64,000 nucleotides of DNA. It comes from a virus. Below, piece after piece: positions 1 to 64,000 of this stretch. Numbering within the stretch: position 1 is the stretch's first letter; the number at the start of each line of letters is the position of its first letter. Location of the stretch: IMG/VR virus record IMGVR_UViG_3300043172_000501, positions 32,657-96,656 of that record. One strand, given 5' to 3'. Both the position numbers and the translations under genes were made by a program. Below the pieces are notes generated by a model. That model searched no databases and was not told where the DNA came from. It saw nothing but the letters and a program-made list of their open reading frames with translations.

Positions 1-2
1 AA

Positions 3-821
3 GACAATGATACAGTTTTAATGTTAGATGGCTGGAATCCATCAGTCACAGCACTTGCCTACGCTAGGGCTGTAAGTGGAATAAACTTTAAAATAGTTTT
101 AGCTCTACATGCAGGAACATGGGACATTCACGATCATCTATCAAGATGTGGAATGAGAAACTGGGCACAATATAATGAACTAGGTTGGCTACTCGCTTGT
201 GACTCAGTAATAGTTGCCACAGAATTTCATCGTGATTTAATAATGGATACAGTTGAACTCGTAGCAAGAACCTGGAGCCAGCAAAAAACAGTAAGAAATA
301 AGATCCATGTGACAGGATTCCCATTAGAATTGGGAGAATTAAACGGCTATCAAGTCCCATGGGATAAAAAAAAGAATCAGGTTGTTTTTCCGCATAGAAT
401 AGCACCAGAAAAAGCACCAGAAATATTTGAAGAAGTAAAAGCAATATATGAAAAGATGTATCCAGAGGACAAACTTAAATGGGTAAGAACTCAAGATGTA
501 TTAAAATCACTGACAGGACCAGTTAAACCACAGTTCTATAAAACATTAGCCGAGAGCAAAGTTGCGTTCTCTTCTGCTTTACAAGAAACATGGGGGATTG
601 CCCAACTAGAAGCATGGTATCTCACGGCATCTCCAGTGGTACCTGATAGACTATCCTATAGAGAACTGTACCCAGCTGATACTAAATATGATGACTTAGA
701 AACAGCAGCTAATATGATACATGAAATAACATACGGAAAAAGTCCTATCCCATTTGAACCAACCACAGACCCACGAAACGTATGGCCTGATATAATTAAA
801 ATATTAAAAGGTGATGCATGA
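3..821 (+). CDS. GT-B (GT4-like) glycosyltransferase, 5' truncated by window edge
   Basis: Frame open back to base 3 (DNDTVLMLDGWNP); motifs HAGTWD, VFPHRIAPEK, SSALQETWGIAQLEA, PVVPDRLSYRELY typical of GT-B retaining glycosyltransferases. Confidence 0.85.
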   Translation, partial: DNDTVLMLDGWNPSVTALAYARAVSGINFKIVLALHAGTWDIHDHLSRCGMRNWAQYNELGWLLACDSVIVATEFHRDLIMDTVELVARTWSQQKTVRNKIHVTGFPLELGELNGYQVPWDKKKNQVVFPHRIAPEKAPEIFEEVKAIYEKMYPEDKLKWVRTQDVLKSLTGPVKPQFYKTLAESKVAFSSALQETWGIAQLEAWYLTASPVVPDRLSYRELYPADTKYDDLETAANMIHEITYGKSPIPFEPTTDPRNVWPDIIKILKGDA

Positions 822-1831
822 AAATTTATTTTGCTGGAGTAGAAGACCTTGACGACAAGACGAGAGCAGTCAACGATGCTAAAGCAAAAAATGTTTTCGT
901 ATCGTATTACAACTTGACAGAATCATCAAACGCTGCTGCGCAAAAACAACTTTTATATGTCCATAAAAAATTAGGCATCAGGTCAATCATTGATTGTGGA
1001 GCGTTTACGTTTATGCACCTACATAAGAAAGTACAATCAGGCTCCGCCATCGCTGGAGATTCTTCTGAGGCTAAAAAGATTGCTGGGCAAGGAAGTAAAG
1101 TACTACAACTAGAAGCATATCTAAGAAACTACATTTCATGGCTTGAAAAAAACTGGTCACTGATTACATATTTTATTGAGTTAGATATGCAAAGAATGAT
1201 CGGGATAGAGCAAGTAAGAGAATGGCGAAAAATATTCCAGAAACGTGGATTAGGAAGAAAAATGTGGTTAGTGCACCACAGTGGAGACTCCTGGGAAGAT
1301 TTCGTTCGTATAATTGATGAAAGCAAAGTTGAAAATGGCGGGTCAGGCATGTGCGCGATTGAAGGAAAGAATATGAGCAAACCAGAAGGTTTCGATTATT
1401 ATCGATTTGCCAAATACGCTTATGACAACAGAGTAGCAATTCACGCCTTCGCATCGACTAGAGCAGACTTCCTTTCGCAAATACCTGTTACGTCGTCAGA
1501 CTCCACATCTTGGTTACAAGGAACACAATATGGAACAACGGTTGTGTTCGACCCTATACGTGGCGGAGTTATCAGCGGTTCGTATAATACAGCTAAGTCA
1601 GTTAGAGGGAAAAATAAGATTTCTATAATTTCAAACGCCTGGACAAAGTTGATGGCACTTGATGTAACAAATGATGAGAGACTGACCGCAGTTGAAGGCA
1701 ATTTAGTTGAAGCAATAAAAGCGTTCGTCAAGATGGAAGATCATCTAACACAAATGTGGGAAGAAAAAGGTTTTTTCTGGCATGAAGTAGAACGTCAGAA
1801 CGCAGAAAAGATAAGGAAGCTGTATGGCTAA
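818..1831 (+). CDS. DpdA/queuine-tRNA-ribosyltransferase-like TIM-barrel base-exchange enzyme
   Basis: MKIYFAG start, IIDCGAFTF (DSG-like catalytic Asp motif), FIELD, IHAFA, SSDSTSW motifs; ATGA overlap with the glycosyltransferase. Confidence 0.7.
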   Translation: MKIYFAGVEDLDDKTRAVNDAKAKNVFVSYYNLTESSNAAAQKQLLYVHKKLGIRSIIDCGAFTFMHLHKKVQSGSAIAGDSSEAKKIAGQGSKVLQLEAYLRNYISWLEKNWSLITYFIELDMQRMIGIEQVREWRKIFQKRGLGRKMWLVHHSGDSWEDFVRIIDESKVENGGSGMCAIEGKNMSKPEGFDYYRFAKYAYDNRVAIHAFASTRADFLSQIPVTSSDSTSWLQGTQYGTTVVFDPIRGGVISGSYNTAKSVRGKNKISIISNAWTKLMALDVTNDERLTAVEGNLVEAIKAFVKMEDHLTQMWEEKGFFWHEVERQNAEKIRKLYG

Positions 1832-2645
1832 AACACAAAAAAGAAAACAAGTTAGAAAGACGAAAAAAGTCGGTACTAAAGCTAAAAGAACTAAAGGCTT
1901 CGGCATGAAGCACAGAGGCGACCGCATCACTATTAAAACAGATGAACTTTCTGAAAATCCTTGGAACCCTAATGAACAAGATGATGATATGAAAAAGAGA
2001 ACTGGAGCATCACTTCATAAGTTCGGCATCGTATCTGAAGTTCTAGTGCGAGAGATAGGCCCCGACAATAAAGAGAAAGAAGGACTAGCCGAAGAAAAAG
2101 GCTACCAAGTTATTGATGGTGAACACAGATGGAGAGAATGTGTAAAGTCTAAGATCCCCAGGATAGAAGTTAGAAACTTAGGAGTTATTTCTGACTACGA
2201 AGCCATGAAGATGACACCAACAATGAATGACTTAAGTGGAGATCCAGAGCCGATAGCTTTAGCCGAGTTGATGGCTGAACTAGATAAAGATGGCAAACGA
2301 GAAGACATGGAAGATGTTTTCCCTTACTCCGCAAAAGAAATCGACGGAATGATCAAGTTGACTGACATCGACAAGTACTTCTTGAGCCCTTCCAGTAAAC
2401 GTCTAAATGAAAAGACCAGATCACAAGACGGCGTCCCATTCAAAGCAGGAAACAGAAAAGCCAAATTACCAATTCCATTAGGCAGTCAATTTATTAAATT
2501 GTATGAAAACATTGCCGGTGAAGTTATGACCATGGACCCCGTGGCAGTAATAGATAGAATGGCACAACTATTATTAGGCGCCATGAAACAGGCGACAGCT
2601 GATGAAGCCCTTGAGTTGATTGAGGAGAATGAAGATGGCAACTAA
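1824..2645 (+). CDS. ParB/Sulfiredoxin-like N-terminal domain protein (copy 1)
   Basis: NPWNPN, KFGIVSEVLVR, YQVIDGEHRW motifs. Confidence 0.85.
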   Translation: MAKTQKRKQVRKTKKVGTKAKRTKGFGMKHRGDRITIKTDELSENPWNPNEQDDDMKKRTGASLHKFGIVSEVLVREIGPDNKEKEGLAEEKGYQVIDGEHRWRECVKSKIPRIEVRNLGVISDYEAMKMTPTMNDLSGDPEPIALAELMAELDKDGKREDMEDVFPYSAKEIDGMIKLTDIDKYFLSPSSKRLNEKTRSQDGVPFKAGNRKAKLPIPLGSQFIKLYENIAGEVMTMDPVAVIDRMAQLLLGAMKQATADEALELIEENEDGN

Positions 2646-3366
2646 ATTAAAAGAAGGATGGTTCGGAGCTAAATCGAGAGGCAAAAGAACATCCGCACCA
2701 ATTCATGAGCTGAAGCCAAATCCTTGGAACCCTAATAAACAATCAGCTATGGTGGCATCACGTATGGGCGTGTCCATGAGTAAATTCGGAATAATCAAAG
2801 AACTTTTAGTACGACAGATCGGACCCAATAATAAAGAAGGTTTCGGGAAAGCAAAGATAGCTGCTTACCAAATTGTTGACGGTGAACATAGATGGAAAGA
2901 AATCCAGAGCGCAGGACTATCAACAGTCGAAATAAGGGATTTAGGCATTATGGCAGATTACGAAGCTAAAGAATTAACAGTAGTAATGAATGAGCTTAGT
3001 GGAGATCCTAATCCGATAAAACTGTCCTCGCTAATATCTGAACTAGAAAAAGCAGGACTACGTGAAGACTTTGAAGAGATTGCCCCTTATACCACTGAAG
3101 AAGTCGACACCTTACTAAAAATTCAAGATATAGAAGATTCTGAACTTTTCGGAGGAGAAGATAAAAAATCAAAAAAAGATAATAAAAAAGATGAAGCTTA
3201 TACTTTTCAAATCGGACCACACAGGGGAATACTTCCACAAGATGTTGCCGAGAAATTTGAAACAGTAATGACAAAAGTTGCTGAAAAGCTTGCCACTACT
3301 GACACTGTGGTGATTGTATCAGCAATTAGTAAGATACTTGAGACTATGCAATCCGTTAAAAGATAA
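2635..3366 (+). CDS. ParB/Sulfiredoxin-like N-terminal domain protein (copy 2)
   Basis: NPWNPN, YQIVDGEHRW; paralogous to upstream gene; start chosen 7 nt after GAGGAG. Confidence 0.85.
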   Translation: MATKLKEGWFGAKSRGKRTSAPIHELKPNPWNPNKQSAMVASRMGVSMSKFGIIKELLVRQIGPNNKEGFGKAKIAAYQIVDGEHRWKEIQSAGLSTVEIRDLGIMADYEAKELTVVMNELSGDPNPIKLSSLISELEKAGLREDFEEIAPYTTEEVDTLLKIQDIEDSELFGGEDKKSKKDNKKDEAYTFQIGPHRGILPQDVAEKFETVMTKVAEKLATTDTVVIVSAISKILETMQSVKR

Positions 3367-3390
3367 CAAAATACTATCTCTCTACTCACA

Positions 3391-3444
3391 CCTGTCCAGC
3401 ATCTTATTTCTTGAAATGAACCATATATACCTTTATAATAAAGG
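3391..3444 (+). promoter_or_regulatory. Sigma70-like promoter with palindromic operator over the -10 box (copy 1)
   Basis: CCTGTCCAG (3391), TTGAAA 3411-3416, 17-nt spacer, TATAAT 3434-3439 inside palindrome CCTTTAT-A-ATAAAGG 3430-3444. Confidence 0.8.
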
Positions 3445-3488
3445 GACAGATAAGACACACTATCACTAGGGCTTAGAGGTTTGAATCT

Positions 3489-4220
3489 ATGACAAAGAAA
3501 CAGTATTTAATAAATGAAGAAACTTTCCAAGAGTGGGAAATAAACACAAGAAAACTCCGCACACTAATTAGTTGCATGTTAGTTGCAATTCCACAATTAA
3601 GAATAAAATTCAAAGATGAAGTTAAAATCTGGAAGATAACGCCTAGAATAAACAGGAAATCACACACCACGTTTCGCAATACAATTTATTATTCTAGTAG
3701 ACAACGTGCCATAGAAAATCAAGATTTATTCTTTAAGGTTTTATGTCATGAGTTCATACATCTACTGCAAAGAAAAGCGTTTGGGGGTTTCTTCCATTTC
3801 ATTCGCTACACAGATCCTCAAGTAACATCAATGATAGTACCAGCTATATTTGGAACAGCGATGATAGTAGGAGGAGACACAGTAACTGGGTTACTATTTT
3901 ACGGCTTAACATTATTTCTTATAGCGCCATGGCAATCCCAGTCAAGAGCAGAGATGGAGTGCGAAGCTTATACTATGAATCTAGCTATTGAACAGTGGAA
4001 GTATGGAGAAATAAGACAAAAGAAGAAAGACGAAGTAATTAAGAGTCTAACGAGCCCACTGTATTACTTTATGATATGGAATAAATCCACTGCAGAAAAA
4101 TTAGTAGATAAAATGGTAGAATCAGTTCAAGACTGTCAAAAAAATAAACCTGATTGTTTTAAAATATCAAAAGCTTTTAATATCGTATTCAATATTATAG
4201 AAGAAGAAAAAAATAAGTGA
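3489..4220 (+). CDS. Putative membrane-associated zincin metallopeptidase
   Basis: HEFIH (HExxH), hydrophobic hairpin, downstream EMECEAY glutamate motif. Confidence 0.6.
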   Translation: MTKKQYLINEETFQEWEINTRKLRTLISCMLVAIPQLRIKFKDEVKIWKITPRINRKSHTTFRNTIYYSSRQRAIENQDLFFKVLCHEFIHLLQRKAFGGFFHFIRYTDPQVTSMIVPAIFGTAMIVGGDTVTGLLFYGLTLFLIAPWQSQSRAEMECEAYTMNLAIEQWKYGEIRQKKKDEVIKSLTSPLYYFMIWNKSTAEKLVDKMVESVQDCQKNKPDCFKISKAFNIVFNIIEEEKNK

Positions 4221-4271
4221 ACAGCCAATGAAGGCTGACAACTATATCTAGCCCAGAACTAGAAGAAGGAG

Positions 4272-4796
4272 ATGCTAATGTCATCTGAAGCGAAAGTAAT
4301 CTTAATAGGAAACTTAGGAAAAGATCCTGAAATGAAAACAACACAAAATGGAACTGCAAAATGCAATTTCAGTGTGGCAACAAGTCGCAAATGGAAATCT
4401 AAAGACGGAACACCACAAGAAAAAACCCTATGGCACAGAGTTATCGTCTGGGGAAAACAGGCAGAAAATTGTGCGAAATATTTATCCAAAGGTAGCAAGG
4501 TCTATATTGATGGTGAGATGGACCAACTGAACTGGGAAGACAAGAAAACAGGCGAACAAAAGTCGATGCAAGAAATAATCGGACATCGTGTCGTTTTTCT
4601 CTCAACAAAAAGAGAGAGCCAAGGGCAAAACCAGAACAACAACCAGCAGAATAACCAACAGAATAACCAACAGAACAACCAGAAGCATAGCAAGAATCTC
4701 CCGCAAAATAATTCTGGCAACCAAGGCACCTACCAAGGAAACGACGACCGAGGAGGCGGACAAGACTTTGGTAACGATGATGATATTCCGTTTTAA
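4272..4796 (+). CDS. ssb: Single-stranded DNA-binding protein
   Basis: KVILIGNLGKDPE, WHRVIVWGKQAE, KGSKVYIDG, acidic C-terminal tip DDDIPF. Confidence 0.97.
   Translation: MLMSSEAKVILIGNLGKDPEMKTTQNGTAKCNFSVATSRKWKSKDGTPQEKTLWHRVIVWGKQAENCAKYLSKGSKVYIDGEMDQLNWEDKKTGEQKSMQEIIGHRVVFLSTKRESQGQNQNNNQQNNQQNNQQNNQKHSKNLPQNNSGNQGTYQGNDDRGGGQDFGNDDDIPF
4629..4683 (+). repeat. 12-nt coding tandem repeat (NNQQ) in SSB linker
   Basis: CAGAATAACCAA-type units repeated about four times. Confidence 0.8.
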
Positions 4797-4899
4797 CCAG
4801 TAAACCTTTATTGATAAAACTTTTTAGTGACATAGACAGCCCGAAGTGTTACAGTTCTAAGATTAAAACGCACAAACAATCTAGCTATTTAGAGGAAAC

Positions 4900-5124
4900 A
4901 TGACCAATAGAATAATCAAAGTTAAAAGTGACCCTGCTCGCTTCAGAAGGACTAAGGTTTTCGTACACGAAATCATAAGCATATCAAAAGATGTGTCTAC
5001 TTGTGCTGACGTAATAAGAAAATTCCCTAAATTAACAACCAGTGATCTACGAGCTGCCTATGCCTACTATTTCTTCAATAAAGAAGAAGTAGACCAAAAT
5101 ATAAAAAAAGAAAGTGTAAAATAA
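4900..5124 (+). CDS. DUF433-like small HTH protein
   Basis: FPKLTTSDLRAAYAYY pattern. Confidence 0.6.
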   Translation: MTNRIIKVKSDPARFRRTKVFVHEIISISKDVSTCADVIRKFPKLTTSDLRAAYAYYFFNKEEVDQNIKKESVK

Positions 5125-5127
5125 GCT

Positions 5128-5793
5128 ATGGACAAAACGTTCAAGTTAACAAACCCACTGCCAGAAGCTCAAGGCAAAGCTGAAAATGATCACTGGCCCA
5201 CGCCACCACTTCTTGCAAAACAAGCATTATCTTTTGCAATAAATCTTTTACCAAATCCCAGTGTGCCTATTTCCATATTAGAACCAGGTGCTGGCGACCG
5301 GGCTCCATTTCTAACTGCCGCAACTGATAGTTCAAGTTTACTATTCACAGCGAGAGGAATAGAATATCGAGACGTTGAAGTTCCTGAACATTTAAACGGT
5401 AAAACTATTTGGCATAAGAACTGTGATTATTTAAAGTGGAGTATTGATAATCAAAAACGCCCAGATCTAATAATCACAAATCCGCCGTTTAGCCTGGCAC
5501 AAGAGTTCATTGAGCATTCTATTGATATGGTTAAGCCAGATGGAATAGTCGTAATGTTATTACAAACAGGATTCGAAGGCTCAGTTAAGAGGCGAGAGTT
5601 TTGGGGACAGAACAAACCCTTTAAAAGATTACTAGTAAGACCTCGCCCTTCATTTGGTGGCGGTTCTGATAGTAGAGAATACGGAATATATTTCTGGGCA
5701 GGAAGAACGCTTGACACTTTCCTACATCAAACTGGTAGAAACCATTGTGATATGGATTTCATTGATAACGATGGACCATGGAGTAAATTATGA
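5128..5793 (+). CDS. Orphan amino (N6-adenine/N4-cytosine) DNA methyltransferase
   Basis: DHWPTP, motif I ILEPGAGD, motif IV IITNPPF. Confidence 0.85.
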   Translation: MDKTFKLTNPLPEAQGKAENDHWPTPPLLAKQALSFAINLLPNPSVPISILEPGAGDRAPFLTAATDSSSLLFTARGIEYRDVEVPEHLNGKTIWHKNCDYLKWSIDNQKRPDLIITNPPFSLAQEFIEHSIDMVKPDGIVVMLLQTGFEGSVKRREFWGQNKPFKRLLVRPRPSFGGGSDSREYGIYFWAGRTLDTFLHQTGRNHCDMDFIDNDGPWSKL

Positions 5794-6011
5794 CAAACCC
5801 AATATGTGTAAAATGTAGAAGACATATGGATTGCATCGAGAATAGTGCAATCGTAAGATGGAGAAAAGTCTGGAGTAAAAGAGTTGATTTGTATAAATGT
5901 TCTGAGTGTAAAGCTCAAATTGCCATACTTCCTATAAAAGGGACAGGATTTGAAGATAGGGCAACACCACCAGCATCAGCAAATAAAGTAGTAGAAATGA
6001 TAGAAGGCTGA
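5790..6011 (+). CDS. Small Zn-ribbon protein
   Basis: CVKC and CSEC pairs; overlaps upstream stop. Confidence 0.55.
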   Translation: MTNPICVKCRRHMDCIENSAIVRWRKVWSKRVDLYKCSECKAQIAILPIKGTGFEDRATPPASANKVVEMIEG

Positions 6012-6033
6012 ACACGCACAGTCAGGAGAATAC

Positions 6034-6558
6034 ATGGGGAAACGCAAAAACATCAAAGACCGACTGTTATCAAAAATAAAAATTGATAAGAAGACAGACT
6101 GCTGGATTTGGCAAGGAGCCCAAAAAGGCAGAGGTTACGGGGCAGTACATTACAATAAAAAACTCAGGCGAGCACATAGGGTTTCTTTTGAAGTATTCGT
6201 TGGGGAAATAAAAAAAGGGAAAATACTATTACACAGTTGTAACAACCCTCTTTGCATTAACCCTAAACACTTGAGTCCAGGAACTCATCAAGAAAACACT
6301 AAGCAAATGATTGAAGAAGGTAGAGCTAATCCACCTAAAGGCGAGAAACATTACGCTGCAAAATTAAATAAGAAAGATGTAGCAGAAATAAAAAGTCTAA
6401 TCGAAGAAACGAACCTCAGCAACGCAAAAATAGCAGAACGGTTCAATGTTGATCGGAGAAGTATTTGGGGAATACGATTAGGAAAAACTTGGAAACATAT
6501 AAAATATATTCCAAAAAAAGGTCAATTAAATCTTTTCAAAATGGCAGGAGTAAACTGA
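6034..6558 (+). CDS. HNH homing-type endonuclease with C-terminal HTH
   Basis: CWIWQG, AHRVSF, LHSCNNPLCINPKHL, GEKHYAAKL plus HTH. Confidence 0.92.
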   Translation: MGKRKNIKDRLLSKIKIDKKTDCWIWQGAQKGRGYGAVHYNKKLRRAHRVSFEVFVGEIKKGKILLHSCNNPLCINPKHLSPGTHQENTKQMIEEGRANPPKGEKHYAAKLNKKDVAEIKSLIEETNLSNAKIAERFNVDRRSIWGIRLGKTWKHIKYIPKKGQLNLFKMAGVN

Positions 6559-6755
6559 TGTCACTATCACTAGGACAAGCTAAATGCACAAAAGAATTTC
6601 CAAGCGGATTAGCAATAAGTGTAACTACTGAAGAACATGGGGTATTATCGATCCCTAATTCAGGAGTACATGACGATTCAGACGTTTGGAAATTAAGACA
6701 AGAAGGCGATTTGATTATCAAAGATTGGTTCGCAGAAAAAAAGGGGTTCCTATGA
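6558..6755 (+). CDS. Hypothetical protein
   Basis: GGAG RBS and TGATG coupling. Confidence 0.6.
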   Translation: MSLSLGQAKCTKEFPSGLAISVTTEEHGVLSIPNSGVHDDSDVWKLRQEGDLIIKDWFAEKKGFL

Positions 6756-7150
6756 AACAAGAGGAAAAAAACCAATTAACGTTAGATGCTGCAAATGAGA
6801 TGTCTAACAAGATGAAACCAGCAACAGCACCTGATGCCAGGTATCATAGTATTCATGAAATGGCACAACATATGATTGAAGGAGATTATCCCAAGGTAAC
6901 AAGGGCGATAATGAAAGGCTTGATGTGTCAAGTTCAAACAATATCAGAAGCAGAAGGTAACAACTTAGATATCATCACTAACGAAAACGTCATAAATTAT
7001 GACAAGTCGATTAACATACCCGAGTTTAATACACTTGAAGAAGAGTTAGCTGATAACATTATCCGCACGATGAACTACGCACAGAGCAAACACTTAAGAT
7101 TGCCAGAAGTTCTTCTCGCTAAAATAGAATACAAACAAAAAAACATCTAA
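6752..7150 (+). CDS. MazG-like NTP pyrophosphohydrolase-related protein
   Basis: EEELADNIIR...LLAKIEYK C-terminal signature; first acidic motif looks degenerate. Confidence 0.6.
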   Translation: MKQEEKNQLTLDAANEMSNKMKPATAPDARYHSIHEMAQHMIEGDYPKVTRAIMKGLMCQVQTISEAEGNNLDIITNENVINYDKSINIPEFNTLEEELADNIIRTMNYAQSKHLRLPEVLLAKIEYKQKNI

Positions 7151-7157
7151 CAAAATA

Positions 7158-7427
7158 ATGGGGATCATTGTGAGAAAGTACAAAGTAGAATTTGAAATGG
7201 TTGTTGACCCTAAAGCATCAGATAAAGATGTCAAAGAGTTCATACATTACAGAATAGGAAGTCGTTTCCAGATGCATATGGATAACACTCTAGTAGGAAA
7301 AGAAATAGAACCGTACCCAGGGACAGTAAAGATAACACCAGTACCAGATTACGCAGAACATAGAAATGGACCAGGTAAAGTAGGACCAGGTAGAGTTATT
7401 ATTGAAAAGAAGGCAAATCATGGATGA
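7158..7427 (+). CDS. Hypothetical protein
   Basis: Packed co-oriented ORF. Confidence 0.6.
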   Translation: MGIIVRKYKVEFEMVVDPKASDKDVKEFIHYRIGSRFQMHMDNTLVGKEIEPYPGTVKITPVPDYAEHRNGPGKVGPGRVIIEKKANHG

Positions 7428-7755
7428 TATTTATAAAGTATGGGTTCAAGTTCAACGAATAAATGATGATAAAAAGATTTATGAGAATACAAGAATGCCG
7501 GACGAAGCAGGGGAGTTCACTAACATAGAAGAAGCAGAAGATTTTGCTGATTCAGTCCTTCAAGCATCTACCGTATTACACGCTGTTAAATCTAGAACAG
7601 AAGAGAGAATAATTGGCAAAATTGAAAAAGTAGGAGATGTAGTTCATACTTTTTTAAAAAAACATGTAGATAACGGAACACTGAGATCATTTGTAGAAGG
7701 CAAATGTGAAAAAGAAAAATGCACATGTGCAAACAAAGAAACAACACCAGCGTAA
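7420..7755 (+). CDS. Hypothetical protein
   Basis: Packed ORF; start set at MDDIYK. Confidence 0.6.
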   Translation: MDDIYKVWVQVQRINDDKKIYENTRMPDEAGEFTNIEEAEDFADSVLQASTVLHAVKSRTEERIIGKIEKVGDVVHTFLKKHVDNGTLRSFVEGKCEKEKCTCANKETTPA

Positions 7756-8324
7756 TTGAAGGGATATTAAACACCTTCAAAGGTGCCAAGGTGATCAGTG
7801 TGACTATAGATAAAAAAAGAATAGAAAAAGGCATGAAACCAGAGTCACTAGCTAAAGCTATCAATAAAACAGGAGACAATTGTTACGTGACAGATAGCGG
7901 AAACATTCAAATGCTTGAGAAGGTCACTTGCCCCTACTGCGACAAGCCATCAAAAATGGCAAAAGGGGACGAAGTATACCCAGACCGTAAAGATTTGAGC
8001 GACCTGTGGTTCTGGTTATGCAAACCGTGTGAAGCATGGGTAGGTTGTCACAAACAGCGTGGCAGGAAAGCCCTTGGTAGGCTCGCTAACAAAGAGCTTA
8101 GAGAAGCCAAAAGAAGAGCCCACTTAGCATTTGATCCATTATGGGAAAAGAAAATCAAGAAGACTAGATGTTCTAAAAGTGTCGCAAGAAAAGCTGGATA
8201 CAAATGGCTCGCTGGCGCATTACAAATTGACGTTAAAAAATGTCACATAGGCGAGTTCAATATCAAACAGTGCGAAGCAGTAGTAAAAATATGCTGGAAG
8301 ATTAGGAGTAGATGGAATGATTGA
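7719..8324 (+). CDS. DUF3268-like zinc-finger protein (start uncertain)
   Basis: CPYC...CKPCEAWVGCH...LGRLANKELR...AHLAFDPLW...CHIG. Confidence 0.75.
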   Translation: MHMCKQRNNTSVIEGILNTFKGAKVISVTIDKKRIEKGMKPESLAKAINKTGDNCYVTDSGNIQMLEKVTCPYCDKPSKMAKGDEVYPDRKDLSDLWFWLCKPCEAWVGCHKQRGRKALGRLANKELREAKRRAHLAFDPLWEKKIKKTRCSKSVARKAGYKWLAGALQIDVKKCHIGEFNIKQCEAVVKICWKIRSRWND

Positions 8325-8463
8325 ATTTATTGTAGCTCTGCCATTTGCAATATGGCTAATACTTTACATTATCGGAATATACCTCTTCGTTAAAGCAGAT
8401 GGTCCAATGACAACAGCAGTCAAAAAAGATATTGAGAAAGCAAAAGCAAAAAATGAGGAATAG
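8317..8463 (+). CDS. Small single-TM protein (below ORF-track cutoff)
   Basis: AGGAG RBS; MIEFIVALPFAIWLILYIIGIYLFVK hydrophobic stretch. Confidence 0.55.
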   Translation: MIEFIVALPFAIWLILYIIGIYLFVKADGPMTTAVKKDIEKAKAKNEE

Positions 8464-8860
8464 AATACTCCAGCAGAAGGCAGAGTTCATTGAATTAGCA
8501 ATGTATGATTCTCTTACTGGGCAAGTCTGTAAGGTCCGAGCTTTAGGGATATTGATGTCAGAGTTCTGGGCAATAACTGAATCACCAAATAGAAAAGACA
8601 AAGGCAAATTTGGTTTAACCCATATACCGACAGGGTTAGAAGTGGCGAAGTCGACCACTCGTGATATTTTAGAACTATTCTGGAGAAGTTTACCTGATAA
8701 AGTAATAAATAACATCAACACAAAATGCCCTAAAGAAGTCAGAGACTCAGAACTTAAAAAGTATTTAGACCAAATAGGGTTACTAAAAGCTAGAGATGAA
8801 GATGAAGGTCACGTTAAAGCAAGCGAAGAGTGGTACAGGAAAAATATAGTTAACGAATAA
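8432..8860 (+). CDS. Hypothetical protein (start uncertain)
   Basis: Contains LTHIPTG motif common in small phage proteins. Confidence 0.55.
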   Translation: MRKQKQKMRNRILQQKAEFIELAMYDSLTGQVCKVRALGILMSEFWAITESPNRKDKGKFGLTHIPTGLEVAKSTTRDILELFWRSLPDKVINNINTKCPKEVRDSELKKYLDQIGLLKARDEDEGHVKASEEWYRKNIVNE

Positions 8861-8881
8861 ACACAAAAAAAAGGCAGACCA

Positions 8882-9127
8882 ATGAAATCAAAAGATTACA
8901 TGAAAGTCCTAGAGAGTTTAGGATTTGAAACAACAGTGGCAATCACTATTTGGCAAGTGGGCGATGTCCTCGGACAAGCTGAGAATGTCGGCATAAATTG
9001 TTCTAAAGAAGAAGCTGAAGAAATACTTAGAGAGATGTCCAGGACATTTGACGCAACAATAGGAATGAACTGGGATGTTATAGATTCATTGCTCGATAAT
9101 CTTGACAATGAGAGACGTAAACAATGA
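8882..9127 (+). CDS. Hypothetical protein
   Basis: Packed ORF; W..gDV...GMNWDVI phage motif. Confidence 0.65.
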   Translation: MKSKDYMKVLESLGFETTVAITIWQVGDVLGQAENVGINCSKEEAEEILREMSRTFDATIGMNWDVIDSLLDNLDNERRKQ

Positions 9128-9372
9128 AGTACGCATTCAACTCGACAGACAGGAAAGTCCTTGCTTTTAGTGATACCTATGAGCGTAAATGGTTTTGTGA
9201 GAAATTCACAGAGTTTGAACCGGTAAATAAATTCGATTTAGATTGTTATCATGGCTTCAAGCCAAAAGAATTAGAAGCATTGCCTCTTTACAGTAGTGAA
9301 GTATCAATAAAAGTTAACGAGTTGATGGCAGAAATTAAACTAATAACAGGCAAAGAGGTTATATTAAGATGA
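9124..9372 (+). CDS. Hypothetical protein
   Basis: ATGA coupling. Confidence 0.6.
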   Translation: MKYAFNSTDRKVLAFSDTYERKWFCEKFTEFEPVNKFDLDCYHGFKPKELEALPLYSSEVSIKVNELMAEIKLITGKEVILR

Positions 9373-9548
9373 AAGAGCTACTTTGGAGAATTGAATATGC
9401 CATTCGTGCCATCTGGACAATACGTTCATGGGGATGGAATTCTATACCACGAGGATGGGAGATGGCAAACGCTCTAACATGGAAAGAGATCCGAGAAGGA
9501 GGAGATAATCCGAAAGATGCCCTACGAGAAGAGCTATCAGTATGGTAA
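9369..9548 (+). CDS. Hypothetical 59-aa protein (below ORF-track cutoff)
   Basis: GAGG RBS, ATGA coupling, MKELLWRIEY...EELSVW. Confidence 0.55.
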   Translation: MKELLWRIEYAIRAIWTIRSWGWNSIPRGWEMANALTWKEIREGGDNPKDALREELSVW

Positions 9549-9589
9549 CCTTTAAACAACATAAAAAGACTACAAGATGGAGACAGTAA

Positions 9590-9820
9590 ATGAATGAACC
9601 ACAAAAAGAACAATCAAAAGTTTCGACAGGTAGTGCTTATTTCGTAAGTTATCAACGAGCAATTGACTATTACGAAACACAAGGCATAGAGATTAAAGAA
9701 GTCAGGTTAAAAATTGCTGCAGGAGAAATACATATCGGAGCTCCTAAATTAGAACCTGGGCAAGAGTCAGTATTAGACCTCAAAGGCCGTTATCTAATCC
9801 AGGATAGTAATGATTTCTAA
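9590..9820 (+). CDS. Hypothetical protein
   Basis: GGAG RBS. Confidence 0.6.
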   Translation: MNEPQKEQSKVSTGSAYFVSYQRAIDYYETQGIEIKEVRLKIAAGEIHIGAPKLEPGQESVLDLKGRYLIQDSNDF

Positions 9821-10091
9821 ATATACCAGGGAAGAATGTGTTCATTGCGGAGAGCCAGGACCAGATTACGATGAGGAATTATGTCTTATGTGCTGGGAAA
9901 AATATACAGGGGAACAATTCTGCAGAACCGTCCTTAACTTCCAACCAATGGAAGAGTTCTGGGTTTGGGATAAAAGAATCAAAGAAGAAGAAGCAGAAAA
10001 TTTGCGGATTAAAGCCTTCAATCAAAATCAATTGCTCTTGCCATATATCAGAGGTAAAGGGTTAGAATTGTTAATAAATAAACATTTGTAG
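9810..10091 (+). CDS. Hypothetical Zn-binding protein
   Basis: CVHC...CLMC. Confidence 0.55.
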   Translation: MISKYTREECVHCGEPGPDYDEELCLMCWEKYTGEQFCRTVLNFQPMEEFWVWDKRIKEEEAENLRIKAFNQNQLLLPYIRGKGLELLINKHL

Positions 10092-10166
10092 TCAGGTCTG
10101 ACTGCAATCATATATCTGGCTGAGAAAGCGAAAGGATGTTACTATGAATAGTAAAATTAGAACACC

Positions 10167-10394
10167 ATGAGTTGGGGCGAGAGAAGCTGTATCCGGCTAC
10201 ACGACAAGGATAGAACGTGCAAAGTAGAAATGGGAAGATGCAACGTTAATTGCCCTCTTTATATCTGGGATAAAAAAACCACACCAGATAGTTCTAAGTG
10301 GGCGCCAGAAGATAAAGTAAAAAACTTAAGAGCATTAAATGCTCCAACAACAAACCAGAAGAAACGCGCAAGAAGAAAGAGGAAGTCAAAATGA
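10167..10394 (+). CDS. Hypothetical Cys-rich basic protein
   Basis: Packed ORF. Confidence 0.55.
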   Translation: MSWGERSCIRLHDKDRTCKVEMGRCNVNCPLYIWDKKTTPDSSKWAPEDKVKNLRALNAPTTNQKKRARRKRKSK

Positions 10395-10783
10395 GCGATA
10401 AGACAATAAAAGAAACAACACTTTTAAAAGACTTAGAAGCCATGGGAGCAGAATCATTAAATCCTGAAAGCTACGGCGAATTAATAACGATAATAGAAGA
10501 GCTAAAGCAGGCTCGTCATCTTGACTTGAAAGTATATTTCAATGAATCAGAATACTTTATTGCTACCAGCGTTGAAGAAGCAACAGGTCTTTGTATTATA
10601 TCATTCGGAAGTGATTATCACACTGAAGACAATTGCCCATTTAAAGCACTTCCTCCGGAACATAAAATGGGAATAATGGTTAAAGACGGAAAAGTTTCAG
10701 ATGGCGGTACCAATACTGAAAAGACCTGTGCCGAATGGATTAAGTTCCATGGACCAGGTTACTTAGCATCAGTGGAGTTCTAG
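10391..10783 (+). CDS. Hypothetical protein
   Basis: GAGG RBS, ATGA coupling. Confidence 0.65.
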   Translation: MSDKTIKETTLLKDLEAMGAESLNPESYGELITIIEELKQARHLDLKVYFNESEYFIATSVEEATGLCIISFGSDYHTEDNCPFKALPPEHKMGIMVKDGKVSDGGTNTEKTCAEWIKFHGPGYLASVEF

Positions 10784-11202
10784 TGGAGCAACTAGAAAAC
10801 ATAGGACGAGGTAACGACTTTCCCCAAGAACTAATAGATCTCGGGAGAGATTTCATAGAAGACGGCAAATGGTCAGAATATTTTCAAAAGAGAAACGATT
10901 CAGCAATGTTTGATTATTACAACGACAGATACCACACAAAAAAAGCAGAATACAAAGAGAGAAGCCAAATGAGAACATTAACAAAAGAAGATTTTATCGC
11001 CGTTGACGAAGGACCTTGTTATGAAGACACTGAAATCTTTGTGAATGAAATAACAGACCACGGGGAATGGCAAATAAAATCTGATTTTTCGGGCAATCTT
11101 TTTTATTCAATCAAGCAAGATGACTTTATCAGTGAGAAACCATTAGGAATACAAATCCTAAAACTAAAAGCTATACCTAAGCTAGGAGGAACTAAAAAAT
11201 GA
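10783..11202 (+). CDS. Hypothetical protein
   Basis: GGAG RBS, GTG start overlapping stop. Confidence 0.6.
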   Translation: MEQLENIGRGNDFPQELIDLGRDFIEDGKWSEYFQKRNDSAMFDYYNDRYHTKKAEYKERSQMRTLTKEDFIAVDEGPCYEDTEIFVNEITDHGEWQIKSDFSGNLFYSIKQDDFISEKPLGIQILKLKAIPKLGGTKK

Positions 11203-11699
11203 AATCATTTATAAAATATTTATCAGAACTATCATGGGTAGGTTGGCTCAACATGATTTTAATTCAGTGGTTCTTTATACGAATAGCTTATCATATTGAT
11301 GAAGAAGGTGGCAGAAAGTATGATTTCTTTATCATAGGGCTAGTAATTCCACTGACAGGCTGGTGGTCAGACTACATTAAACTAAGACTTCCTTGGGGAG
11401 AAGAGTCAAGATCAAAATCAGAAGCAATAAATCTAGTAATAAAAGAACGAGAACATCAAATAGAAAAAGGGTGGTCACGTGTTCATGACGAACAGCACCA
11501 TTTTGGGGAACTTTCTGTTAGGTCTGCGGAATTGGCAGTTGAATTCACAGACGAAAGAGTTAGCAGTAATTATCACAGTTCTGACGCATGGGGACTAGTA
11601 GCTAAACACAAAGATAACAGGGTTAAATCGCTGACAATAGCTGCAGCACTTTTAATTGCAGAGCTTGAAAGAGAATTGTCACGTGAGGATTCTAAATGA
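11199..11699 (+). CDS. Hypothetical protein: hydrophobic N-domain fused to ER-x-Q...AAALLIAELER helical phage domain
   Basis: AGGAGG RBS; C-terminal motif is common in phage proteins. Confidence 0.6.
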   Translation: MKSFIKYLSELSWVGWLNMILIQWFFIRIAYHIDEEGGRKYDFFIIGLVIPLTGWWSDYIKLRLPWGEESRSKSEAINLVIKEREHQIEKGWSRVHDEQHHFGELSVRSAELAVEFTDERVSSNYHSSDAWGLVAKHKDNRVKSLTIAAALLIAELERELSREDSK

Positions 11700-11995
11700 T
11701 TACTTTATTACTGTCGATATTAACAGGAGTACTCGGTTACATTTCATCGGAGATAATAAAAAAGAAATTTCCCTGGGGGAATAAGTCGAAAGACATTAAG
11801 TATAAAGATGGGGATGTACTAATAGTCCAAGATAAAGACGACAACCCCTATGTGTATTCAGGGTTTGCAAAAAAAGGTGTACTCTATACATTTTTTGACA
11901 ATGAAAAGAAAGTAGTATTTAGTCGTGCCGAAGGGTTACAATATGTAACAATTCTCCGCAATACAGGCTATAATGTTTTTGAGGAACACAAATGA
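11696..11995 (+). CDS. Hypothetical protein with N-terminal TM segment
   Basis: MITLLLSILTGVLGYI. Confidence 0.6.
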   Translation: MITLLLSILTGVLGYISSEIIKKKFPWGNKSKDIKYKDGDVLIVQDKDDNPYVYSGFAKKGVLYTFFDNEKKVVFSRAEGLQYVTILRNTGYNVFEEHK

Positions 11996-12121
11996 TAAGA
12001 TTTAAGTTTGTAGCAATAGACCACAGGTTTAAGATAATTGACAGATTTAGATTAGCGATGCTTGATTATCAAATGCGTAAAGTTACCCAGTACATAATTG
12101 AAACGTACTAGAAAGGTCAAA

Positions 12122-12328
12122 ATGAATCATAAGGTTAGAGCTAATCGTAAGCGGAAAAAGAAGCTAGGTGTAATGATAGATTCAAGGCAACTAGAAAAAA
12201 CGATGCGCGATAATAACTTAATGATGACACTGAGCTTCGTAGCAAAGATGACAGGATTACCGAGAGAACTAGTATTTAGAATATATAAGCTTGGAAAAGA
12301 GATGGGTTTAATAGAAAGGTCACAATGA
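12122..12328 (+). CDS. Small basic HTH-like protein
   Basis: LSFVAKMTGLPRELVFRIY. Confidence 0.5.
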   Translation: MNHKVRANRKRKKKLGVMIDSRQLEKTMRDNNLMMTLSFVAKMTGLPRELVFRIYKLGKEMGLIERSQ

Positions 12329-12624
12329 GCGTTTTACACTTAACACTTAAAAAGAAGTGGTTTGATATGATTCTATCAGGCATCAAGTTTGAAGAGTACC
12401 GGGAGATAAAACCTTACTGGACAAAAAGACTCGAAGGAAAGAAGTTTGGATTTATCAAGTTCACCAACGGATACGGAGACAAACGCCCAGCTTTCTATAT
12501 TAAATACAATGGGTACAAAAAGACCAGAGGATTGCCAGAGTGGGGAGCAGAACCAGGAAAGATTTATTACGTTATTTGTTTTGGAAGAATATTAAGAACA
12601 GAAAACATTACGGAGGTTAAATGA
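12325..12624 (+). CDS. ASCH/PUA-like domain protein
   Basis: LHLTLKKKWFDMILSGIKFEEYREIKPYWTKRL...FTNGY. Confidence 0.8.
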   Translation: MSVLHLTLKKKWFDMILSGIKFEEYREIKPYWTKRLEGKKFGFIKFTNGYGDKRPAFYIKYNGYKKTRGLPEWGAEPGKIYYVICFGRILRTENITEVK

Positions 12625-12965
12625 CTAAAGAAGAATACGAAAACCAATTAAAACAAAACGCTAAACAGCATGTATTAGCAGACCAGAAAGCTTTAAGGGA
12701 TTATTTAAATTCTATTCATACTGTCTACGCACCAGGAACTATCCTTCAGGATACTAACATGGAAGTTTTCGGGAGAGTAATTAAGCATCAATACTCCATC
12801 GGTTTCTTTAGTCGAAGCCCAGTTATCATTTACAGATGTAGACAGTTAACCAAAAATCTAAAAAATCGGGTTAACTATGAAGAAGTGCATATCAGTACTG
12901 ATGACCTTAAATTGATTGAAGAAGACGAGAGTACCAAAGAGGCAACAAATGAAAACAGAATTTGA
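12621..12965 (+). CDS. Hypothetical protein
   Basis: GGAGG RBS. Confidence 0.65.
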   Translation: MTKEEYENQLKQNAKQHVLADQKALRDYLNSIHTVYAPGTILQDTNMEVFGRVIKHQYSIGFFSRSPVIIYRCRQLTKNLKNRVNYEEVHISTDDLKLIEEDESTKEATNENRI

Positions 12966-13149
12966 CAGAATAACCGATACAGGGTTCGCAATGACTTTTC
13001 AGGGTTGCAGATATGTAATCCCTTTTAATGGTCAAGTTTTTACAAAAGACGGAGAAGTAACAGATAGAAGAACGCTTTCAACATTAAAAGAAGAGATAAA
13101 AAAGCAGGCTGAGTTAATCCTTGCTATAACTAATAATATCACAGAATAA
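12949..13149 (+). CDS. Hypothetical protein
   Basis: GAGG RBS before MKTEFD. Confidence 0.55.
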   Translation: MKTEFDRITDTGFAMTFQGCRYVIPFNGQVFTKDGEVTDRRTLSTLKEEIKKQAELILAITNNITE

Positions 13150-13162
13150 AAAAGGGGACAAA

Positions 13163-13543
13163 ATGACCGATGTAACAACCAAAACAAAAGAAACGAGAGA
13201 AGAAGTGAATCAAGTTTTCTATCTTCGCGAAGAGGCTAAACGTTTATCTCATCTAATTGCTGAACAATCCGAAACCATAAAAGATTTAAAGAGTGAGAAG
13301 TTCAAACGTTTTAATAATGAAGAATGCTGGATGTATCAAGATGACGAGGATGATAAATTAGAAGAACTTGTTTGCCCAGTAGTAATTAGTGCCACTGATT
13401 TGATTGCACTAATCAACAAAGGTAAAGAAGTTGATAAAAAGTTAGAGAACCACAAACATATGACCGTAGGATTATGGACTACAGACAAGCCAGATATGAT
13501 TCCTGCTGACATTAAAGAGAAATACTTTTGGGAAATTAAATAA
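13163..13543 (+). CDS. Hypothetical protein
   Basis: Packed ORF. Confidence 0.6.
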   Translation: MTDVTTKTKETREEVNQVFYLREEAKRLSHLIAEQSETIKDLKSEKFKRFNNEECWMYQDDEDDKLEELVCPVVISATDLIALINKGKEVDKKLENHKHMTVGLWTTDKPDMIPADIKEKYFWEIK

Positions 13544-13564
13544 TCAGGAAAGACCAGGTAAAGT

Positions 13565-13879
13565 ATGGAAATTGATGAAGAAGAAGACAATATTGTCCGC
13601 CCCAAATTTGGCAAAATAGCTTTAGAGATAACTAAACGTCCAGTAGGGGCATGTCATCATTCAAGAATTACCGTAAACCCCGAACTAAGAAAAATTGAAT
13701 GTTCTGAATGTTCTGAAATATTAGACCCTATCCATGTTATTTTAGAATACGCCAAGAAAGAACGCAGGTTCCAATTTAGAAGAGACGTAATGAGTAATCT
13801 TGAAAAGAGTATAAAAGCACTTAAAGAAGAAGAAAAAAAAGTTAAATCAAGACTAAGATACCAGAAGAACAAGAGGTAA
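13565..13879 (+). CDS. Hypothetical Zn-ribbon/coiled-coil protein
   Basis: CHH...CSEC..ILDP. Confidence 0.65.
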   Translation: MEIDEEEDNIVRPKFGKIALEITKRPVGACHHSRITVNPELRKIECSECSEILDPIHVILEYAKKERRFQFRRDVMSNLEKSIKALKEEEKKVKSRLRYQKNKR

Positions 13880-13882
13880 AGT

Positions 13883-14140
13883 ATGAGATTAGAATCAGAA
13901 TTTGAAATCGGTGACGTGGTTAAAGCAAATCATCCGTTCCTTAATGCCGATGAATACATGGTAACAGCCTTTCAGTACTCACATGAAAAGTGGGGTTTCC
14001 TAGGAACCAGCGCTAATACCTTCTATTACTCACTTTATCCTATCAGCGGAGATGGCGGAAGTGGAGGGACAGTGGAGAGTAATCTAAAATTCATTAGAAA
14101 AGGCACAGAAGAAGAACAAAGCTGGGTAAGTAGACTATAA
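13883..14140 (+). CDS. Hypothetical SH3/KOW-like protein
   Basis: EFEIGDVV start. Confidence 0.6.
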   Translation: MRLESEFEIGDVVKANHPFLNADEYMVTAFQYSHEKWGFLGTSANTFYYSLYPISGDGGSGGTVESNLKFIRKGTEEEQSWVSRL

Positions 14141-14161
14141 CCAGAACAGACGAGGTAAAGA

Positions 14162-14464
14162 ATGACAAAGGTAAAGATAGAAATAGATGTCGAGTTTGAA
14201 ATAGGAGAAACAGCCTTTTTCGCAAATGAGAATAATATAACAATGGAAGAAGAAGTTATAGAAAAAGTCATAACGGACATTTGGGTTAAAAAGGATATAG
14301 GACTAGACTCAATCGAAGTAACATATTTCTTTGAACCATGTGAAAGTGCTTACGGAAATACTACACAGTCACATGCCTACAGGACGAGGGAATTAGCACA
14401 ACAATCACTTGATGATGGAAGCGCATGGGGACAAGGAGCAGACGAGGTAACTGATGGCAACTAA
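14162..14464 (+). CDS. Hypothetical SH3/KOW-like protein
   Basis: EFEIGETA; ends EVTDGN. Confidence 0.6.
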   Translation: MTKVKIEIDVEFEIGETAFFANENNITMEEEVIEKVITDIWVKKDIGLDSIEVTYFFEPCESAYGNTTQSHAYRTRELAQQSLDDGSAWGQGADEVTDGN

Positions 14465-14877
14465 AGAAATAAAAGAAAAATGGGCATATAGTGACGACGG
14501 GGAATTATTCAGCAATCAGTGTGACTCAAAAGAAGAAGCGATAGAAGAGTTAAAAGCTGAAGATTACGAACATGGTTATGTGGCGAGAGTTGTAGGAATA
14601 AGTCGTGAAGACCTAATTGATAATTCATTGGACATCAATTCACTATTTGAAAACATGCAAGAACAGCTTTACGATATTGCAGGAGAAGCTGCCGAGTGTT
14701 TCGATTATTCCCCGTGTTGGAACAGAGAAAAAAGAACAGAAGCAGAAAACAAGCTACAAGCAGACCTGACAAAACTAATCTATGAATTTATGAAAGAACA
14801 AGAAATAGAACTAAACTGTTACAGGGTTGCAGACGTTGAACCAGTAGACATGGGTGAGGTAACTGATGGTAACTAAA
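14444..14877 (+). repeat. 22-nt direct repeat GAGGTAACTGATGGYAACTAAA flanking gene 14454-14876
   Basis: Copies at 14444-14465 and 14856-14877 with one mismatch. Confidence 0.85.
14454..14876 (+). CDS. Hypothetical acidic protein
   Basis: WAYSDDGE.F...DSKEEAI phage motif; ends EVTDGN. Confidence 0.65.
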   Translation: MATKEIKEKWAYSDDGELFSNQCDSKEEAIEELKAEDYEHGYVARVVGISREDLIDNSLDINSLFENMQEQLYDIAGEAAECFDYSPCWNREKRTEAENKLQADLTKLIYEFMKEQEIELNCYRVADVEPVDMGEVTDGN

Positions 14878-15579
14878 AAGAAATCAGTATCAAAAAAGAA
14901 GCCCAAGAAACGTGGCGCACCATCCAGACCAACAGGAAGAGCCCCAGCAAATAAGACAATTGCTCCTGCTACTGATAAGATATTCAAAGAGAAAGTTGCT
15001 AAAGAAAAGAAGAAGGAAGAAAATCGCAAGGCGAAAGGTTTAGGTCCTACAAAAGAGATCCCGGGCATGATCTCAATAGAGAAGTACAATGCGATGTATC
15101 AAGCATATACTGAACGGCAATCCATAAGCCATGTAGCGAAAGTGTGCTCAGTCAACGCGACTACAGCAAAGAAGTATGTTGAGAAAGGCGACCCCAAGAG
15201 AAACCTGCGACCGTTGAAAGACCGATACTCATCAGTGATAGTGAATGCTCAACAAAAACAAGACTATACACTCGCAACATTAAGAGGAGAAGTTCTTGCA
15301 GCATCCCGTGTATTCCTCCACAGGGTCGCCATGAGAATCAAAACACTTGACCCTGATGACTTGAGCCCCGACGCAATCGGGAAGCATTTAAAGGACATTC
15401 AGGTGACAGCAGAGAGATGCTTAGGAGTATCTGATGCTACGATAACCGTCAAACAAGAGAGTAGATATGCTGATTGGTCAGAGGAAGAATTACTTAATTT
15501 CTTTAAAACCGGCGTTACACCTGAACATGACAGGTCAGTGGCTCCTATCTCATCGGCTCAGATGTCATCGAAGGAGTAG
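14866..15579 (+). CDS. Probable terminase small subunit (HTH protein)
   Basis: Basic N-terminus, HTH (SISHVAKVCSVNATTAKKY), helical core, C-terminal YADWSEEELL motif. Confidence 0.5.
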   Translation: MVTKKKSVSKKKPKKRGAPSRPTGRAPANKTIAPATDKIFKEKVAKEKKKEENRKAKGLGPTKEIPGMISIEKYNAMYQAYTERQSISHVAKVCSVNATTAKKYVEKGDPKRNLRPLKDRYSSVIVNAQQKQDYTLATLRGEVLAASRVFLHRVAMRIKTLDPDDLSPDAIGKHLKDIQVTAERCLGVSDATITVKQESRYADWSEEELLNFFKTGVTPEHDRSVAPISSAQMSSKE

Positions 15580-15581
15580 AT

Positions 15582-15869
15582 ATGATTAAGATATATTGCG
15601 ATGTAGAAAAAGGAAAAGGATTATCAATACTCAAGAAGCTTGAAGAAGCCAGTGCAGTAAAAACAACTAATGGTTACATGCCGACGAGCCTTACAGTGGC
15701 TTCATACATGACAAGTATTTGCTTTGAAGATAGGGCAGACGGTTTTGGTTCTAGAATGGGCTGGGCAGATCATGACAGTAAATATTTTAAACAGAATAAA
15801 TATACGAAGGTTACACCAGAAGAGCTGGCTACCATTGCATCAATTGCTTGTCCGGTCACTAAAACCTAA
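15582..15869 (+). CDS. Hypothetical protein
   Basis: AAGGAG RBS. Confidence 0.6.
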   Translation: MIKIYCDVEKGKGLSILKKLEEASAVKTTNGYMPTSLTVASYMTSICFEDRADGFGSRMGWADHDSKYFKQNKYTKVTPEELATIASIACPVTKT

Positions 15870-15932
15870 CCGTTACCTAAACCGTTTACTTTTTAAAGGG
15901 TAATAAAAAAACAAACCGTTACCCTAACCGTT
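15868..15932 (+). repeat. Four AACCGTT iteron-like repeats in two pairs
   Basis: Starts at 15868, 15880, 15914, 15926 (12-nt spacing within each pair), separated by T/A tracts. Confidence 0.8.
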
Positions 15933-15953
15933 AAAACTAATTCCCTAATCAGT

Positions 15954-16007
15954 CCTGTCCAGAAACAAATTACTTGAATTAAACCCTACTAGCCTTTATA
16001 ATAAAGG
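15954..16007 (+). promoter_or_regulatory. Sigma70-like promoter with palindromic operator over the -10 box (copy 2)
   Basis: CCTGTCCAG (15954), TTGAAT 15974-15979, 17-nt spacer, TATAAT 15997-16002 inside CCTTTATAATAAAGG 15993-16007. Confidence 0.8.
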
Positions 16008-16056
16008 TAGAGATTAGATACAGATTAGAACAGACCATTAACCAAAGGAGTACATT

Positions 16057-16077
16057 ATGTACAGATTGACCACCTAA
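16057..16077 (+). other. Minigene MYRLTT with strong RBS
   Basis: AAAGGAG ends 6 nt before ATG TAC AGA TTG ACC ACC TAA. Confidence 0.5.
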
Positions 16078-16120
16078 AGCGGTTTGGTAACTAGTGAGGG
16101 TTCAATTCCTTCACCGCTTA
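16077..16120 (+). ncRNA. tRNA-like top-half element (acceptor stem plus T arm, no anticodon arm)
   Basis: AAGCGGT/ACCGCTT 7-bp stem; GAGGG-TTCAATT-CCTTC T arm; 12-nt linker containing TGGTA. Confidence 0.6.
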
Positions 16121-16174
16121 TTGAGCAGATAATTAAACAGTTCACCCGCCCGTGGGGAGAGTTAAGAAAGGCTA

Positions 16175-16549
16175 ATGATTATGGGGAGTAAGAAAATAGA
16201 GAAAACGAAATATTATCCATTCGATAACGAGAAGCACTTAGTCGACTGTCGTTATATGGAAGTCAAAACTAATTCCGACGCACTAATGAAGACTATGGCT
16301 AAGTGGCATCCTCTTGCAAAAGACAGAGGCTATGGCTCATGTGGCTGTTGCAAACGATGGAAAAGGCCGATGATTAGCCAGTTAATTCGGTGTAACAAGT
16401 GCCCCATTGTGATAATTGAAAACGGTATCAGATCAACATGCCACGACAGTGTACACCCATATCAAATATGGATTAGAATAGTAGAAAAAGAGAACGAATG
16501 CGAAGACAAGATATTTAACCTAGCTCTAACCGCCTGGGAGAAATTATAA
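16175..16549 (+). CDS. Hypothetical Cys-rich protein
   Basis: CGCC, CNKCP. Confidence 0.6.
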   Translation: MIMGSKKIEKTKYYPFDNEKHLVDCRYMEVKTNSDALMKTMAKWHPLAKDRGYGSCGCCKRWKRPMISQLIRCNKCPIVIIENGIRSTCHDSVHPYQIWIRIVEKENECEDKIFNLALTAWEKL

Positions 16550-16713
16550 TGAGATCTGAAAAAAAACCAGTACCAAAAAGAACAAGGTTCCTAAGCTTGA
16601 AGATTCCAGACCGCAACCAGCCTGAGTTCTATGATGAGATGGTTAAACTATTTCTCGTTGTCGAGTTTACGATATTTGTCATAACGCTCATTTCACATTT
16701 ATAAGGAAACACC

Positions 16714-17142
16714 ATGAGTATAGATAAAGAAGTACTAGCATCAATTAAAAAAGACGGCTTTCATGTTAAGTGTGACAAAGAGAACAACACGCCAGAAGAC
16801 CAGGCAGAAGGAAGAATAATTGCAGAAGTGATAATGCCTCTAAAACCTAATGATAATTACGTCAAAGAGTTCTGGATACGATGGAAACATGATAACGACC
16901 CTGAGTATCTAGGACCAACAGCAGAGAATATTGAAAAAGCTTTTGAGATGTTCTGCCATTATGTAATACCTGCCAGTACCCATGGGATAATGGTCGCTTT
17001 GTCACGAGCGCCTCAAGAAGGACCACTTCTTACAATGGCAAAGAGGGCTATCAAAAAGATAATTTCTAAAAGACCTCTCGGGGCTGTTATCGGTGGCTCT
17101 GAATACGCGAGAGATCTAATCAAAAGATTTATAGGAGAATAA
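16714..17142 (+). CDS. Hypothetical protein
   Basis: AAGGA RBS; VKCDKENNTP. Confidence 0.65.
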   Translation: MSIDKEVLASIKKDGFHVKCDKENNTPEDQAEGRIIAEVIMPLKPNDNYVKEFWIRWKHDNDPEYLGPTAENIEKAFEMFCHYVIPASTHGIMVALSRAPQEGPLLTMAKRAIKKIISKRPLGAVIGGSEYARDLIKRFIGE

Positions 17143-17302
17143 TCATGGAACTATTTATCGGGTTAGTAGTGGGCTTATTCTGTGGCAGCATTCTCGTCAA
17201 CATGTCGTGGAAGGCTACAATAAAATTCAACGCCGAGACTAACTGCGATTTATTAGTCGACGGGGAAAAATATAAAGTTAAGCTCAAGGAGAAGTACTGA
17301 TT

Positions 17303-17518
17303 ATGACTAAAAGAAACTTTGACATAAAAAAGATTCAGAAGAAATCAGTCAAGACTGTCTGGAACCTAATGATAAGACAAATACAATATCAGCACAAAGG
17401 GATCTATATATATTACAGAGGTCATCTATTGCGTACAACAAAAAGAAGATCCCTTAGGATAATCTGTGAAGAAGAAAACTTAGTAACAGTAAAACAAATA
17501 CTGGAGGCAATCAGATGA
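17303..17518 (+). CDS. Hypothetical basic protein
   Basis: Packed ORF. Confidence 0.5.
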   Translation: MTKRNFDIKKIQKKSVKTVWNLMIRQIQYQHKGIYIYYRGHLLRTTKRRSLRIICEEENLVTVKQILEAIR

Positions 17519-18426
17519 AATACATTACACTCATCCTAATCATTTTAACTCTTGGCTGCTCTGGAGAGATGAGCCGAAGATATGTAGAGGTATCATATGG
17601 AACAGAACAGAGCGGAGACACAGGCACGAGCACTGGAGAAAATGAGATTAGAAGAGAGTGCGAAATCAATGGGCAGTGCGATACAAGAGGGCTTAGTTCC
17701 GATGGAGGACATAGTGGCCTGGATACTTCTACAGACACAGTCGCTGGTTCCAGTGACACAGGAACATCGTCAGAAATTGACAGCGGAACTTCAGGAATGG
17801 ATAATGGCGGAAGCGACTCAGGCTGTTATGACGAAACTGGAGAACTTCCATGTGGATATGATGACACCGGAGAAGATACCAGTATCATGGACAGTGAAAC
17901 CGGAACAGAATCCGACACCGAAGCCGATACTGATTGGCAACATACCGACACAGCAACCGAACATGTCGACACCGAAGCCAATGACACGGACACAAACCAT
18001 GACACCGAGAATGATACGGAAAGCGAAACAGAAACAGGAAGCGAAGTCGCCGATGGAACTGACAGTGGATGGGGAACTGATTGGGACAGTGACACTTCCA
18101 TGGGAGAAGACACAGAAGTAATAACTTTACTATGGGATGCTGATGCTCATCTTCTTGTCACATGGACAGAAGGCTTAAACGCTTGCGCTCTCGTTGGCTG
18201 GCGATTACCCACTATTGAAGAGGCTCAATCTATTCTGATGTCACCAACAGGTAATGGTTGCTGGTGGGATGAATCAATCTTTGGAGATTTGTGTTATGAA
18301 ATCTGGACACGAAATCCTGCAATCCCTCCACCTTATAATCAGCAGACAGTAAACTTTGTCTCAGGTGAGAGTCGATACCATCCATACACAAAACAAAAAT
18401 ACGCACTCTGTGTGCTTTCAGTCTGA
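17515..18426 (+). CDS. Lipoprotein with D/T/S/E/G-rich linker and C-terminal DUF1566 (Lcl C-terminal)-like domain
   Basis: GGAGG RBS; signal peptide and lipobox MKYITLILIILTLGC; TWTEGLNAC...GWRLPTIEE...IWT...ALCV. Confidence 0.8.
   Translation: MKYITLILIILTLGCSGEMSRRYVEVSYGTEQSGDTGTSTGENEIRRECEINGQCDTRGLSSDGGHSGLDTSTDTVAGSSDTGTSSEIDSGTSGMDNGGSDSGCYDETGELPCGYDDTGEDTSIMDSETGTESDTEADTDWQHTDTATEHVDTEANDTDTNHDTENDTESETETGSEVADGTDSGWGTDWDSDTSMGEDTEVITLLWDADAHLLVTWTEGLNACALVGWRLPTIEEAQSILMSPTGNGCWWDESIFGDLCYEIWTRNPAIPPPYNQQTVNFVSGESRYHPYTKQKYALCVLSV
17597..18121 (+). CDS. Nested +1-frame gene, paralogue of 18663-19208
   Basis: AGAGGT RBS; 17/38 ungapped identities to the N-terminus of the 18663 protein. 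Confidence 0.65.
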   Translation: MEQNRAETQARALEKMRLEESAKSMGSAIQEGLVPMEDIVAWILLQTQSLVPVTQEHRQKLTAELQEWIMAEATQAVMTKLENFHVDMMTPEKIPVSWTVKPEQNPTPKPILIGNIPTQQPNMSTPKPMTRTQTMTPRMIRKAKQKQEAKSPMELTVDGELIGTVTLPWEKTQK

Positions 18427-18438
18427 GGAATAATCAAA

Positions 18439-18657
18439 ATGAAACGACAAGATATTTTAAAGAATATATGTTTCTGGGATATGCGAAACCCCGAATGTGC
18501 ACAATTACACGGTTCTCAATTGCCCGATTCTAAATCTGAAGAAGAAGGTTGTCAATGTGGAAATTGTGCCGATGGCAAGACTAAACTCGCCCTCGCAATG
18601 CTAGATATGTCAGAAATGGTCTGCCGCACAAACTGTTTACTAAGAATGAGAGAATAG
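18439..18657 (+). CDS. Hypothetical Cys-rich protein
   Basis: LKNICFWDMRNP...CQCGNCADGK. Confidence 0.65.
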   Translation: MKRQDILKNICFWDMRNPECAQLHGSQLPDSKSEEEGCQCGNCADGKTKLALAMLDMSEMVCRTNCLLRMRE

Positions 18658-18662
18658 ATACA

Positions 18663-19208
18663 ATGAGCGATACGCCAAACAAATGGGGACAACAATCAAA
18701 AGAGATTGAACGTCTAAAATTAGAAGAGAGTTCTAAGTCCGTGGCTGGAGCTATCACACAAGGGCTCGTCACATTAGAAGAGGTCGTGGCTCGTGTAGCA
18801 GAACTAGTATTAAAACCGATAGCTCATGAGGAAACATTATCAATAATTACTAGAAGACTGACAGCGTGGACAGTGGAGCAGGCTACTCATAAATTATTAG
18901 AATCAGAAGTCTGGCCCCCACCAACCGATAGAGAAACTGATTACGCAGCGCATGTCGAAGAGTTAGGTAACAGTGTGAGATCTAGCCTTGGTATAGATCC
19001 ATCTTTATTAGGGCAATCATCAAACAGAGAAGAGTTTGAACCAGGAGAGCTAGTGTATTACCATCCGATAGCTGGTGAAAAAGAATATAAGAAACGCCCA
19101 GGAGTCATAATTAACTCAAGAGGTTCAGATATGTCTTATCGAGTAAGATTTAGAAATGAAAAAGAAAAAATAACCAATGACCTATTTTTGTCAAAGAGGT
19201 CATCATGA
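18663..19208 (+). CDS. Hypothetical protein: helical N-domain plus SH3/Tudor-like C-domain
   Basis: FEPGELVYY...GVII...YRVRF...LSKR. Confidence 0.7.
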   Translation: MSDTPNKWGQQSKEIERLKLEESSKSVAGAITQGLVTLEEVVARVAELVLKPIAHEETLSIITRRLTAWTVEQATHKLLESEVWPPPTDRETDYAAHVEELGNSVRSSLGIDPSLLGQSSNREEFEPGELVYYHPIAGEKEYKKRPGVIINSRGSDMSYRVRFRNEKEKITNDLFLSKRSS

Positions 19209-19867
19209 CAAGAGCAAAAGAACAAGCTAAGATGATTCAACAGATAGAGCGAGAAGCCAGGCGAGAGGTAGAATACAAGAAAGGAGATCCTGTTCTCTAT
19301 ATGCCTGAACACGCAAGAGCTATGTACCTTGATGAAGATTGCAAGAAAGGGATTGTGTCTAGTGTTAATAAGAAGTGGGTATTCGTAAAATATGATTGTG
19401 CAGATTGCACGATGGTAACAGGCGACGAACCCTATACTGCACAGGCGACTGACAGAGCCGACTTAAGACTGATTAGAGATAAGACCTTAGCAGAACGATT
19501 AAAAGACCAACAGACTACCATATTGAAGCAGACAGTGGACATGATGGAAGAAGGCATGTTCCTTGACGGGGAAGTGGTTTACTACAGAATAGAAAAAAGC
19601 TTTAGCAACAAACCATCTAACACCAACATGAGGGGTGTCATCAACGGCAGTGGGCAAGGCGACTACTATCAAGTGCTGATGGATAGAGATAACAAGAACA
19701 GAACAGTCCATAAGAGTTATCTTAGCAGAAAGAATGAGACACCAGAAGAGATTGAAGCACAGAAGAGACGGAACAGTGAAGCGCTACACGTCAGAATGCG
19801 ACAACGGGTGATAGATCATCCGTATTCAAAATTCATAAAGAAGAGAGAAAGTAAACCAATGTTTTAA
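19205..19867 (+). CDS. Hypothetical protein with two SH3/Tudor-like modules
   Basis: YKKGDPVLY...GIVSS and FLDGEVVYY...GVIN...YQVLM...LSRK. Confidence 0.7.
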   Translation: MTRAKEQAKMIQQIEREARREVEYKKGDPVLYMPEHARAMYLDEDCKKGIVSSVNKKWVFVKYDCADCTMVTGDEPYTAQATDRADLRLIRDKTLAERLKDQQTTILKQTVDMMEEGMFLDGEVVYYRIEKSFSNKPSNTNMRGVINGSGQGDYYQVLMDRDNKNRTVHKSYLSRKNETPEEIEAQKRRNSEALHVRMRQRVIDHPYSKFIKKRESKPMF

Positions 19868-19880
19868 GAAAGGAAATGAT

Positions 19881-20390
19881 ATGAACAAGACAGCACCAAA
19901 CCTAGACGGCGTAACACCATCAGCAATTATTGCAGGCCAAGCTATTCAACAAATGTTAGCTGACAGCTCAGGCGGATGTACACCAGGTGAGATATTAAAG
20001 ATGGCTGACACACCAGAACAAGAAATCAGATTAGGCTTTTTGGTTAGTGATGAGAACAAACCAGAAGGTTGGAAAAGAAAATTGTGCTTGCCTGATGGGG
20101 CACTCTTTGAAGATAAGAAAGGCAGGCGAGTTATTGTGTCCGTTATGACATACAGTGATTGTCGACTATGGATACATGCGAGCATCAGCCATACCAAATC
20201 CAATAAACTACCACACTACAACGAGATAGCGATGCTGAAGAAGTATTGGATAGGAGAAGATTACAAGGCTATCATGGTATTTCCTGAAAAGAAGTATCAT
20301 GTCAATATCAATCAGAATGTCTTACATTTATTCTCATGCCTTATGGAGAATCCACTACCAGAATTTTCCATGGGAACAGGTAGTATTTAA
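19881..20390 (+). CDS. Conserved phage protein (HxSxS...P...HVNIN.NVLHL family)
   Basis: WIHASISH, LPHYNEIAMLK, HVNINQNVLHLF. Confidence 0.7.
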   Translation: MNKTAPNLDGVTPSAIIAGQAIQQMLADSSGGCTPGEILKMADTPEQEIRLGFLVSDENKPEGWKRKLCLPDGALFEDKKGRRVIVSVMTYSDCRLWIHASISHTKSNKLPHYNEIAMLKKYWIGEDYKAIMVFPEKKYHVNINQNVLHLFSCLMENPLPEFSMGTGSI

Positions 20391-20403
20391 TTTTAAAAAG
20401 AAC

Positions 20404-20432
20404 TTGATTAGTAAAGTGGTACCATGTATAGT
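20404..20432 (+). promoter_or_regulatory. Sigma70-like promoter
   Basis: TTGATT-17nt-TATAGT. Confidence 0.6.
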
Positions 20433-20444
20433 AAAGCCTGCTTT

Positions 20445-20507
20445 CCTAACCGTCGCTTATGGTACTGAACCCCCCACCGATAATAAGCGATGGTTAGGTT
20501 TTTTTTT
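20445..20507 (+). terminator. 16-bp stem terminator with C-rich loop (possible sRNA/attenuator)
   Basis: CCTAACCGTCGCTTAT / ATAAGCGATGGTTAGG followed by T9. Confidence 0.8.
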
Positions 20508-20529
20508 GAATAACAAAAGGACACACGCA

Positions 20530-21129
20530 ATGAGCAGTAGAAAACACAAATCAACAAGAGACAAACGACGAGCCAAGAGTATCGCTAAGACAACAGCAGA
20601 GCGAAAGAACATGGCTAATCTATCACTAGACCAACGCCGAATAATGGAGGTGAGAAATCAGAAGAGATCTTTAGCCAAGGAGATATTTGAGATAATCCAG
20701 GCGAGAGTCTTGAAGAAAGTATCAGCAGAACTTTACAGTGGATTAGTCGAATACGGGATGCTTGTGCCAGTAAGCCAAGATGCTGCAGAAACAATTAAGT
20801 CCATGGTAATGAAAACTATGAAACCATTGAACGACATCCCCGTGAAAGAACAGACGCCAACAATAATTAGTGAAGCAAGCTCTATACTACAAGAACTCCA
20901 CACAGGTTTTATCGATGCTGGCTTATTGAAATTTGAACCGCCGAACCTTATGCAGAGAGCACCTGACGCAAGAAAATATATGAATGGAGACATTGAAGCT
21001 GTGGACAAAGTGAACGATATGGACCACACTCTAATCACTCAATATGTTAAAGAACAGATGAAACGAATGAAGAAGTCGGTACCAGGAATGCAAAAACTCT
21101 TAGTAGAACTGAAAGAAGAAGCTGCATGA
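20530..21129 (+). CDS. Hypothetical protein
   Basis: Start reset to MSSRKH, after the terminator and AAAAGG. Confidence 0.65.
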   Translation: MSSRKHKSTRDKRRAKSIAKTTAERKNMANLSLDQRRIMEVRNQKRSLAKEIFEIIQARVLKKVSAELYSGLVEYGMLVPVSQDAAETIKSMVMKTMKPLNDIPVKEQTPTIISEASSILQELHTGFIDAGLLKFEPPNLMQRAPDARKYMNGDIEAVDKVNDMDHTLITQYVKEQMKRMKKSVPGMQKLLVELKEEAA

Positions 21130-21407
21130 AAAAGATGAAATGGAAAAGAGTTATTGTCCCCTTTGATTTCAACAGCGATTACGTAACAAAAGATGGCGAC
21201 TCTACTTTTCAGATATTACGGAACAGAAAGACTAGTCGAGTCCAACTATTCATATGGCGAGAGCACAGGGAAGAAGTATCGGAGAAACATAATTACTTGC
21301 CATCAGTGAAGTTCGCTAAAGCCTTTGCTGAGACTAGGCGAGAGAAATTAGAAAAAGTATCATGGCGAGGTAACGCCAGATTAGTCGACAACGAAAACAT
21401 ATGGTAA
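21126..21407 (+). CDS. Hypothetical protein
   Basis: ATGA coupling. Confidence 0.55.
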   Translation: MKKMKWKRVIVPFDFNSDYVTKDGDSTFQILRNRKTSRVQLFIWREHREEVSEKHNYLPSVKFAKAFAETRREKLEKVSWRGNARLVDNENIW

Positions 21408-21417
21408 GGAGAAACCA

Positions 21418-21690
21418 ATGAAAAAAGAAATCAAATTAGGGTTCAAAGTAAAAGATGAGATTACAGGATTCGAAGGGATTGTAATCGGAATAACTGACTG
21501 GATGTACAGTTGTAAAAGAATAGGAGTACGTGCCACTCTTTTAGTAGAAGGCAAACCTATAGAGGACCAGTGGTTTGATGTACAACAGATGATAATAACA
21601 GAAGAGACTAAGCCATTGATAAGTGAAGATAGTGACGCGACAAAACCAGGCGGAAATAAAAACGGGCCAGGGAGATTAAATCATGGATAA
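21418..21690 (+). CDS. Conserved small phage protein, SH3-like
   Basis: LGFKVKDEITGFEGIVIG...WFD...PGG. Confidence 0.7.
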   Translation: MKKEIKLGFKVKDEITGFEGIVIGITDWMYSCKRIGVRATLLVEGKPIEDQWFDVQQMIITEETKPLISEDSDATKPGGNKNGPGRLNHG

Positions 21691-22051
21691 ACAAAAACAA
21701 AAGCCCATACGAGTGATGGGTATCTATCCAGAAATGAAATTAGTACCAAAGAAGAAAGATAGTAATCTAATTGCTGTTGATGTTCAGATGGAAGGCAGAT
21801 GTCTTATCACGAGTCCAGAAATCGAAGGACTAGGCGAAACTCCTGCAGAACAGTACTGTGAAGCAATGAATACTATCGCCCTTGCACTGGTTAACTTATC
21901 CGTGTTCAGCGGTAAGACTCTACTCAACACTGCTGCCGAATTAACATCAAGACTGAGTCATATTGATACTTACGCCCAACAAGCTGAGACAGCACCAGAA
22001 CCAGAAAATAAACCAACAGGACCAAGATTAGTTGCAGATGATAAAAGTTAA
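21683..22051 (+). CDS. Hypothetical protein
   Basis: GGAG RBS. Confidence 0.6.
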   Translation: MDKQKQKPIRVMGIYPEMKLVPKKKDSNLIAVDVQMEGRCLITSPEIEGLGETPAEQYCEAMNTIALALVNLSVFSGKTLLNTAAELTSRLSHIDTYAQQAETAPEPENKPTGPRLVADDKS

Positions 22052-22340
22052 ACTGATAGAGCGTGAGAGCAACTACAGCAACAATACATATTTCATACTG
22101 ATAGTACCATGTTTCATCTGTGGAGCTGACGCTGAAGGACGAGTGGCAGCATCAAAGAGTGTTGAAGAGTTTAGTAAGAACGCTGCTTTAAAATGGAAAG
22201 ACCAGATCGAGAAAGGGCAAGCAACATTGAAATGCCCAGAGTGTCATAGGCAACAGCTCAAAGATAATGAAACTAACGCCGACAGACGACGAGCAGAAGT
22301 CCTATCTCAAAACAAAATAGTGACAAACCGTACCGGATGA
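22038..22340 (+). CDS. Hypothetical Zn-binding protein
   Basis: CFIC...CPEC. Confidence 0.55.
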   Translation: MIKVKLIERESNYSNNTYFILIVPCFICGADAEGRVAASKSVEEFSKNAALKWKDQIEKGQATLKCPECHRQQLKDNETNADRRRAEVLSQNKIVTNRTG

Positions 22341-22383
22341 GTATAATAAATCTTTAAGACTTCAATGCGTGTAGTCTTTTGTG

Positions 22384-22428
22384 CCTGATTCTTTAGTGTT
22401 TCCCCATGCTAAAGAATCAGGTTTTTTT
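22384..22428 (+). terminator. 16-bp stem terminator with UUCCCC loop (possible sRNA/attenuator)
   Basis: CCTGATTCTTTAGTGT / ATGCTAAAGAATCAGG followed by T7; TATAAT at 22342-22347 upstream. Confidence 0.8.
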
Positions 22429-22439
22429 CGGAGAATATT

Positions 22440-22760
22440 ATGGCTAAGTTCCACAAATATAAACATTCTGAAACCCAACGAGGATATCTATTCCATTGCC
22501 CAGGCTGTAAAGATAGTTTCGGACACTTTGTATTAACAACAGGCAAAGGTCCTATCTGGGAAGTATCTAAAGTAGTAGACGACAAACCGACCGTTATGCC
22601 CAGTATAAGAGTGCGAAGCAGAAACGCTGAAGGTGAAACAATATGCCATTCATTTATAAAAGATGGTAAGATTCAATTCTTAAATGATTGCACACATGAG
22701 CTTGCAGGGCAGACAGTAGAACTGCCTGACTTCAAAGGTAACGATGGCGAAGTTTCATAA
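22440..22760 (+). CDS. DUF6527-like Cys/His protein (copy 1)
   Basis: FHCPGC...PTVMPSI...CHSFIKDGKIQFLNDCTHELAGQTVELP. Confidence 0.8.
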   Translation: MAKFHKYKHSETQRGYLFHCPGCKDSFGHFVLTTGKGPIWEVSKVVDDKPTVMPSIRVRSRNAEGETICHSFIKDGKIQFLNDCTHELAGQTVELPDFKGNDGEVS

Positions 22761-23046
22761 GTATACAGACATCTACAAAGACGAACACCATATGTTTCAT
22801 TGCCCAGGCTGTCAGAGCGCTCATTCAATCAGAACAAGTGGAACAGTACACCCACTGTGGAAAGTAACCGGCACTAAAGAAGACAAACCGACTGTTACGC
22901 CATCTATACATTGTAAATCAGAATCGAGAAAAGGAACCCAGTATATCTGTCATTCATTTGTAAGAGAAGGTAAGATCCAGTTTCTGAATGATTGTACACA
23001 TGAACTCGCAGGGCAGACAGTAGAACTGCCTGACTTTGATGAATAA
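22744..23046 (+). CDS. DUF6527-like Cys/His protein (copy 2)
   Basis: Tandem paralogue with the same start MAKFHKY and the same C-terminus. Confidence 0.8.
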   Translation: MAKFHKYTDIYKDEHHMFHCPGCQSAHSIRTSGTVHPLWKVTGTKEDKPTVTPSIHCKSESRKGTQYICHSFVREGKIQFLNDCTHELAGQTVELPDFDE

Positions 23047-23088
23047 CAAATGGCCTAATAATAGGCCCAACAACATAAGGAGAGAAGT

Positions 23089-23436
23089 ATGAAATTTCTA
23101 ACAATTCTTTTGTTAGTATTAGTCTCTTTCTTGCTATTATCATTAACGGTAGTAGCACATGAAAGTGACAGCGCTAATGAAGGGAAAATTTCACAGGTGA
23201 GTCCAGATATTAACAGTATCCAGACTGCCGAACAGTACAAACAGATTGTTGTACAGATTGCACCCGCAGCTGATGTCCCGCATAATCGTTTTATTATATG
23301 TGAGCAGGGCCAGCAAGCCGATAACCTTGATTTAAGACCATTAGGCAAACATGAATCACACTATACGGAACCGGTTGACTGGTCTGTGCTTCCGTGGAAA
23401 GGTTTAAGAGGAATTAGTTCGACTTACCACATTTGA
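23089..23436 (+). CDS. Putative secreted protein
   Basis: AAGGAG RBS; signal peptide MKFLTILLLVLVSFLLLSLTVVA. Confidence 0.6.
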   Translation: MKFLTILLLVLVSFLLLSLTVVAHESDSANEGKISQVSPDINSIQTAEQYKQIVVQIAPAADVPHNRFIICEQGQQADNLDLRPLGKHESHYTEPVDWSVLPWKGLRGISSTYHI

Positions 23437-23549
23437 CTTGTGCAACAACTCAAGGCGAGAGTAGCAGAATCTTAGTTCCATACTAACCACTAGTATCAAG
23501 ACAAAACAAACTACCTGAAATAATTATCGTAAATAGATTAACTGATAAG

Positions 23550-23623
23550 TTGACAAGCGTACACTTTTACCTGTATCTTAATTCCCGAACTTGATCTATA
23601 AACCTGTACATGTTAAAGTGTAC
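23550..23623 (+). promoter_or_regulatory. Candidate promoter with inverted repeat
   Basis: TTGACA-18nt-TATCTT; GTACACTTT (23559) / AAAGTGTAC (23615). Confidence 0.45.
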
Positions 23624-23644
23624 TTATAACTTGAAGGAACCAAC

Positions 23645-24112
23645 ATGGGGAATGCAGTGTTAGGAATAGACCCAGGGGCAACATCAGGATGGGCAATCGT
23701 AAGTATATCAGCCAATCCTAAATTGCTCCGACATGGAATATTTAAGTTTAAAGATGACGCAAGTACAGTCAGGGAATTAACACTGGCACTCGATGGCCTA
23801 GAAGATACGGTTATCAAAACGTTCATTGAAAACCAGTTCGTCTCTAAGAACATTCAGTCCACAATGAAGATTTGTAAGAAAGCTGGACGATGGGAAGAAG
23901 CTTCTATCTACCACGGGATTGATGTTGAGTATATTTACCCCGCTACCTGGCAGAGTAAAGAACTGAATGGACACAAAAGAGCGACACTGAAGAAAGCGAG
24001 TATAGCGAAGTGCAAAGGGATATGGAACGTAAACCTCAAGGAAGATACAGCCGACGCCTCATTGATAGGTCGATATGCTGCCTTGCGCCAGTTCTTTATA
24101 CCCGGGCAATAG
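23645..24112 (+). CDS. RuvC-like Holliday junction resolvase
   Basis: VLGIDPGATSGW, FIENQF, YPATWQ, EDTADASLIG. Confidence 0.85.
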   Translation: MGNAVLGIDPGATSGWAIVSISANPKLLRHGIFKFKDDASTVRELTLALDGLEDTVIKTFIENQFVSKNIQSTMKICKKAGRWEEASIYHGIDVEYIYPATWQSKELNGHKRATLKKASIAKCKGIWNVNLKEDTADASLIGRYAALRQFFIPGQ

Positions 24113-24113
24113 T

Positions 24114-24569
24114 ATGGGCAGAGGGGTTCAATACTTTGGTCTTACACTTCAGAAAATTTGTAGGTTAGCATTATGTCAAAAGAGCGAAACAGATCACAGC
24201 GAAAGAATAATAGAACGAGACGATGTGATCGATGTGTTAGAAATAGAAGAGGCACAAGCCAGCAGATTTATAAGAGAGATGACACGCCGAGGTCTGATGG
24301 TATGTATCTACAAACCAAAACGCAGAGAAGGTCAAGGTCAGAAAAGCAAATACAAATTAACCAGGAAGTGGCAACGAATTGCCTACATCCTAGACAAAAA
24401 CGGAATTTTACCCGGCACATGCCAAGCAGAATGTTGCGAAGAAAGAGCCGAACCAGTAAGATTCAGATTAAAATTCTTTTGCAAATACCATCTAATGAAT
24501 ATCGGATGCGCTTTTTGCCCGAGAGAACGAACAGACAAATGCGCCAGATGCGCTGAGAGGAAGAATTAG
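24114..24569 (+). CDS. Winged-HTH plus Cys-rich C-terminus, putative regulator
   Basis: DVIDVLEIEEAQASRFIREMTRRGL; CxxxxC/CxxH/CxxC/CxxC tail. Confidence 0.5.
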   Translation: MGRGVQYFGLTLQKICRLALCQKSETDHSERIIERDDVIDVLEIEEAQASRFIREMTRRGLMVCIYKPKRREGQGQKSKYKLTRKWQRIAYILDKNGILPGTCQAECCEERAEPVRFRLKFFCKYHLMNIGCAFCPRERTDKCARCAERKN

Positions 24570-24579
24570 GAGGGACAAA

Positions 24580-24822
24580 ATGAAAGTAGATTGCCCAATT
24601 TGTAACAGTGAGATGACCGTAAGAGATACCAGCGATTCGCTGAATAAAACAGTCTATCTAACAGCCAAATGTAATTGTTCAAAAACAATTGAAGCGGTAG
24701 GCAGAACTGCGCCAGAAGCTCTAAGTGATCTTATGAGACAAGCTCAGACGTCTAACTCCAGTCCTCTTAAAATGACCTATACGGGGCGTATTCAAAACGC
24801 CCACTACTCTTACCCGGGATAA
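24580..24822 (+). CDS. Zn-ribbon protein
   Basis: CPIC...CNC; GGAGG RBS. Confidence 0.6.
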   Translation: MKVDCPICNSEMTVRDTSDSLNKTVYLTAKCNCSKTIEAVGRTAPEALSDLMRQAQTSNSSPLKMTYTGRIQNAHYSYPG

Positions 24823-24832
24823 AAAGAAAACG

Positions 24833-26452
24833 ATGGCTACCACTAAAGAGATTGAAAAACTCGGTAAAGATAGAGTCCACACAAGATGGCATGCCACTAA
24901 AAAACATTTGATGACCCCCGACGACCTAGTAGGTCCTGACCAGGTAGAACCAGAAAAAAGAAAACGTGAACTACAGTTTAGAATGCAAGCTCTGCAAGAA
25001 TTGCAACTAAGAAAAGCCCGGAGAAGTTTCCCAGCGTTTATGGAATATTGTTTCGTCGACCCAGGGACAGGTAAAGCATTCGGGCAACAATGGTTCCATG
25101 ATGAATGGTCAGACGCGATGGATACTGAAAATCGTTTGATTATTTGCGCCCCTCGTGACCATGGCAAAACCTCACAAATAATTGGACGAGTAATTTATGA
25201 ATTAGGAAGAGATCCTAACTTGAGAATAAAGATTGCCTGTGCGTCTGATGGTAGAGCAAAAGAGAGACTGTTTGAGGTAAGTCAAAATATCCTATACAAC
25301 GCAAGGGTAAAAGAAGTCTTTCCTCACATGGAGCCAGACCCCGACGCTCAGTGGAATGTTCATAAGGTCCACGTTAGAAGAGATGCAAAACATCGTGACG
25401 CTTCAATCGAAGCTCTAGGAATTACTTCGACAGCAACCGGTGGTAGATGTGACCTACTGATAGCAGACGATGTAGTAGACAGAAGAAATGCTTTATCATT
25501 TCCTGCCCTACGAGAACAAATTAAAATGGCATGGTTAGCTGACTGGACAAACCTACTTGAGCCAGATTCTAAAGTTTGGGCAATCTGTACACTATGGCAT
25601 AAAGATGATTTGAACCACATGTTGATGGACAACCCAGCCTACACTACTCTGTTCTACGCCATCCCACCAGATTTCGGGAGCATGTGGACTGACAAATGGC
25701 CCGAGCATGAATTAAGAATGAGGCATAGGGAAATTGGTACCGTCGAGTTCAACAGGGGATTTCGTAATCAAGCAGTTGATACTGAGTCCCAGATGGTTCA
25801 AGAGTCATGGCTACATTACAAAGATTTGAATACCGACCCTGAGTTTAATGAACGGTTACCATTTATGGAATTTTTCACGAGCTATGATACAGCAGGCAGT
25901 CCGACCGGTTCAGCAAGTCAAGATTATTCATCAGCCTGTATCATCGCAGTGGATATTGAACGCAAGAAAATATATGTGGTAGATGCTTGGCACCAAAGAC
26001 TGACAATTAAAAAAATGGCATCGATAGTGAAGAAAGAAGCTGCAAAGTATTTTCCATTCAGGATACTGATTGAAAAGATTGGACAATCATCACTAGATGA
26101 ATGGGTATTGAATGATTATCCAGAACTAACAGGCACAGTCGAAGTAACAAAACCGAGGGTCAATAAAGCCATACGACTATTAGCAGTTACGCCCTTGTTA
26201 GAAATGGGCAATGTTATATTTGATAAACATCTGGACCCTAATAATTCACAATGGGAACCAGGCAGAGGATCTTTGATTCTTGAGCTAATGGACTTCCCTT
26301 TTTCAAAGCATGATGATATGGTTGATGCATTCTCGCAAGCATTAGATGGAGCCCGGAGATACTTTCTTGACGCTTGGGCATCTAAAGGCGAAAATGAAGT
26401 TGATATTTCTGTTGGTTTAGCAGAAGCAGATGACAGTCCATATTTATTTTAG
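24833..26452 (+). CDS. terL: Terminase large subunit
   Basis: Walker A APRDHGKT, Walker B LLIADD, nuclease YDTA...DYS and HDDMVDA. Confidence 0.95.
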   Translation: MATTKEIEKLGKDRVHTRWHATKKHLMTPDDLVGPDQVEPEKRKRELQFRMQALQELQLRKARRSFPAFMEYCFVDPGTGKAFGQQWFHDEWSDAMDTENRLIICAPRDHGKTSQIIGRVIYELGRDPNLRIKIACASDGRAKERLFEVSQNILYNARVKEVFPHMEPDPDAQWNVHKVHVRRDAKHRDASIEALGITSTATGGRCDLLIADDVVDRRNALSFPALREQIKMAWLADWTNLLEPDSKVWAICTLWHKDDLNHMLMDNPAYTTLFYAIPPDFGSMWTDKWPEHELRMRHREIGTVEFNRGFRNQAVDTESQMVQESWLHYKDLNTDPEFNERLPFMEFFTSYDTAGSPTGSASQDYSSACIIAVDIERKKIYVVDAWHQRLTIKKMASIVKKEAAKYFPFRILIEKIGQSSLDEWVLNDYPELTGTVEVTKPRVNKAIRLLAVTPLLEMGNVIFDKHLDPNNSQWEPGRGSLILELMDFPFSKHDDMVDAFSQALDGARRYFLDAWASKGENEVDISVGLAEADDSPYLF

Positions 26453-26459
26453 GAGAAAC

Positions 26460-26879
26460 ATGGAAGTTTATATCGCACTACAAGAGAACAATATCTACGC
26501 TTATGACAAAGAATGGATTAAAGTATTTCCTTTATTTCTACCTGTCCATTTATTCGGTGGAACCGAAATGATAATCGTCGATAAAGAATGCGAAGTAGTT
26601 GACAGCGGAATACTCGTTCGAATGCACAGTCCTTACTATCCACCAATGACTTGCCTTGTCACAACCAACACTTTAGCATCATTAGAAAAAAGAAAATCAA
26701 CCGTAGAAAAAATAACCAGGGATAAATCTCAAGTGTGTACGCACTCGATAGACGGGGCAGAACATAGGCGAAACACATGCCCATCCTGCTTTCAGTTTCT
26801 CTGGACTAAAAAAGCAAAACAGGCAAACATCAAACATGAATGTCTACAGGTAAAAGGAAAACCACTATGGATGAAATAA
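26460..26879 (+). CDS. Hypothetical protein
   Basis: AGGAG RBS before MEVYIA. Confidence 0.55.
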   Translation: MEVYIALQENNIYAYDKEWIKVFPLFLPVHLFGGTEMIIVDKECEVVDSGILVRMHSPYYPPMTCLVTTNTLASLEKRKSTVEKITRDKSQVCTHSIDGAEHRRNTCPSCFQFLWTKKAKQANIKHECLQVKGKPLWMK

Positions 26880-27283
26880 AATCAAATGCACCACGCTTAA
26901 GACTGAAGGCAGATATTGACTTTACTAAAGCTAATCCTCTCTGCATGAAATGTAGAGGGACTGGAATGTCAGGGCATAAAAAAATCGACAACCCAGAAAG
27001 TCCAAGCGAGAAGGTAGATATACCAATTATCTGTACTTGCTTGACTAGATCAGGTGGCGTTAAAGAAGATGCTATGGATAGAATTATGAAAGAAGTTGAT
27101 GAGCAACTTGACACAGGAATGTTTGCTGGACAACTAGCCAAAGATATTCAGAACCTACCAGCCGACGCAAGAGTTAAAGCAATCAACTCATTGAATGAAC
27201 AATTAAAAGATACAAAAAAAGAACCAAGAGTTTTAAAAGCAATACAAGAAACTTTAGATATCTTGAAAAAGGAGAGTAACTAA
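26867..27283 (+). CDS. Hypothetical protein with CxxCxGxG Zn motif
   Basis: CMKCRGTG...CTC. Confidence 0.6.
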   Translation: MDEIKSNAPRLRLKADIDFTKANPLCMKCRGTGMSGHKKIDNPESPSEKVDIPIICTCLTRSGGVKEDAMDRIMKEVDEQLDTGMFAGQLAKDIQNLPADARVKAINSLNEQLKDTKKEPRVLKAIQETLDILKKESN

Positions 27284-27597
27284 TGTCATCATTTCCAGAA
27301 AATAAAATTGTCGAATTACCACAAGAAGTATTAGGTACAGTAGACACAGGCATAGTCCCTATTGACTTAAACCAAATGTCAGATAAAGGCTTTGAATATT
27401 TCAAAGGAACCGGCGCCGCATTTACCGCTACACTTCAAGGATCAGTTGCCGGCAAAGTTTGGACAGAGATCGATGATCTTACTTCTACAGCTCAAGGAGC
27501 AATTCCCGCACAATACAATTACGCCCGTGTTAATATCACAGTGGCTGATCTTCTAGGAACTGACACTACATTATATGTTTGTGGCAAGGTTCTATAA
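27283..27597 (+). CDS. Hypothetical (possible virion) beta-rich protein
   Basis: AGGAG RBS; ATLQGS...WTEI...YARVN. Confidence 0.6.
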   Translation: MSSFPENKIVELPQEVLGTVDTGIVPIDLNQMSDKGFEYFKGTGAAFTATLQGSVAGKVWTEIDDLTSTAQGAIPAQYNYARVNITVADLLGTDTTLYVCGKVL

Positions 27598-29690
27598 TGC
27601 CCGCTAAAAAAAAGGCTACCAAAGAGGTAGAAATAAAGTTTGGTAAAGAGTCTATTCCCGACCAGGTTAATAAAGAATTACCCGTGGCAACAAGTGTAAT
27701 GAAACTCATGGCAAAAGGACGAGCCCTAGCCGGTGACGAGGTTGAAGAATCCCAAGCCCTGGGTAGCCTAGCTCAAGCGAATGAGCAATGGGGAAAGCTC
27801 GGAGCAGTCGTTCCACCCTATGACCCTGAGTCATTATTGAATTACATTGAACTTACTCCACACCTTCAGCCTTGCATTGAATCTATGTCACAAAATATTG
27901 ACGGCTACGGATACCAACCAGTATTAGTTGAACCATGGATGGACAATATAGAAACGACCGACGCAGAGAAAGCTATTGCAGAAGCTCTATTCATTGAAGA
28001 TTGGGTATCATCAGAAGAAGAAGCTCTCACTGCAGAAACTGAAGTCGAAGAATTAAAATCAGAAATTGCCCAGTTAAAGAAGGCTAAGAAGCCACGGAAG
28101 TTATCTCAAGCTGTTGCAAGATTAAAAGAATTAGAAGATCAACTTGCTGAACCTAAGCCAGAACCACCTAGTCCTGTATCGCCAGAAGACTTAGAGGAGG
28201 ACATGGACGATGAAGAGGAAAACGAGATTGATGCGGAATACAGGCAACGTGTGGCAGAAGAGCAAGAAAAACTTACGACACAAATCAAGCGAGAGAGATT
28301 CATGTTCGATGCCTGGTTTAAAAACTGTTGTTCAGAATCATCATTCACTAAGCTGCGAAAAAATATGCGAGAAGACTACGAAGCACATGGATGGGGATGC
28401 ATCGAGTTCAGACGTGACGGCTACGGAAGATTGAAAAGACTTAGTTATGTTCCAGCATACACAGTCCGTCCAATGCAATCAGAAGGCGAAGTGGTCGAAG
28501 TAGCAGAAGATGACGCCATCACACCACTATCAGAAAACAGAGAAGTAATAGTCAAACGACGCTTCAGGATTTTCGTTCAGATAGTTGGCAGTAAAAAAGT
28601 TTATTACAAATCACCTGGCGACCCTCGTGTCATCTCACGCACTACCGGCAAATCTTATGACTCAGTGCAATCTCTAACACGATCTAAAGAGTCTAATAAG
28701 AACCCAGGAGAAGGTAAGAAGGCTGTACCAGCTAATGAATTACTCTGGATAGCACAACACGATCCAAAGACACCCTGTCCACCACCAAGATGGATTGGAA
28801 ATCTCTTGGCAGTGCTAGGCGTTAGAGAAGCCGACGAAACTAATTATTTCTATCTTGCAGATAACGCTATTCCTTCAGGGATTTTATTTGTCCATGGCGG
28901 AACAGTTCCCAAGGCTACTAAAGAACGATTAGAAAAAAGAATCAAGCATGAGATAGGCGGAGCTGAGAACTCAGGAAAGATACTGATAGTAGAAGCTAAA
29001 CCGGGCGGGACATCTAATCCAAACGAAAAGACCATGCAACCGTCCTTAACTTTTCAATCATTGAGAGACACTGGAAACAGTGATGCACTCTTCACTGAAT
29101 ACGATAAAAGAAGTGCAGACCGTATAGGGGCATCATTCAGATTACCACCAATGCTTAGAGGTTACACCCCGTCATCAATGAACAGAGCTACAGCCCTTGC
29201 GTCTCTTGGGTTTGCCGAGCAACAAGTATTTGAACCAGAACGACAAGACTTTGATTGGCTTATGAATAAATATGTACTGCCAGAAATCAATATAAAACTT
29301 TGGAAATTTCAGTCCAATTCACCACCAACACGCTCCGCAGAAGACATCGGAAAACTTGTTCAAGCAACAGCTCCTCAAGGCGGTTTAATACCAGCTGAAA
29401 TAAGAGAACTACTTGCAGATGTTCTAAACAGACCACTCAAAACTATCAATGAGCCGTGGACACAACAACCAATGCCATTGACATTATCTGGCGGAGGCGG
29501 GGCTGTCCCAGGGGCTGGTGGAGACGCAGACATAAATGAGAGGCTTCTAGCTATTGAAAATACAATTGCCCAAGTGGTCACTGAAGAACTAAGACAAGCT
29601 GGGCTTGACCTAGAAGTAACAACAGGATTTGTAGACTCAGGAGATGCCGATTTCGGTAGTGACGGTGATGACAATGAAGAAAAAAGTTGA
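27597..29690 (+). CDS. Portal protein with acidic insertion
   Basis: Position after terL; PPYDP, NIDGYGY, NAIPSGILFVHGG, ASFRLPPMLRG, EQQVFEP. Confidence 0.92.
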   Translation: MPAKKKATKEVEIKFGKESIPDQVNKELPVATSVMKLMAKGRALAGDEVEESQALGSLAQANEQWGKLGAVVPPYDPESLLNYIELTPHLQPCIESMSQNIDGYGYQPVLVEPWMDNIETTDAEKAIAEALFIEDWVSSEEEALTAETEVEELKSEIAQLKKAKKPRKLSQAVARLKELEDQLAEPKPEPPSPVSPEDLEEDMDDEEENEIDAEYRQRVAEEQEKLTTQIKRERFMFDAWFKNCCSESSFTKLRKNMREDYEAHGWGCIEFRRDGYGRLKRLSYVPAYTVRPMQSEGEVVEVAEDDAITPLSENREVIVKRRFRIFVQIVGSKKVYYKSPGDPRVISRTTGKSYDSVQSLTRSKESNKNPGEGKKAVPANELLWIAQHDPKTPCPPPRWIGNLLAVLGVREADETNYFYLADNAIPSGILFVHGGTVPKATKERLEKRIKHEIGGAENSGKILIVEAKPGGTSNPNEKTMQPSLTFQSLRDTGNSDALFTEYDKRSADRIGASFRLPPMLRGYTPSSMNRATALASLGFAEQQVFEPERQDFDWLMNKYVLPEINIKLWKFQSNSPPTRSAEDIGKLVQATAPQGGLIPAEIRELLADVLNRPLKTINEPWTQQPMPLTLSGGGGAVPGAGGDADINERLLAIENTIAQVVTEELRQAGLDLEVTTGFVDSGDADFGSDGDDNEEKS

Positions 29691-29880
29691 ACAACCTAGA
29701 CCACAATTAGGACAAACATGGATACTAAAGAGAGACGAGTGGAGTCCATTTGAAGAAGTCGTGGTTGATAAAGTTGGATTATTCGGAGATGTATTCGCCA
29801 AGAATAAAAACGGAACACAAGTATGCATGACACAAAACAATTTCACCAACGAGTATCGTCCGAAAGGAAAAGATGACTGA
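29674..29880 (+). CDS. Hypothetical protein
   Basis: PQLGQTW small beta domain. Confidence 0.5.
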   Translation: MKKKVEQPRPQLGQTWILKRDEWSPFEEVVVDKVGLFGDVFAKNKNGTQVCMTQNNFTNEYRPKGKDD

Positions 29881-30262
29881 TAAATGGTATGAAGGACCGT
29901 GGAAAGTAATACCCGAAACATCTATGACACAGAGGGCAAGACTTAAACCCGGCGAGATAATGAAACATAAATCAGGGACAGTCCTACTCAATTGTCCAGC
30001 GTGTAACTCATTACAATTCGCCAAAGCCTCAGTCATTAGTTCTGACATCTTGCCATCATTAGACAGGGCGATTCAATGTGGATCTGGCTTTTGTAAACGA
30101 TGTGGTGTATGGTTCAGAATAATAGATGGTAAAACTATTGAACAAGAAAAGCAAAACCCTAAAACTATACCACTACCAAAGATATTAGTTGACGCAGGCG
30201 TTACAAAACAAAAGAGTCTAGCTGAAGAGATACGCAAAATAAGAAAACAACGAGGAGAATAA
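29873..30262 (+). CDS. Cys-rich protein, distantly DUF6527-like
   Basis: CPAC...PSL...IQC...CKRC..WFRIIDGK. Confidence 0.55.
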   Translation: MTDKWYEGPWKVIPETSMTQRARLKPGEIMKHKSGTVLLNCPACNSLQFAKASVISSDILPSLDRAIQCGSGFCKRCGVWFRIIDGKTIEQEKQNPKTIPLPKILVDAGVTKQKSLAEEIRKIRKQRGE

Positions 30263-30263
30263 A

Positions 30264-33200
30264 TTGCTGCTACCATGTTCCGCTAAAGAAGATGGTTATG
30301 CTTCACTATTTCCACATGTAGATTTTGGAAATGATTTAGCATTAGCCTTATATCGAGTAGGGATAAGAGCCAGTCACTCACCCGTGGCAGTCTCAGGATA
30401 CGGAATGATTATTGTTAACTCTCGTGAGTGTAAGATGCTCACATCCTACTCAATAAATGGCGCACGAATAGAAGCAATCAAAACATCAGGAGGCAAACCG
30501 TTCGTTTTAACACGGGCGATTGCAAGAGGAAAAGTGACACTACATGAGAGATTAGAAAGTGTACACTTCGTCTCATTATCAGTCCTTAATAAATTAGATG
30601 AGGTAAAACTGATTGCACCAAACGGCGTATTACTCGAAAAAGCAAAAGATATTTTTGATAAAAAAGACATCAGGACAATCTCAAATACACTCGCCGGCAG
30701 ACTACGTGGAGTAGATAAGAAGTTCATAAAACCTCACATGGACAAACTACTTAAACAACTAGTTGACGAGCCCTGGGAGAATCTGAATAAAAAAGATAGA
30801 GCCAAGGTATTTAAAAAACTAAATACACGAATGAAAGCCCTTGCTACTGAAAAGCTTTTGCCTATGTGGGAAAAAGAATTAAAAACCACAGTAGAAGTCG
30901 TCGGCAATAAAACTAAAAAACAAGTAACAGATAAGTTTTTCCCACGCATAGGCACATCTTTTGACAGGGACGAAAAGAAAGCTCTTCAACAAATCGGTAC
31001 ACAACAAGGATGGTTTTTACGAGGCGCACAAGGTGAAGTATCCCAACGCATCACTAACAAAGGGCGCAAGATAGTTGAAGATGGACTATCAATGGGACTA
31101 GGTAGAAAAGAAATCGGCAAAAGATTAAAAGATAATTTGCCAACTATGTGGGATAAATATGGAGACAACTACGCCAATGTAGTCGCATCTAACGCTGTGG
31201 TACGTGCTAGGTCGTTCTCTCAGCTTTCTACCTATCAAGATGCCGGCATTGAACTGATGGAAGTTATCGCCATCCTAGACGAGCGAACAAGTGATGTTTG
31301 CAGATACATGGATGGTCAAGTAATCAGCGTGAATGAGAGTATGAATATCGCAACTGAAGCTGCGAATATCGCTGAACCAAAAGACATAGGAAAAGTATCT
31401 CCATTTATGTCAGTTAAAAATACTCCTGCAGGAAAAATATTAACAACCGGTACCGGTACAGAAGTCGCAGAAATGACACGTTCCGGCAAAGGCGCAGTAA
31501 ATGATCGTGGAGGTTTTAGTGGATTTAAGATGGGAAATCAACTGCCACAACAAGCTAAGATAGGCGCTCCACCATATCATCACAACTGTAGAAGTTTAAC
31601 TGTTCCAAGGGTTGAGTCTTTTCAGATACCGTCGAGTTATCAAGTCAGAACAGCATCAACCCCTATTCCAAAAATTCAATCATTCAAAGAGATGCCTCAA
31701 AGGACTATGGTACAATACACAGAACCATCTAAAACAAAGCCTCAAGTTCAAGGGACAGAGCCAGCACTAGATAGCTACGCAATACCAGAAGCATTCACGT
31801 CTGAACCAGGGAAAAGAGCCAGGGATTCAGCAAAGAAGCCGAACGCAGAATATGGATTCAGGGTATGGAGAGAAGACAGTCAGAGTAGTATTTTCAATGA
31901 TCAAACTAAATATAAAACTATCAAGAAGCCAAAGACTTTAGGTCAAGAGACAGGATACAATGATCCCAAACTGTTTGAACCTATTGAAAAACAAAATGGT
32001 CTAGTTGAAGTCATCACCGAGAGTGAAGATTTCCTCACTGATAGCAAGAGCCTAGCATCTCTTGTTTCTAATAAAGGCGCATTAAACAAGAACAGCTTAG
32101 TTCAAGTGACAGATAAGAATAATAAGAAAGTCTATGTCAGAATGGACATGGAGAATATAACTGACGCAGATAAAAACTTTTTAGACTTCGCCGGAACAAA
32201 ATTAAAAGAAGGCAGTATGACCAAGAAAGATTTTGCTGCTTTAGAAAAAAGAGGGAAGAAAAACGGCTGGCTCAAGACTGGCGACAAGCTTGAAGATGTG
32301 GCAAAATCCATAACAGATCGTGTCAGCACAAAGTCGAAAAAAATAAATAAGCCCAAGAGAATAAAACCCAAAGTCGAGCCAGCATCAGAGCCTGAAGACG
32401 AGATAGAGAAGCCAAAAGAAAAAGCAAAGCCGATTCCACCACCAGAAAATAACAGTAAAGCAGTGCTGTCTCCAAGGTCGCTACGAAAAGCGAAACTCAA
32501 ATCTAGTGATATAGCTGAAGAAGGTAGAACATCAGTAGAGAACCGCATATTAGCAGCACAAAGAACAGTAAATAATAAGAGTCCAGTTGGATTCTACCGA
32601 ACAGTACAAACTGACTCTGAAGGAAAAACCATCAACAAGAGTTCATGGGGTAAGAATACAGGAACTGCGTCTCAGGATTTCTACGGCAAACCCACTGTTA
32701 TACCGGACCTAAGCGCAATACCACTGACAGACAAAGACAATATTGTACATCTTAACATCGGAGACAATATAGAAAAGCCAGGAGACTTAGACATTATGAG
32801 CACTAGTAAGATAAAATTGCAAAGTGCAGTAGAAGGAATTATAAATTCAGAAAAAGATAGGAATACAAAAAAGCACACACAACGTGATTACATTGTCCAC
32901 GCTAACAACGGGCGTACAGTTGTTGTCAGAGTAGATACTAAAATAATAAACAAGATGGACAAAAAAGAATTACGCAGAGCGTCAACGGCTATTTTCAATC
33001 AAAAAGAAGAGAGTGTTACAGACGAACAGTTAAAGAAATTCGGCTTCAACGTTACAGATGACTTTTCAAAGATGTATGATACTTTTGAAAAAGACTACTC
33101 AAAACAAGGACTACTAGTAGGCGTCCCAATAAAAGAACAAACGATTAAGAGAGTTGCTGCTATGCGAGAAGAGATAGATAGCCGTGTCGCAAAGATAATA

Positions 33201-34019
33201 AAAGAAAAACCAAAAAAAGAACGTTACGCAAAACGTGAAGTAATGAGGCAGATATTACAAGAAAACAGAGCGACAGGGAAACCTACTGATAATATGGCTA
33301 AAAAACCGACACTAGGGAGCGACGCCAAAGCTATGGACTTAGCTTACGGCAATATGAGCCAAGCATCATTGACAGCTCTGAATACAAAGAAGCTCCCTAA
33401 ATATAAACAGACCAAAGAAGGAGTTTCATATTACAGAGAAGACAAAGTGGCTGTTTATATAGACAGTAACCGTAATGCTCAGTTAATTGGCAGTACCTGG
33501 AGTGAAGGTGAAGCAGGCGAAGGAAAAGAAATAAAACAATTCGAAGACGCCTTTGATGTTCTAAGGCACGAGTATCAACATCACTTTGATTCAGTAGGTT
33601 TAAACGGAGCTGCAGCAAAAGCTACTAGGAACAATAATTTCAAAGCAGGGGCCATTGATCTCGTTACCAGGCACGATACAGATCCACCAAACACACAAGT
33701 CTTTATACCGATAAAAACAAACACTAGGTATTCAGGCGTTTCTTACGGGTCAACAGCAGAATACAAAAAACTAAAAGGGAAATATAAATCAGCAGAAGAA
33801 TGGGAAAAGCTCGTAGAAGAAATAGAATCAAAAAGTACAGCAACCAGTGGGACTGAGTTTTTTGCCATGGGTGCGACTGCTATAACGCCCAACGGTAAAA
33901 TGTCACGGAAAGAATTTCTAAACAACGCATCAGTTACAGCAGTTGACGCCTATGACGATTGCCCAGACCAGATAGCAGGATACCTACAATCATTAGCCGG
34001 GGCATTTGTCCCGTTTTAG
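30264..34019 (+). CDS. Long MuF/SPP1 gp7-family minor head protein with C-terminal HExxH metallopeptidase-like domain
   Basis: AILDERTSDVCRYMDG and PPYHHNCRS (MuF); HEYQH at 33567-33581 and TEFFAMG. Confidence 0.85.
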   Translation: MLLPCSAKEDGYASLFPHVDFGNDLALALYRVGIRASHSPVAVSGYGMIIVNSRECKMLTSYSINGARIEAIKTSGGKPFVLTRAIARGKVTLHERLESVHFVSLSVLNKLDEVKLIAPNGVLLEKAKDIFDKKDIRTISNTLAGRLRGVDKKFIKPHMDKLLKQLVDEPWENLNKKDRAKVFKKLNTRMKALATEKLLPMWEKELKTTVEVVGNKTKKQVTDKFFPRIGTSFDRDEKKALQQIGTQQGWFLRGAQGEVSQRITNKGRKIVEDGLSMGLGRKEIGKRLKDNLPTMWDKYGDNYANVVASNAVVRARSFSQLSTYQDAGIELMEVIAILDERTSDVCRYMDGQVISVNESMNIATEAANIAEPKDIGKVSPFMSVKNTPAGKILTTGTGTEVAEMTRSGKGAVNDRGGFSGFKMGNQLPQQAKIGAPPYHHNCRSLTVPRVESFQIPSSYQVRTASTPIPKIQSFKEMPQRTMVQYTEPSKTKPQVQGTEPALDSYAIPEAFTSEPGKRARDSAKKPNAEYGFRVWREDSQSSIFNDQTKYKTIKKPKTLGQETGYNDPKLFEPIEKQNGLVEVITESEDFLTDSKSLASLVSNKGALNKNSLVQVTDKNNKKVYVRMDMENITDADKNFLDFAGTKLKEGSMTKKDFAALEKRGKKNGWLKTGDKLEDVAKSITDRVSTKSKKINKPKRIKPKVEPASEPEDEIEKPKEKAKPIPPPENNSKAVLSPRSLRKAKLKSSDIAEEGRTSVENRILAAQRTVNNKSPVGFYRTVQTDSEGKTINKSSWGKNTGTASQDFYGKPTVIPDLSAIPLTDKDNIVHLNIGDNIEKPGDLDIMSTSKIKLQSAVEGIINSEKDRNTKKHTQRDYIVHANNGRTVVVRVDTKIINKMDKKELRRASTAIFNQKEESVTDEQLKKFGFNVTDDFSKMYDTFEKDYSKQGLLVGVPIKEQTIKRVAAMREEIDSRVAKIIKEKPKKERYAKREVMRQILQENRATGKPTDNMAKKPTLGSDAKAMDLAYGNMSQASLTALNTKKLPKYKQTKEGVSYYREDKVAVYIDSNRNAQLIGSTWSEGEAGEGKEIKQFEDAFDVLRHEYQHHFDSVGLNGAAAKATRNNNFKAGAIDLVTRHDTDPPNTQVFIPIKTNTRYSGVSYGSTAEYKKLKGKYKSAEEWEKLVEEIESKSTATSGTEFFAMGATAITPNGKMSRKEFLNNASVTAVDAYDDCPDQIAGYLQSLAGAFVPF

Positions 34020-34033
34020 AAGAAAGGAACCAG

Positions 34034-34528
34034 ATGCTAAAAATCAAAATAGCTGTAACAGGAACCTGCTCAATTACTTATATGAGCACAACAAGTCCAA
34101 TAGAAGTAAAAAGAATAGCAACTGTCAAAACTACAGAAGCAAAAACCTCTTTTATTTCGTTTGACAAATCACTAACAAAAGAAGAACGCAAAGAAGCTAA
34201 AAATAAATTAACCACAGTCAAAGAGATCATTATGTCTACTGATAGAGTCTATCATGATTCAAACAGTAATAAGTCTATTCCATTTAAAGAGGCTTATGGT
34301 ACATATAATTCATTGAGAGACTACCTGCCAGCAGTCGGTTTAAGTCTAGATGAAAGCGAGTCAGAGATAAAAGATAATACAGATTTGTTTGGCCCAGTTA
34401 TACGCGATAAAGAATTCATAATAGTAGAAGAGGAGAACGAAAGAGCAACACAAGAGTGGCACGAAGTAATATATTGGGAAGATGAAGAAGCATCAGAACA
34501 AAAGTTTGACAGTCTACAACAAGGTTAG
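34034..34528 (+). CDS. Hypothetical protein, candidate immunity partner of the MuF C-terminal domain
   Basis: AAAGGA RBS; begins 14 nt after the MuF stop. Confidence 0.5.
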   Translation: MLKIKIAVTGTCSITYMSTTSPIEVKRIATVKTTEAKTSFISFDKSLTKEERKEAKNKLTTVKEIIMSTDRVYHDSNSNKSIPFKEAYGTYNSLRDYLPAVGLSLDESESEIKDNTDLFGPVIRDKEFIIVEEENERATQEWHEVIYWEDEEASEQKFDSLQQG

Positions 34529-34541
34529 GTAAAGTGAATAT

Positions 34542-34904
34542 ATGGTTGCAATAATAATACCCAAGTCCCCAGGAGCAATTGACAGACCGTTTTCGGATTT
34601 GGTAACTAAACCAGAGGATCTTAAAAAGGTAATTCGGACTATGACAAACGCCCTAGCACTATCATTCGATCAAGATGAGAAGGACCATGGCGTAGGTTTC
34701 CGTTTAAAAATACAAACACAGCAAGAGGTAAAACGACGGACAGACATACTTGGTCGTTGGTTTAGAGTACTACGTGGGGACTGCGGATTAGGACTTATCA
34801 GATGTTTAGATGAGTTGCCCAAAGCCCTAAGAAAAGAAATCAACGGAGAGGAATATACGCCTCCAGAAAAAAGCCGGCTGTGGACGCCGGAGGGAGCTAG
34901 ATGA
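34542..34904 (+). CDS. Hypothetical head-module protein
   Basis: Position, AGGT RBS. Confidence 0.65.
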   Translation: MVAIIIPKSPGAIDRPFSDLVTKPEDLKKVIRTMTNALALSFDQDEKDHGVGFRLKIQTQQEVKRRTDILGRWFRVLRGDCGLGLIRCLDELPKALRKEINGEEYTPPEKSRLWTPEGAR

Positions 34905-35917
34905 TTATGACAAAGTTACAAGAAGCTATGAAACAACAAAGCGCATTAACTGCAAAGTTACTTGCTGGTACAATTACAGACGACGAAAAAGCAACACTTA
35001 CTAAACTTACCAAGGCTATTGAGAAATCGAACGCCCCACAAGCTGCACAAACAATCAAAACATCGCCCAGAATTGTAACACTCAAAGAATTTAAAGAGCA
35101 AACTGAATTGCTAATGGCAGGAGATCCTACGCCAGAACAACTCGCACTTGCCAAGAGAAATATCCAAGCAGTGAAAGACCAAGGCGTAACAGACGCAGAA
35201 GGTCAAGTAGCAGTTGAAATAATTCTCAATGATGAAGCAGAAGAAAATACTATAGATAGTCTTTTTGAGAAAATAGAAGCTCTCCAAGCCGAAGTTACAA
35301 CTCTTAAAGAAAAAGGTTTCGACGGCAGAACCACTACCGGTGTGACAGGAGATTCAGACGATGAACCAGAAGGCGACGATGAATCAAATAAGCCCGAAGG
35401 CGATGATTCTGAAAAAAATGATGATATGCCTGTTACTACTTCTACAGCAATAGAAGCTTTGACAGCTATTATCAATCGCTACACAGAAATCAAAACCATG
35501 ATTGAAACTAACAAAGATTTCTCAGCTGATGACCTTTATAAAATGTGGCCCGGTTGGGAACTTCGCGACGCAGCTGAAAACGCTACCGCCGTCCTAGCTA
35601 AACTTGAAGCTCTTAAAGAGCTTGCCCTACTTGTACAACCTAAACTTGAAGCGCTTCACAAAGCAACCGGTGACGAGCCAAACGCTAATGAAGACGAACC
35701 AGAAGCCAACGAGCCTGAAGGTGACAAACCTGAAGGGGACAAATCTGAAACCGACAAGCCAGAAGATGATAAGCCTGAAGAAACTGAAGAAGAAAAAACG
35801 AAGCGAGAAAAAACTGAAAAACAGAACGATGGTTGGCTAGGCGGAATCGATATGGCCCCCGAGTCTGAAGGCGGAAACGCTGATTTCCAGACGCTTAGAA
35901 AAAACAGGAAGAACTAG
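34901..35917 (+). CDS. Acidic coiled-coil protein, scaffold-like
   Basis: D/E/P-rich repeats (KPEGDK); helical segments. Confidence 0.6.
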   Translation: MIMTKLQEAMKQQSALTAKLLAGTITDDEKATLTKLTKAIEKSNAPQAAQTIKTSPRIVTLKEFKEQTELLMAGDPTPEQLALAKRNIQAVKDQGVTDAEGQVAVEIILNDEAEENTIDSLFEKIEALQAEVTTLKEKGFDGRTTTGVTGDSDDEPEGDDESNKPEGDDSEKNDDMPVTTSTAIEALTAIINRYTEIKTMIETNKDFSADDLYKMWPGWELRDAAENATAVLAKLEALKELALLVQPKLEALHKATGDEPNANEDEPEANEPEGDKPEGDKSETDKPEDDKPEETEEEKTKREKTEKQNDGWLGGIDMAPESEGGNADFQTLRKNRKN

Positions 35918-35929
35918 CGGAGGCACGTT

Positions 35930-36961
35930 GTGACTACAAAAATAGGCATAGGAATTTTTAAAGCTATCGACAAACCAATTGGTTTTTTTGAGTGTGACTC
36001 TAAATCAGTCATCAAAGCTCTGACAGAAGGCGTCAGTAAAATAATTCCAAATCATACATTAGAAGATCCCACTGAAGACGGAATCAAAGCGAAGAAAGTT
36101 GGAGAAATTCGATTAGTAATCGTTGAAGATGAGTCTGAATATTTACTGAAAACTTCAACAACAGTTAAAGTAGATAGAACGCCAGAAGGCGAAGCAGGCA
36201 CCTGGGATATTCAATCAGTGATCTTTTCTAAAGCTGATTTCGACTTAGCCGAATGCAAAACATTTCTTACAGAAAAAGATGGTGTCGGTGACCATGGCTC
36301 AGATGAGACAGACACCGCCTACATTTTCAGACAGTACGAGCCTAAGCATTTCTCTGAGTTTAAAACAATTACTCTTGCACCAGGTGTTAGTGCTGTGAAC
36401 GGTAAGATTGCTGGCGAAGTTGAAGTAGATGAAGACGAAGCCGAAAAAGCAATGACTAGCTCAATAGAAGTTCATGAAGCTATAAAAACTCTTAACAAGA
36501 AAATAGGTAAGACATTAAAAATGATACCTGGTTCTTGTACGATAAATAAAACAGAAGACGAAGAGTCAGATGATGTCGTAGAAGAACGCCTAGTAATGTC
36601 CTTAGTATTAGAGCCTAATGATGGCAATGATGGAGCGCCATTAAAACCTGATACACAAGATGACATTTATTCAGCAGACAGTGTTCGCAAGACTGCTCAC
36701 GGCTGGATGGAGAATTATGGCGCAGTGGATTTTATGCACAACTGGAAAGCTATCGGCAAAGACGGCGTGAGGATACTAGAATCTTTTGTCGCTCCAGTCG
36801 ATTTCGAGCTAGGTGGATATAGTGTAATAAAAGGAACATGGATGCTTGCTCTACGAATCGCTAATGATGATTTGTGGGAGGCTGTTAAAAACGGTGATAT
36901 AGGGGCTTATTCGATAGGCGGAACAGCAACTAGAACACCAATTGGAGAAGAAAATGCCTAA
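35930..36961 (+). CDS. XkdF-like prohead serine protease
   Basis: VLEP...DTQDD...DFMH...ESFVAP...KGTW...LWEAVKNGDIGAYSIGG. Confidence 0.85.
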   Translation: MTTKIGIGIFKAIDKPIGFFECDSKSVIKALTEGVSKIIPNHTLEDPTEDGIKAKKVGEIRLVIVEDESEYLLKTSTTVKVDRTPEGEAGTWDIQSVIFSKADFDLAECKTFLTEKDGVGDHGSDETDTAYIFRQYEPKHFSEFKTITLAPGVSAVNGKIAGEVEVDEDEAEKAMTSSIEVHEAIKTLNKKIGKTLKMIPGSCTINKTEDEESDDVVEERLVMSLVLEPNDGNDGAPLKPDTQDDIYSADSVRKTAHGWMENYGAVDFMHNWKAIGKDGVRILESFVAPVDFELGGYSVIKGTWMLALRIANDDLWEAVKNGDIGAYSIGGTATRTPIGEENA

Positions 36962-37580
36962 AAAACAAACTAAAAAAGGTGACAACCACGAACTAACAGA
37001 CATCGACACACAGTTTGTCTCCTTAGTTACAGCCGGTGCAAATCGTCAAAGTAATTTCATGGTCGTTAAAACCGATAAGCCAGATGAAGAAAAAAATAAA
37101 CAAGATGTAGAGCCGTCTGATTCCGATACAACCAAAGATGACGCCGACAACTCAGATAGTACCGATATGAGTGACTGGTTAGAATCAACTGGGACCGCTG
37201 TGGACACTGCGATGCTCGATGCCGAGTTTGAACAGACCCTTGCAGATGTTGAAGAAGAAGACAAACCCGACACTAGTTCAAAAGACGCAGGAGAAGAAAT
37301 AGTAGAACCTCCCGCAGTAGAAAAAGCCCAGAAAACCGATGAAGAGATAACGAAGGCACTTGCCAAAGCAGAAAAAGCTGAAGCAGAAGCCGTCGAACTT
37401 CGCAAAGAACTACAAACAGAAAAGCTAAAAGTTGCAAAAGTGCGACAGTCAAGTATAGGCGGTTCATCCGCTCTACTAACAGGCGAAGTAGGTTCCGCAG
37501 TTAAAGGCGACAAGCAAGACGTTACCGAAAATCGAGTAGAATGGGCTTCTGGGCAGGACCTCACGTCCTCAACAGAATAA
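36954..37580 (+). CDS. Scaffold protein with N-terminal protease-strand motif
   Basis: LTDIDTQFVSLVTAGAN, acidic linker, coiled coil; precedes the capsid gene. Confidence 0.7.
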   Translation: MPKKQTKKGDNHELTDIDTQFVSLVTAGANRQSNFMVVKTDKPDEEKNKQDVEPSDSDTTKDDADNSDSTDMSDWLESTGTAVDTAMLDAEFEQTLADVEEEDKPDTSSKDAGEEIVEPPAVEKAQKTDEEITKALAKAEKAEAEAVELRKELQTEKLKVAKVRQSSIGGSSALLTGEVGSAVKGDKQDVTENRVEWASGQDLTSSTE

Positions 37581-37638
37581 CGACAGTATAGAAAAACAAA
37601 ATTATTAAATTAACACTTTCCAATTGGAGGAAAAAAAA

Positions 37639-38577
37639 ATGACAACTGCAAACCAGACAATTATGCAAAAAGCAGATATGCAAGTAGCTGACCTTATTTC
37701 AGATGGTGGTTATTTACAAGACGAACAAGCAAACAAATTTGTTGTTGATCTTATTAAAGATTCAGTAATGATGAAAATGGTTGATGTACGAGGCCTCAAG
37801 TCTCATACACAAATCATTGATAAAGTTGGTATCAACGGTCGTGTATTGCGTCCAGGTACTTCTGGTAAAGCTCTTGCTGCCGGAGACAGAGTTCAACCTG
37901 ATACAGATCAAATAGAGCTAAACACTCACTTGCTAAAAGGCGAGATTCGTCTTAACGACGAAGTGTTAGAAGACAATATCGAAGGCGGTACTTTTAAATC
38001 TACTGTCATGTCAATGATGTCTGAGCATGTTGCTCTTGACATGGACGACCTATTAGTAAACGGCGACACCACTTCAACTGACCCACTATTAGCAATCCTT
38101 GATGGTATGCTTGTGGGAGCTACTTCACATATCGTGAACGGCGGAACTCAGCCTATCTCTAAATCAATGTTGAAAGCTGCAGTAAAAGCAATGCCTTCAC
38201 AATACAACAGAGCTAAAGCGAAACAACGCTTCTTAACATCAGAAGATGCTGAAGTTGATTATCGTGATTACCTTTCAGATCGCGCAACTGTTCTTGGCGA
38301 CAAGTTCATGCAAGATGATGCTCCTATTCGTTATGCAAATCGTCCAATTATGGGAATTCCAGTTTTCCCTGACAATTTAGGTGGAGGAAACGACTCAACA
38401 AACATCTTGTTAACAGATCCTAAAAATGCTCGCTGGGGTGTTTGGAGAAAAGTTAGAGTTGAAACTGACCGTGACATCACTACTGGTGAGTGGATTATGG
38501 TTATAACTGTACGTTGCGGATTTGTCTGGAAAGAAGAAGACGCAGTCGTAAAAGTTACTAACGTTAAAACTCAATAA
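37639..38577 (+). CDS. Major capsid protein (HK97 fold)
   Basis: GGAGG RBS; DGGYLQDEQA, EVLEDNIEG, LVNGDT, ILLTDPKN. Confidence 0.93.
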   Translation: MTTANQTIMQKADMQVADLISDGGYLQDEQANKFVVDLIKDSVMMKMVDVRGLKSHTQIIDKVGINGRVLRPGTSGKALAAGDRVQPDTDQIELNTHLLKGEIRLNDEVLEDNIEGGTFKSTVMSMMSEHVALDMDDLLVNGDTTSTDPLLAILDGMLVGATSHIVNGGTQPISKSMLKAAVKAMPSQYNRAKAKQRFLTSEDAEVDYRDYLSDRATVLGDKFMQDDAPIRYANRPIMGIPVFPDNLGGGNDSTNILLTDPKNARWGVWRKVRVETDRDITTGEWIMVITVRCGFVWKEEDAVVKVTNVKTQ

Positions 38578-38590
38578 TAGTCTGTAATTC

Positions 38591-38624
38591 GGGCTAGTGA
38601 GAACTAGCCCTGGTTGCTTTTTTT
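38591..38624 (+). terminator. Hairpin/terminator after capsid gene
   Basis: GGGCTAGT-GAGA-ACTAGCCC then a T tract. Confidence 0.7.
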
Positions 38625-38651
38625 ATAACCTATAGACATAAGGAGAAACCA

Positions 38652-39101
38652 ATGACTATAGTACTCATAAGTTCAGACCATTTTTTTGGTAATCGCAACT
38701 TGACACCTTTGCCAGCGACGACTGAGCGTGACTTAGCACGACTACTCGCAGAGATTCAAACTGCATCCAATACTAACGAAGCAGCTGTTGCCCTAGTAAC
38801 CAATACTAGAGATACAATTACTAATGCTGATTCACCATACACAGTGCCAACAGGAATAAATCTTGTAGGCGTCGACTGTTCTGGCGGAGCTGTAGAAGTT
38901 GATTTACCCGCAGCTGCTGACTACGATGAAGGACAAACAATCATCATAAAAGATGAGAGTGGAGACGCTAACACTAATAATATTACAGCTGACGGCGACG
39001 GCGCAGAAGAAATTGACGGAGCCACAACAAAAGTCTTAGCAACCGCCAGCGGAAGTATGCAATTCTACAGTAACGGGGTAGATGCCTGGTTTTCAATTTA
39101 A
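38652..39101 (+). CDS. Putative capsid decoration/fibre protein
   Basis: VDLPAA...GQTIIIKDESG...IDGA motif; follows capsid gene. Confidence 0.6.
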   Translation: MTIVLISSDHFFGNRNLTPLPATTERDLARLLAEIQTASNTNEAAVALVTNTRDTITNADSPYTVPTGINLVGVDCSGGAVEVDLPAAADYDEGQTIIIKDESGDANTNNITADGDGAEEIDGATTKVLATASGSMQFYSNGVDAWFSI

Positions 39102-39163
39102 TAATTAACTAGAAACAAAAACATTTTATATGCTAACGTAAGTTAACATTAGGAGAAATTATC

Positions 39164-39523
39164 ATGACAATAGAAAACGTATTAATTAAAGTTATCCGCC
39201 AAGTTGGAGTAGACGGAGCACAAGACATTCGCATGTCTTTTGACGGCGACGACGCCTACGTTGCAGGCGGAACAGCAGACTTTACTGAAGTAGTAAAAGA
39301 CGCTATCGAAGCTGCAGCCGTAGCAGCTTCTGACTCAAATATCCGTGGCGGACAACCAAACCTAGAAGTAGTAGAAGTTATCTCTGCTGACTGTGGTATT
39401 TATCTCGCCAAATATGACCAAACAAACGACAAGTTAAAAGCTGTTGTTGGTTCAACCGGCGTAGAAAATGCTACCGGTGACATCAGCGGAGTTACTTTTA
39501 ACGTAACAGTTCTTTGCAAATAA
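39164..39523 (+). CDS. Putative capsid-associated protein
   Basis: GDDAYVAGG...YDQTNDKLK...DISGVTF. Confidence 0.6.
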   Translation: MTIENVLIKVIRQVGVDGAQDIRMSFDGDDAYVAGGTADFTEVVKDAIEAAAVAASDSNIRGGQPNLEVVEVISADCGIYLAKYDQTNDKLKAVVGSTGVENATGDISGVTFNVTVLCK

Positions 39524-39540
39524 TTTGCAAGTAAAACTTT

Positions 39541-39590
39541 ACAGATACCCAAGGATAAGTCGTGGAGCTTGTTCTTGGGCTTCTGTTTTT
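39541..39590 (+). terminator. Intrinsic terminator
   Basis: CCCAAGGATAAG / CTTGTTCTTGGG stem followed by TCTGTTTTT. Confidence 0.65.
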
Positions 39591-39607
39591 AAAGGAAGGT
39601 AAAGGAA

Positions 39608-40219
39608 ATGATTACTGCAGTAAGATTAAGAGAAAGAAACAAAAAAAAGAATTTTAACATGCGCTCGTACACCGCTGCGAACGGAACAGTCTTCAAATCA
39701 GGCGTTATGGGAATTCCATCTACCTGGAAGATTGCTAAAAACACTAAAGACTTAAATGAGCTAAATGAAATACCCCAGTTTGAGCGTATGGATTTTGAAG
39801 ACATTGAAGAGCTAGAAGAGTACGTACAAGAAGAGATGGAAGCTTCAGCACGATTAGGCAAACCAGCCGTCCGGGCAAAAATTGAAGGCTTCATTCCAAA
39901 GTCTAGTCCTGCTCCAAAAAGAGATCTATCAGTCCTCCAACCTCCCAAAGAAGAAGACACTGAAGACACACGAGATGACACAAAACCACCCACAGAAGCC
40001 GATTCTACTCCAGCTGATACCATTGACACCACTAATGAGGGAGACTCCTCAGATCCTGAAGTTACTGCCAGCCTCGCTGATAACACTGAAGGCGAAAAAG
40101 AGTCAGATGAGATAATCGCCACAAGAAAAATATTAGCAAGCGGTATCGAACGAGGACTGTCCAGCTCTTATTTAAAAAGATTTGAAAATAGGTTAGAAAA
40201 ACTTTTAGCAGGGAACTAG
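39608..40219 (+). CDS. Hypothetical protein
   Basis: RBS; acidic low-complexity middle. Confidence 0.65.
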   Translation: MITAVRLRERNKKKNFNMRSYTAANGTVFKSGVMGIPSTWKIAKNTKDLNELNEIPQFERMDFEDIEELEEYVQEEMEASARLGKPAVRAKIEGFIPKSSPAPKRDLSVLQPPKEEDTEDTRDDTKPPTEADSTPADTIDTTNEGDSSDPEVTASLADNTEGEKESDEIIATRKILASGIERGLSSSYLKRFENRLEKLLAGN

Positions 40220-40247
40220 ATTCACTGCAGTCAGGTAAAGGAAGAAC

Positions 40248-40529
40248 ATGGAAGAAAAAGCTCGTACTGCACGACACAGGGAAACTGGAGACTTAGCATT
40301 CGCAGCATATGCTCATTTAAAAGGTTTGCGAATCGTAAAAGCCGAAGAGTTTCAAAGAGGAAAAGCGAATGAATATCGTTTTACATTTGATGACCCACCC
40401 ACAGTCAAAGACCCAAACGGGCTTTGGGATGAACTCTTTATCAAATATGCAAACAGCGAATCATCCGCATACGACTCGTCAGTTAGAACTCTCAAGAAAT
40501 TATGCAAGCGAAACAAGCGACGCAATTAG
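40248..40529 (+). CDS. Conserved small protein (DUF5659-like)
   Basis: TGDLAFAAYAHLKG...FTFDDP. Confidence 0.6.
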   Translation: MEEKARTARHRETGDLAFAAYAHLKGLRIVKAEEFQRGKANEYRFTFDDPPTVKDPNGLWDELFIKYANSESSAYDSSVRTLKKLCKRNKRRN

Positions 40530-40544
40530 ATAAAGGAGTCCTCG

Positions 40545-41570
40545 GTGGCAATTATTCAACTACAATGGAACGTACCAAACTTGAGTACATTACTTGCTGA
40601 CGGATATGATCAACAAAAAATAGAAGTTGAAAATACTCCGACAGTCTGGACTGAAGCCACTAGGTCAACTACTCGCCTACCACTAGTAGAAAATGTCGAA
40701 GATTATTTATGGGAAACACCGTCAGATGTTACACTCAATTTCAGAGCTGTTCCCTATAACTCAAGCACAGACACAGATGGCACAGCGATCAGTATATCCA
40801 ACAAGAAAGTCAGAGGCTACTGCACAGTAGAAGAAATCAGGGCAGAAGGTTGGGATAATGTAACGTTATTTCCTGACTCAAAAATTCAAGCTAAAATTGA
40901 TTACGCCACATCTATGATAGATAGAATTTGTGGACAAAGATTTGATGCGTATTACGGAGTACAAACAGTAGATATAAAACGCGCATACCCTGAAGTCCAC
41001 TTAGATATACCGATAGCTGCTCTTTTGAAAGTTGAAGAAGTTCAAATTTCTAGTTCTCAAAGCGATATCGACCTATCTAGTATTATTGTTTATAATCGCC
41101 ATCTAACAGAAGGTTTAATAAATCCAGACGATAGACGGAACCCAATGATAGCCTACGGACAAGGAGGCACGTCAAGTTCCAGAAAGCTCTATGGTTCAGG
41201 AAGATTTCTACGAGGCAATCAAGTTATTAAACTTTTCGGCATTTGGGGATTTACTGAATTAGGAACAACAGGGCAAGCAGGCGAAACTGAATTAGATAGT
41301 CAGATACCATTAAGTTATGGTTCTACTCCAGCAGAAATAAACAGGGCTGCTATGCTTTTAACAACTGCTTATATGCCAACATTATCCGATGGCGGAGCAC
41401 AAGAAGCTGTTGATTCAAGTCGTATCATTGAAGAAAAAACCCGTGACCAATCTTATAAGCTCGACAAAGGAAGTGTCACTGAGGATTCAGCCTACGGATT
41501 CACAGGCATACAAGAAGTAGACACTATTTTAATGCGATATTGTGGACCGGCTAGTGTAGGCGGTGTCTGA
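40545..41570 (+). CDS. Head-tail adaptor/connector
   Basis: YCTVEEIRAEG, IDRICGQRF, TPAEINRAA, EKTRDQSY. Confidence 0.75.
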   Translation: MAIIQLQWNVPNLSTLLADGYDQQKIEVENTPTVWTEATRSTTRLPLVENVEDYLWETPSDVTLNFRAVPYNSSTDTDGTAISISNKKVRGYCTVEEIRAEGWDNVTLFPDSKIQAKIDYATSMIDRICGQRFDAYYGVQTVDIKRAYPEVHLDIPIAALLKVEEVQISSSQSDIDLSSIIVYNRHLTEGLINPDDRRNPMIAYGQGGTSSSRKLYGSGRFLRGNQVIKLFGIWGFTELGTTGQAGETELDSQIPLSYGSTPAEINRAAMLLTTAYMPTLSDGGAQEAVDSSRIIEEKTRDQSYKLDKGSVTEDSAYGFTGIQEVDTILMRYCGPASVGGV

Positions 41571-42076
41571 TGCGAGGAAGACTTATCCAAAAATTTGTTT
41601 GTGTTCTGAGGAGGCTAGATCCTTTAGCAACTTCAGAAGTCACAGATGGCGGATATGATGAAGAGTTTGGAGAAGCCATTCAAGTAGATAATGATACTGA
41701 ATTAGGTGAAAGCTCCAGGAGAGAACAAACAGCAATTAGATTAAAATGCCAATTAGACCGTGATCAAGACTTCAATCATTTCGCCATGACAAGAGGCGGA
41801 CAACAAGAAACCGGAAGAATTGTTTTACTTTTACATATGCCAGAGTTAGAGAGTAAAGGTCTAATTACAAGTGAAGGAAAACCAGCCATCTTCCCAGGAG
41901 ACAGGATTCAGGCTATTGAAACCATCAAAGGGACAGAAGTTTTATCATTCACAGAACCAGAAATGTTTGTATTAACAGCAGAACCACAAGGCTACGGATT
42001 AAACATGTTTAAAGAGCCTAAAATAAATCTCATTGAACTTGTTTGTAGTCCCAAACAAGAGAGCCAGAGTGTGTAA
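41570..42076 (+). CDS. Head closure/stopper-like protein
   Basis: Position; MRGRLI...GYDEEFGE. Confidence 0.6.
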   Translation: MRGRLIQKFVCVLRRLDPLATSEVTDGGYDEEFGEAIQVDNDTELGESSRREQTAIRLKCQLDRDQDFNHFAMTRGGQQETGRIVLLLHMPELESKGLITSEGKPAIFPGDRIQAIETIKGTEVLSFTEPEMFVLTAEPQGYGLNMFKEPKINLIELVCSPKQESQSV

Positions 42077-42678
42077 TGGGAATAATGCAATTAAAAACAA
42101 AGATGGTTGGAGCAGCAAAACTATCCAATAAAATAAACGCCTGGAAAGCTAAACTACCAGGCGCTTTAGATCGTAATCTTAAAAGACAAGCACTTCGTTT
42201 ATCTACACTCGTAGTAAAAGGAATACGCTCAGGCGCACCTGGCGGAAAAGAATTTGAACCACTTGCAGAATCTACAATTATGATGAAAGGTTCATCTAAA
42301 CCACTCATTGATAATGGAGATTTATTAGGTTCAATCGGTATTGAAAGCCTAGGGAAAAATGACGGATATTTCGTGGGCGTTAGTCGAAAAGCAGTTGATG
42401 AAGACGGCAACACCATAGCGAATATTGCAGAGATTATGGAGACAGGAACAGACCCTTATACAATACCAGTTACAAAAGCTATGCGTGGATTTATGATGGG
42501 CATGGCAGGCAAAGGAAAAGTTTCTAAAAGTATGGCGATAGGAATAATGACAAAAAGTGTAATAGAACATCCAGGAATACCAGCACGTCCTTTCATGACT
42601 CCATCATTTGAAGAATGGCAAAAAGATGCCGAACGACAATTCATGGATGGCATGAGAAGCGCTCTAGGGGTTAAATAG
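42076..42678 (+). CDS. Neck/tail-completion (virion morphogenesis) protein
   Basis: PLAESTI..KGSSKPLIDNGDL...IPARPFM. Confidence 0.8.
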   Translation: MGIMQLKTKMVGAAKLSNKINAWKAKLPGALDRNLKRQALRLSTLVVKGIRSGAPGGKEFEPLAESTIMMKGSSKPLIDNGDLLGSIGIESLGKNDGYFVGVSRKAVDEDGNTIANIAEIMETGTDPYTIPVTKAMRGFMMGMAGKGKVSKSMAIGIMTKSVIEHPGIPARPFMTPSFEEWQKDAERQFMDGMRSALGVK

Positions 42679-42679
42679 A

Positions 42680-43600
42680 ATGTCAGTACCAACCATAACA
42701 AGTCTTAGCCCAATTTCCGGCTTAACAAAAGGTCGCAACATAGTCATCATAACCGGCACAAGCTTTAGACTACCAGACCCACCACCAGCAGAAGGAAAAA
42801 CTGACGGGGCATTACCGCTATCAGTGAAGGTTTATTTTGAAGGTGTCGAATGCGAATACGCAGAAGCCAGTGAATCAACAAAAATATATTGTCGAGTTCC
42901 ACAATGGGCAGGGCAATACACTTCCATGCCTTTCAATCTTGATGTAAAAGTAGAGAACGTAGACGCTTCAGGAACACTGATACCAGGAGAGACTGTTACG
43001 ACTGTTGGAGCATATCAAATGAAAAGAGCTAACCTCGCAGACGAGTCCTCTATACAAGGTGTTATCAGGGAACTGATACGTATATTCAGAAGGCATCTTT
43101 TAGAAAATACGCATTTCAGTATGAGCCGAGATTACGAAGGAATTCAATTAGATTTTGAACGTGATAAGCCAGATTTACCTGTTTGTTATTTGGCTCGTCC
43201 AAGATTTCCAGTAAATAGATTAAATAGCTGTAACAGACAAGATTATGTGGAAAGCGATCAACCTGACGAGTGGACAAGAAAAAAAGAACCAATAGTTACA
43301 GACTTCGCTTTTGAAATTATAATAGTAGCTGACAACCAGAAACATATGAATAGCCTGAATCAGTCATTATTATTATTATTCAGGGATGTCACAGAAGTAA
43401 AATATAATAACAAAGAATACGAACTAAGAATGCCATTTAATAATTATCCAGTTGGTGTCACAATACCTAATATGCAAAATATTTTAAGCTTACGTGCAGG
43501 TTGTTTGATCAAAGGTGTGCAAGTAGACGATACTGATGGTACTATAATTGAAAGAGGCTGGGATACTACAGAAGTCGACACAGAAACACAGAAGAAGTAA
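42680..43600 (+). CDS. IPT/TIG-domain protein, possible tail terminator
   Basis: PTITSLSPISG..KG...VIITGTSF; lies before the sheath gene. Confidence 0.65.
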   Translation: MSVPTITSLSPISGLTKGRNIVIITGTSFRLPDPPPAEGKTDGALPLSVKVYFEGVECEYAEASESTKIYCRVPQWAGQYTSMPFNLDVKVENVDASGTLIPGETVTTVGAYQMKRANLADESSIQGVIRELIRIFRRHLLENTHFSMSRDYEGIQLDFERDKPDLPVCYLARPRFPVNRLNSCNRQDYVESDQPDEWTRKKEPIVTDFAFEIIIVADNQKHMNSLNQSLLLLFRDVTEVKYNNKEYELRMPFNNYPVGVTIPNMQNILSLRAGCLIKGVQVDDTDGTIIERGWDTTEVDTETQKK

Positions 43601-43624
43601 GAGCTATGCCAATAAGGAATAAAA

Positions 43625-44017
43625 ATGAAAACTAAAAGATTAGTAACACTCATAAATATAGACAAGAACCCTGTTGGACCAGTGATAGTAACGTATTCAG
43701 ACTCAAAAGGTAAGAACAAATACATTGAAATTTTTAAAGGAATACCAATTCCAGGCTTGCCAGAGAGCATATTAAAGTGTGAAGAAGTTAAAACCGCAGT
43801 TAAGAAAAAACGTCTTAAAACTATCACATCAAAGAAAATAACTATCGTCGAAAAGACGGAAGAAAAAAATAGCGACCAAGAAAAAAAAGATTCAGGTGCG
43901 CCATCAGGCAAAAAAACAGGTAAAGAAGAGAAAAAAGTACAGGACAAAAATTTAACGCCTAAGCCTAGCTCCAAGAAAAAGAAGCAAAGCAAAAGCACCA
44001 AACGTAAAAACAAATAA
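43625..44017 (+). CDS. Hypothetical Lys-rich protein
   Basis: AAGGA RBS. Confidence 0.55.
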   Translation: MKTKRLVTLINIDKNPVGPVIVTYSDSKGKNKYIEIFKGIPIPGLPESILKCEEVKTAVKKKRLKTITSKKITIVEKTEEKNSDQEKKDSGAPSGKKTGKEEKKVQDKNLTPKPSSKKKKQSKSTKRKNK

Positions 44018-44052
44018 ACGTCACAATCGTTTTATTAACGGAGGAAAATAAT

Positions 44053-46320
44053 ATGGCATCAACTGAGCTTTTAGCAAGCAAAGTGGTAATTCTTGAAGAA
44101 GAGCCTAGCATTCCGTCTATATCTGCTCTGCCTAGTGCAGTGGCATTAGCTCTTGGTATTACTGAACGAGGACCAATTGCAGATAAGACCTTGATTACTT
44201 CTTTTGAAGAGTATACCGAAATATTCGGCGGATTTACAGCAAACGGACAAGTTGCCATTGCTGCTTACGGCTTCTTTCTAGTCGGCGGTAGTTTTATGTG
44301 GGTGAGTCGTACCGTTCACTTTACTAACAATACAGATCCAAACACATCAACCGCTGTTAAAGGTAATGTAATGTTACAAAACAGTGGAACCGCAGATAGC
44401 CCCGCACTAGTAGGACCAGGTACAGAAGTTGAACCCTTTGTCTCAGATCCCAACGTACCACTTTTAGTCGGCATCGACGGAGGCGGACCAACTTCCTGTA
44501 TTCCAACAGCAGTAGAAGCTTCGCTGACAACAGTAGTCTCAGGATTCCCACTAGTGGTATCAGGGACAAACCTCACTATGGGGATTACGATTGACGGAGC
44601 AAACGGCGGGAACGAGCAATCTCTTAGTATCGCAATAGGATCTCACACCGTTGAACAACTAGCACAAATAATTAACGAACAATTACTAGGTATATCTGCA
44701 TCCGTAGATACCGGGCAAGTTAAAGTCATTACTGATATTCTTGGAACAGATGCTGGCATTCAAGTTACAGACGAAGGAACCGGGAACGCCGATTTGAATT
44801 TTCCAACAGCTAAAAGCTCTGGAACTGGAAATGTCGGAAATGTTCGTCAGATAACTGCTTTAGAAATTAAGACTATTGTAGAAGCAGCTGAACCAGGAGC
44901 TATTGTTACTATCAATATTGATGGTTCTGTTTCTGTATCGACAGTTGACACAGGAGGAAGTGCAACAATTCAAATCACGAATAATCCACTGTCAGACGCT
45001 TTAGGATTAGACAATGATTTACACACCGGCGCAACCGCAACAGCAGAAAATACCTTGAATCTTATTGGCAAAACAGCCGGCGCATACACAGATAACATTA
45101 CATCCGCTATTCAAAACGCAACAAGTGGTGACGCCTCTGAATTTAATATGCAGATCATCGTCAACGGCGTAGTGAAAGAAGTTTTCGCAAACCTTACGAT
45201 GGATAATGAAGCATTAAATTTTATTGAAACCGTTGTTAACAATGCCGGAGTCGGCAGTAAATTGATTCAAGCTGTAGACCAAGGGCTCGCATATTCCGCA
45301 CTTCTTAAACGTCCTGCGACAGGAACAAGCTCCGCGATGACTGGCGGAGACGACGGACTAGTAGGAATCGTTGACGCAGATTATATCGGCAACTCAGCAG
45401 GCCCGACCGGACTGTATTGTTTCGACACTGTGCAGACTGGACGAATACTGATTGTACCTGGTCAAACATCTGCCGGTGTTCAAATCGGCATGATTGATTA
45501 CGCAGAATCTTGGAGAAACGGAACAATGTTCTGTATCCTAGATTGTCCACTCGGATATACCGCAGCTCAAATGGTCGCCTGGTTAGCATCACAAGGACTT
45601 GAAGAGCGAACAGAATTTGCAGCTGTTTACTGGCCTCGCATTAGAATCGTAAATCCAAACACAACAGTTTTCGGTACCGGCGCATCTATCGTAGTTCCAT
45701 ATTCCGGCTTCATTGCTGGAAAATACGCTTCCAACGACCAGAAGTTAGGCGGAGTGTATGAATCACCAGCAGGCGTTGGTGGCGGTTGGGGAATTATTCC
45801 AGGTGTTATCGGCGTAGAAGATGATCCTGGCGGTAGTGAAGAACATGAAGTTTTAGATGAGAAAAAACGTGATTTAATTTATCCTAAAAGGATTAACCCT
45901 ATCACACGTCTACCCGGAACTGCATGGCACATTGACGGCGGACGCACACTGAAGTCGACAGGAAACTTTCCTAACATCGGCGAGAGACGTGGTGTTATTT
46001 TTATCGAAACAACCTTACAACAAGGCATGATTATTCTGAAGCACCGCTTCAATAACAGAGAAAATCGCCAAAAAGCGAAACGTATTATCACTCAGTTTTT
46101 AGTGCGTGAAATGAACAAAGATGCTTTTAGAACAAGAAACCCAGCAACTGCATTCTTCGTAGATGTCAGCAATAAGCTTAACCCCTTAACAGAACAGCTT
46201 GCCGGCAAAATGAAAATCCGTATCGGACTCGCAACAAATAAACCAACAGAGTGGATTATAATTTTAGTCACTCAAGACACACGCCAACTCGCTGAAGAAT
46301 TAGCAACAGCAGGGGCATAA
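44053..46320 (+). CDS. Tail sheath protein
   Basis: GITERGP, ILDCP, AAVYWP, ESPAG, INPI, GGRTL, ERR. Confidence 0.95.
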   Translation: MASTELLASKVVILEEEPSIPSISALPSAVALALGITERGPIADKTLITSFEEYTEIFGGFTANGQVAIAAYGFFLVGGSFMWVSRTVHFTNNTDPNTSTAVKGNVMLQNSGTADSPALVGPGTEVEPFVSDPNVPLLVGIDGGGPTSCIPTAVEASLTTVVSGFPLVVSGTNLTMGITIDGANGGNEQSLSIAIGSHTVEQLAQIINEQLLGISASVDTGQVKVITDILGTDAGIQVTDEGTGNADLNFPTAKSSGTGNVGNVRQITALEIKTIVEAAEPGAIVTINIDGSVSVSTVDTGGSATIQITNNPLSDALGLDNDLHTGATATAENTLNLIGKTAGAYTDNITSAIQNATSGDASEFNMQIIVNGVVKEVFANLTMDNEALNFIETVVNNAGVGSKLIQAVDQGLAYSALLKRPATGTSSAMTGGDDGLVGIVDADYIGNSAGPTGLYCFDTVQTGRILIVPGQTSAGVQIGMIDYAESWRNGTMFCILDCPLGYTAAQMVAWLASQGLEERTEFAAVYWPRIRIVNPNTTVFGTGASIVVPYSGFIAGKYASNDQKLGGVYESPAGVGGGWGIIPGVIGVEDDPGGSEEHEVLDEKKRDLIYPKRINPITRLPGTAWHIDGGRTLKSTGNFPNIGERRGVIFIETTLQQGMIILKHRFNNRENRQKAKRIITQFLVREMNKDAFRTRNPATAFFVDVSNKLNPLTEQLAGKMKIRIGLATNKPTEWIIILVTQDTRQLAEELATAGA

Positions 46321-46330
46321 GGAGACGACT

Positions 46331-46786
46331 ATGGGACAACCAGTAATGTGGTATGATAAATTTAAGTTTGTGATCGAAATAGACGGCATCGTAAGAGCTG
46401 CTTTCCAAACTTGCTCAGAATTAACAGCGGAAGCTGCAAATATTGAGTATAAAGAAGGCGGGAGATTACATCCTCATAATTCACCCGGAACAGTAACGTT
46501 TCCTGAACTAACCATGACTCGTGGCGTTGCAGATGATTTTGATCTGTACAACTGGTTCAAAGACACATATGATGCAGGAGCCGGCACAGGATTAGACACG
46601 CCAGACATCTATCGTACATTCGATATCGTCCAGCTAAATCGCAAAGGCGAAGAAGTTGAAAGATACACAATCTACGATGCGTATTGCAGAGCTTACTCAG
46701 CAGGAGACTGGGATAATGATGCAGACGAAAAAAGGATTGAAACTGTAACAGTTCAACCCGACCGTTGGGAAAGAGTTCCTGCTTAA
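46331..46786 (+). CDS. Tail tube protein (T4 gp19-like)
   Basis: FVIEIDG...FQTCSEL...EYKEGG...LTMTRG...LYNWF. Confidence 0.92.
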   Translation: MGQPVMWYDKFKFVIEIDGIVRAAFQTCSELTAEAANIEYKEGGRLHPHNSPGTVTFPELTMTRGVADDFDLYNWFKDTYDAGAGTGLDTPDIYRTFDIVQLNRKGEEVERYTIYDAYCRAYSAGDWDNDADEKRIETVTVQPDRWERVPA

Positions 46787-46809
46787 TCGCCAACTAAGTA
46801 AGAAGTATT

Positions 46810-46836
46810 GTTCCAGGGGCATGTGGCTCCTGGAAC
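46810..46836 (+). other. Stem-loop after tail tube gene
   Basis: GTTCCAGGGGC-ATGTG-GCTCCTGGAAC; no T tract. Confidence 0.55.
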
Positions 46837-46885
46837 TTAGGTAAAGGCAAACAACAGAAACAGTAACAGAAATAGGAGTAGTTCT

Positions 46886-47689
46886 ATGCGTCAAGAAACT
46901 TTCAAATTAACATCAGGTTTACAAGTCGAACTTCGACAACTTAAATTAGCTGAGGAGAATATCCTTGCTAACGCACGTAAATCTAAAAGAAGCCAAATGA
47001 ATAAAGTGCTGTCTCAAGTGCTAAGTAAATGCACTGTGTCAACAGTTGATTCAGGACCATACAATTTTACAGGAGACGTACCGTGGGACAAAGTCCTTTC
47101 CGGCGACAAGGTTGATGCGATGTTAAGTCTTCGCAAAATTTCTTACAAAGATGGCGATAAACTTTTCGTGCCAGATGTTTTCTGCCCAAGCTGTCGTAGT
47201 AGATTCGCTTGGGAAGTAGACCTAGAAGAAGATTTAAGTTATCAGAAGCTACCAGAAGAATCCTTTGAAAAACTAAAGAATGGCACACCATTTGAAGTGG
47301 ATATTTCAGGACACAAAGTATTGTTTGAACTGACTTCAGGCGAACAAGAAGCAAGGTACGAGAAATTAAAAAAACAGAACCCAAACAGGGAAATGTCAGC
47401 TGGGCTTCGTTCAAGGATTATCGACGTGGTACCTCCTTCAGGAGATAAACTTGCCCGGAAAGACATCATGAACTGGTTAGACGGGAACAGTGGAGACTTT
47501 GACGGATTAACGTCAGACGACGGTGAAGAGCTGAGAGACGCAATGGACTCAGTGGACGCTGGCGTAGATTTAGAGGTCGAAGCTTTATGCTCTGACTGCG
47601 GAGGGCCGGTCACATTTGATCTCCCTTTCTCCTACGTGTTCCTACCTGGCAAAGGAATCAAGAAACGGAAAGTACAGCGCCGTGGGTAG
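46886..47689 (+). CDS. Tail assembly chaperone (T4 gp26-like Zn-binding), short form
   Basis: Lies between tube and tape measure; GDK...LRKISY, CPSC, CSDCG...LPF. Confidence 0.8.
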   Translation: MRQETFKLTSGLQVELRQLKLAEENILANARKSKRSQMNKVLSQVLSKCTVSTVDSGPYNFTGDVPWDKVLSGDKVDAMLSLRKISYKDGDKLFVPDVFCPSCRSRFAWEVDLEEDLSYQKLPEESFEKLKNGTPFEVDISGHKVLFELTSGEQEARYEKLKKQNPNREMSAGLRSRIIDVVPPSGDKLARKDIMNWLDGNSGDFDGLTSDDGEELRDAMDSVDAGVDLEVEALCSDCGGPVTFDLPFSYVFLPGKGIKKRKVQRRG

Positions 47690-47895
47690 GACTGTTACAG
47701 TCATTATCCCTAGACGATATTCGTACGATTCGCTTTGAGCTTTCTTGGCAACCTATATTCGGGGGGAATATGAGAGGCCTGGGTTACTTTGATATATTAG
47801 AACTGCCCATGGAAGAAGTTACAGAAATTTTAGAATGGGCATCTAAAAGACGGCACCAAGAAGTTAAAGCCGCTTTTGGAAAAAAAGGGAAGTAA
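47623..47895 (+). CDS. -1 frameshift extension of the tail chaperone (G-T type long form)
   Basis: C CCT TTC heptamer at 47623-47629; -1 frame open 90 codons to TAA 47893-47895, one base before the tape measure ATG. Confidence 0.75.
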   Translation, partial: PFLLRVPTWQRNQETESTAPWVGLLQSLSLDDIRTIRFELSWQPIFGGNMRGLGYFDILELPMEEVTEILEWASKRRHQEVKAAFGKKGK

Positions 47896-47896
47896 C

Positions 47897-50410
47897 ATGG
47901 CTCTTAACAAATTCGGAATGGGTTTCGTACTATCAGCCCAAGACACCGCATCCAAAGTATTTAATAAAGTCGGTGGTGGCTTTAATAAAATGACAGGCGG
48001 TATCGAGCGTGATGCCAGACGCCAACAAAATGCGATGGCCAACATCGCTGTTGGCGGTTCCATGCTCCTCTTTAGTAAGAGTGTTTTCGACGGATTCAAC
48101 AATGCACTAAAAATGTCCAAAGAGCTAAACACTGCTCTTGCCGAAGTATCAACACTGACAGACGAGGCTTCCTTTGCGATGTCTGACATGGCGAAAATAA
48201 CTTCAGAAGCTGCTTCAAAATATGGTGAAGACCAAGTAAAACAAACCCAAGCTTTGTATTCAATTATTTCCGCTGGATTCGGCGAAGCAGAACAAGCTGC
48301 GAATCTATTAAGTGCTGCTAACGAGATGGCAGTAGCCGGTGTTAGTGATGTAGCAACGTCAGTCGACGGACTCACTAATATGATGAACAACTTTAGAGAC
48401 AAATCGGCAAACGCGATTTCAGATGAGATGTTCACAGCGGTCAAAGCAGGCAAAACGACCATTGACGAATTAGCAGGATCAGTCGGTAAACTCGCACCAC
48501 TTTGGGAATCTCTCGGAGGCTCATCAGCTTCCATGCTCGGGGCTATTGCTACAGTTACCACAAAAGGTATCGTCACCACTGAAGCCATATCAGGATTAAA
48601 AGCTGCACTCCAAGGGGTAATGAAACCAACAGGCGACGCTGTGAAAGAAGCTAAACGTTTAGGTGTAGAATTTAACGTTGCTGCACTTAAATCGAAAGGC
48701 TTAGTGGAAGTTTTAAACGATGTAACAGGTTCCGCAAAATTTAACGATGAAACTTTTACAAAACTATTCGGTTCAGTAGAAGGTCTTAATGCTGCTCTAG
48801 CTCTCGCATCTCAAGACGGGGCGAAGTACGCAGAGATCATGGATATGATGAAAAATAGTTCTGGTGCGACAGCAGAAGCTTTTCGCAAGATGACAAATTC
48901 ACTAGCTTTCCAAGACAAGAGGTTTAAAACTATTACTGACAATATTCAAAGAATTTTCGGCGAATCACTAGAAAGAATTTTATTGCCATTTGCCAAAGGG
49001 CTCGTAAGAGTCGCTGAAGGTTTTGAGAAATGGATGAAGAGTTTGCCACCTGAAGCAATTGACACGCTAACCTCTGTCGTTTCTGTTATCGCAGCAGTGG
49101 TAGGACTAGTGGGAGGCTTATTAGTCTTAAAAGGGACATTAGGGCTTCTAGGGATATCCTTTTCTGGGCTAGTCTCAACGATGAGTTCTATTTTAATTGG
49201 AGGGCCAGCTATCATAATTCTTTTCGGTGGATTAGCAGTCGCAACTTACGCAGCTTATAAAGCTTTTCAAAGGAATACTGGCAGTATAGCTTGGAGTTGG
49301 CAAGAGATGGTAAGTAAAATAAAGATTGCCTGGCGAGCCCTAGTATCTATTATTAAAAATGAACAGTTCAGTGAAGAACTACAATCAGAATTAAACAAGG
49401 CAGGCAATGAAGGATTAGGTCAATTTATAGAAGGGATGGCTAATTTTATTGTAAAGATAAAACATTTCTGGAGAGGCTTAAAAGCAGGATTCGATGAAGG
49501 CATAAATCGACTAGTAGATTCAGACGCTTTCAAAAGATTAAGAGAATCGTTCGGAGGAGTTTTTGATTTATTCACAAACGGGCCGATGGATGCGTCTCAA
49601 AATCAACTAGAAGAGTGGGCAAACAAAGGTGTCGAAGCTGGATTAAAAATAGCGAAATTAGGAGAGATGATTTTTGATGCTACTTCCAGTGCAATTGAAT
49701 TCGGGAAACGTTTCACTAAAGCCATGTCTAGTGTGACAGCCGAAGATATAAATCAAGGAATCAATACTACTATTGAGATCTTCAAAGACTTGGTTACAAT
49801 TCTACAGTTCACTGCAACAGTGATGGGATTCATCGTAGATGTAGCCAAAGTTCTAGTGAACTCAATACAAGTGGTTGGAGCAGTTATAGGCGAAACTCTT
49901 GCCAATTGGCTTTCAAACCTCGGACACTTAGGAGACGCCGTGATGGCACTGATAGACGGGGATTTCAAAGGAGCCTCAGCTGCTGCAAGTCAATTCGACA
50001 TGAAAAAGATGTTACCAGGAGGCATTGCTTTTTCCGTAGCAGAAGTTTTAATGGATGAAAATTCAGAAACAACAAAACGATCTGGAGATTTGATTCGTAA
50101 TTTCGATCCTGAAAGTACAGTCGGATTAGGTGAAGAGATAAAAGCTCAACAAGTTTCAGACCTTCAAGTACTCCAAGCTGATTCTGTCGATATGATTAAA
50201 AACGCTCGTTTAAAAGGCGAATCTGATAAAGAACAAGTAGAACTATTACGACAAGTAAATGTAATGCTAGAACAACTAGTTGGAAAACCACAACCACCAG
50301 TTAATGTCCTACTCAACACAAAAAATGTAAGTAGCATCTTAGAAAAGCACCTTGAGTCAGAATCAGATCGTGACTTAGATGGATACACTCCAGTGCACCC
50401 ATTTGGTTAA
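47897..50410 (+). CDS. Tape measure protein (TP901-type core)
   Basis: Ala/Gly-rich helical; ALYSIISAG, GKTTIDELA, LFGSVEG; hydrophobic mid-region. Confidence 0.93.
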   Translation: MALNKFGMGFVLSAQDTASKVFNKVGGGFNKMTGGIERDARRQQNAMANIAVGGSMLLFSKSVFDGFNNALKMSKELNTALAEVSTLTDEASFAMSDMAKITSEAASKYGEDQVKQTQALYSIISAGFGEAEQAANLLSAANEMAVAGVSDVATSVDGLTNMMNNFRDKSANAISDEMFTAVKAGKTTIDELAGSVGKLAPLWESLGGSSASMLGAIATVTTKGIVTTEAISGLKAALQGVMKPTGDAVKEAKRLGVEFNVAALKSKGLVEVLNDVTGSAKFNDETFTKLFGSVEGLNAALALASQDGAKYAEIMDMMKNSSGATAEAFRKMTNSLAFQDKRFKTITDNIQRIFGESLERILLPFAKGLVRVAEGFEKWMKSLPPEAIDTLTSVVSVIAAVVGLVGGLLVLKGTLGLLGISFSGLVSTMSSILIGGPAIIILFGGLAVATYAAYKAFQRNTGSIAWSWQEMVSKIKIAWRALVSIIKNEQFSEELQSELNKAGNEGLGQFIEGMANFIVKIKHFWRGLKAGFDEGINRLVDSDAFKRLRESFGGVFDLFTNGPMDASQNQLEEWANKGVEAGLKIAKLGEMIFDATSSAIEFGKRFTKAMSSVTAEDINQGINTTIEIFKDLVTILQFTATVMGFIVDVAKVLVNSIQVVGAVIGETLANWLSNLGHLGDAVMALIDGDFKGASAAASQFDMKKMLPGGIAFSVAEVLMDENSETTKRSGDLIRNFDPESTVGLGEEIKAQQVSDLQVLQADSVDMIKNARLKGESDKEQVELLRQVNVMLEQLVGKPQPPVNVLLNTKNVSSILEKHLESESDRDLDGYTPVHPFG

Positions 50411-50424
50411 TAAGGAGAAATGTC

Positions 50425-51099
50425 ATGGCAAGTAATAGACCATCAGGAGAGTCAAATTTGGGAGATTCAGCAGGTCGCAGACAAAGCGATTTTGCTCGTG
50501 GAAGCATATATAATCCTGAGTTACCGGAAGATTCTCAAAATTTGACGTTTTTCTTTAAGCCAGAACCAATTAGAGAACAGCTACAAGCCAACTACGATAA
50601 GATGTCAGTAATCGGCATGTCGCATCAATACCAGAGTTATAGTTTTACTAATAATATGGCTATACAATTCGACTTGTACATGAATAGTCTTATGATGACT
50701 AAAGAAGGATTTAAAGGCGGAACAAATAGAAGTATCAACAGAAATACAACAGGCGAAAACAATGAAGTAGAGACTTCACAACAGACCGTCACAGGAGCAT
50801 CAGCAGAAATTGAATGGTCGAGGAGATATTTAGAAGCTCTACTAGTTCCACCGGTAAATTTCACAGGATTGATTGGCTCTTCACCTCCCGCTGTGATACT
50901 TTCTTTACCAGGCATCGTTACTATCAGATGCAGATTGATGCAACTATCAGTTGAATTTGTATCGATGGATATTCATAACAATATCAAAGAGCTTAAGATG
51001 AAAGTCAAGTTCGAAGAAGCCCCACTGAATAGGATAACTATGCAAGACGTGTTAGAAAATGGTTCATTCAGAACATGGGGCGGAGGGGGAAGTTACTGA
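50425..51099 (+). CDS. Tail tube initiator/baseplate-tube protein
   Basis: FFFKPEPIRE..ANY...GMSHQYQSY...SPPAVIL; follows tape measure. Confidence 0.7.
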   Translation: MASNRPSGESNLGDSAGRRQSDFARGSIYNPELPEDSQNLTFFFKPEPIREQLQANYDKMSVIGMSHQYQSYSFTNNMAIQFDLYMNSLMMTKEGFKGGTNRSINRNTTGENNEVETSQQTVTGASAEIEWSRRYLEALLVPPVNFTGLIGSSPPAVILSLPGIVTIRCRLMQLSVEFVSMDIHNNIKELKMKVKFEEAPLNRITMQDVLENGSFRTWGGGGSY

Positions 51100-51431
51100 T
51101 GTTTCAATACAGTCGATATTCATTTTGTATAGCCAGAAAAGATGATCAAAATAATTTATGGCTTGATGAGCGGGAGCCTTTTAGATTTAGTGAACAGCCA
51201 GACAATCGTTTTCATGTAGTAAAAGACGGAGACACTTTATGGGGACTCGCTCATATGTATTTCGGTGGGTTCTCTCGGCCTTCTGGACTATGGTGGATTA
51301 TCGCCGAGTTCCAACAACAACCAATAGTAGATCCAACTATCAAACTTTACGAAGGACAAGTTATAGCAATACCGTCTGAACGAGTTGTACGTACACTTAT
51401 TTTTGACCCACAGAGGAGACAGTTTCACTAA
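51099..51431 (+). CDS. LysM/tail-X-like baseplate protein
   Basis: HVVKDGDTLWGLAHMYFG...LWWIIAE...IAIPS. Confidence 0.85.
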   Translation: MFQYSRYSFCIARKDDQNNLWLDEREPFRFSEQPDNRFHVVKDGDTLWGLAHMYFGGFSRPSGLWWIIAEFQQQPIVDPTIKLYEGQVIAIPSERVVRTLIFDPQRRQFH

Positions 51432-52796
51432 ATGCCATACGGAAACCCAGTCGTAGCGGTGAGGTTGCTAGATTTTGATTCTGGTGACGAGTTTACTTTT
51501 GGCGGTAAAAACGACCAGTTATTAGAATACGTTATGGAACGTATTATGTCTTTTCAGTTTTCAGATCATGATAGAAAAAAAGACCAGTTAGAAATGACTT
51601 TCAGGAATGATGACTATAAGATGCTTGATGATCCTATTTTCGTCAAAGGTCAAAAATTAGAAGTTACATGGGGATGGAAAAACAATACATCAGCACCACG
51701 CAGGATGATTGTAAAAAAAGTAGAAGGTGGCACAATAATAACAGTCACTTGTCATTGCCCAGTTTCATTGCTTGATACAAAAAAACGTTCCAGATTTTTA
51801 GAAGGAGCGACAGACTCTGAGTTCGTAAGAATGATAGCTGATGAATACGGGTACAAAAGCCACCTGTCAATTATAGAAGATACTGAGACACGGAGAGATA
51901 TTACACAAGGCAGATGGATGACCGACGCAAAGATGTGTCAAAGACTTGCCAGCAGGAATGGTTTTAAATTCTACATCGACGCAACAGGTTTTCACTGGCA
52001 TCGGCAAGACAATAGTAAGATACCGTTTAGGGAATATATCTACAAGACTGACTGGCACGAAGGTGCGATAATAGCACCACCAGAATTTGAAGCAAACTTG
52101 AGCAAAGGTATCGCAAAAGTGCGAGTCCTAGCACAAGATCCAATATTGAAGTCACCAGTAGATGAAGCCATCGGCATTGATGACGAAATTGATGTCAGTT
52201 TAGGAAGCGAAGATGAACTATTTGACCCGGACGATCCTGACATCGGATTAAGAGGTTTCAGGATAAGTGAAGAAGAAGTCATAGCTGGTGGTTCCTTGAC
52301 CGCAGAAGAAGCAAGAACAATAGCAGATGGTAGATATCGTGATACAGCACAAAAGAGATACAAATGCACATTGACAATAATAGGAGACCCCGCTTTAGGA
52401 GCTAAAATACTAATCGGACTCTATGGCGTAGCAGAGACTTTCAACGGGCTATATTACGTCAAAGAAGTCGTTTCACAAATAAGCTCTGGCAAATTTATAA
52501 TGACACTATCACTAGTCAAAGACGCATTAAGTGAAGTAAAAGCTGCGAAGAAAAAGAAACGTAGAAACAATAAGAATAATAAGAAAAAGATTAAAGAAGA
52601 AACAGGGGAATATAAAAATGTGTTAATAGCAATGGTCGACGGCGAAGGTCAGACAGTGCCAGCGTGGAAGTTTATTGACCCACAAGGAGACACTGTTGCA
52701 ACATCACAGTTAACTGAGGAACAATATTTAGCATTGCCAGAACGTTCTAAAAAAGAATTATTTGAGCAGGGTGTGTCAACATACCCAGATAGGTAA
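51432..52796 (+). CDS. Baseplate hub (late control D / gp27-like)
   Basis: KGQKLEVTWGW, TDAKMCQRLASRNGF, IIGDP, NGLYYVKEV. Confidence 0.85.
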   Translation: MPYGNPVVAVRLLDFDSGDEFTFGGKNDQLLEYVMERIMSFQFSDHDRKKDQLEMTFRNDDYKMLDDPIFVKGQKLEVTWGWKNNTSAPRRMIVKKVEGGTIITVTCHCPVSLLDTKKRSRFLEGATDSEFVRMIADEYGYKSHLSIIEDTETRRDITQGRWMTDAKMCQRLASRNGFKFYIDATGFHWHRQDNSKIPFREYIYKTDWHEGAIIAPPEFEANLSKGIAKVRVLAQDPILKSPVDEAIGIDDEIDVSLGSEDELFDPDDPDIGLRGFRISEEEVIAGGSLTAEEARTIADGRYRDTAQKRYKCTLTIIGDPALGAKILIGLYGVAETFNGLYYVKEVVSQISSGKFIMTLSLVKDALSEVKAAKKKKRRNNKNNKKKIKEETGEYKNVLIAMVDGEGQTVPAWKFIDPQGDTVATSQLTEEQYLALPERSKKELFEQGVSTYPDR

Positions 52797-52799
52797 AGA

Positions 52800-53387
52800 A
52801 TGAGTGAAGGGTTATTTGGAATTTATAGTGGGACAATTACGTATCGTGATGACAACGAAGGACTTGGACGTGTAAAAGTTCAGATCCCAGGCATATTTTC
52901 TCCCGGCAGATCTAATGAGGGCCCCTGGTGCTTTCCAAGAGGTGGAGGAAGTAAGAATTGGGGAAAAAATGATGTTCCACCACTAGGGTCAGATGTTTTA
53001 ATCCAATTCATTAACGGTAATATAGACCGTCCGATTTATGAACCAGCATGGCACGGCAAACCCTTGAATAAAGAGACTAATCAGCAAGAGTCAGAAGTTT
53101 TTCCTGAATTTGAGCATCCAGATGTTCATGTTTTCGGAAGAGGTTGGCTAAGATTAGTTATTGATGATCGTGAAGGACAACGAGTAGCCAGATTAAAAGC
53201 TGTTAAAGAAATAGACGGCAAAGAAGAGGACGTGGTTTGGATTGAGTTCAACTATGAAGACAACGCTCTCCAGTTTCACGGGGTCAGCGCTGTAGGAGTA
53301 TCAGCCGAAGCTATTATTGACATCGACGCACCCGCAGTGCAAGTTCGAGGTCGTAAAGTTGTACCGAACAATAAACCAATAAACTAG
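52800..53387 (+). CDS. Baseplate spike (gpV / gp5 OB-fold)
   Basis: DNEGLGRVKVQIP...VPPLGSDVLIQFINGNIDRPIY. Confidence 0.9.
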   Translation: MSEGLFGIYSGTITYRDDNEGLGRVKVQIPGIFSPGRSNEGPWCFPRGGGSKNWGKNDVPPLGSDVLIQFINGNIDRPIYEPAWHGKPLNKETNQQESEVFPEFEHPDVHVFGRGWLRLVIDDREGQRVARLKAVKEIDGKEEDVVWIEFNYEDNALQFHGVSAVGVSAEAIIDIDAPAVQVRGRKVVPNNKPIN

Positions 53388-53395
53388 GAGTAATT

Positions 53396-54172
53396 ATGTC
53401 ATTTCCACCAGAAGACCTATGTTTTGAATTACCAGAAATACCTAGTATCGATGAAGTCTGTTTACCCGGAGGAGTTTGTTTGAGTTATGTCTGGGACGGT
53501 ATAAATAAAATACCAACAGCCTCAGATATAAGCATGGATTTCTTTTCACAAATAGGACCGGCGATGGCTCCACTGAAACCAGTTTTTGATATTTTAGATA
53601 CAGTGATGTCAATTTTCAATTGTGTAAAAGCAATACCGAAGTCCATTTTAACCCTTAATCCACAAGAGTTAATTGACTGTTTCCCAGCTTTAGCAAAAGC
53701 AGTTGACCAAATTTTAAAACTCATTCCACAATTATCATTGCCAAAGATGATAAAAGCACTTTTACATAACATCGCTACACTATTGAGAGGCATCGCTTCA
53801 GATTTAAAATACATTGAATCTCAATTACAACGTATCGCAGATAACATTGATAGAGCTGCACAATTAGGCGATCATAAAATGAATGGATTTTTAGTATGCG
53901 CTCAAAATGATGTAAACGAAACAGCTCTAAGTACAGCAGAAGCTTTAAAAGGGATAGGAACCATAATTTTGATGGTTAATATTTTCATGGGACTGATAGG
54001 TGGACAAGAAGTTCCTTGTTTTGGCTCACTCATTAGTGATAATATAGGGGAAGGATTCGATGTCATGGTTGATATTTTAACAGGACTAGCTGAAGTTTTA
54101 GATGCTATGGCAGATGCGATTCCTGACCCGGACTTGATACTAACATTGGCATTAGGAAATCAGCAATGTTAA
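53396..54172 (+). CDS. Hypothetical helical baseplate-region protein
   Basis: GGAG RBS; position. Confidence 0.65.
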   Translation: MSFPPEDLCFELPEIPSIDEVCLPGGVCLSYVWDGINKIPTASDISMDFFSQIGPAMAPLKPVFDILDTVMSIFNCVKAIPKSILTLNPQELIDCFPALAKAVDQILKLIPQLSLPKMIKALLHNIATLLRGIASDLKYIESQLQRIADNIDRAAQLGDHKMNGFLVCAQNDVNETALSTAEALKGIGTIILMVNIFMGLIGGQEVPCFGSLISDNIGEGFDVMVDILTGLAEVLDAMADAIPDPDLILTLALGNQQC

Positions 54173-54181
54173 GGTGTAATT

Positions 54182-54589
54182 ATGGCAACTAAAAACAACC
54201 CCATAGGCAGAGGAATATTATGTCCATTCATGAGAGATGGCAAAGGTGACTTCGCTAATACTGAAGGACTACCCGTTTTAAAGAGTGATATCGGAGAACT
54301 ACTCGGAATCGTTGGGCCAACAGTAACACAACCAGGAGAACTACCATGGGACGGCGGAAGAGGCAGTAGGCTTTTAGTCTTGAAACACCGTGGAATACAT
54401 TCAGAAATGGTTAGGGCGATGGCAGAACACATGTCGAGTGGAGTTATTAGAAGTTACGAAACCAGAGTCCGTGTAGGGCAGACCCGTATAGTTATAGACG
54501 GAACCGCATTACGAGTGACAGTCAGCTATATTCCACTTGGGTACGCAAACGTAGAACCACAATACGCTGAAATTTCACCGATAGGATAG
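54182..54589 (+). CDS. Baseplate wedge gp25/gpW-like
   Basis: GRGILCPF.RDG.GDF...PGELPW...GSRL...YETRV. Confidence 0.85.
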   Translation: MATKNNPIGRGILCPFMRDGKGDFANTEGLPVLKSDIGELLGIVGPTVTQPGELPWDGGRGSRLLVLKHRGIHSEMVRAMAEHMSSGVIRSYETRVRVGQTRIVIDGTALRVTVSYIPLGYANVEPQYAEISPIG

Positions 54590-54598
54590 GAGCAATAA

Positions 54599-56131
54599 AT
54601 GGCACTTTTAGGACAAAGTTCAGATTATACAGATAAAGATTTTGAATCAATTAGGAAGAGAGCATTCGACCTTATCCGTTCAGTTTTCCCAACATGGACA
54701 AACGAAGCTGTAGCAAACTTCGGGAACATCTTAGTTGAAGGATATTCTTGGATTCTCGACGTATTAACATTCTATCAAGATCAACAAGCTCGTGAAGGCA
54801 GATTCCAAACTGCAGTTTTGCGTAAAAGTGTAATCGCTTTATGTAAACTTATCGGATATGAATTACCAGGGGCAAACGCTGCGACAGCTGACATCGTCAT
54901 AACCATCCAAAACGCAAACGCACTGACAGGCACAGTCGTTCCCGCATCAGTGAATACCCCAGTGGTTATTAGTACTCAAGAAATAACAGATCCTATAAAA
55001 GGAGAGATAATAAGCCCCCTACCTTTTCAGATAGATGTAGCAACAGGCTCAGGTCAATTTGTATGGGAACACAGCATCACACAACCGACCTATACACGGG
55101 CGAGTACTAGCCTTGCTGACCAATCATACCTACTACCATTCGGGCCATTCCTAGACGATTCTGAAGAGGTTTCCACAGTCAGCCAAGGTACGTTCACAAA
55201 GGTTGAATCATTCTTTAATTCAGGACCGACTGATGCTCATTACAGAATACAAGTAGACCAGAATGACAAAGCGACTGCTATTTTCGGAGACAATATAAAC
55301 GGAATTATTCCTTCAGGTACTATCAATATAAATTACCGAGCTGGTGGTGGCATCTACGGAAATGTTGAACAAAATTCACTTGTAAAAGTAGAAGGGACCT
55401 TTGTTGATTCTATCGGAAATAAAGCTTACTTAGTTGCAGAAAATACTTATCCAGCTGAAGGCGGATTGCCGAGAGAAGAAATCGGAGCCACAAAAATCAA
55501 CGCTCCAGAAAGCATCCGAGTGTTAAACCGTACAGTTGCTCGTGAAGATTACGAGATAAACGCTAAGAGAGTTTTAGGAATCGGCAGAGCCCTAATGCTG
55601 ACAAGCAATGAAGATGTCACAGTATCAGAAAATTACGGCAAGTTATACATTATCCCTTCCACTGGGGGAGTTGCGAGCCAAGCTTTACTAGATGAAGTAG
55701 AAACTATGTGCACAGTAACTTATCCTAATACAATTACGTTTCAACTTGAAGTTCTTACAGCAGTTTATCAAACCATTGATGTTCAAGCAGTAGTCTGGTT
55801 AAGACAAAACCAAACAGCATCAACAGTCAAAGATTCAATCATCGCCAACCTAGAAGATTATTTTGAACCAATGCTCGCTAGTGGAGCTCCAAATTCAAAC
55901 GTCGACTTCGGGTTCAATTACAAAGATGTTGATGGCAATCCAGCAGGAGAAATCGCTTTTTCTGACATCTTTAACGAAGTAAGAGATACAACAGGAGTTA
56001 GAAAAGTCGGAGCCGGAGATTCTGATTTCACACTCAACGGACTTCGTGATGATGTGAGTATATCAAATTGGAAATTCCCATCATTAGGACAAGTAATAAT
56101 CATTGACGGTGACACTGGCACGGAGATTTAA
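54599..56131 (+). CDS. Baseplate J/gp6-like wedge protein
   Basis: DYTDKDFES, FGDNINGIIP, YRAGGG.YGNV, RTVAREDYE. Confidence 0.9.
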   Translation: MALLGQSSDYTDKDFESIRKRAFDLIRSVFPTWTNEAVANFGNILVEGYSWILDVLTFYQDQQAREGRFQTAVLRKSVIALCKLIGYELPGANAATADIVITIQNANALTGTVVPASVNTPVVISTQEITDPIKGEIISPLPFQIDVATGSGQFVWEHSITQPTYTRASTSLADQSYLLPFGPFLDDSEEVSTVSQGTFTKVESFFNSGPTDAHYRIQVDQNDKATAIFGDNINGIIPSGTININYRAGGGIYGNVEQNSLVKVEGTFVDSIGNKAYLVAENTYPAEGGLPREEIGATKINAPESIRVLNRTVAREDYEINAKRVLGIGRALMLTSNEDVTVSENYGKLYIIPSTGGVASQALLDEVETMCTVTYPNTITFQLEVLTAVYQTIDVQAVVWLRQNQTASTVKDSIIANLEDYFEPMLASGAPNSNVDFGFNYKDVDGNPAGEIAFSDIFNEVRDTTGVRKVGAGDSDFTLNGLRDDVSISNWKFPSLGQVIIIDGDTGTEI

Positions 56132-56132
56132 A

Positions 56133-59100
56133 ATGCCTAATCCTTATTTACATTGGGACGTAGCTGAGAATCATAACTTGCATGTTACTGCCTCTAACGG
56201 ACCACTGATAGTAGACGAAAACAGAAACAAAAGTCTTTTAGCACAATTAGTAGCAATTCAAAGTCAAGAAGTTTTAGCTACAGATGCAACTGTAGGATAT
56301 TTCCAACAGTTTGAAGTAGTAGACGACGCTCAACCTAACACCGGGATAAAAATATCTCAGTACCAATACATGCCAGTAGGACTAAATTATTCAATAGCAA
56401 ACCCCGCTGACAGCGAACCGCAGATGCACGATTACTCTAACCCCTTCGGCTCATTAGGCTTATCTATTCCATACGGGCTAATAGGATACAGGGCTAGTTT
56501 GCGTGGATGGGTTGCTACAGCAGCTGAAAGCAATTTACAGTGCAACGTTATTGTTAAATGGGAAGACGGAAAAGGAACTAGATTATCAGGGAGTGCAAGA
56601 GGAGGATACACAGGTCACGGATTAGTTGCATATAATATGAAAGCAGATGATGCAGATTATGTTTTTATGTCAGCACACGGGAAACGTCCAACCACTGACA
56701 CAGACTGGGCAAACTCAGCAATGATGGCATCCCCAGCAGGAGTAGTTTCACTCGGAACACCTATCGTAAATAATAATGTCAGCGGAGATAAAATAAGAAT
56801 AGTTTCATCTGGCGGAGAACCTTTATGGGATATTAAAATTGATCAAGATCTTAATGATACAGACACCTGGACAAACTTATTTAATACATCACAAGATTTG
56901 ACTAGCGAACTCATAACAGCAGAAAAAAACTATTTAGCTTTAACTGCCGAGTTATTCGCAGGATCCGCACTAATACGAGACTGGGCAGAGCCACCCTTGA
57001 CAGCAGAAACTTTTTTTAACTACATAGAAGTTTCACAGTTTGAACCATGGGTTATTGATAAATCATCATGGGGATTAGAAGACTGGGACAATTACATGTC
57101 TTGGCTAACCGGTAGTACAACGAGTTATTCACTTGAAAGAAGAATGCCACAAAAAGATTTACGCCACATACCACTAGGAGAAGAAGGTTCACCAACTACA
57201 TTGAGGAAGAGTGATTCTGATTTAGGTATCTGTCTTGAGTTTAATGATAAAACATATTTGATAGCACAACCCGCCTGGGACATACCGAGTACAGCAATAC
57301 CAAGTAATCTCGTAAACATAGCTGTTTGTGATGACTCCAGTTACGGCGCAGACGCACCAATGACAGCGGTAGGTAAATTCAAATTACAGAACATGGTAAA
57401 CTGGACAGATGAAGTTGATATTCTAGGAGCCGGAGACTGGCATGCTTCAGTTCCTTCGTCAGCAAATGGCATGGGGATATTCTGGAGACAAACAGGTGGA
57501 TCCGGAGAAGGTGAACTAGTAGCGAGAGCCTGGCATTCAATTTCAAGTTCATGGAAAGAAGCTATAACGCCTTTCAACGCTGAAGATCACAACGATAAAG
57601 CTATTGAATTAGCAATGATATGGACAGGAGCGAGAGGGTCTGATGCAGACAAGTCAGACAACACTTTATCTCTTGCAATAAATTCGACTACTAAAGCATC
57701 TGTTGATTTCGGCGAAGGTCTAGCTTTAATAGGAACAGAGTTCTTTACAATTGGCAGTAAAAGATCCTTCAGTCTGACTCAAACAGGATATTCGTTTCAA
57801 GGGCTATTTCGTGAAGCAGTAGTCTTCGCTGACGCATTATCAGATGAAAGTTTATTGAGTGCTTTTAATAACACAACAACTGAGTTTATAAATCCATCTT
57901 TTGAATTACCAGACGAATCAAGAAGACCAGGTGAAGCATTAAGTTGGATTTGGGAAAGTCTTCAACAAGCAGGAGGCTGGGCAGATTTCAACGAATACGA
58001 TCAACGATTACGACAATGGGCAACAGCAACTGAAAATTTTGGAGCAGGATTCTTTTATTCACATGAATGGCGATACACAGACGAAGCAGAACGTCTATCA
58101 GCGACAGGTTTTATAGCTGGAGACGTAAATAAATCCGCATATCAAGTTAGTAATGATACGATGTGGAAACTAATAAACAACAGTCCAGCAACATGGGTAC
58201 AAGTTGAAATTAGCTCCAACGAAGCTTGGATAGATAATTTGTCAGATGTCGAGACAAACGCAACTTTATTCAATGAAGGAGTAGGAGTTTTTGAAACTAT
58301 TCAAGAACTTTTCGCAATATGGAAATGGGGAGCAATTCAAGGAACACCTTGGCTAGACAGTTATACGTTTACATCTCCTGCGACAGATAACCCACCTATA
58401 GGCTGGTCAGGATACGCCTTCGATATTGACAGTGATTTTCCTCTTACTTTAGAGCAATTTAATGAGTCATGGGGATCAGACCCGTTCACGACGAATTTCG
58501 GATGGAACGCTGTGCCAGCACAGAATGGTAAGTTCCATAGTAACGCTATTGAGTTCCCTGTAACAATTCTACCAAACAAGAACCAATTACTAGTGAAATA
58601 TACTGAAGCCAGTGAAGTTGACCGTTTCAAAATATTGACTATGACACCAGGGGAATACGCAAGCGCAACAGAACTAGCGACAATGGTTGACACTCAGTGG
58701 CAGTCTGAAATACCATCAGGAAACAATATAGAAGTTGTTCCTTGGATAAAAGAAAATGAATCAGGAATATCTTTTCAATGGGACGGAACGTCTACAACAT
58801 TAAGAGGCGTAGGATTAGGAACAGTAGAGAGAACAAAAAACAATGATGTTCGTGAAACGATCGGTTTGACAAGCCTAAGCGCAAGTACAGTTCCTTCAGA
58901 TGTTAAATTTCCAGCAGAATTTTACGCTGACGATCTACCTTCAGGCATTATAATCACTGATACATTTTTAATAGACTCATGGTCACAGTATATTTTCTTG
59001 TCAACGTCAGACCCAAACATTGCCAGTGATTTCGCAAAAGATTATACTTTATATGCTGCAACGTTTGACAGTACGACAATTTTAGAGCTTTTAACACTAG

Positions 59101-59243
59101 TCGGATGGTTCGGACCAGGTGCAGAATGGAAAGAATATTTTGATGTAGTCGATTTAACGTCTGCATTATTCGATGCTCCAGTAAATAATACTATGGAGAA
59201 ATTTTTAGATACAGAATGGCCCGAAGAGCCATTCCCTGAATAG
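56133..59243 (+). CDS. Large baseplate/fibre-associated virion protein, possible ConA/LamG-like domain
   Basis: GGAG RBS; Trp-rich beta content; FQGLFREAVVFADALS; NPSFE. Confidence 0.65.
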   Translation: MPNPYLHWDVAENHNLHVTASNGPLIVDENRNKSLLAQLVAIQSQEVLATDATVGYFQQFEVVDDAQPNTGIKISQYQYMPVGLNYSIANPADSEPQMHDYSNPFGSLGLSIPYGLIGYRASLRGWVATAAESNLQCNVIVKWEDGKGTRLSGSARGGYTGHGLVAYNMKADDADYVFMSAHGKRPTTDTDWANSAMMASPAGVVSLGTPIVNNNVSGDKIRIVSSGGEPLWDIKIDQDLNDTDTWTNLFNTSQDLTSELITAEKNYLALTAELFAGSALIRDWAEPPLTAETFFNYIEVSQFEPWVIDKSSWGLEDWDNYMSWLTGSTTSYSLERRMPQKDLRHIPLGEEGSPTTLRKSDSDLGICLEFNDKTYLIAQPAWDIPSTAIPSNLVNIAVCDDSSYGADAPMTAVGKFKLQNMVNWTDEVDILGAGDWHASVPSSANGMGIFWRQTGGSGEGELVARAWHSISSSWKEAITPFNAEDHNDKAIELAMIWTGARGSDADKSDNTLSLAINSTTKASVDFGEGLALIGTEFFTIGSKRSFSLTQTGYSFQGLFREAVVFADALSDESLLSAFNNTTTEFINPSFELPDESRRPGEALSWIWESLQQAGGWADFNEYDQRLRQWATATENFGAGFFYSHEWRYTDEAERLSATGFIAGDVNKSAYQVSNDTMWKLINNSPATWVQVEISSNEAWIDNLSDVETNATLFNEGVGVFETIQELFAIWKWGAIQGTPWLDSYTFTSPATDNPPIGWSGYAFDIDSDFPLTLEQFNESWGSDPFTTNFGWNAVPAQNGKFHSNAIEFPVTILPNKNQLLVKYTEASEVDRFKILTMTPGEYASATELATMVDTQWQSEIPSGNNIEVVPWIKENESGISFQWDGTSTTLRGVGLGTVERTKNNDVRETIGLTSLSASTVPSDVKFPAEFYADDLPSGIIITDTFLIDSWSQYIFLSTSDPNIASDFAKDYTLYAATFDSTTILELLTLVGWFGPGAEWKEYFDVVDLTSALFDAPVNNTMEKFLDTEWPEEPFPE

Positions 59244-59255
59244 TAGGAGGAATAA

Positions 59256-59993
59256 ATGGGACAAGCTGATTGGAACAATTTAAACGATTCAATAAGTGCC
59301 GCAAGTCTCGCCAGAGGCGTTACTGCAGGAATCCAAGGACCAGCAGGCGGAAACGGTTTCGTTTACGGATATAATTCATTAGATGGAACAGTATCAGGAG
59401 CCCATGGCAAATATGTTGATCTATCAAATTTCGCACCGACCGGCACTGGACTTTCTGTTCCAGATGGAGGTGGCTCAGTTCGTGGATGTGTTCAAAGGAC
59501 CGCATCTCCAAATAATACAGGATTTACTCCAATGTTGTTTTTCTGTGCACAAGGAGGACCACCCTCTGTAAATGACGCTGCTTACATTTTAGGATTATCA
59601 GACGCTGACCCGTATGAAATCGTATTAGCTAAAGCTCCAATAGTGTCTGGCATTGTTGATTCAGATGAGAATGTAACAATATTGAGAAGGTCTTCAGCTC
59701 AATACGCTATCGGCGATAATCTTTGGCACCACTTACGTTTAGACGCAATTGTAGAACCAAACGGCGATGTTCTTCTGAAATGTTTTAGTAATGATCTAGC
59801 ACAAAATCCAATTGGTTCTGCACCTGATTGGCAGACAATTCAAGGCATAAGTGATTTCATTGATGACGCAATACAAATCAATACCGGTTCCGCTCCTCTC
59901 TGGGGAGGATACATGGGATTTGCATTTACATTTGCCGCATCACTAAATAGGCGAGGCGCATTTGACGCATTAGAAGCATACAGGACTACTTAA
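59256..59993 (+). CDS. Virion structural protein, lectin-like fold
   Basis: GGAGG RBS; WHHLRLDAIV.PNGDV. Confidence 0.65.
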   Translation: MGQADWNNLNDSISAASLARGVTAGIQGPAGGNGFVYGYNSLDGTVSGAHGKYVDLSNFAPTGTGLSVPDGGGSVRGCVQRTASPNNTGFTPMLFFCAQGGPPSVNDAAYILGLSDADPYEIVLAKAPIVSGIVDSDENVTILRRSSAQYAIGDNLWHHLRLDAIVEPNGDVLLKCFSNDLAQNPIGSAPDWQTIQGISDFIDDAIQINTGSAPLWGGYMGFAFTFAASLNRRGAFDALEAYRTT

Positions 59994-61120
59994 TGGGTAC
60001 ATGGTTTGAAAAGCAAAGAGGTATCAATTCTGGTCGTATAACCCCTGCCATTGTTGAGCCAACTGAAGGTGATAAAGTTTTCGTCCTCGGGCAAGAAGAT
60101 CCTATTGAGCCATCAATTATCAGTATTGGTGACTATACCTCAGTGAAACAAGTTGTTGATTTAACAGGTTACGATTTCGTAAACGCTACATTCAACACAC
60201 TTGGACAGACAGCTCAAGCCATACCACTTGATACTGCTTTGTGGTCACCAGACGATGCAGAAATTATGCGTTTTGAAATGTCAGAACCAGGCACAACTTG
60301 CGCCAACTCAATAAGCGGAGGCGCTTCTATTGCTGATAGCCCGAGTGTAGGTCACTCAGTCGAAGAGTACTCAGGCGCAGATAAAATTTGTCGAGAATCA
60401 TTTGCTGCAAGTTCTCCAGGTTCAATAAGCGGAATCAATACACCAGCCATGTCTCCAAGTGCAAGCGCATCCCTACCTAAAGCAACACTTCAGTTCTGGG
60501 CAAAGATACACTGGAGTCAAATGACCTCATTCGGTCAATATGAGTACATACAGATAGGCGAATACTTTACAGGAACAGGATTCGCCCTAGCTATCATAAT
60601 AGACGGAGGCGGAGTCAAAACTTTTGATGGTGTCGGCTCGATGGGCATGGGACCGTTGACGTCTATCTTTAGCAGAACCACTGAAGTAGGCACATGGGAA
60701 ATGTTTACGTTTGTTTATGATTCTGACTTTCCATCGACAAACGGAGCGTGGAAGATTTACATAAATGATCAATACATCGGACAAGCAGATATTGTAGTTC
60801 CAGGTGATTTAGTTTTGCCAGCATTAGGCGAACTTATAAGTTTTAGCGGTTTTAGAATACCCGGAGAACTAGGACCTGTTAGGCTCTTACAAAGAGCGAT
60901 GAGCCCAATAGAAATAATGCAGTCCCACGCAGATTCAACATCAGGATCAACCTTCCAAGAAACAAAGTGGGTTCAACAAATTTTAATAAATAATGTTATC
61001 TACGCCGAACGAGAGATTATCGGCAACGAACAACGCACATGGACAGATTTTATCGCACCAGTTAGAAAGCTTGAAGGGAACCAAGAAGTTGAGTTCAAGC
61101 TTATACTTTTAGAAGCATAA
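59993..61120 (+). CDS. Virion protein with central LamG/ConA-like segment
   Basis: TLQFWAK...WEMFTFVYD...WKIYIND...VRLLQRAMSPIEI. Confidence 0.65.
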   Translation: MGTWFEKQRGINSGRITPAIVEPTEGDKVFVLGQEDPIEPSIISIGDYTSVKQVVDLTGYDFVNATFNTLGQTAQAIPLDTALWSPDDAEIMRFEMSEPGTTCANSISGGASIADSPSVGHSVEEYSGADKICRESFAASSPGSISGINTPAMSPSASASLPKATLQFWAKIHWSQMTSFGQYEYIQIGEYFTGTGFALAIIIDGGGVKTFDGVGSMGMGPLTSIFSRTTEVGTWEMFTFVYDSDFPSTNGAWKIYINDQYIGQADIVVPGDLVLPALGELISFSGFRIPGELGPVRLLQRAMSPIEIMQSHADSTSGSTFQETKWVQQILINNVIYAEREIIGNEQRTWTDFIAPVRKLEGNQEVEFKLILLEA

Positions 61121-61130
61121 GGAGAATGAC

Positions 61131-64000
61131 ATGCCATTAACACCATTACTAGGAATCGAATACCCAGCAGAACTTGAAGATCCGTTTTGGGATACAATAT
61201 CAACTAAAACTTTTGTTGGTTTTGACTCATGGATTCAAGCTAACGCAGAAGACAAAAGCGCAGTTCTAGTTGGAGAAATAACGTTTGATTTACCCACTAA
61301 TAAATTAACATGGACAAGTCCAGTCTACATCGCAAACCCGAGGCAAGATGGAATAATTACCATAGCCCCAGGAAACATAACAATCGCTGACGGTCAATTT
61401 GCCTATGTCACAGTTTCGCAACGTCCATATCAAGCAGAGACACTAACTGTTTCAGTTGGACCCCCACCTTTAACCGGAATAAATATTATCCCTATAGCTT
61501 TTCGCAAAGGAAACGATGTCCAAATAAAAGGACAAACCGGTGGCAGTTCAACATATTCAAATATCGATTTTAGTCTACCCGCTCCAGGGTATAAAGATAT
61601 GCGTCTTGAATGGGATACAGCAAATAATTGCCCTACATTTTATAATGATATAACTGATGTTAAACACCAGATAGGACGTGAAGCGTGGGTACGTTCATAT
61701 AATAATTCAGGTATAGATATTTCAAATGGTGATGTTGTCTATATTTCAGGTTCAATTGAAATTAGTGGTGAGTGGGTACCAACAATTGCAAAAGCAAAAG
61801 CTGATGATTATGCAAAAAGCGGTGTATTAGGTGTCGCAACAACTGATATTGATGATGGTGCACAAGGTGAAGTTACTGAATTTGGCAAAGTTAATGATAT
61901 AAACACAATAAGTTTTAATAATGGTGATATTCTTTATTTAAGTACAACATTAGGTGAACTGACAAATACACGCCCAATATTTCCAGCAAAACCAATTATA
62001 ATTGGTAACTGTTTAGAATCCCACGCAACGACTGGTTCAATTCAAGTTATAATTAAAAACGATCAATATGATTATGAATTTGATGGTACAGCAATTGAAA
62101 GGCAAGATACATTTGTCATTGAAGATAGTGGCACAGTTTATGCTGAGGTTGAACTTGATGGTGGCGGTGATTTACCTGTTCAATTATTAGGGCAAGTCTA
62201 TTTAATAGATTGTACAGGTGGTGCTGGTGTTGGTGGTCGTGCACGGGTCGCACTGACAGCTGGTACTGATTCAGAATTACAATTTAATTTTGTCTATGCT
62301 GAAATTGTTGGTGGTGTGGCTACATTAAAATCAAGTGTTACAGCACCAGTTTCTAATTATGCATTTTTATCATTTGTTTCAATTTGGAGTGCTGCAAAAA
62401 CTGCGACTGATGGTGCTGCTTTACATCAACGTTCAACTGATGCAAAAGAACATAATGGCGTTGGCAGGATTGCACACATTGATGCAAAATTAAGGCAATT
62501 GGGTACAAGTTGGTCAACTGGTGTTACACCGACGGCAACCATTACAACACAAGGTGGCGCAGTTGATGATCTCAAAATTGAGACAACAATGGGTTTGGTT
62601 TGGCAGTTACACCCTCAAATATTCCCGGTAAAAGATACATCAGTTGGAGGTGTTTATGTTGCAAATGCTTCAGGGTTAGGCACATTAACCAAATATCAAA
62701 AGATAACAAATTTAAATGAATGCCTTGAAGATGTTGCTGGTAACAGCCTATCAGGTACAAGGTTTAATTTAACTTTATGGGGTGCTATAAATAAAACAAG
62801 TGGTGAATGTAAGCTTTATATCAATTTACCTTCAGGTGAATACAGTTCTGATGATGACGCCTATTATGATGTAGGTCAAACAGCAATTACATCAGTGGAA
62901 CGTGCTGTTTTTAGTACTGCATTTTTAATTGCACGTATCCCAATAAGGCATAGGACATTAAACAATGGCACTTTAAGTTTTATAAATCCAGCTGGCTTAT
63001 CTGAAATTATACCATTACTAGGTACTGTTCTCGGTGGCAGTGCATCAGGTGGCGCGGGTAGTGGAGGTGGTGCTTCAACTTTGAATCAGTTGACCGATGT
63101 GGAGATTACAGCACCTACCAGTGGTGAGATCTTAGAATACAATGGTTTGATTTGGGAGAACGTTGCCGGAGTTAATGCAACTAGTTTACAAACTGTACCT
63201 ATACCTGTACCTGCTGTTGATGAGTTAGCAAATGATACACATAATGTTTTGAAGTATTTTCAAAATCTAATTGAGTATCCAGAAGATTTAACACAGGTAG
63301 AGTGGACAAAAACTGGTGTTGCAATCAGTGGAACAACTGGTATAGTTGCTAGTGGTTCCACAACAACACAACGCATAGCAAGTGTTATTAGTTCAATGGA
63401 AATTGGTGAATTATACACCATTAGATTAAGGGTAGAAGGGGGGAATTTGGACTGGATGTCAATCTACCCACCTTATAATGTAGCATCCTCACTATGTTAT
63501 TTTGATATTACCAACAGCACCATAGGTACAACCCCAACAACAGAAAATCAAAAGATAGTTACACATGAAGGTACTATACAAGACCTGTTTGTAGAATTTA
63601 CAGCGGATGCAATAAGTAGTATTCTATATGCTAGGGTTACAGATGGGGATAATGTAACTAATGGGACAGGTGATGGATTAGCAATATCAGCAAATATATT
63701 AGAAACTCAAATTTATAAAGGCACTATTGAACAATGGGGGCAATTCCCATACCGTAACAACGGTGCAATCGCAGAACTTGGCACACAAGAATACATTCTT
63801 GAAACTGATGGAATAGCAGGTATTGAAGTATTAAAACCATTACCCCACAAATCAGATATAAACGGTAAAGTTGGTGCTTTTAAGTATTTGCAGAACTTTG
63901 TTGAAGCTAGTGAAAAAATAAATGATTTGTCAGCATGGGAACAAAGAAACTCAGTTGTATCAGATCCTAATGATTTTGTAGCTGATAGTTCAACAAGTTT
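61131..64000 (+). CDS. Tail fibre/receptor-binding protein, 3' truncated (absent from ORF track)
   Basis: AAGGAG RBS; MPLTPLLGIEYP...; in frame at the window end and no stop-terminated ORF is listed for this frame; NGDVVYISG...GVAT module and LNQLTDVEIT.P..GEIL.Y.G..WEN fibre motif. Confidence 0.85.
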   Translation, partial: MPLTPLLGIEYPAELEDPFWDTISTKTFVGFDSWIQANAEDKSAVLVGEITFDLPTNKLTWTSPVYIANPRQDGIITIAPGNITIADGQFAYVTVSQRPYQAETLTVSVGPPPLTGINIIPIAFRKGNDVQIKGQTGGSSTYSNIDFSLPAPGYKDMRLEWDTANNCPTFYNDITDVKHQIGREAWVRSYNNSGIDISNGDVVYISGSIEISGEWVPTIAKAKADDYAKSGVLGVATTDIDDGAQGEVTEFGKVNDINTISFNNGDILYLSTTLGELTNTRPIFPAKPIIIGNCLESHATTGSIQVIIKNDQYDYEFDGTAIERQDTFVIEDSGTVYAEVELDGGGDLPVQLLGQVYLIDCTGGAGVGGRARVALTAGTDSELQFNFVYAEIVGGVATLKSSVTAPVSNYAFLSFVSIWSAAKTATDGAALHQRSTDAKEHNGVGRIAHIDAKLRQLGTSWSTGVTPTATITTQGGAVDDLKIETTMGLVWQLHPQIFPVKDTSVGGVYVANASGLGTLTKYQKITNLNECLEDVAGNSLSGTRFNLTLWGAINKTSGECKLYINLPSGEYSSDDDAYYDVGQTAITSVERAVFSTAFLIARIPIRHRTLNNGTLSFINPAGLSEIIPLLGTVLGGSASGGAGSGGGASTLNQLTDVEITAPTSGEILEYNGLIWENVAGVNATSLQTVPIPVPAVDELANDTHNVLKYFQNLIEYPEDLTQVEWTKTGVAISGTTGIVASGSTTTQRIASVISSMEIGELYTIRLRVEGGNLDWMSIYPPYNVASSLCYFDITNSTIGTTPTTENQKIVTHEGTIQDLFVEFTADAISSILYARVTDGDNVTNGTGDGLAISANILETQIYKGTIEQWGQFPYRNNGAIAELGTQEYILETDGIAGIEVLKPLPHKSDINGKVGAFKYLQNFVEASEKINDLSAWEQRNSVVSDPNDFVADSSTS

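Follow-up and report, generated by a model that had tools for sequence, protein, structure and literature searches.

The window, a 64,000-nucleotide stretch of IMG/VR virus record IMGVR_UViG_3300043172_000501, opens on what is best explained, with a likelihood just short of even for the explanation as a whole, as the 3′ half of an operon of ten genes with which the phage exchanges guanine in its own DNA for a 7-deazaguanine derivative. One of its genes encodes a GT4-like GT-B glycosyltransferase (GT), and the co-travel of this GT with the deazaguanine pathway suggests, at the level of sequence, a sugar-carrying modified guanine that would be new to DNA. A virus-specific GT4-like family may turn DpdL-derived 7-deazaguanine into a glycosylated form residing in phage DNA, with radical SAM enzymes (SPASM or B12) diversifying the sugar; this proposal is put forward tentatively, its chances being somewhat below even. 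To our knowledge, eight 7-deazaguanine derivatives have been found in phage DNA, none of them sugar-bearing, and the product proposed here would be the first sugar-bearing purine in any natural DNA.

Operon organization, the transglycosylase, and the ParB pair

The complete phage genome is 96.6 kb and DTR-bounded, and the only public run in which the virus occurs is a marine sediment metagenome deposited in contig form. The operon is cut by the window edge. Upstream of this edge, in the same operon, lie the genes for QueD (genome positions 28822–29310), QueE (29255–29986), FolE (29959–30561), DpdL (30561–30953), a radical SAM/SPASM enzyme (30950–31825), and a P-loop kinase-like protein (31826–32416). 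The last two, being outside the window, were invisible to the original prediction. The GT gene (genome 32413–33477, 354 aa) is truncated, with its true start 243 nt upstream of the edge and its 3′ 272 codons in the window (positions 1–821, + strand). It is followed on the same strand by a DpdA-type DNA guanine transglycosylase (818–1831, 337 aa) and by two ParB/Srx N-domain proteins, ParB1 (1824–2645, 273 aa) and ParB2 (2635–3366, 243 aa).

All four open reading frames are present, and their overlapping stop/start junctions can be read directly, as the original prediction had described. The GT stop and the DpdA start share ATGA (818–821), the DpdA and ParB1 genes have 8 nt in common (1824–1831), and the two ParB genes overlap as well. 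The mechanical reading frame of ParB2 begins at a TTG (2620), but the ATG at 2635, 6 nt behind a GAGGAG ribosome-binding site, is the more likely start. Just past the ParB2 stop, the sequence TTGAAA-17-TATAAT (3411–3439, + strand) is the best promoter-like site of the region; its score of 11/12 is a consensus match only, and the number of such sites is not above shuffle expectation. Here the operon probably ends and the following unit begins.

Assignment of the 818–1831 product to the TGT/DpdA type, made at first from motifs, is borne out by structure search, which places its AF2 model (pLDDT 87.3) among TGT-fold TIM barrels. All 50 Foldseek matches listed are TGTs (best 1q2r, E 1.2e-6, probability 1.00). 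VIA gives Z scores of 16.6 for ArcTGT (271 aligned residues, rmsd 4.2), 15.8 for TGT, and 14.9 for the bacterial DpdA 7ui4, with generic TIM barrels reaching 14.5, which leaves only a narrow margin when Z is taken by itself. The protein also matches phrog_887, "queuine tRNA-ribosyltransferase" (E 1.9e-22), and its nearest annotated relative is BCD7 gp021 at 26% identity. It has no Pfam match, and none of 60 family members matches PF01702. PADLOC models, including those for Dpd systems if PADLOC carries them, give no match, and neither the family profile nor a sequence-only search retrieves a significant sequence from the PDB.

The invariant or near-invariant columns of the family are D59, G61, E121-L122-D123, H209, S226, D228, and S229, with D59 and D123 invariant and D228 kept in 59 of the 60 relatives. 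The candidate catalytic residues are D59 (DCGA; DSGA in the family), D123 (ELD), and D228 (SSDSTSW), which may be equated with TGT D102, D156, and D280 on the basis of motif likeness (DSGG, xxD, and xFDC). The D-C-G-A motif of the original prediction is present yet confined to this protein, since 59/60 family members have DSGA and thus a serine, in place of the cysteine, beside the catalytic aspartate; this departure from the family counts against the proposed pathway. The other quoted motifs (HAGTWD and QETWGIAQLE in GT; ELD, IHAF, and SxDSTSW in DpdA) fall on columns that are invariant or nearly so in their families. The DpdA family is basic, with a median pI of 9.3, versus an acidic 5.86 for the GT family. 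Guanine exchange in DNA is the predicted activity of DpdA, given its fold, its conserved aspartates, and its basic pI. QueD, QueE, and FolE genes accompany DpdA in its operon and likewise in 30 related loci. Relatives of 470–690 aa carry C-terminal extensions that have no Pfam domain and are unlike anything in this cluster.

The two downstream proteins are of the ParB type, in agreement with the first reading. They share 40% identity and a GxxR-type arginine motif, DGEHRW, and both match phrog_723 (E 4.3e-16 for ParB1 and 8.9e-21 for ParB2). Against PF02195, with a cut-off of 26.3 bits, ParB2 scores above (30.2 bits, E 4.8e-7) and ParB1 slightly below (24 bits, E 4.1e-5). In PADLOC, the only matches are to type II methyltransferase models, through their ParB-N regions (E about 1e-5). 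This search matched no model of the Dpd system, in which DpdB is the ParB-like ATPase that partners bacterial DpdA. A DpdB-like role of the pair would be one of functional analogy only.

DpdL and the predicted base

DpdL is a QueD-like T-fold protein that is defined by LxxxHRHxF in place of the CxxxHGH of QueD and is a proposed 7-carboxy-7-deazaguanine (CDG) decarboxylase (Cui et al. 2023, PMC10516641). The phage protein carries LSYPHRHEF, which fits this signature, and has 31% identity with the DpdL of phiST (tblastn E 6e-6) and 30% with ACP17 gp125 (E 6e-13). The family phrog_17812 is common to the DpdLs of this phage, phiST, and ACP17 (gp125), as well as a PAC2 homologue. The genomic context of DpdL consists of FolE, QueD, QueE, and a DpdA, but not QueC. 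Precursor genes had been predicted upstream of the window or in the host; three are indeed upstream, but queC is not in the complete genome, and it is also missing from five related genomes, four of which are at least 98% complete. With DpdL but no QueC, the phage is expected to insert a base made from CDG or 7-deazaguanine, and not from preQ0 or preQ1 as had been supposed.

Among the closest known systems is that of phiST, the DNA of which contains plain 7-deazaguanine, measured as 2′-deoxy-7-deazaguanosine (dDG) (Cui et al. 2023, PMC10516641). Both phages have the order QueD-QueE-FolE-DpdL, no QueC, a terminal transglycosylase, and a P-loop protein inside the cluster. In contrast, phiST has neither a GT nor the second radical SAM gene and harbors a MazG-like gene lacking here, and its 259-aa DpdA3 has no detectable similarity to the DpdA of this phage. 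Since phiST makes dDG without a GT, the presence of a GT marks something beyond dDG. Compared pairwise, the P-loop protein is not significantly similar to the ATPases that occupy the equivalent cluster position in phiST and MA9V-3. Viperin was considered and rejected as an identity for the radical SAM/SPASM protein; viperin, MoaA, and BlsE models match the generic radical SAM core only, far below their cut-offs.

The glycosyltransferase and its proposed acceptor

The predicted structure of GT (AF2, pLDDT 94.1) has the two Rossmann domains of a GT-B fold, which upholds the original assignment, and Foldseek finds MshA, GlgM, TarM, and BshA as best matches (E about 5e-9 to MshA and GlgM). In VIA, GT scores Z 26.1 with sucrose-phosphate synthase (6kih), 25.6 with BshA, 23.3 with PglA, and 21.7 with tetrahydrobiopterin (BH4) glucosyltransferases (5zes, 5zer, and 9v0l). 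GT4 small-molecule enzymes (Z 23–26) are thus closer than T4 α-glucosyltransferase (Z 18.9). That the enzymes closest to GT in structure have small-molecule substrates, with the DNA-acting T4 enzyme more distant, counts against the proposed pathway, as does the acidity of the GT family beside the basic DpdA family.

Across 40 family sequences, both glutamates of the EX7E motif (E277 and E285, within QETWGIAQLE) are invariant, as are H213, R214, E218, and K219 of the basic donor-phosphate region HR..EK; LHAGTWD spans the invariant columns H118, G120, and D123. PF00534 is matched by 36/40 members and PF13439 by 13/40 (best E 4e-7), with this phage's GT matching Glycos_transf_1 and Glyco_transf_4 at E 0.04–0.09, below cut-off. 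None of the 40 matches DUF3524, the N-terminal domain of GTDC1, at E ≤ 0.1, and a sequence-only search against PDB chains retrieves nothing significant. A search for GT fusions longer than 620 aa found none, which is weak evidence. GT is predicted to be a retaining GT4-like enzyme. Genes for NDP-sugar synthesis (PF01370 and PF00483) are missing from the genome, so the sugar donor is presumably host-made.

The GT family is essentially viral; its protein clusters number more than 416, and matches to it lie on at least 594 viral contigs. The co-occurrence of this clade with deazaguanine genes, raised in the original prediction, proves strong across 80 fetched viral GT loci (81 including this phage). 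DpdL lies near GT in 74 of the 80 loci by tblastn and in 75 of the 81 by clustering, accompanied in the same loci by FolE (67–72) and QueE (56–58). The partner transglycosylase is of the DpdA type in 30/81 loci, including this phage. In 42/81, it is c4, a 520-aa PA5oct-type protein that has GDSGGFQ, LD.P, and sFDcASP in its consensus and is related to ACP17 gp123 (88% hhalign probability). The two families are mutually exclusive; nine loci have neither, and most of these end at a contig end. Among loci with relatives of this DpdA, those with GT are precisely those with DpdL, and QueC-type clusters with FolE and QueD have no GT. By co-occurrence, GT is an accessory dedicated to the DpdL pathway. 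Accessory radical SAM genes, in two classes (SPASM type and B12 type), always flank GT; the B12 type stands in place of the radical SAM/SPASM and P-loop pair in sister phages.

Every chemical step that follows is inferred from the gene identities, folds, conserved residues, and co-occurrence described above, and this holds most of all for the sugar transfer and what it acts on. FolE, QueD, and QueE, assigned by homology, would convert GTP to CDG, which DpdL, in a cluster without QueC, would decarboxylate to 7-deazaguanine, an activity proposed after Cui et al. 2023. DpdA would swap guanine in double-stranded DNA for 7-deazaguanine. GT, which is translationally coupled to dpdA, would take a sugar from an NDP-sugar of the host and attach it to the deazaguanine, whether as the free base before insertion or in DNA after it, to give a sugar-bearing 7-deazaguanine. 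The acidity of the GT family means that GT may work on the free base, in which case glycosylation would precede exchange. The radical SAM/SPASM enzyme and the NadR-like P-loop kinase could be lineage-specific tailoring enzymes, and the ParB paralogues could be optional DNA-engaging helpers of DpdA. The modification would be expected to shield the DNA against restriction and other DNA-targeting defences.

Transfer of a host-derived sugar to the deazaguanine is the most likely role of GT. GT4 enzymes typically act on hydroxyls, and 7-deazaguanine has none. The sugar would therefore have to be attached as an N-, C-, or O6-glycoside or, on CDG, as an acyl glycoside, an unusual linkage among retaining GT4 enzymes. 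This lack of an obvious acceptor hydroxyl also favors an unlikely but substantial alternative, in which the DNA carries, as in phiST, a plain 7-deazaguanine (or CDG), GT is needed to make, handle, or insert it, and no sugar is left in DNA. GT could act via a transient glycosylated intermediate or as an auxiliary or non-catalytic DpdA partner, analogous to the phiST-type P-loop ATPase. In phiST-type clusters, such an ATPase sits between DpdL and DpdA, exactly where GT-type clusters have GT, which suggests that GT could serve base production or insertion rather than decoration; GT is also acidic and similar to small-molecule GT4 enzymes. Moreover, DpdL and DpdA alone, from phiST or from ACP17 (the latter without its GT), yielded no dDG in E. 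coli (PMC10516641). However, the invariance of EX7E and HR..EK fits a functioning sugar transferase, and the two radical SAM classes beside GT fit the tailoring of a retained substituent. The P-loop protein and GT are both encoded in this phage and hence are not simple alternatives.

The acidity of GT is likewise compatible with an improbable role outside DNA modification, the glycosylation of a soluble pterin or deazapurine by-product for sequestration, detoxification, or signaling, as performed by the cyanobacterial BH4 glucosyltransferases. FolE and a PTPS-family enzyme are in the operon, and the BH4 enzymes are among the structural matches, although they match no better than dozens of other GT4 enzymes. 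The distribution of GT follows that of DpdL together with a DNA transglycosylase, not that of FolE and QueD by themselves, and QueC-type clusters that contain these two have no GT. The translational coupling of GT to dpdA further disfavors this role. Action on a hydroxymethyl-pyrimidine in DNA, T4-style or TET-style, with the deazaguanine genes as mere neighbors, is very improbable in spite of the GT-B fold common to GT and T4 α-glucosyltransferase. Neither a ThyA-family hydroxymethylase (PF00303) nor TET/JBP (PF12851) is found in the complete genome by searches whose controls worked, so that no hydroxymethyl-pyrimidine acceptor would be made. The only DNA methyltransferase seen is of the NPPF amino-methyltransferase type, and no pyrimidine hydroxymethylase was identified among the families recurring near GT in the 81 loci, several of which are unannotated.

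Comparison with other systems and implications

T4 α- and β-glucosyltransferases are phage GT-B enzymes that use host UDP-glucose to modify 5-hydroxymethylcytosine in DNA after replication. They share the GT-B fold with GT, but their acceptor route, a hydroxymethylase, is not found here. The eukaryotic GT4 GT-B enzyme QTMAN/GTDC1 reportedly adds a sugar to queuosine in tRNA and resembles the proposed GT in transferring a sugar onto a 7-deazaguanine derivative already in nucleic acid. Its acceptor is the cyclopentenediol hydroxyl of queuosine, whereas this phage encodes no hydroxyl-bearing side chain.

The cultured phages PA5oct and ACP17 share with this phage the GT family (31–35% identity), the DpdL family phrog_17812, FolE, QueD, and QueE, with no annotated QueC. 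They differ in the transglycosylase, which belongs to another family (520-aa c4, or gp123) with GDSGGFQ, and in partner genes that are PRTase-like and epimerase-like instead of radical SAM, kinase, and ParB. PA5oct DNA contains an unidentified modified G, its pattern of resistance to enzymes implicating this base. Xanthomonas X1 and BUDD are further phages that carry this GT. Two puzzles stand in the literature: what the modified G in therapeutic jumbo phages of the PA5oct type is, and why DpdL plus DpdA from ACP17 make no dDG in E. coli. For each, the missing enzyme has a concrete candidate in GT, a dedicated protein that goes with DpdL across hundreds of phages. A literature search whose coverage excluded most subscription journals found no paper that describes this GT or links a glycosyltransferase to deazaguanine in DNA. 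If true, the proposal would extend natural DNA chemistry by a glycosylated purine, shift expectations about which restriction, CRISPR, glycosylase, and END-type defences are escaped or triggered, and provide base exchange plus glycosylation as a new enzyme pair for site-directed DNA labeling.

Canonical DpdA clusters, such as those of Bacillus phage BCD7 and E. coli phage 9g, encode QueC, lead to preQ0 or its derivatives, and have neither DpdL nor GT. These preQ0 systems and the bacterial DpdA 7ui4 have the TGT fold, the DSG/ELD aspartates, FolE, QueD, and QueE in common with this phage. By hhalign, no relation is found between the DpdA family and the c4 or phiST DpdA3 families; the common TGT ancestry of the three is visible in motifs and fold only.

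Operon architecture and precursor genes

The locus is a DpdL-type, QueC-less operon for 7-deazaguanine DNA modification, equipped with a dedicated, widespread, and virus-specific predicted glycosyltransferase (GT). The parent record is a complete virus of 96,656 bp with direct terminal repeats, in which the window spans 32657-96656, and the sole public run containing this virus is a marine sediment metagenome. Four plus-strand ORFs open the window: the 3′ part of the GT gene (3-821), the 5′ end of which lies outside, followed by DpdA (818-1831), ParB1 (1824-2645), and ParB2 (2620-3366). Direct reading of the junctions confirms the overlapping arrangement described in the original prediction. 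GT and DpdA share an ATGA at 818-821, DpdA and ParB1 overlap by 8 nt (1824-1831), and ParB1 and ParB2 overlap by 11 nt, given a ParB2 start at the alternative ATG at 2635, preceded by a GAGGAG ribosome-binding site. The two ParB proteins are 40% identical. TTGAAA-17-TATAAT at 3411-3439, the best promoter-like match in this region, directly follows the last stop codon of the operon; thus, the four genes lie at the 3′ end of a transcription unit. The first gene after this site (3489-4220) encodes a 243-aa protein that has a HEFIH zincin-like motif and a hydrophobic stretch in its middle, and that matches SprT-like proteins weakly (E 0.06).

The full-length GT has 354 aa, and its gene begins 243 nt before the window (genome 32413-33477; L002:18413-19477). 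On the same strand, abutting or overlapping genes 5′ of it encode QueD (PF01242, E 1.6e-27), QueE (phrog_2076, E 2.4e-26; TIGR04508, E 4.5e-21), FolE (PF01227, E 7.8e-71), a 130-aa protein (phrog_17812), a SPASM-domain radical SAM enzyme of 291 aa, and a P-loop protein of 196 aa that resembles the NadR kinase domain (AAA_28; phrog_2107 ‘thymidylate kinase’). Precursor genes had been expected upstream or in the host; QueD, QueE, and FolE are indeed found there, but QueC is missing from the whole genome in a search with positive controls in all 14 reference genomes. QueC is likewise missing from five large related genomes.

The sequence LSYPHRHEF in the 130-aa protein is an exact match to LxxxHRHxF, the signature separating DpdL, the proposed 7-carboxy-7-deazaguanine (CDG) decarboxylase, from QueD (Cui et al. 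2023, PMC10516641). The protein is 31% identical to DpdL of phage phiST and 30% identical to gp125 of phage ACP17 (E 6e-13), and phrog_17812 is common to all three. On the basis of the DpdL signature and homology, together with the missing QueC, the pathway as read from sequence would end at CDG, very probably with a further step to 7-deazaguanine instead of preQ0 or preQ1.

The DpdA-type transglycosylase

ORF 818-1831 matches phrog_887 ‘queuine tRNA-ribosyltransferase’ (E 1.9e-22) and has no match among Pfam, NCBIfam, or PADLOC models. An exhaustive HMMER search yields 680 relatives. Aligning 60 of these shows D59, G61, D123, H154, H209, and S226 to be invariant, and S60, A62, E121, D228, and S229 nearly so. 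The TGT/DpdA motifs previously quoted for this ORF are real and coincide with these columns. Residue 60 is Cys in this phage (DCGA) and Ser (DSGA) in 59 of the 60 relatives, including homologues at 36-49% identity; the Cys beside the catalytic Asp may be genuine or may stem from misassembly.

The AF2 model of DpdA has a pLDDT of 87.3. All 50 Foldseek matches listed are tRNA-guanine transglycosylases, headed by the covalent-intermediate structure 1q2r. With a second, independent alignment method, the top ranks go to archaeosine TGT (Z 16.6) and bacterial TGT (15.8), followed by Cap10 and DpdA 7ui4, the solved DNA preQ0 insertase, both at Z 14.9. Structure comparison and family alignment support the TGT fold and the conserved aspartates. 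The DpdA family is basic (median pI 9.3). Among annotated proteins, the closest to this DpdA is gp021 of phage BCD7, in its N-terminal part; gp021 is encoded in a QueC-containing cluster.

The glycosyltransferase and its genomic partners

The AF2 model of the GT (pLDDT 94.1) has a GT-B fold, and structural matches bear out its earlier assignment as a GT-B enzyme. Its nearest relatives are retaining GT4 enzymes, with MshA, GlgM, TarM, and BshA at E ~5e-9 in Foldseek. VIA gives Z 26.1 for sucrose-phosphate synthase, 25.6 for BshA, 21.7 for tetrahydrobiopterin glucosyltransferase, and 18.9 for T4 alpha-glucosyltransferase. Both EX7E glutamates (E277 and E285) are invariant in the family, and so are the HR..EK residues of the donor site. 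Among 40 members, PF00534 is matched by 36, PF13439 by 13, and the DUF3524 domain of QTMAN by none. The family comprises more than 416 protein clusters and is 91-100% viral where taxa are known.

At least 594 viral contigs encode the GT in a profile-guided scan; 80 loci were fetched with flanks and, with this phage's own locus, form a set of 81. By tblastn, DpdL lies near the GT in 74 of the 80, FolE in 67, and QueE in 56. Unsupervised clustering of flanking ORFs places the same three families directly after the GT (75, 72, and 58 of 81, respectively). Co-occurrence of this GT clade with DpdA, proposed earlier as a check, is thereby answered: the GT tracks DpdL, FolE, and QueE, and the DpdA type is present in 30 of the 81 loci, just 3′ of the GT in nearly all of them. 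A ~520-aa protein occurs in 42 others; the two families are never found together and jointly cover 72 of the 81. Most of the nine loci with neither family end at a contig edge. Among loci of DpdA relatives, the GT is found exactly where DpdL is found: both are present in L009 and L010, and neither in L008, L011, L012, BCD7, or BS162P1. Cultured phages carry the GT as well: ACP17 and the PA5oct group have it within their deazaguanine gene clusters, and it is also present in Xanthomonas phages X1 and BUDD and Synechococcus phage BUCT-ZZ01, whereas Vibrio phage VP1, like phiST, has DpdL but no GT. The 310-kb jumbo contig L077 encodes FolE, DpdL, and the GT, with neither transglycosylase family recognisable within 7 kb; its transglycosylase may lie elsewhere in the genome or be of a third type.

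The ~520-aa family takes the place of DpdA in PA5oct-type GT and DpdL clusters (L069:7336-8895 and 41 other loci; phage PAC2, L005:6367-7989). Its consensus harbors the classical TGT catalytic motifs (GDSGGFQ, M.LD.P, and sFDcASP), and it is related to ACP17 gp123 (hhalign probability 88%). On these two grounds it is probably a second, DpdA3-like family of putative DNA transglycosylases. It has no Pfam or PHROG match, and current profiles probably miss it as such. Two further families, of 175 aa (ACP17 gp122-like) and 245 aa, accompany only this type in about 30 PA5oct-lineage loci, including L057 and L056, as does a PRTase-like gene in 13-24 loci.

Possible roles of the glycosyltransferase

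The DNA of phiST contains plain 2′-deoxy-7-deazaguanosine (Cui et al. 2023, PMC10516641). Its cluster has the same layout, QueD-QueE-FolE-(MazG)-DpdL-ATPase-DpdA3, but lacks the GT and the second radical SAM. Since phiST makes this nucleoside without a GT, and 11 of the 28 phage database records with DpdL are also without one, the GT is an add-on to the DpdL pathway. In the GT-less clusters of phiST (L006) and Chryseobacterium phage MA9V-3 (L007), the slot between DpdL and DpdA3 that the GT takes up in GT-type clusters holds a small P-loop ATPase; the two ATPases are 32% identical.

A radical SAM gene adjoins the GT in most loci of this phage's lineage. In 19 loci (L023:6779-8143 and 18 others), a 454-aa B12-dependent radical SAM methyltransferase-like protein (PF04055; PhpK family, E 1.5e-11) is placed between DpdL and the GT. 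The SPASM type, as in this phage, occurs in 8 loci, never with the B12 type, and four loci have neither. This either-or pattern fits variable tailoring of whichever group the GT would attach.

From the observed gene identities and their linkage, we infer all chemical steps of the following route. FolE, QueD, and QueE would produce CDG, which DpdL would decarboxylate; DpdA would exchange the base into DNA, with the ParB paralogues assisting DNA engagement; the GT would add a host-derived sugar, and the radical SAM enzyme and kinase would tailor the sugar or product. The genome encodes no NDP-sugar synthesis genes and no hydroxymethyl-pyrimidine pathway. The original prediction of a deazaguanine-plus-sugar operon is thus partly supported: its gene calls, folds, and precursor genes other than QueC hold, as does the proposed co-occurrence, but with QueC missing and DpdL present, the expected base derives from CDG or 7-deazaguanine.

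Simple exchange followed by glycosylation on DNA is weighed against by the absence of a hydroxyl on 7-deazaguanine, the acidity of the GT family (median pI 5.86), and the small-molecule acceptors of the closest relatives of the modeled GT. For these reasons, the GT may act on the free base or serve insertion instead of decoration, and the chance that sugar ends up in the DNA is put at slightly less than even. None of the eight deazaguanine derivatives listed by Cui et al. (2023, PMC10516641) is glycosylated, and no paper in the literature searched ties a GT to deazaguanine in DNA. The restriction resistance pattern of PA5oct DNA points to a modified G; Iyer et al. (2021) noted the deazaguanine system of PA5oct and did not mention the GT.

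Further along the window, an SSB (4272-4796; PF00436, E 1.7e-34) carries a long Gln/Asn-rich repeat (NNQQNNQQ...) ahead of its acidic tail. The gene at 5128-5793 encodes an amino-methyltransferase-like protein (phrog_799, E 5e-29) with an NPPF motif, which would give this phage another DNA modification, independent of the first.

Follow-up and report, generated by a model that had tools for sequence, protein, structure and literature searches.

A conserved 44-nt tRNA-like RNA element in phages, predicted to be a processing signal or mimic

The coaxial stack of acceptor stem and T stem, together with the T loop, is the part of a tRNA that is recognised by RNase P, RNase Z and the CCA-adding enzyme. 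In animal mitochondria, tRNA signals abut the coding regions, and stop codons either overlap these signals or are completed at the cut. In the case of mascRNA and MEN-beta, which derive from MALAT1 and NEAT1, the upstream RNA obtains its 3' end from RNase P cleavage, and a small RNA is set free through RNase Z and CCA addition. The t-elements of plant mitochondria adopt a non-canonical tRNA-like fold with the motif GGTTCRANYCC; their ends are mRNA termini made by RNase P and RNase Z, the released RNAs carry a non-encoded C or CA, and some cleavage sites are located within reading frames (Forner et al. 2007, PMC1920247). The 44-nt phage element described here is, as judged by sequence comparison, a real and conserved RNA element with a predicted function, and is assigned to the known kind 'tRNA-like processing signal or mimic'.

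The window, i.e. the whole stretch of 64,000 nt that was analysed, comprises bases 32657-96656 of a 96,656-bp IMG/VR virus record. The record carries a 127-bp terminal repeat, has a GC content of 39.5% with all genes on the + strand, and encodes large terminase, portal, tail sheath and tape measure proteins, indicating a 96.6-kb tailed-phage genome. A cultured close relative was not found, and the nearest large terminase (TerL) sequences in viral and metagenome collections were 67-69% identical. Searches with blastn and tblastn, using the locus and the downstream gene against 50,697 phage records, gave zero matches.

The promoter, repeats, Shine-Dalgarno sequence, minigene and fold that a first-pass annotation had listed were all found in their places on the + strand, correct to the base. 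A putative sigma-70-type promoter (copy 2, 15974..16002) consists of a -35 element TTGAAT (15974-15979), a 17-nt spacer and a -10 element TATAAT (15997-16002), and scored 10/12 in the consensus scan; transcription is expected to start near 16009-16010, approximately 67 nt before the 44-nt element. This promoter lies in a 90-nt block (15933-16022), a second copy of which, 74% identical, is located at 3370-3459. The latter (promoter copy 1) shows the same layout of CCTGTCCAG, TTGAA and a TATAAT within a palindrome, followed by a similar initial transcribed sequence, and leads straight into the ORF 3489-4220, with neither a minigene nor a tRNA-like element. Just 5' of the -35 element of copy 2, the sequence AACCGTT(A/T)(C/A) occurs four times (window 15868-15934; starts at 15868, 15880, 15914 and 15926), and these copies may be binding sites of a regulator.

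Repeats of the AGATTAGA type are found at 16011-16029. The Shine-Dalgarno sequence AAAGGAG (16044..16050), as read from the sequence, lies 6 nt 5' of the ATG of the minigene and would be used by ribosomes. The minigene (16057..16077) has six codons and a stop, ATG TAC AGA TTG ACC ACC TAA, encoding MYRLTT, and the last A of its TAA (16075-16077) is at the same time position 1 of the tRNA-like fold. A small hairpin, GUACA-UUA-UGUAC (window 16050-16062), encloses the AUG of the minigene and could modulate initiation in the leader. The first gene after the element in the ORF list (16175..16549) starts 54 nt 3' of it and encodes a Cys-rich orphan protein of 124 aa. For this protein zero Pfam matches were obtained, the sole match among 5.8 billion proteins was the protein itself, and no homologue was found in IMG/VR.

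The fold at 16077-16120 can be written AAGCGGT / TTGGTAACTAGT / GAGGG-TTCAATT-CCTTC / ACCGCTT / A. The 5' strand of the acceptor stem, AAGCGGT (16077..16083), forms 7/7 pairs with 16113-16119, and the 3' strand ACCGCUU is followed by an unpaired discriminator, A16120 (A73), the two together occupying 16113..16120. A CCA is not encoded, as TTG (UUG in the RNA) comes directly after A16120. The T arm (16096..16112) has the stem GAGGG/CCUUC with one G.U pair and the loop UUCAAUU, and bears the GGTTCRANYCC motif as GGTTCAATTCC at 16099-16109; the acceptor stem closes the fold. The D arm and the anticodon arm with its anticodon are missing. They are replaced by the 12-nt linker UUGGUAACUAGU (16084..16095), which was aligned by the family model R3 (see below) to the consensus UUGGAACAUGG and agrees in its UUGG-AAC with the conserved linker motif of the family. 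The GG of the linker is a possible analogue of G18/G19 and would dock on the T loop. The isolated 44-mer folded with a minimum free energy (MFE) of -12.9 kcal/mol (z = -2.4). In the MFE fold of a 182-nt context, the T hairpin alone was kept and the acceptor stem was missing. Thermodynamic support is weak by itself, and the significance of the element therefore rests on comparative evidence.

The Rfam tRNA model (RF00005) aligned exactly to 16077-16120 with model positions 10-45, i.e. the D and anticodon arms, deleted. Its score of 20.9 bits was under the gathering score of 29, and with an E value of 0.0037 over the 96.6-kb genome this was the single tRNA-like match there. The element has the 7-bp acceptor stem and the T arm with UUCRANY loop of a tRNA, and ARAGORN reported no tRNA or tmRNA gene at this site, also when introns were allowed. 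These results agree with the original reading of the element as the top half of a tRNA, and a tRNA proper was ruled out by the missing D and anticodon arms, the sub-threshold RF00005 score and the negative ARAGORN search. A tmRNA was likewise ruled out, as the ARAGORN tmRNA search was negative and the pair 3:70 is G-C instead of G.U.

IMG/VR was scanned with the pattern TAA-N6-TTGG-N10-GGTTCRANTCC and with an N11 version of it, stem complementarity not being imposed, and the same counts were made as a control with the 3' strand slid 9-21 nt downstream. The N10 scan yielded at least 120 stretches (80 loci among the matches listed) and the N11 scan 31 stretches. At least six of the seven acceptor pairs were formed in 23/49 unique N10 matches among those listed, compared with 4/245 in the control, and in 8/26 unique N11 matches, compared with 1/130, so that the paired fraction was approximately 30-50% in the scans and 1-2% in the controls. 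The three T-stem pairs that are free of the pattern were all formed in 35/49 of the unique N10 matches among those listed and in 16/26 of the unique N11 matches. By these counts, the element family is beyond chance.

The 31 unique full members could be aligned without difficulty (alignment A5). Ten of the 12 pairs varied on both sides, and this variety of pair types is, like the enrichment over the control, free of the circularity that affects the percentage paired in members selected for pairing. Compensatory changes in homologues, by which the first-pass annotation had proposed to check the fold, are thus present in the family. The linker UUGGAAC and the loop UUCGAUU were conserved, the shared A1, UUGG and T-loop positions being partly by design as the scan pattern was derived from the window element. 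Pair 7:66 was mostly mismatched. Most members showed an A(-1):U73 pair, and A(-1) was conserved even in copies where it is not part of a stop codon.

A covariance model (R3) was built from alignment A5, whose members had been gathered by a pattern derived from the window element; the window element itself and its counterpart in a related phage (G004a, described below) were both left out. R3 scored 31.9 bits on the window element, with E values of 1.5e-5 in 741 kb and 1.9e-6 in its own genome, where it is a single copy, and 41.3 bits on G004a. It aligned the linker UUGG-AAC in the window element, of which the fishing pattern had specified UUGG only. Ordinary tRNAs were passed over by the model: tRNA-rich jumbo-phage records with about 100 first-look candidates each gave only one or two matches. 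In 151 Bacteroidota and four other genomes, no matches were obtained among the 42-150 candidates scored per genome.

The window element fits the family layout, which comprises an acceptor stem of 6-7 bp, an 11-12-nt linker starting UUGG(A/U)..C, and a T stem of 5 bp with a UUCRAUU loop. It also agrees with the family in its placement, i.e. in sense orientation in a short gap between co-directional genes and at a stop codon, with an upstream ORF of just six codons. It departs from the consensus in having A73 instead of U73 and no A(-1):U73 pair, a paired U7-A66, one additional linker base and a UUCAAUU loop, and it is also atypical in being promoter-proximal and in having a minigene. A73 is shared by a variant group consisting of the window element, G004a and the copies in L246 and L261. 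The first-pass annotation had proposed to look for a linked minigene in phage genomes; none of the other family members contained one comparable to MYRLTT, and the role of the minigene is for this reason uncertain.

With at least 120 matches in IMG/VR to one narrow pattern, the family is widespread in phages, and it is absent from Rfam 15 and from the literature searched. Six canonical copies matched no Rfam 15 family, and no description of such elements in phages was found in that literature. Unnamed tRNA-like candidates from IMG/VR were listed by Fremin et al. (2023; PMC10690425) and might include the present family. As the family escapes both the tRNA finders and Rfam 15, it is missed by phage annotation.

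All 31 unique members occupy short gaps and have the same orientation as the flanking genes. In 27 of them the distance from the end of the upstream ORF to the element was 0-13 nt, and in 14 the TAA truly terminates an ORF of 60 aa or more. The next start codon was mostly found 13-60 nt beyond the element, in many cases preceded by an AT-rich leader with no Shine-Dalgarno sequence. In the largest subfamily (L195:2151-3427; also L194, L199, L201, L224, L258, L260 and L264), the major head protein gene (phrog_10) precedes the element by 10-13 nt, and a conserved gene of approximately 92 aa with no Shine-Dalgarno sequence follows it at a distance of about 20 nt. Structures that stabilise or attenuate an mRNA are usually situated at this position. 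In another subfamily the element follows a gene of the lipoprotein family encoding 307 aa. Most records contained one copy. A complete 52.9-kb phage showed six copies within 2.7 kb (L317:505-3217 = G051:22304-25016), each after a small ORF; four of these copies have one common acceptor stem, and their T stems differ by compensatory changes. Stop-codon overlap was observed in three of the six.

Searches with the TerL and sheath proteins revealed a clade of uncultured relatives with TerL 52-69% identical and GC contents from 55% to 66%. Synteny with two of them (G003 and G005) was good overall and the small-gene region around the element was variable. A relative of 98 kb with 64% GC and a TerL 52% identical (G004) carries the second mini element, G004a, which reads ACCGCGG / TTGGAGCTGGG / CCGGG-TTCGAAT-CCCGG / ACGCGGT / A. 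It has the layout of the window element, with an 11-nt linker starting UUGG, A1-U72 and A73, and its first base is also the last base of the TAA that ends an 89-aa ORF, at a site that is non-syntenic with that of the window element. In a structure-guided alignment of the two elements 23/24 cells paired, and 6/12 pairs differed by compensatory changes. Directly 3' of G004a a boxA-like sequence, GGTTCTTTGACAA, was observed (L144:8175-8187; region G004:28175-28500). After it comes a gene-free stretch of approximately 310 nt, closed by a perfect 13-bp helix of GAGACTGAGCAGC (L144:8191-8203) with GCTGCTCAGTCTC (L144:8488-8500).

The tRNA-derived elements of this clade form a graded series from true tRNAs to aberrant full-size tRNA-likes. 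True tRNAs were present in L313 (L313:5450-5775) and in L330, the latter also showing an aberrant copy alongside (approximately 4313-4390). A tRNA-like element of 117 nt (G005:7244-7360; L148) directly follows the homologue of the window ORF 14866-15579 and shares with the window element the acceptor core GCGG/CCGC and A73. It contains a 47-nt insertion at the variable-arm position, and ARAGORN, with introns allowed, read it as tRNA-Pro(cgg) with a 35-nt intron. In the syntenic slot after the 237-aa gene, a tRNA-like element was found in G005 only, and none in L313-L316. An 85-nt acceptor/T-arm element with an aberrant middle (G004b, G004:40035-40119; L145:35-119) was left out of the argument; it may lie within an ORF in frame with a downstream ATG. 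The mini elements may descend from tRNA genes. A model built from two sequences (R2) recovered from 50 related records its own training copy and two weak matches within real tRNA arrays of distant phages, indicating that the element is rare within its own clade.

The reading preferred here, which is held with middling confidence, is that the 44-nt element is a cis-acting RNA in the early transcript and serves as a processing signal for RNase P and RNase Z. Every enzymatic step in it is a prediction. The 12-bp stack of acceptor and T stems with its canonical T loop, possibly capped by the linker GG, would be the recognition unit for the bacterial enzymes RNase P and RNase Z and for the CCA-adding enzyme. 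The RNase P site is predicted between A16076 and A16077, and cleavage there would detach the leader of approximately 67 nt with Shine-Dalgarno sequence and minigene, and also any upstream read-through RNA. A cut by RNase Z after A16120 is proposed because no CCA follows. The expected products are a tRNA-like RNA of 44 nt (47 nt with CCA) and an mRNA whose 5' end is fixed 54 nt ahead of the first gene; with RNase P acting alone, the downstream mRNA would instead have a flush stem capping its 5' end. The acceptor stem would be melted by ribosomes that terminate at the UAA of the minigene, and leader translation and processing should therefore compete. The placement of the family at gene borders, in co-directional gaps and after the head protein gene, fits this reading and suggests a role in forming or protecting transcript ends; as it fits such a role in cis, processing is favoured. 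Against processing stand the mostly single copy per genome, unlike the needs of a general punctuation system, the position of the window element at the head of the transcript, and the absence of the acceptor stem from the 182-nt MFE fold. Bacterial RNase P prefers U at N(-1), and the window element has A at this position.

The main rival of the processing reading is a decoy acting in trans, which is regarded as doubtful. A released minihelix of 44-47 nt with a CCA tail would then be a sponge for proteins that bind the top half of tRNAs (defence nucleases cutting the acceptor or CCA, tRNA-modifying or tRNA-repair enzymes). The promoter that the window element has of its own, about 67 nt upstream, would suit such an RNA, as would the single copy in most genomes, which is expected of a gene rather than of punctuation, and retention of an elbow-like shape is suggested by the conservation of linker and T loop. 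Defences that read exactly these parts exist, since the defence nuclease Cas12a3 recognises acceptor stem, T arm and CCA (PMC12851939). However, neither the tight packing on stop and start codons nor the site after the capsid gene is needed in trans, the element encodes no CCA, and no phage-encoded CCA-adding enzyme or RNA ligase was found in the genome. Lacking the anticodon arm, the minihelix would also give no protection from the commoner anticodon nucleases. It seems improbable that the element is instead a dead relic, left when deletions removed the D and anticodon arms from a phage tRNA gene. The same early region of relatives contains true tRNAs as well as aberrant full-size tRNA-likes, among them the 117-nt element with its common acceptor core and discriminator after the homologous ORF, all of which could reflect such an origin. 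A relic is nevertheless difficult to reconcile with 12/12 intact pairs and an intact T loop, with a linker that agrees in its length and its UUGG-AAC with an independent family comprising 31 or more sequences whose stems covary, and with the recurrence of the same layout in G004a at a non-syntenic site; judging by the layout of canonical tRNAs, UUGG could have come to follow position 7 directly only by two or more separate deletions.

Little probability is given to a ribosome-linked regulator in which termination of the minigene inside the fold would set expression or stability of the downstream mRNA, with the tRNA-processing enzymes uninvolved. The perfect Shine-Dalgarno sequence with optimal spacing, the six-codon ORF and its stop overlapping position 1 are in line with this, and the translation coupling proposed in the first-pass annotation is weakly supported in so far as the one-base stop overlap recurs in G004a, in 14/31 unique members and in 3/6 copies of the array. 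It did not extend to the rest of the family, where the minigene is absent and A(-1) is kept even outside stop codons. Moreover, 98 nt separate the minigene stop from the next start codon, which is too great a distance for coupling, the fold is not followed by a U-tract terminator, and a T loop specific for tRNAs would be superfluous in a simple roadblock hairpin. Phage attP sites often contain tRNA 3' halves. In view of this and of the modest thermodynamic support, a site acting at the DNA level, i.e. an attP core copied from a host tRNA gene, or else a chance match, was also considered; it is largely refuted and very improbable. When the 19-nt string of T loop and 3' acceptor strand was searched in 185,579 species genomes (one each), 53 exact matches were obtained, all of them chance matches in coding sequence and none in a tRNA, and the exact 22-mer of T arm and acceptor was absent from IMG/VR. 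The 3' half is accordingly not a copy of a host tRNA, as the first-pass annotation had required of an RNA element, and an attP core was ruled out by the lack of an exact host-tRNA 3' match together with the absence of a tyrosine integrase (PF00589) from the genome. The 5' acceptor strand would be unneeded in an attP core, the G.U pairs and the strict sense orientation point to RNA, and the family model recovered the element with an E value of approximately 2e-6.

A more far-reaching form of the processing reading, considered rather unlikely, is that phages of several host groups practise tRNA punctuation, with anticodon-less mini-tRNAs on or next to stop codons recruiting the RNase P and RNase Z of the host for the cleavage of polycistronic mRNAs. 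In the window the cut would fall within the UAA of the minigene, translation and processing would compete, and a stop-less 'UA' end would result, as in mitochondria; the released minihelix with its CCA tail could also soak up defence nucleases that recognise acceptor and T arm. Provided that RNase P and RNase Z do cleave the elements, phages would use the host tRNA maturation to set transcript ends, to stabilise capsid messages and to separate cistrons. Such expression control is known from organelles and from MALAT1, and none was described for bacterial viruses in the literature searched. The element is a candidate for a short, portable RNA-processing tag and, in addition, a candidate decoy for a growing list of tRNA-targeting defences.

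The phage element shares with tRNAs (RF00005) an acceptor stem of 7 bp, a T stem of 5 bp with a UUCRAUU loop, and an unpaired discriminator, but it has no D arm, anticodon arm or anticodon and cannot decode. Acceptor and T arm together with a D-loop analogue that has no D stem are also found in the tRNA-like domain of tmRNA, whereas the mRNA-like domain, tag ORF and pseudoknot of tmRNA are missing from the phage element and its 3:70 pair is G-C, not the G.U pair of alanine identity. With the punctuation of animal mitochondria it has in common a tRNA-shaped signal that adjoins coding regions and overlaps stop codons; there, however, functional tRNAs punctuate a whole genome, while the phage mimics are anticodon-less and mostly occur once per genome. 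Like mascRNA and MEN-beta (RF01684), it is a tRNA-like fold inside a longer transcript, and mascRNA was the best Rfam match of G004a, although the score of 21.2 bits, compared with a gathering threshold of 42.5, indicates a likeness in shape only, and mascRNA is an element of eukaryotic nuclear lncRNAs that keeps an anticodon-like arm. The t-elements resemble it in being non-decoding folds with a GGTTCRANYCC T arm and an acceptor stem, located within mRNA precursors at gene borders, and their cuts inside reading frames parallel the stop-codon overlap of the phage element. The latter is much smaller (43-44 nt), has neither D nor anticodon arm, contains the conserved UUGGAAC linker and belongs to phages, not to an organelle. 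The phage element is not a member of the t-elements; most likely it 'works like' them or like mascRNA, as a signal in cis for RNase P and RNase Z.

Follow-up and report, generated by a model that had tools for sequence, protein, structure and literature searches.

Can one stretch of phage DNA encode a lipoprotein linker in one frame and a helical protein in another and, if so, which of the two came first? The question arises at a locus in a 64,000-nt stretch of a metagenome-assembled virus record from an uncultured phage, where a lipoprotein gene holds, in its +1 frame, an open reading frame (ORF) resembling a free-standing gene about 1 kb downstream (Table 1). An earlier note had described the locus as dual-coding DNA with a free-standing paralogue. 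Three independent sequence tests agree on dual information content, and they support the conclusion that positions 17597-17851 carry protein-level information in both frames, in an overlap known from one genome only. As to its history, we favour, with modest confidence, a helical ORF born by overprinting in a tolerant linker, then duplicated out and fused to an SH3-like domain.

Table 1. Features of the locus, with positions in the 64,000-nt stretch
Feature	Position	Strand	Remarks
Frame-0 lipoprotein gene	17515..18426	+	303 aa: signal peptide with lipobox, acidic tether, Lcl_C-like domain
Shine-Dalgarno GGAGG of lipoprotein gene	17503..17507	+	7 nt upstream of ATG
Signal peptide MKYITLILIILTLGC	17515..17559	+	ends in lipobox L-T-L-G-C, Cys15; read from translation
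Acidic low-complexity tether, frame 0	17560..18123	+	~180 aa
Lcl_C (DUF1566)-like C-terminal domain	18124..18423	+	conserved Cys and Trp; PF07603 match and orthologue alignment
GAGGT Shine-Dalgarno-like site	17587..17591	+	5 nt before ATG 17597; built by frame-0 codons GAG GTA
Embedded +1 ORF	17597..18121	+	174 aa; offset 17597-17515 = 82, giving the +1 frame
Dual-coded stretch	17597..17851	+	+1: predicted three-helix domain, paralogous to 18663-18923; frame 0: tether region 1
+1 ORF tail	17852..18118	+	basic, P/T/K/Q-rich, predicted disordered
Free-standing paralogue	18663..19208	+	181 aa, normal codon usage
Helical N-domain of paralogue	18663..18923	+	homologue of embedded ORF
C-terminal beta-rich SH3/Tudor-like domain of paralogue	19035..19205	+	weakly like second repeat of gene 19205-19867 (E 0.003)
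Neighbour gene with two SH3/Tudor-like repeats	19205..19867	+	possible source of paralogue's C-domain

The outer gene, in frame 0, is a real lipoprotein gene, as the earlier note had proposed; the Shine-Dalgarno (SD) sequence, lipobox and acidic linker that it named were all found. The lipobox pattern (PROSITE PS51257) combines an N-terminal basic residue, a hydrophobic core and [LVI..][ASTVI..][GAS]-C, the Cys falling in roughly the first 35 residues. In MKYITLILIILTLGC, K2, a hydrophobic core and L-G-C with Cys15 give the pattern of a type-II signal peptide. The ATG overlaps the stop of the preceding gene (ATGA, 17515-17518). The tether is G/S/T/D-rich in region 1 (to 17850) and T/D/E-rich in region 2. 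The DUF1566-like C-domain of the note corresponds to Lcl_C (PF07603, formerly DUF1566): the last ~100 aa, with conserved Cys and Trp, cover almost the full profile (positions 9-116 of 117, E 9.7e-7), but the 29.5 bits fall short of the Pfam gathering threshold of 34.9, and we therefore name the domain Lcl_C-like only. The proteins of three relatives, searched alone, miss E 0.01, and a PDB sequence-profile search with the orthologue alignment found no match. The same 303-aa product is on record from three contigs, possibly not independent assemblies. The lipoprotein probably works as a binder tethered to the envelope, for instance in receptor masking or superinfection exclusion, in which the Lcl_C-like domain would be a Cys-stabilised binding domain at the end of a disordered acidic tether.

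The +1 ORF is the longest embedded alternative-frame ORF on the same strand in this genome, and no gene caller has recorded it in the protein collections searched. Its ATG is the first start downstream of TAG 17585, and the ribosome-binding site claimed for it is present, as GAGGT. In this phage an SD 5-mer or longer stands upstream of 46% of genes versus 6% of random sites, and an SD is present before 74% of genes versus 25% of random sites. Openness alone is uninformative in such a linker, where the frame would be open even without selection. Through 17852-18121 the +1 frame is open only because codons of the D/T/E linker never have T in second position, and it closes at the first hydrophobic codons of the Lcl_C-like domain (GTA ATA, giving TAA 18119-18121). 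The tail at 17852-18118 (synonymous z -6.3; AlphaFold2 pLDDT below 50) probably arises passively, as a by-product of the acidic linker. A hydrophobic stretch of transmembrane length is absent from the 174-aa protein.

Over its first 78 residues the +1 ORF is truly paralogous to the N-domain of the free-standing protein. The gapless alignment that had first been noticed, with 17/38 residues identical, was confirmed by direct reading. BLASTP with compositional adjustment extends the similarity to 25/76 identical and 45/76 positive residues (E 6e-10), with the alignment starting at Met1 of both proteins. When the whole 96.7-kb genome was searched in six frames, the embedded copy was the sole other match (E 3.5e-8).

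Resampling of synonymous codons points to information in both frames of the dual-coded stretch. With the +1 protein held fixed (5000 trials), frame 0 acquired 3.0 stops on average and escaped them with P 0.029, where none is observed; D/T/G/S/E/N made up 49±4% of frame 0 in the same trials (maximum 64% in 5000), against 75% observed. With the frame-0 protein held fixed (2000 trials), the +1 frame scored 40±11 against the paralogue (maximum 84), and the observed score is 109. At +1 codon positions 1, 2 and 3, nucleotide identity to the paralogue amounts to 48% (z 3.8), 66% (z 7.6) and 32% (z 0.2). Since +1 position 2 is the frame-0 wobble site, conservation sits on the frame-0 wobble base; synonymous sites of the pair are saturated. 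G occurs 36 times at +1 position 3, where 17.1 are expected (z 6.6).

Codon usage separates the two frames only when synonymous usage is taken conditional on the amino acids. By that measure the +1 frame (z -4.96) is more deviant than any of 240 real-gene windows (minimum -4.30), whereas frame 0 (-0.46) and the paralogue (-0.74) are ordinary. The raw, Pavesi-type Spearman correlation gives rs 0.31 and 0.32 for the two frames, with real genes at 0.56 or above. We sought a compositional "ghost" of former frame-0 constraint in the free-standing copy and detected none. That copy has no F, Y or C in 80 aa, as in 1.4% of windows, which is a weak hint only.

The AlphaFold comparison of the two helical domains suggested in the note returned a common three-helix pattern. 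AlphaFold2 places helices at residues 2-30, 36-46 and 55-89 of the embedded copy (pLDDT 70-81) and the same pattern in a low-confidence model of the paralogue (pLDDT 45). Dimerisation is a possible role of the helical domain. The proposed heterodimer test of the two N-domains gave an ipSAE of 0.46 (runs 0.55, 0.46 and 0.46; best control 0.00), with partner pLDDT at least 71 and contacts agreeing between runs in at least 82%, and was graded weak support. This score reaches the mark attained by 58/80 solved complexes and 2/110 mismatched pairs, yet it lies in the range, 0.60 or lower, where only 7 of the 80 solved complexes passed together with both passing mismatches, and we do not count it as evidence.

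Beyond its N-domain, the free-standing protein ends in a domain that we call SH3-like on weak matches only: ESM Atlas structure rows name Tudor and integrase SH3 folds at TM 0.33-0.40, and AlphaFold2 draws three strands at pLDDT ~40-50. The neighbouring gene, 19205-19867, weakly matches Phage_ProQ_C_like (PF24203, E 0.007); a GAGGT identical to that of the embedded ORF also stands before it. An apparent SH3-like remnant near the end of the +1 ORF (DGEL versus PGEL and DGEV) was set aside as a four-residue coincidence that BLASTP does not support. In the free-standing gene, the frame equivalent to the lipoprotein has 5 stops in 87 codons and is closed, as had been reported, by a TGA (18707-18709).

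Searches for relatives bear on which frame is older, a question that the earlier note had raised. The lipoprotein architecture recurs in three distantly related phages, G001, G013 and G003, as orthologues of 301 and 289 aa and one split over contig ends (in G003, whose contig stops within its own linker). Their terminases are 52-59% identical to that of this phage, their lipoproteins 36-37%, and G001 keeps the order lipoprotein, DUF7694 gene, terminase. The lipobox reads LVALAGC and FVAFFGC in relatives, and their linkers change by D/T/A/G swaps and a 12-codon indel. From the N-terminus to a conserved DW, the linker is ~26 aa longer in this phage. At the site of the +1 start, relatives have CAG GTC AAC TAC GGC (Q-V-N-Y-G), where this phage has GAG GTA TCA TAT GGA; the frame-0 motif [QE]-V-x-Y-G is conserved, and this phage's version yields GAGGT-N5-ATG.

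None of five related records, of which three are complete, contained a match to the helical domain. A profile search across 1.84 billion representative proteins found no credible match; one extra hit (E 7e-5) covered a 16-residue repeat in a protein of 1003 aa and was judged spurious. A word search of 5.8 billion proteins returned nothing but self, as did searches of GenBank phages (blastn, tblastn), IMG/VR pattern scans and JGI metagenome scans for the helical domain or the dual-coded gene. As to function, PHROGs, Pfam and PADLOC gave weak hits only (DUF6891 E 0.009; HmaC E 6e-4), ESM Atlas feature scores did not exceed 0.77, and Foldseek against the PDB gave no match below E 3. The wider distribution of the frame-0 lipoprotein architecture shows, at the level of sequence comparison, that it is older than the helical frame. 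The relatives are very distant; absence of the helical domain from them dates the event only loosely.

The +1 ORF could be a relic, once coding but now neither translated nor selected, held open passively while the free-standing copy does the job. We consider this unlikely, although a redundant paralogue is present and the tail is clearly a by-product. The earlier note had tied this outcome to stops in the +1 frame of homologous lipoprotein genes together with a lack of +1 peptides. Across the linker that frame is open for 137 and 119 codons in G001 and G013, where one contig holds the entire linker, encoding T/P/R repeats, and in G003 it is open in part only; the helical domain is absent from all three. 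Openness in D/T linkers is thus passive, as a relic would have it. However, the frame-0 wobble bases of the dual-coded stretch, neutral for the lipoprotein, match the paralogue well above expectation while the synonymous sites of the pair are at chance. The start codon, SD and upstream stop are also intact and placed at the homologous N-terminus, and the embedded domain is still predicted to form three helices. These facts are compatible with a relic only if loss of function was recent.

Alternatively, the helical gene may be the older one: a 5' copy of it could have landed in the lipoprotein gene, or the lipoprotein ORF could have extended over it, with frame 0 recoded as linker while the helical gene stayed functional. 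Inheriting a folded helical domain is easier than inventing one, the free-standing copy has the ordinary codon usage expected of an original, raw codon-usage correlation favours neither frame, and the linker upstream of the conserved DW is longer than in relatives. Yet the lipoprotein is close to its orthologues in length rather than ~85 aa longer, and the start codon and SD are made from a conserved frame-0 motif. The paralogue's own -1 frame has 5 stops and typical codons would give about 3. In real genes the -1 frame is open in 0.39% of 85-codon windows and in 0/1099 windows of 174 codons, so that an insertion would almost always have destroyed a conserved gene. The helical family was also found nowhere else in the databases and related records searched. 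On balance we regard this origin as somewhat less likely again. An artefact, whether an assembly frameshift joining separate genes or a chance likeness of low-complexity translations, is very improbable even for a metagenome-assembled record in which D/T repeats break assemblies (as in G003), given the similarity under compositional adjustment in a helical region that is not low-complexity, a frame 0 tuned far beyond what two compensating indels would produce, an identical product from three (perhaps not independent) contigs, and an architecture and length that agree with orthologues. Nothing in evidence called for programmed frameshifting.

Our data thus fit overprinting followed by duplication better than absorption of an existing gene, the two histories that the note had left side by side. 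Overprinting is favoured because the lipoprotein with its linker also occurs in distant relatives that lack the helical domain, and because synonymous usage is normal in frame 0 and deviant in +1; absorption is unlikely because a normal gene is so seldom (0.4% of cases) open in -1 over 85 codons. We propose that the lipoprotein gene was inherited from a common ancestor of distantly related myovirus-like phages. Its tether would need only a D/T/G/S/E composition, and since tether codons without T at position 2 cannot give rise to stops in +1, that frame would have stood open, with frame-0 wobble bases as the middle bases of its codons. In this lineage the passive frame would have gained a ribosome-binding site and start codon and then evolved, apparently de novo, an 85-aa three-helix domain. 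Positions 17597-17851 would now serve two frames, with +1 synonymous sites keeping frame 0 stop-free and linker-like, and frame-0 synonymous sites specifying the helical protein.

The +1 ORF has start signals and may be translated today. Internal initiation on the same mRNA would yield a cytoplasmic 174-aa protein, made up of the helical domain and a basic, P/T/K/Q-rich tail as the counterpart of the acidic tether. The 5' part of the ORF would then have been duplicated 1 kb downstream, from embedded to free-standing, and joined to an SH3/Tudor-like module akin to the one in the next gene, and codon usage in the resulting gene would since have normalised. It is possible, though we stop a little short of calling it probable, that this genome and its relatives together display the full life history of an overprinted gene: a passive, repeat-encoding +1 frame; two point changes at a conserved motif that made a start signal; a folded three-helix domain with both frames constrained; and escape by duplication with SH3-like fusion.

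The arrangement recalls the Rz/Rz1 spanin genes of phage lambda, which are nested, overlapped or separated in different phages. In pairs of this type, the small o-spanin lipoprotein is encoded in the +1 frame of the gene for an i-spanin, which carries an N-terminal transmembrane helix. Like Rz1, the embedded ORF is contained entirely in the +1 frame of a phage gene on the same strand; each pair includes a lipoprotein, and the inner product is expected to arise by internal initiation on one mRNA (here predicted from SD and ATG). Unlike the small o-spanins, the lipoprotein here is the outer gene, with a 303-aa product; the embedded protein lacks a transmembrane segment; lysis context is absent; and the nested and free forms of one domain are paralogues in one genome. 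We rejected a spanin pair on this architecture, in which roles are reversed and the lipoprotein bears a lectin-like domain.

Of the routes to wholly new proteins, overprinting is the best documented. Described viral cases include the tymovirus movement protein over the replicase, phiX174 E within D, and the sets of Sabath 2012 and Pavesi 2013. To decide which frame is ancestral and which arose de novo, the accepted criteria are phylogenetic distribution and codon usage (PMC8227390, PMC3744397). The locus described here shares with those cases a widespread ancestral frame beneath a lineage-restricted frame with deviant codon usage (here in synonymous usage, though not in raw correlation), and a start signal made by few point changes (PMC8227390, PMC3494269, PMC3744397). 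It differs from them in lying in a 97-kb dsDNA phage, where size pressure is slight, and in a low-complexity tether. Its new frame is also predicted to encode a helical and not a disordered product, and the helical domain has a free-standing paralogue. Sabath et al. had no duplicated genes in their set; that some genes may have "lost the overlap" was no more than a speculation on their part (PMC3494269).

The later fate of overprinted genes has so far been a matter of speculation (PMC3494269), and a nested and an unnested paralogue 1 kb apart make escape by duplication testable. The unnested copy also shows, from sequence alone, that the alternative frame carries protein information. The locus suggests a rule: the +1 frame of an acidic low-complexity tether cannot be closed, and the tether's own silent sites, its wobble bases supplying the middle base of each +1 codon, leave that frame free to encode helix-forming residues. 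If our proposal is correct, acidic D/T/G/S tethers would be a general nursery for helical proteins, and acidic linkers may be sites where genes overlooked by standard annotation preferentially arise.

On the evidence of its information content, the stretch 17597-17851 is dual-coded, as an earlier note had proposed: synonymous usage, resampling and identity by codon position each show it to be informative in both frames. The lipoprotein gene and the ORF nested in its +1 frame exist as that note described them, and the signal peptide with its lipobox, the acidic tether and the DUF1566-like C-domain are all found; the C-domain match scores 29.5 bits, under the gathering score of 34.9. The +1 ORF has its own putative ribosome-binding site (GAGGT, 5 nt before the start), and its ATG is the first after a TAG at 17585. 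It is paralogous to the free-standing downstream gene (25/76 identities, E 6e-10, +1 residues 4-78 against paralogue residues 6-79) and, when all six frames of the genome are searched with the 181-aa protein, is the sole other match (E 3.5e-8). The lipoprotein-equivalent frame of the downstream copy is closed by 5 stops.

Features of the lipoprotein locus and of related phage records
Feature	Location	Details
Lipoprotein gene, frame 0	17515-18426	303 aa
Signal peptide of frame-0 product		ends L-T-L-G-C, Cys15
Tether of frame-0 product		about 188 aa, mostly D, T, G, S, E
C-terminal domain of frame-0 product		Lcl_C-like (PF07603, formerly DUF1566), nearly whole profile, E 9.7e-7
Nested +1 ORF	17597-18121	174 aa
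Free-standing paralogue	18663-19208	181 aa, predicted helical N-domain and putative SH3/Tudor-like C-domain
Next gene	19205-19867	two putative SH3/Tudor-like repeats
ATGA overlap, gene 17303-17518 / lipoprotein gene	17515-18
ATGA overlap, paralogue / next gene	19205-08
Predicted sigma-70-like promoter	15974-16002	upstream of lipoprotein locus
Promoter-like site, + strand	17777-17805	TTGACA-17-GATAAT, 11/12 matches
Second embedded-ORF pair	24075-24569 and 24173-24556	127-aa ORF, frame +2, inside 164-aa ORF
Lipoprotein orthologue, G001		301 aa, complete 95-kb genome
Lipoprotein orthologue, G013		289 aa
Lipoprotein orthologue, G003	tail L084 (G003:97601-99601), head L082 (G003:1-1873)	split over contig ends, within own D/T repeat
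Cys-rich gene, G001	L083 2698-2916 (-)
Cys-rich gene, G013	L086 566-784 (+)
Cys-rich gene, G003	L084 41-286 (+)

Synonymous codon usage was scored conditional on amino acids, with 240 windows of real genes as reference. Across the overlap, frame 0 (z -0.46) and the free-standing paralogue (z -0.74) are normal; the +1 frame, at -4.96, lies beyond the minimum of the reference windows (-4.30) and has G at 36 third positions against 17.1 expected. We then held the protein of one frame fixed, drew synonymous codons from genome usage and scored the other frame. With the +1 protein fixed (5000 trials), frame 0 averages 3.0 stops (P of none 0.029) and 49±4% D/T/G/S/E/N, maximum 64%; the real sequence has 0 stops and 75%. 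When the frame-0 protein was instead held constant (2000 trials), the +1 score against the paralogue is 40±11, maximum 84, and the real score is 109. Resampling in both directions thus indicates that each frame exploits silent sites of the other. Over 73 aligned codons, nucleotide identity with the paralogue at +1 positions 1/2/3 is 48%/66%/32% (z 3.8/7.6/0.2), which reads as a classic signature of protein selection; the peak falls on the frame-0 wobble base, where lipoprotein selection would be unable to account for it. Frame-0 composition shifts between regions as expected under dual coding: beneath the helical domain it is G/S/T-rich, with codons that read as E, A, V, Q and L in +1, and in the second linker region it is T/D/E-rich. 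Over 17852-18121 the openness of the +1 frame is trivial, because D/T/E linker codons lack T at position 2, and the frame ends as soon as the Lcl_C domain brings its first hydrophobic codons. The resulting 89-residue tail (synonymous z -6.3, disordered) is best seen as a by-product of the linker.

Present-day translation of the +1 ORF is predicted from sequence and model features. We counted four for a live copy: an intact Shine-Dalgarno site, ATG and homologous N-terminus; strong +1 conservation at lipoprotein-neutral sites; three helices predicted by AlphaFold2 (residues 2-30, 36-46 and 55-89, pLDDT 70-81); and the same helix pattern in a low-confidence model of the paralogue, a comparison which the earlier note had suggested. 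The heterodimer of the two N-domains that it also raised found weak support in prediction and was not counted as evidence. Nothing direct speaks against a live copy; the rival reading is a silent relic, a +1 ORF no longer functional. Openness in such a linker is passive, and loss of function in the recent past would leave the same picture. We consider a relic improbable.

Phylogenetic distribution and codon usage are both accepted criteria for distinguishing ancestral from novel frames (PMC8227390, PMC3744397). Related IMG/VR contigs were retrieved by terminase (52-67% identity), and the whole records were searched for the lipoprotein. Three carry orthologues that share with it the signal peptide, the motifs V-x-Y-G, DW (central) and TGSE, and a C-domain with the same Cys/Trp pattern (36-37% identity). 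Gene order in G001 is the same as here (lipoprotein, DUF7694 gene, terminase). Five related records, of which three are complete, were searched with the 181-aa protein, and none contains a match. A helical-domain profile found no credible relative in 1.84 billion representative proteins, its one extra match being a spurious 16-residue repeat, and further protein, viral-metagenome and phage sequence collections yielded none. To the question of which frame is older, this distribution of sequences gives frame 0, clearly, and synonymous usage agrees. The published measure, raw codon-usage correlation, fails to separate the frames (0.31 vs 0.32, where real genes score far higher), since the amino-acid bias of the linker depresses frame 0.

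In the relatives, the +1 frame over the linker is open for 137 codons (G001) and 119 codons (G013), encoding T/P/R repeats in both, and in part only in G003. Between the linkers of G001 and G013 there are swaps among D, T, A and G and one indel of 12 codons, with 12/7/19 differences at frame-0 positions 1/2/3, the pattern of a tolerant tether selected in frame 0 only. The G003 contig starts and ends within the D/T repeat, so the assembly broke at the low-complexity linker; a circularly permuted genome, or one with terminal redundancy at this point, is probable. Directly upstream of the lipoprotein gene, all three relatives have a Cys-rich gene of 72-81 aa (CPxC ... VHVWGWWWKD ... CxxC), with no obvious counterpart beside the gene studied here. 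GC differs widely despite the common gene order (G013 about 65%, the G003 end fragment 53%, this phage 40%), which points to hosts that differ greatly or to a long separation.

Of the two histories offered earlier, overprinting followed by duplication is, as a whole, the best-supported reading, and we favour it with modest confidence. The helical ORF would have been born in situ within the lipoprotein linker, and its 5' part duplicated to 18663 and fused to an SH3/Tudor-like module. The +1 start signals may have been built from a conserved frame-0 motif: CAG GTC AAC TAC GGC in the relatives is GAG GTA TCA TAT GGA here, yielding GAGGT-N5-ATG, a comparison that at 36% protein identity is illustrative and not proof. 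The module in the paralogue shows a weak similarity to repeat 2 of the next gene (residues 119-177, E 0.003), whose residues 23-64 weakly match Phage_ProQ_C_like (E 0.007); these repeats suggest local shuffling of small modules. Synonymous sites of the paralogue pair are saturated, so the duplication would be old, and whatever imprint frame 0 once left in the free copy would have been lost. Our test detected no such compositional imprint there; its N-domain lacks F, Y and C, as do 1.4% of windows, a weak hint of former frame-0 constraint. The other history, in which the lipoprotein gene took up a pre-existing helical gene, is unlikely. It needs an open -1 frame, which the genes of this phage show in 0.39% of windows 85 codons long and in 0/1099 windows of 174 codons, and the lipoprotein is no longer than its orthologues. 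An artefact is very improbable indeed.

The source record is complete (96,656 bp, viral, direct terminal repeats), and the window spans its bases 32657-96656; all genes are on the + strand and GC is about 40%. On the strength of its large terminase, portal, tail sheath, tape measure and baseplate proteins, we assign the phage as myovirus-like; cultured phages are only distant kin (best tail-sheath match, 26% identity). It uses Shine-Dalgarno sites, which match at least 4 bases before 74% of 117 ORF starts vs 25% of random positions. The locus is probably a single transcript, since no + strand terminator is predicted between its upstream promoter and 20600, and the ATGA start/stop overlaps are consistent with translational coupling along it. 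The promoter-like site within the dual-coded stretch, 3' of both start codons, may have arisen by chance or may serve downstream genes as an internal promoter. The genome's second-longest same-strand embedded alternative-frame ORF, with the ORF that contains it, lies just upstream of the terminase, and a PHROG scan of it was uninformative.

Phage lipoproteins have roles that include receptor masking and superinfection exclusion. By analogy, this lipoprotein is probably an envelope-anchored binder on a long acidic tether and may play one of these two roles. For the helical domain, domain, profile and structure searches (PHROGs, Pfam, PADLOC, ESM Atlas, Foldseek vs PDB) returned no informative match. 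On the favoured reading, the case belongs to a known class, overlapping genes created by overprinting. Unusual for that class are the dsDNA phage host, the low-complexity tether as substrate and the predicted fold of the novel product; most unusual is that one genome holds a free-standing paralogue as well as the nested copy.
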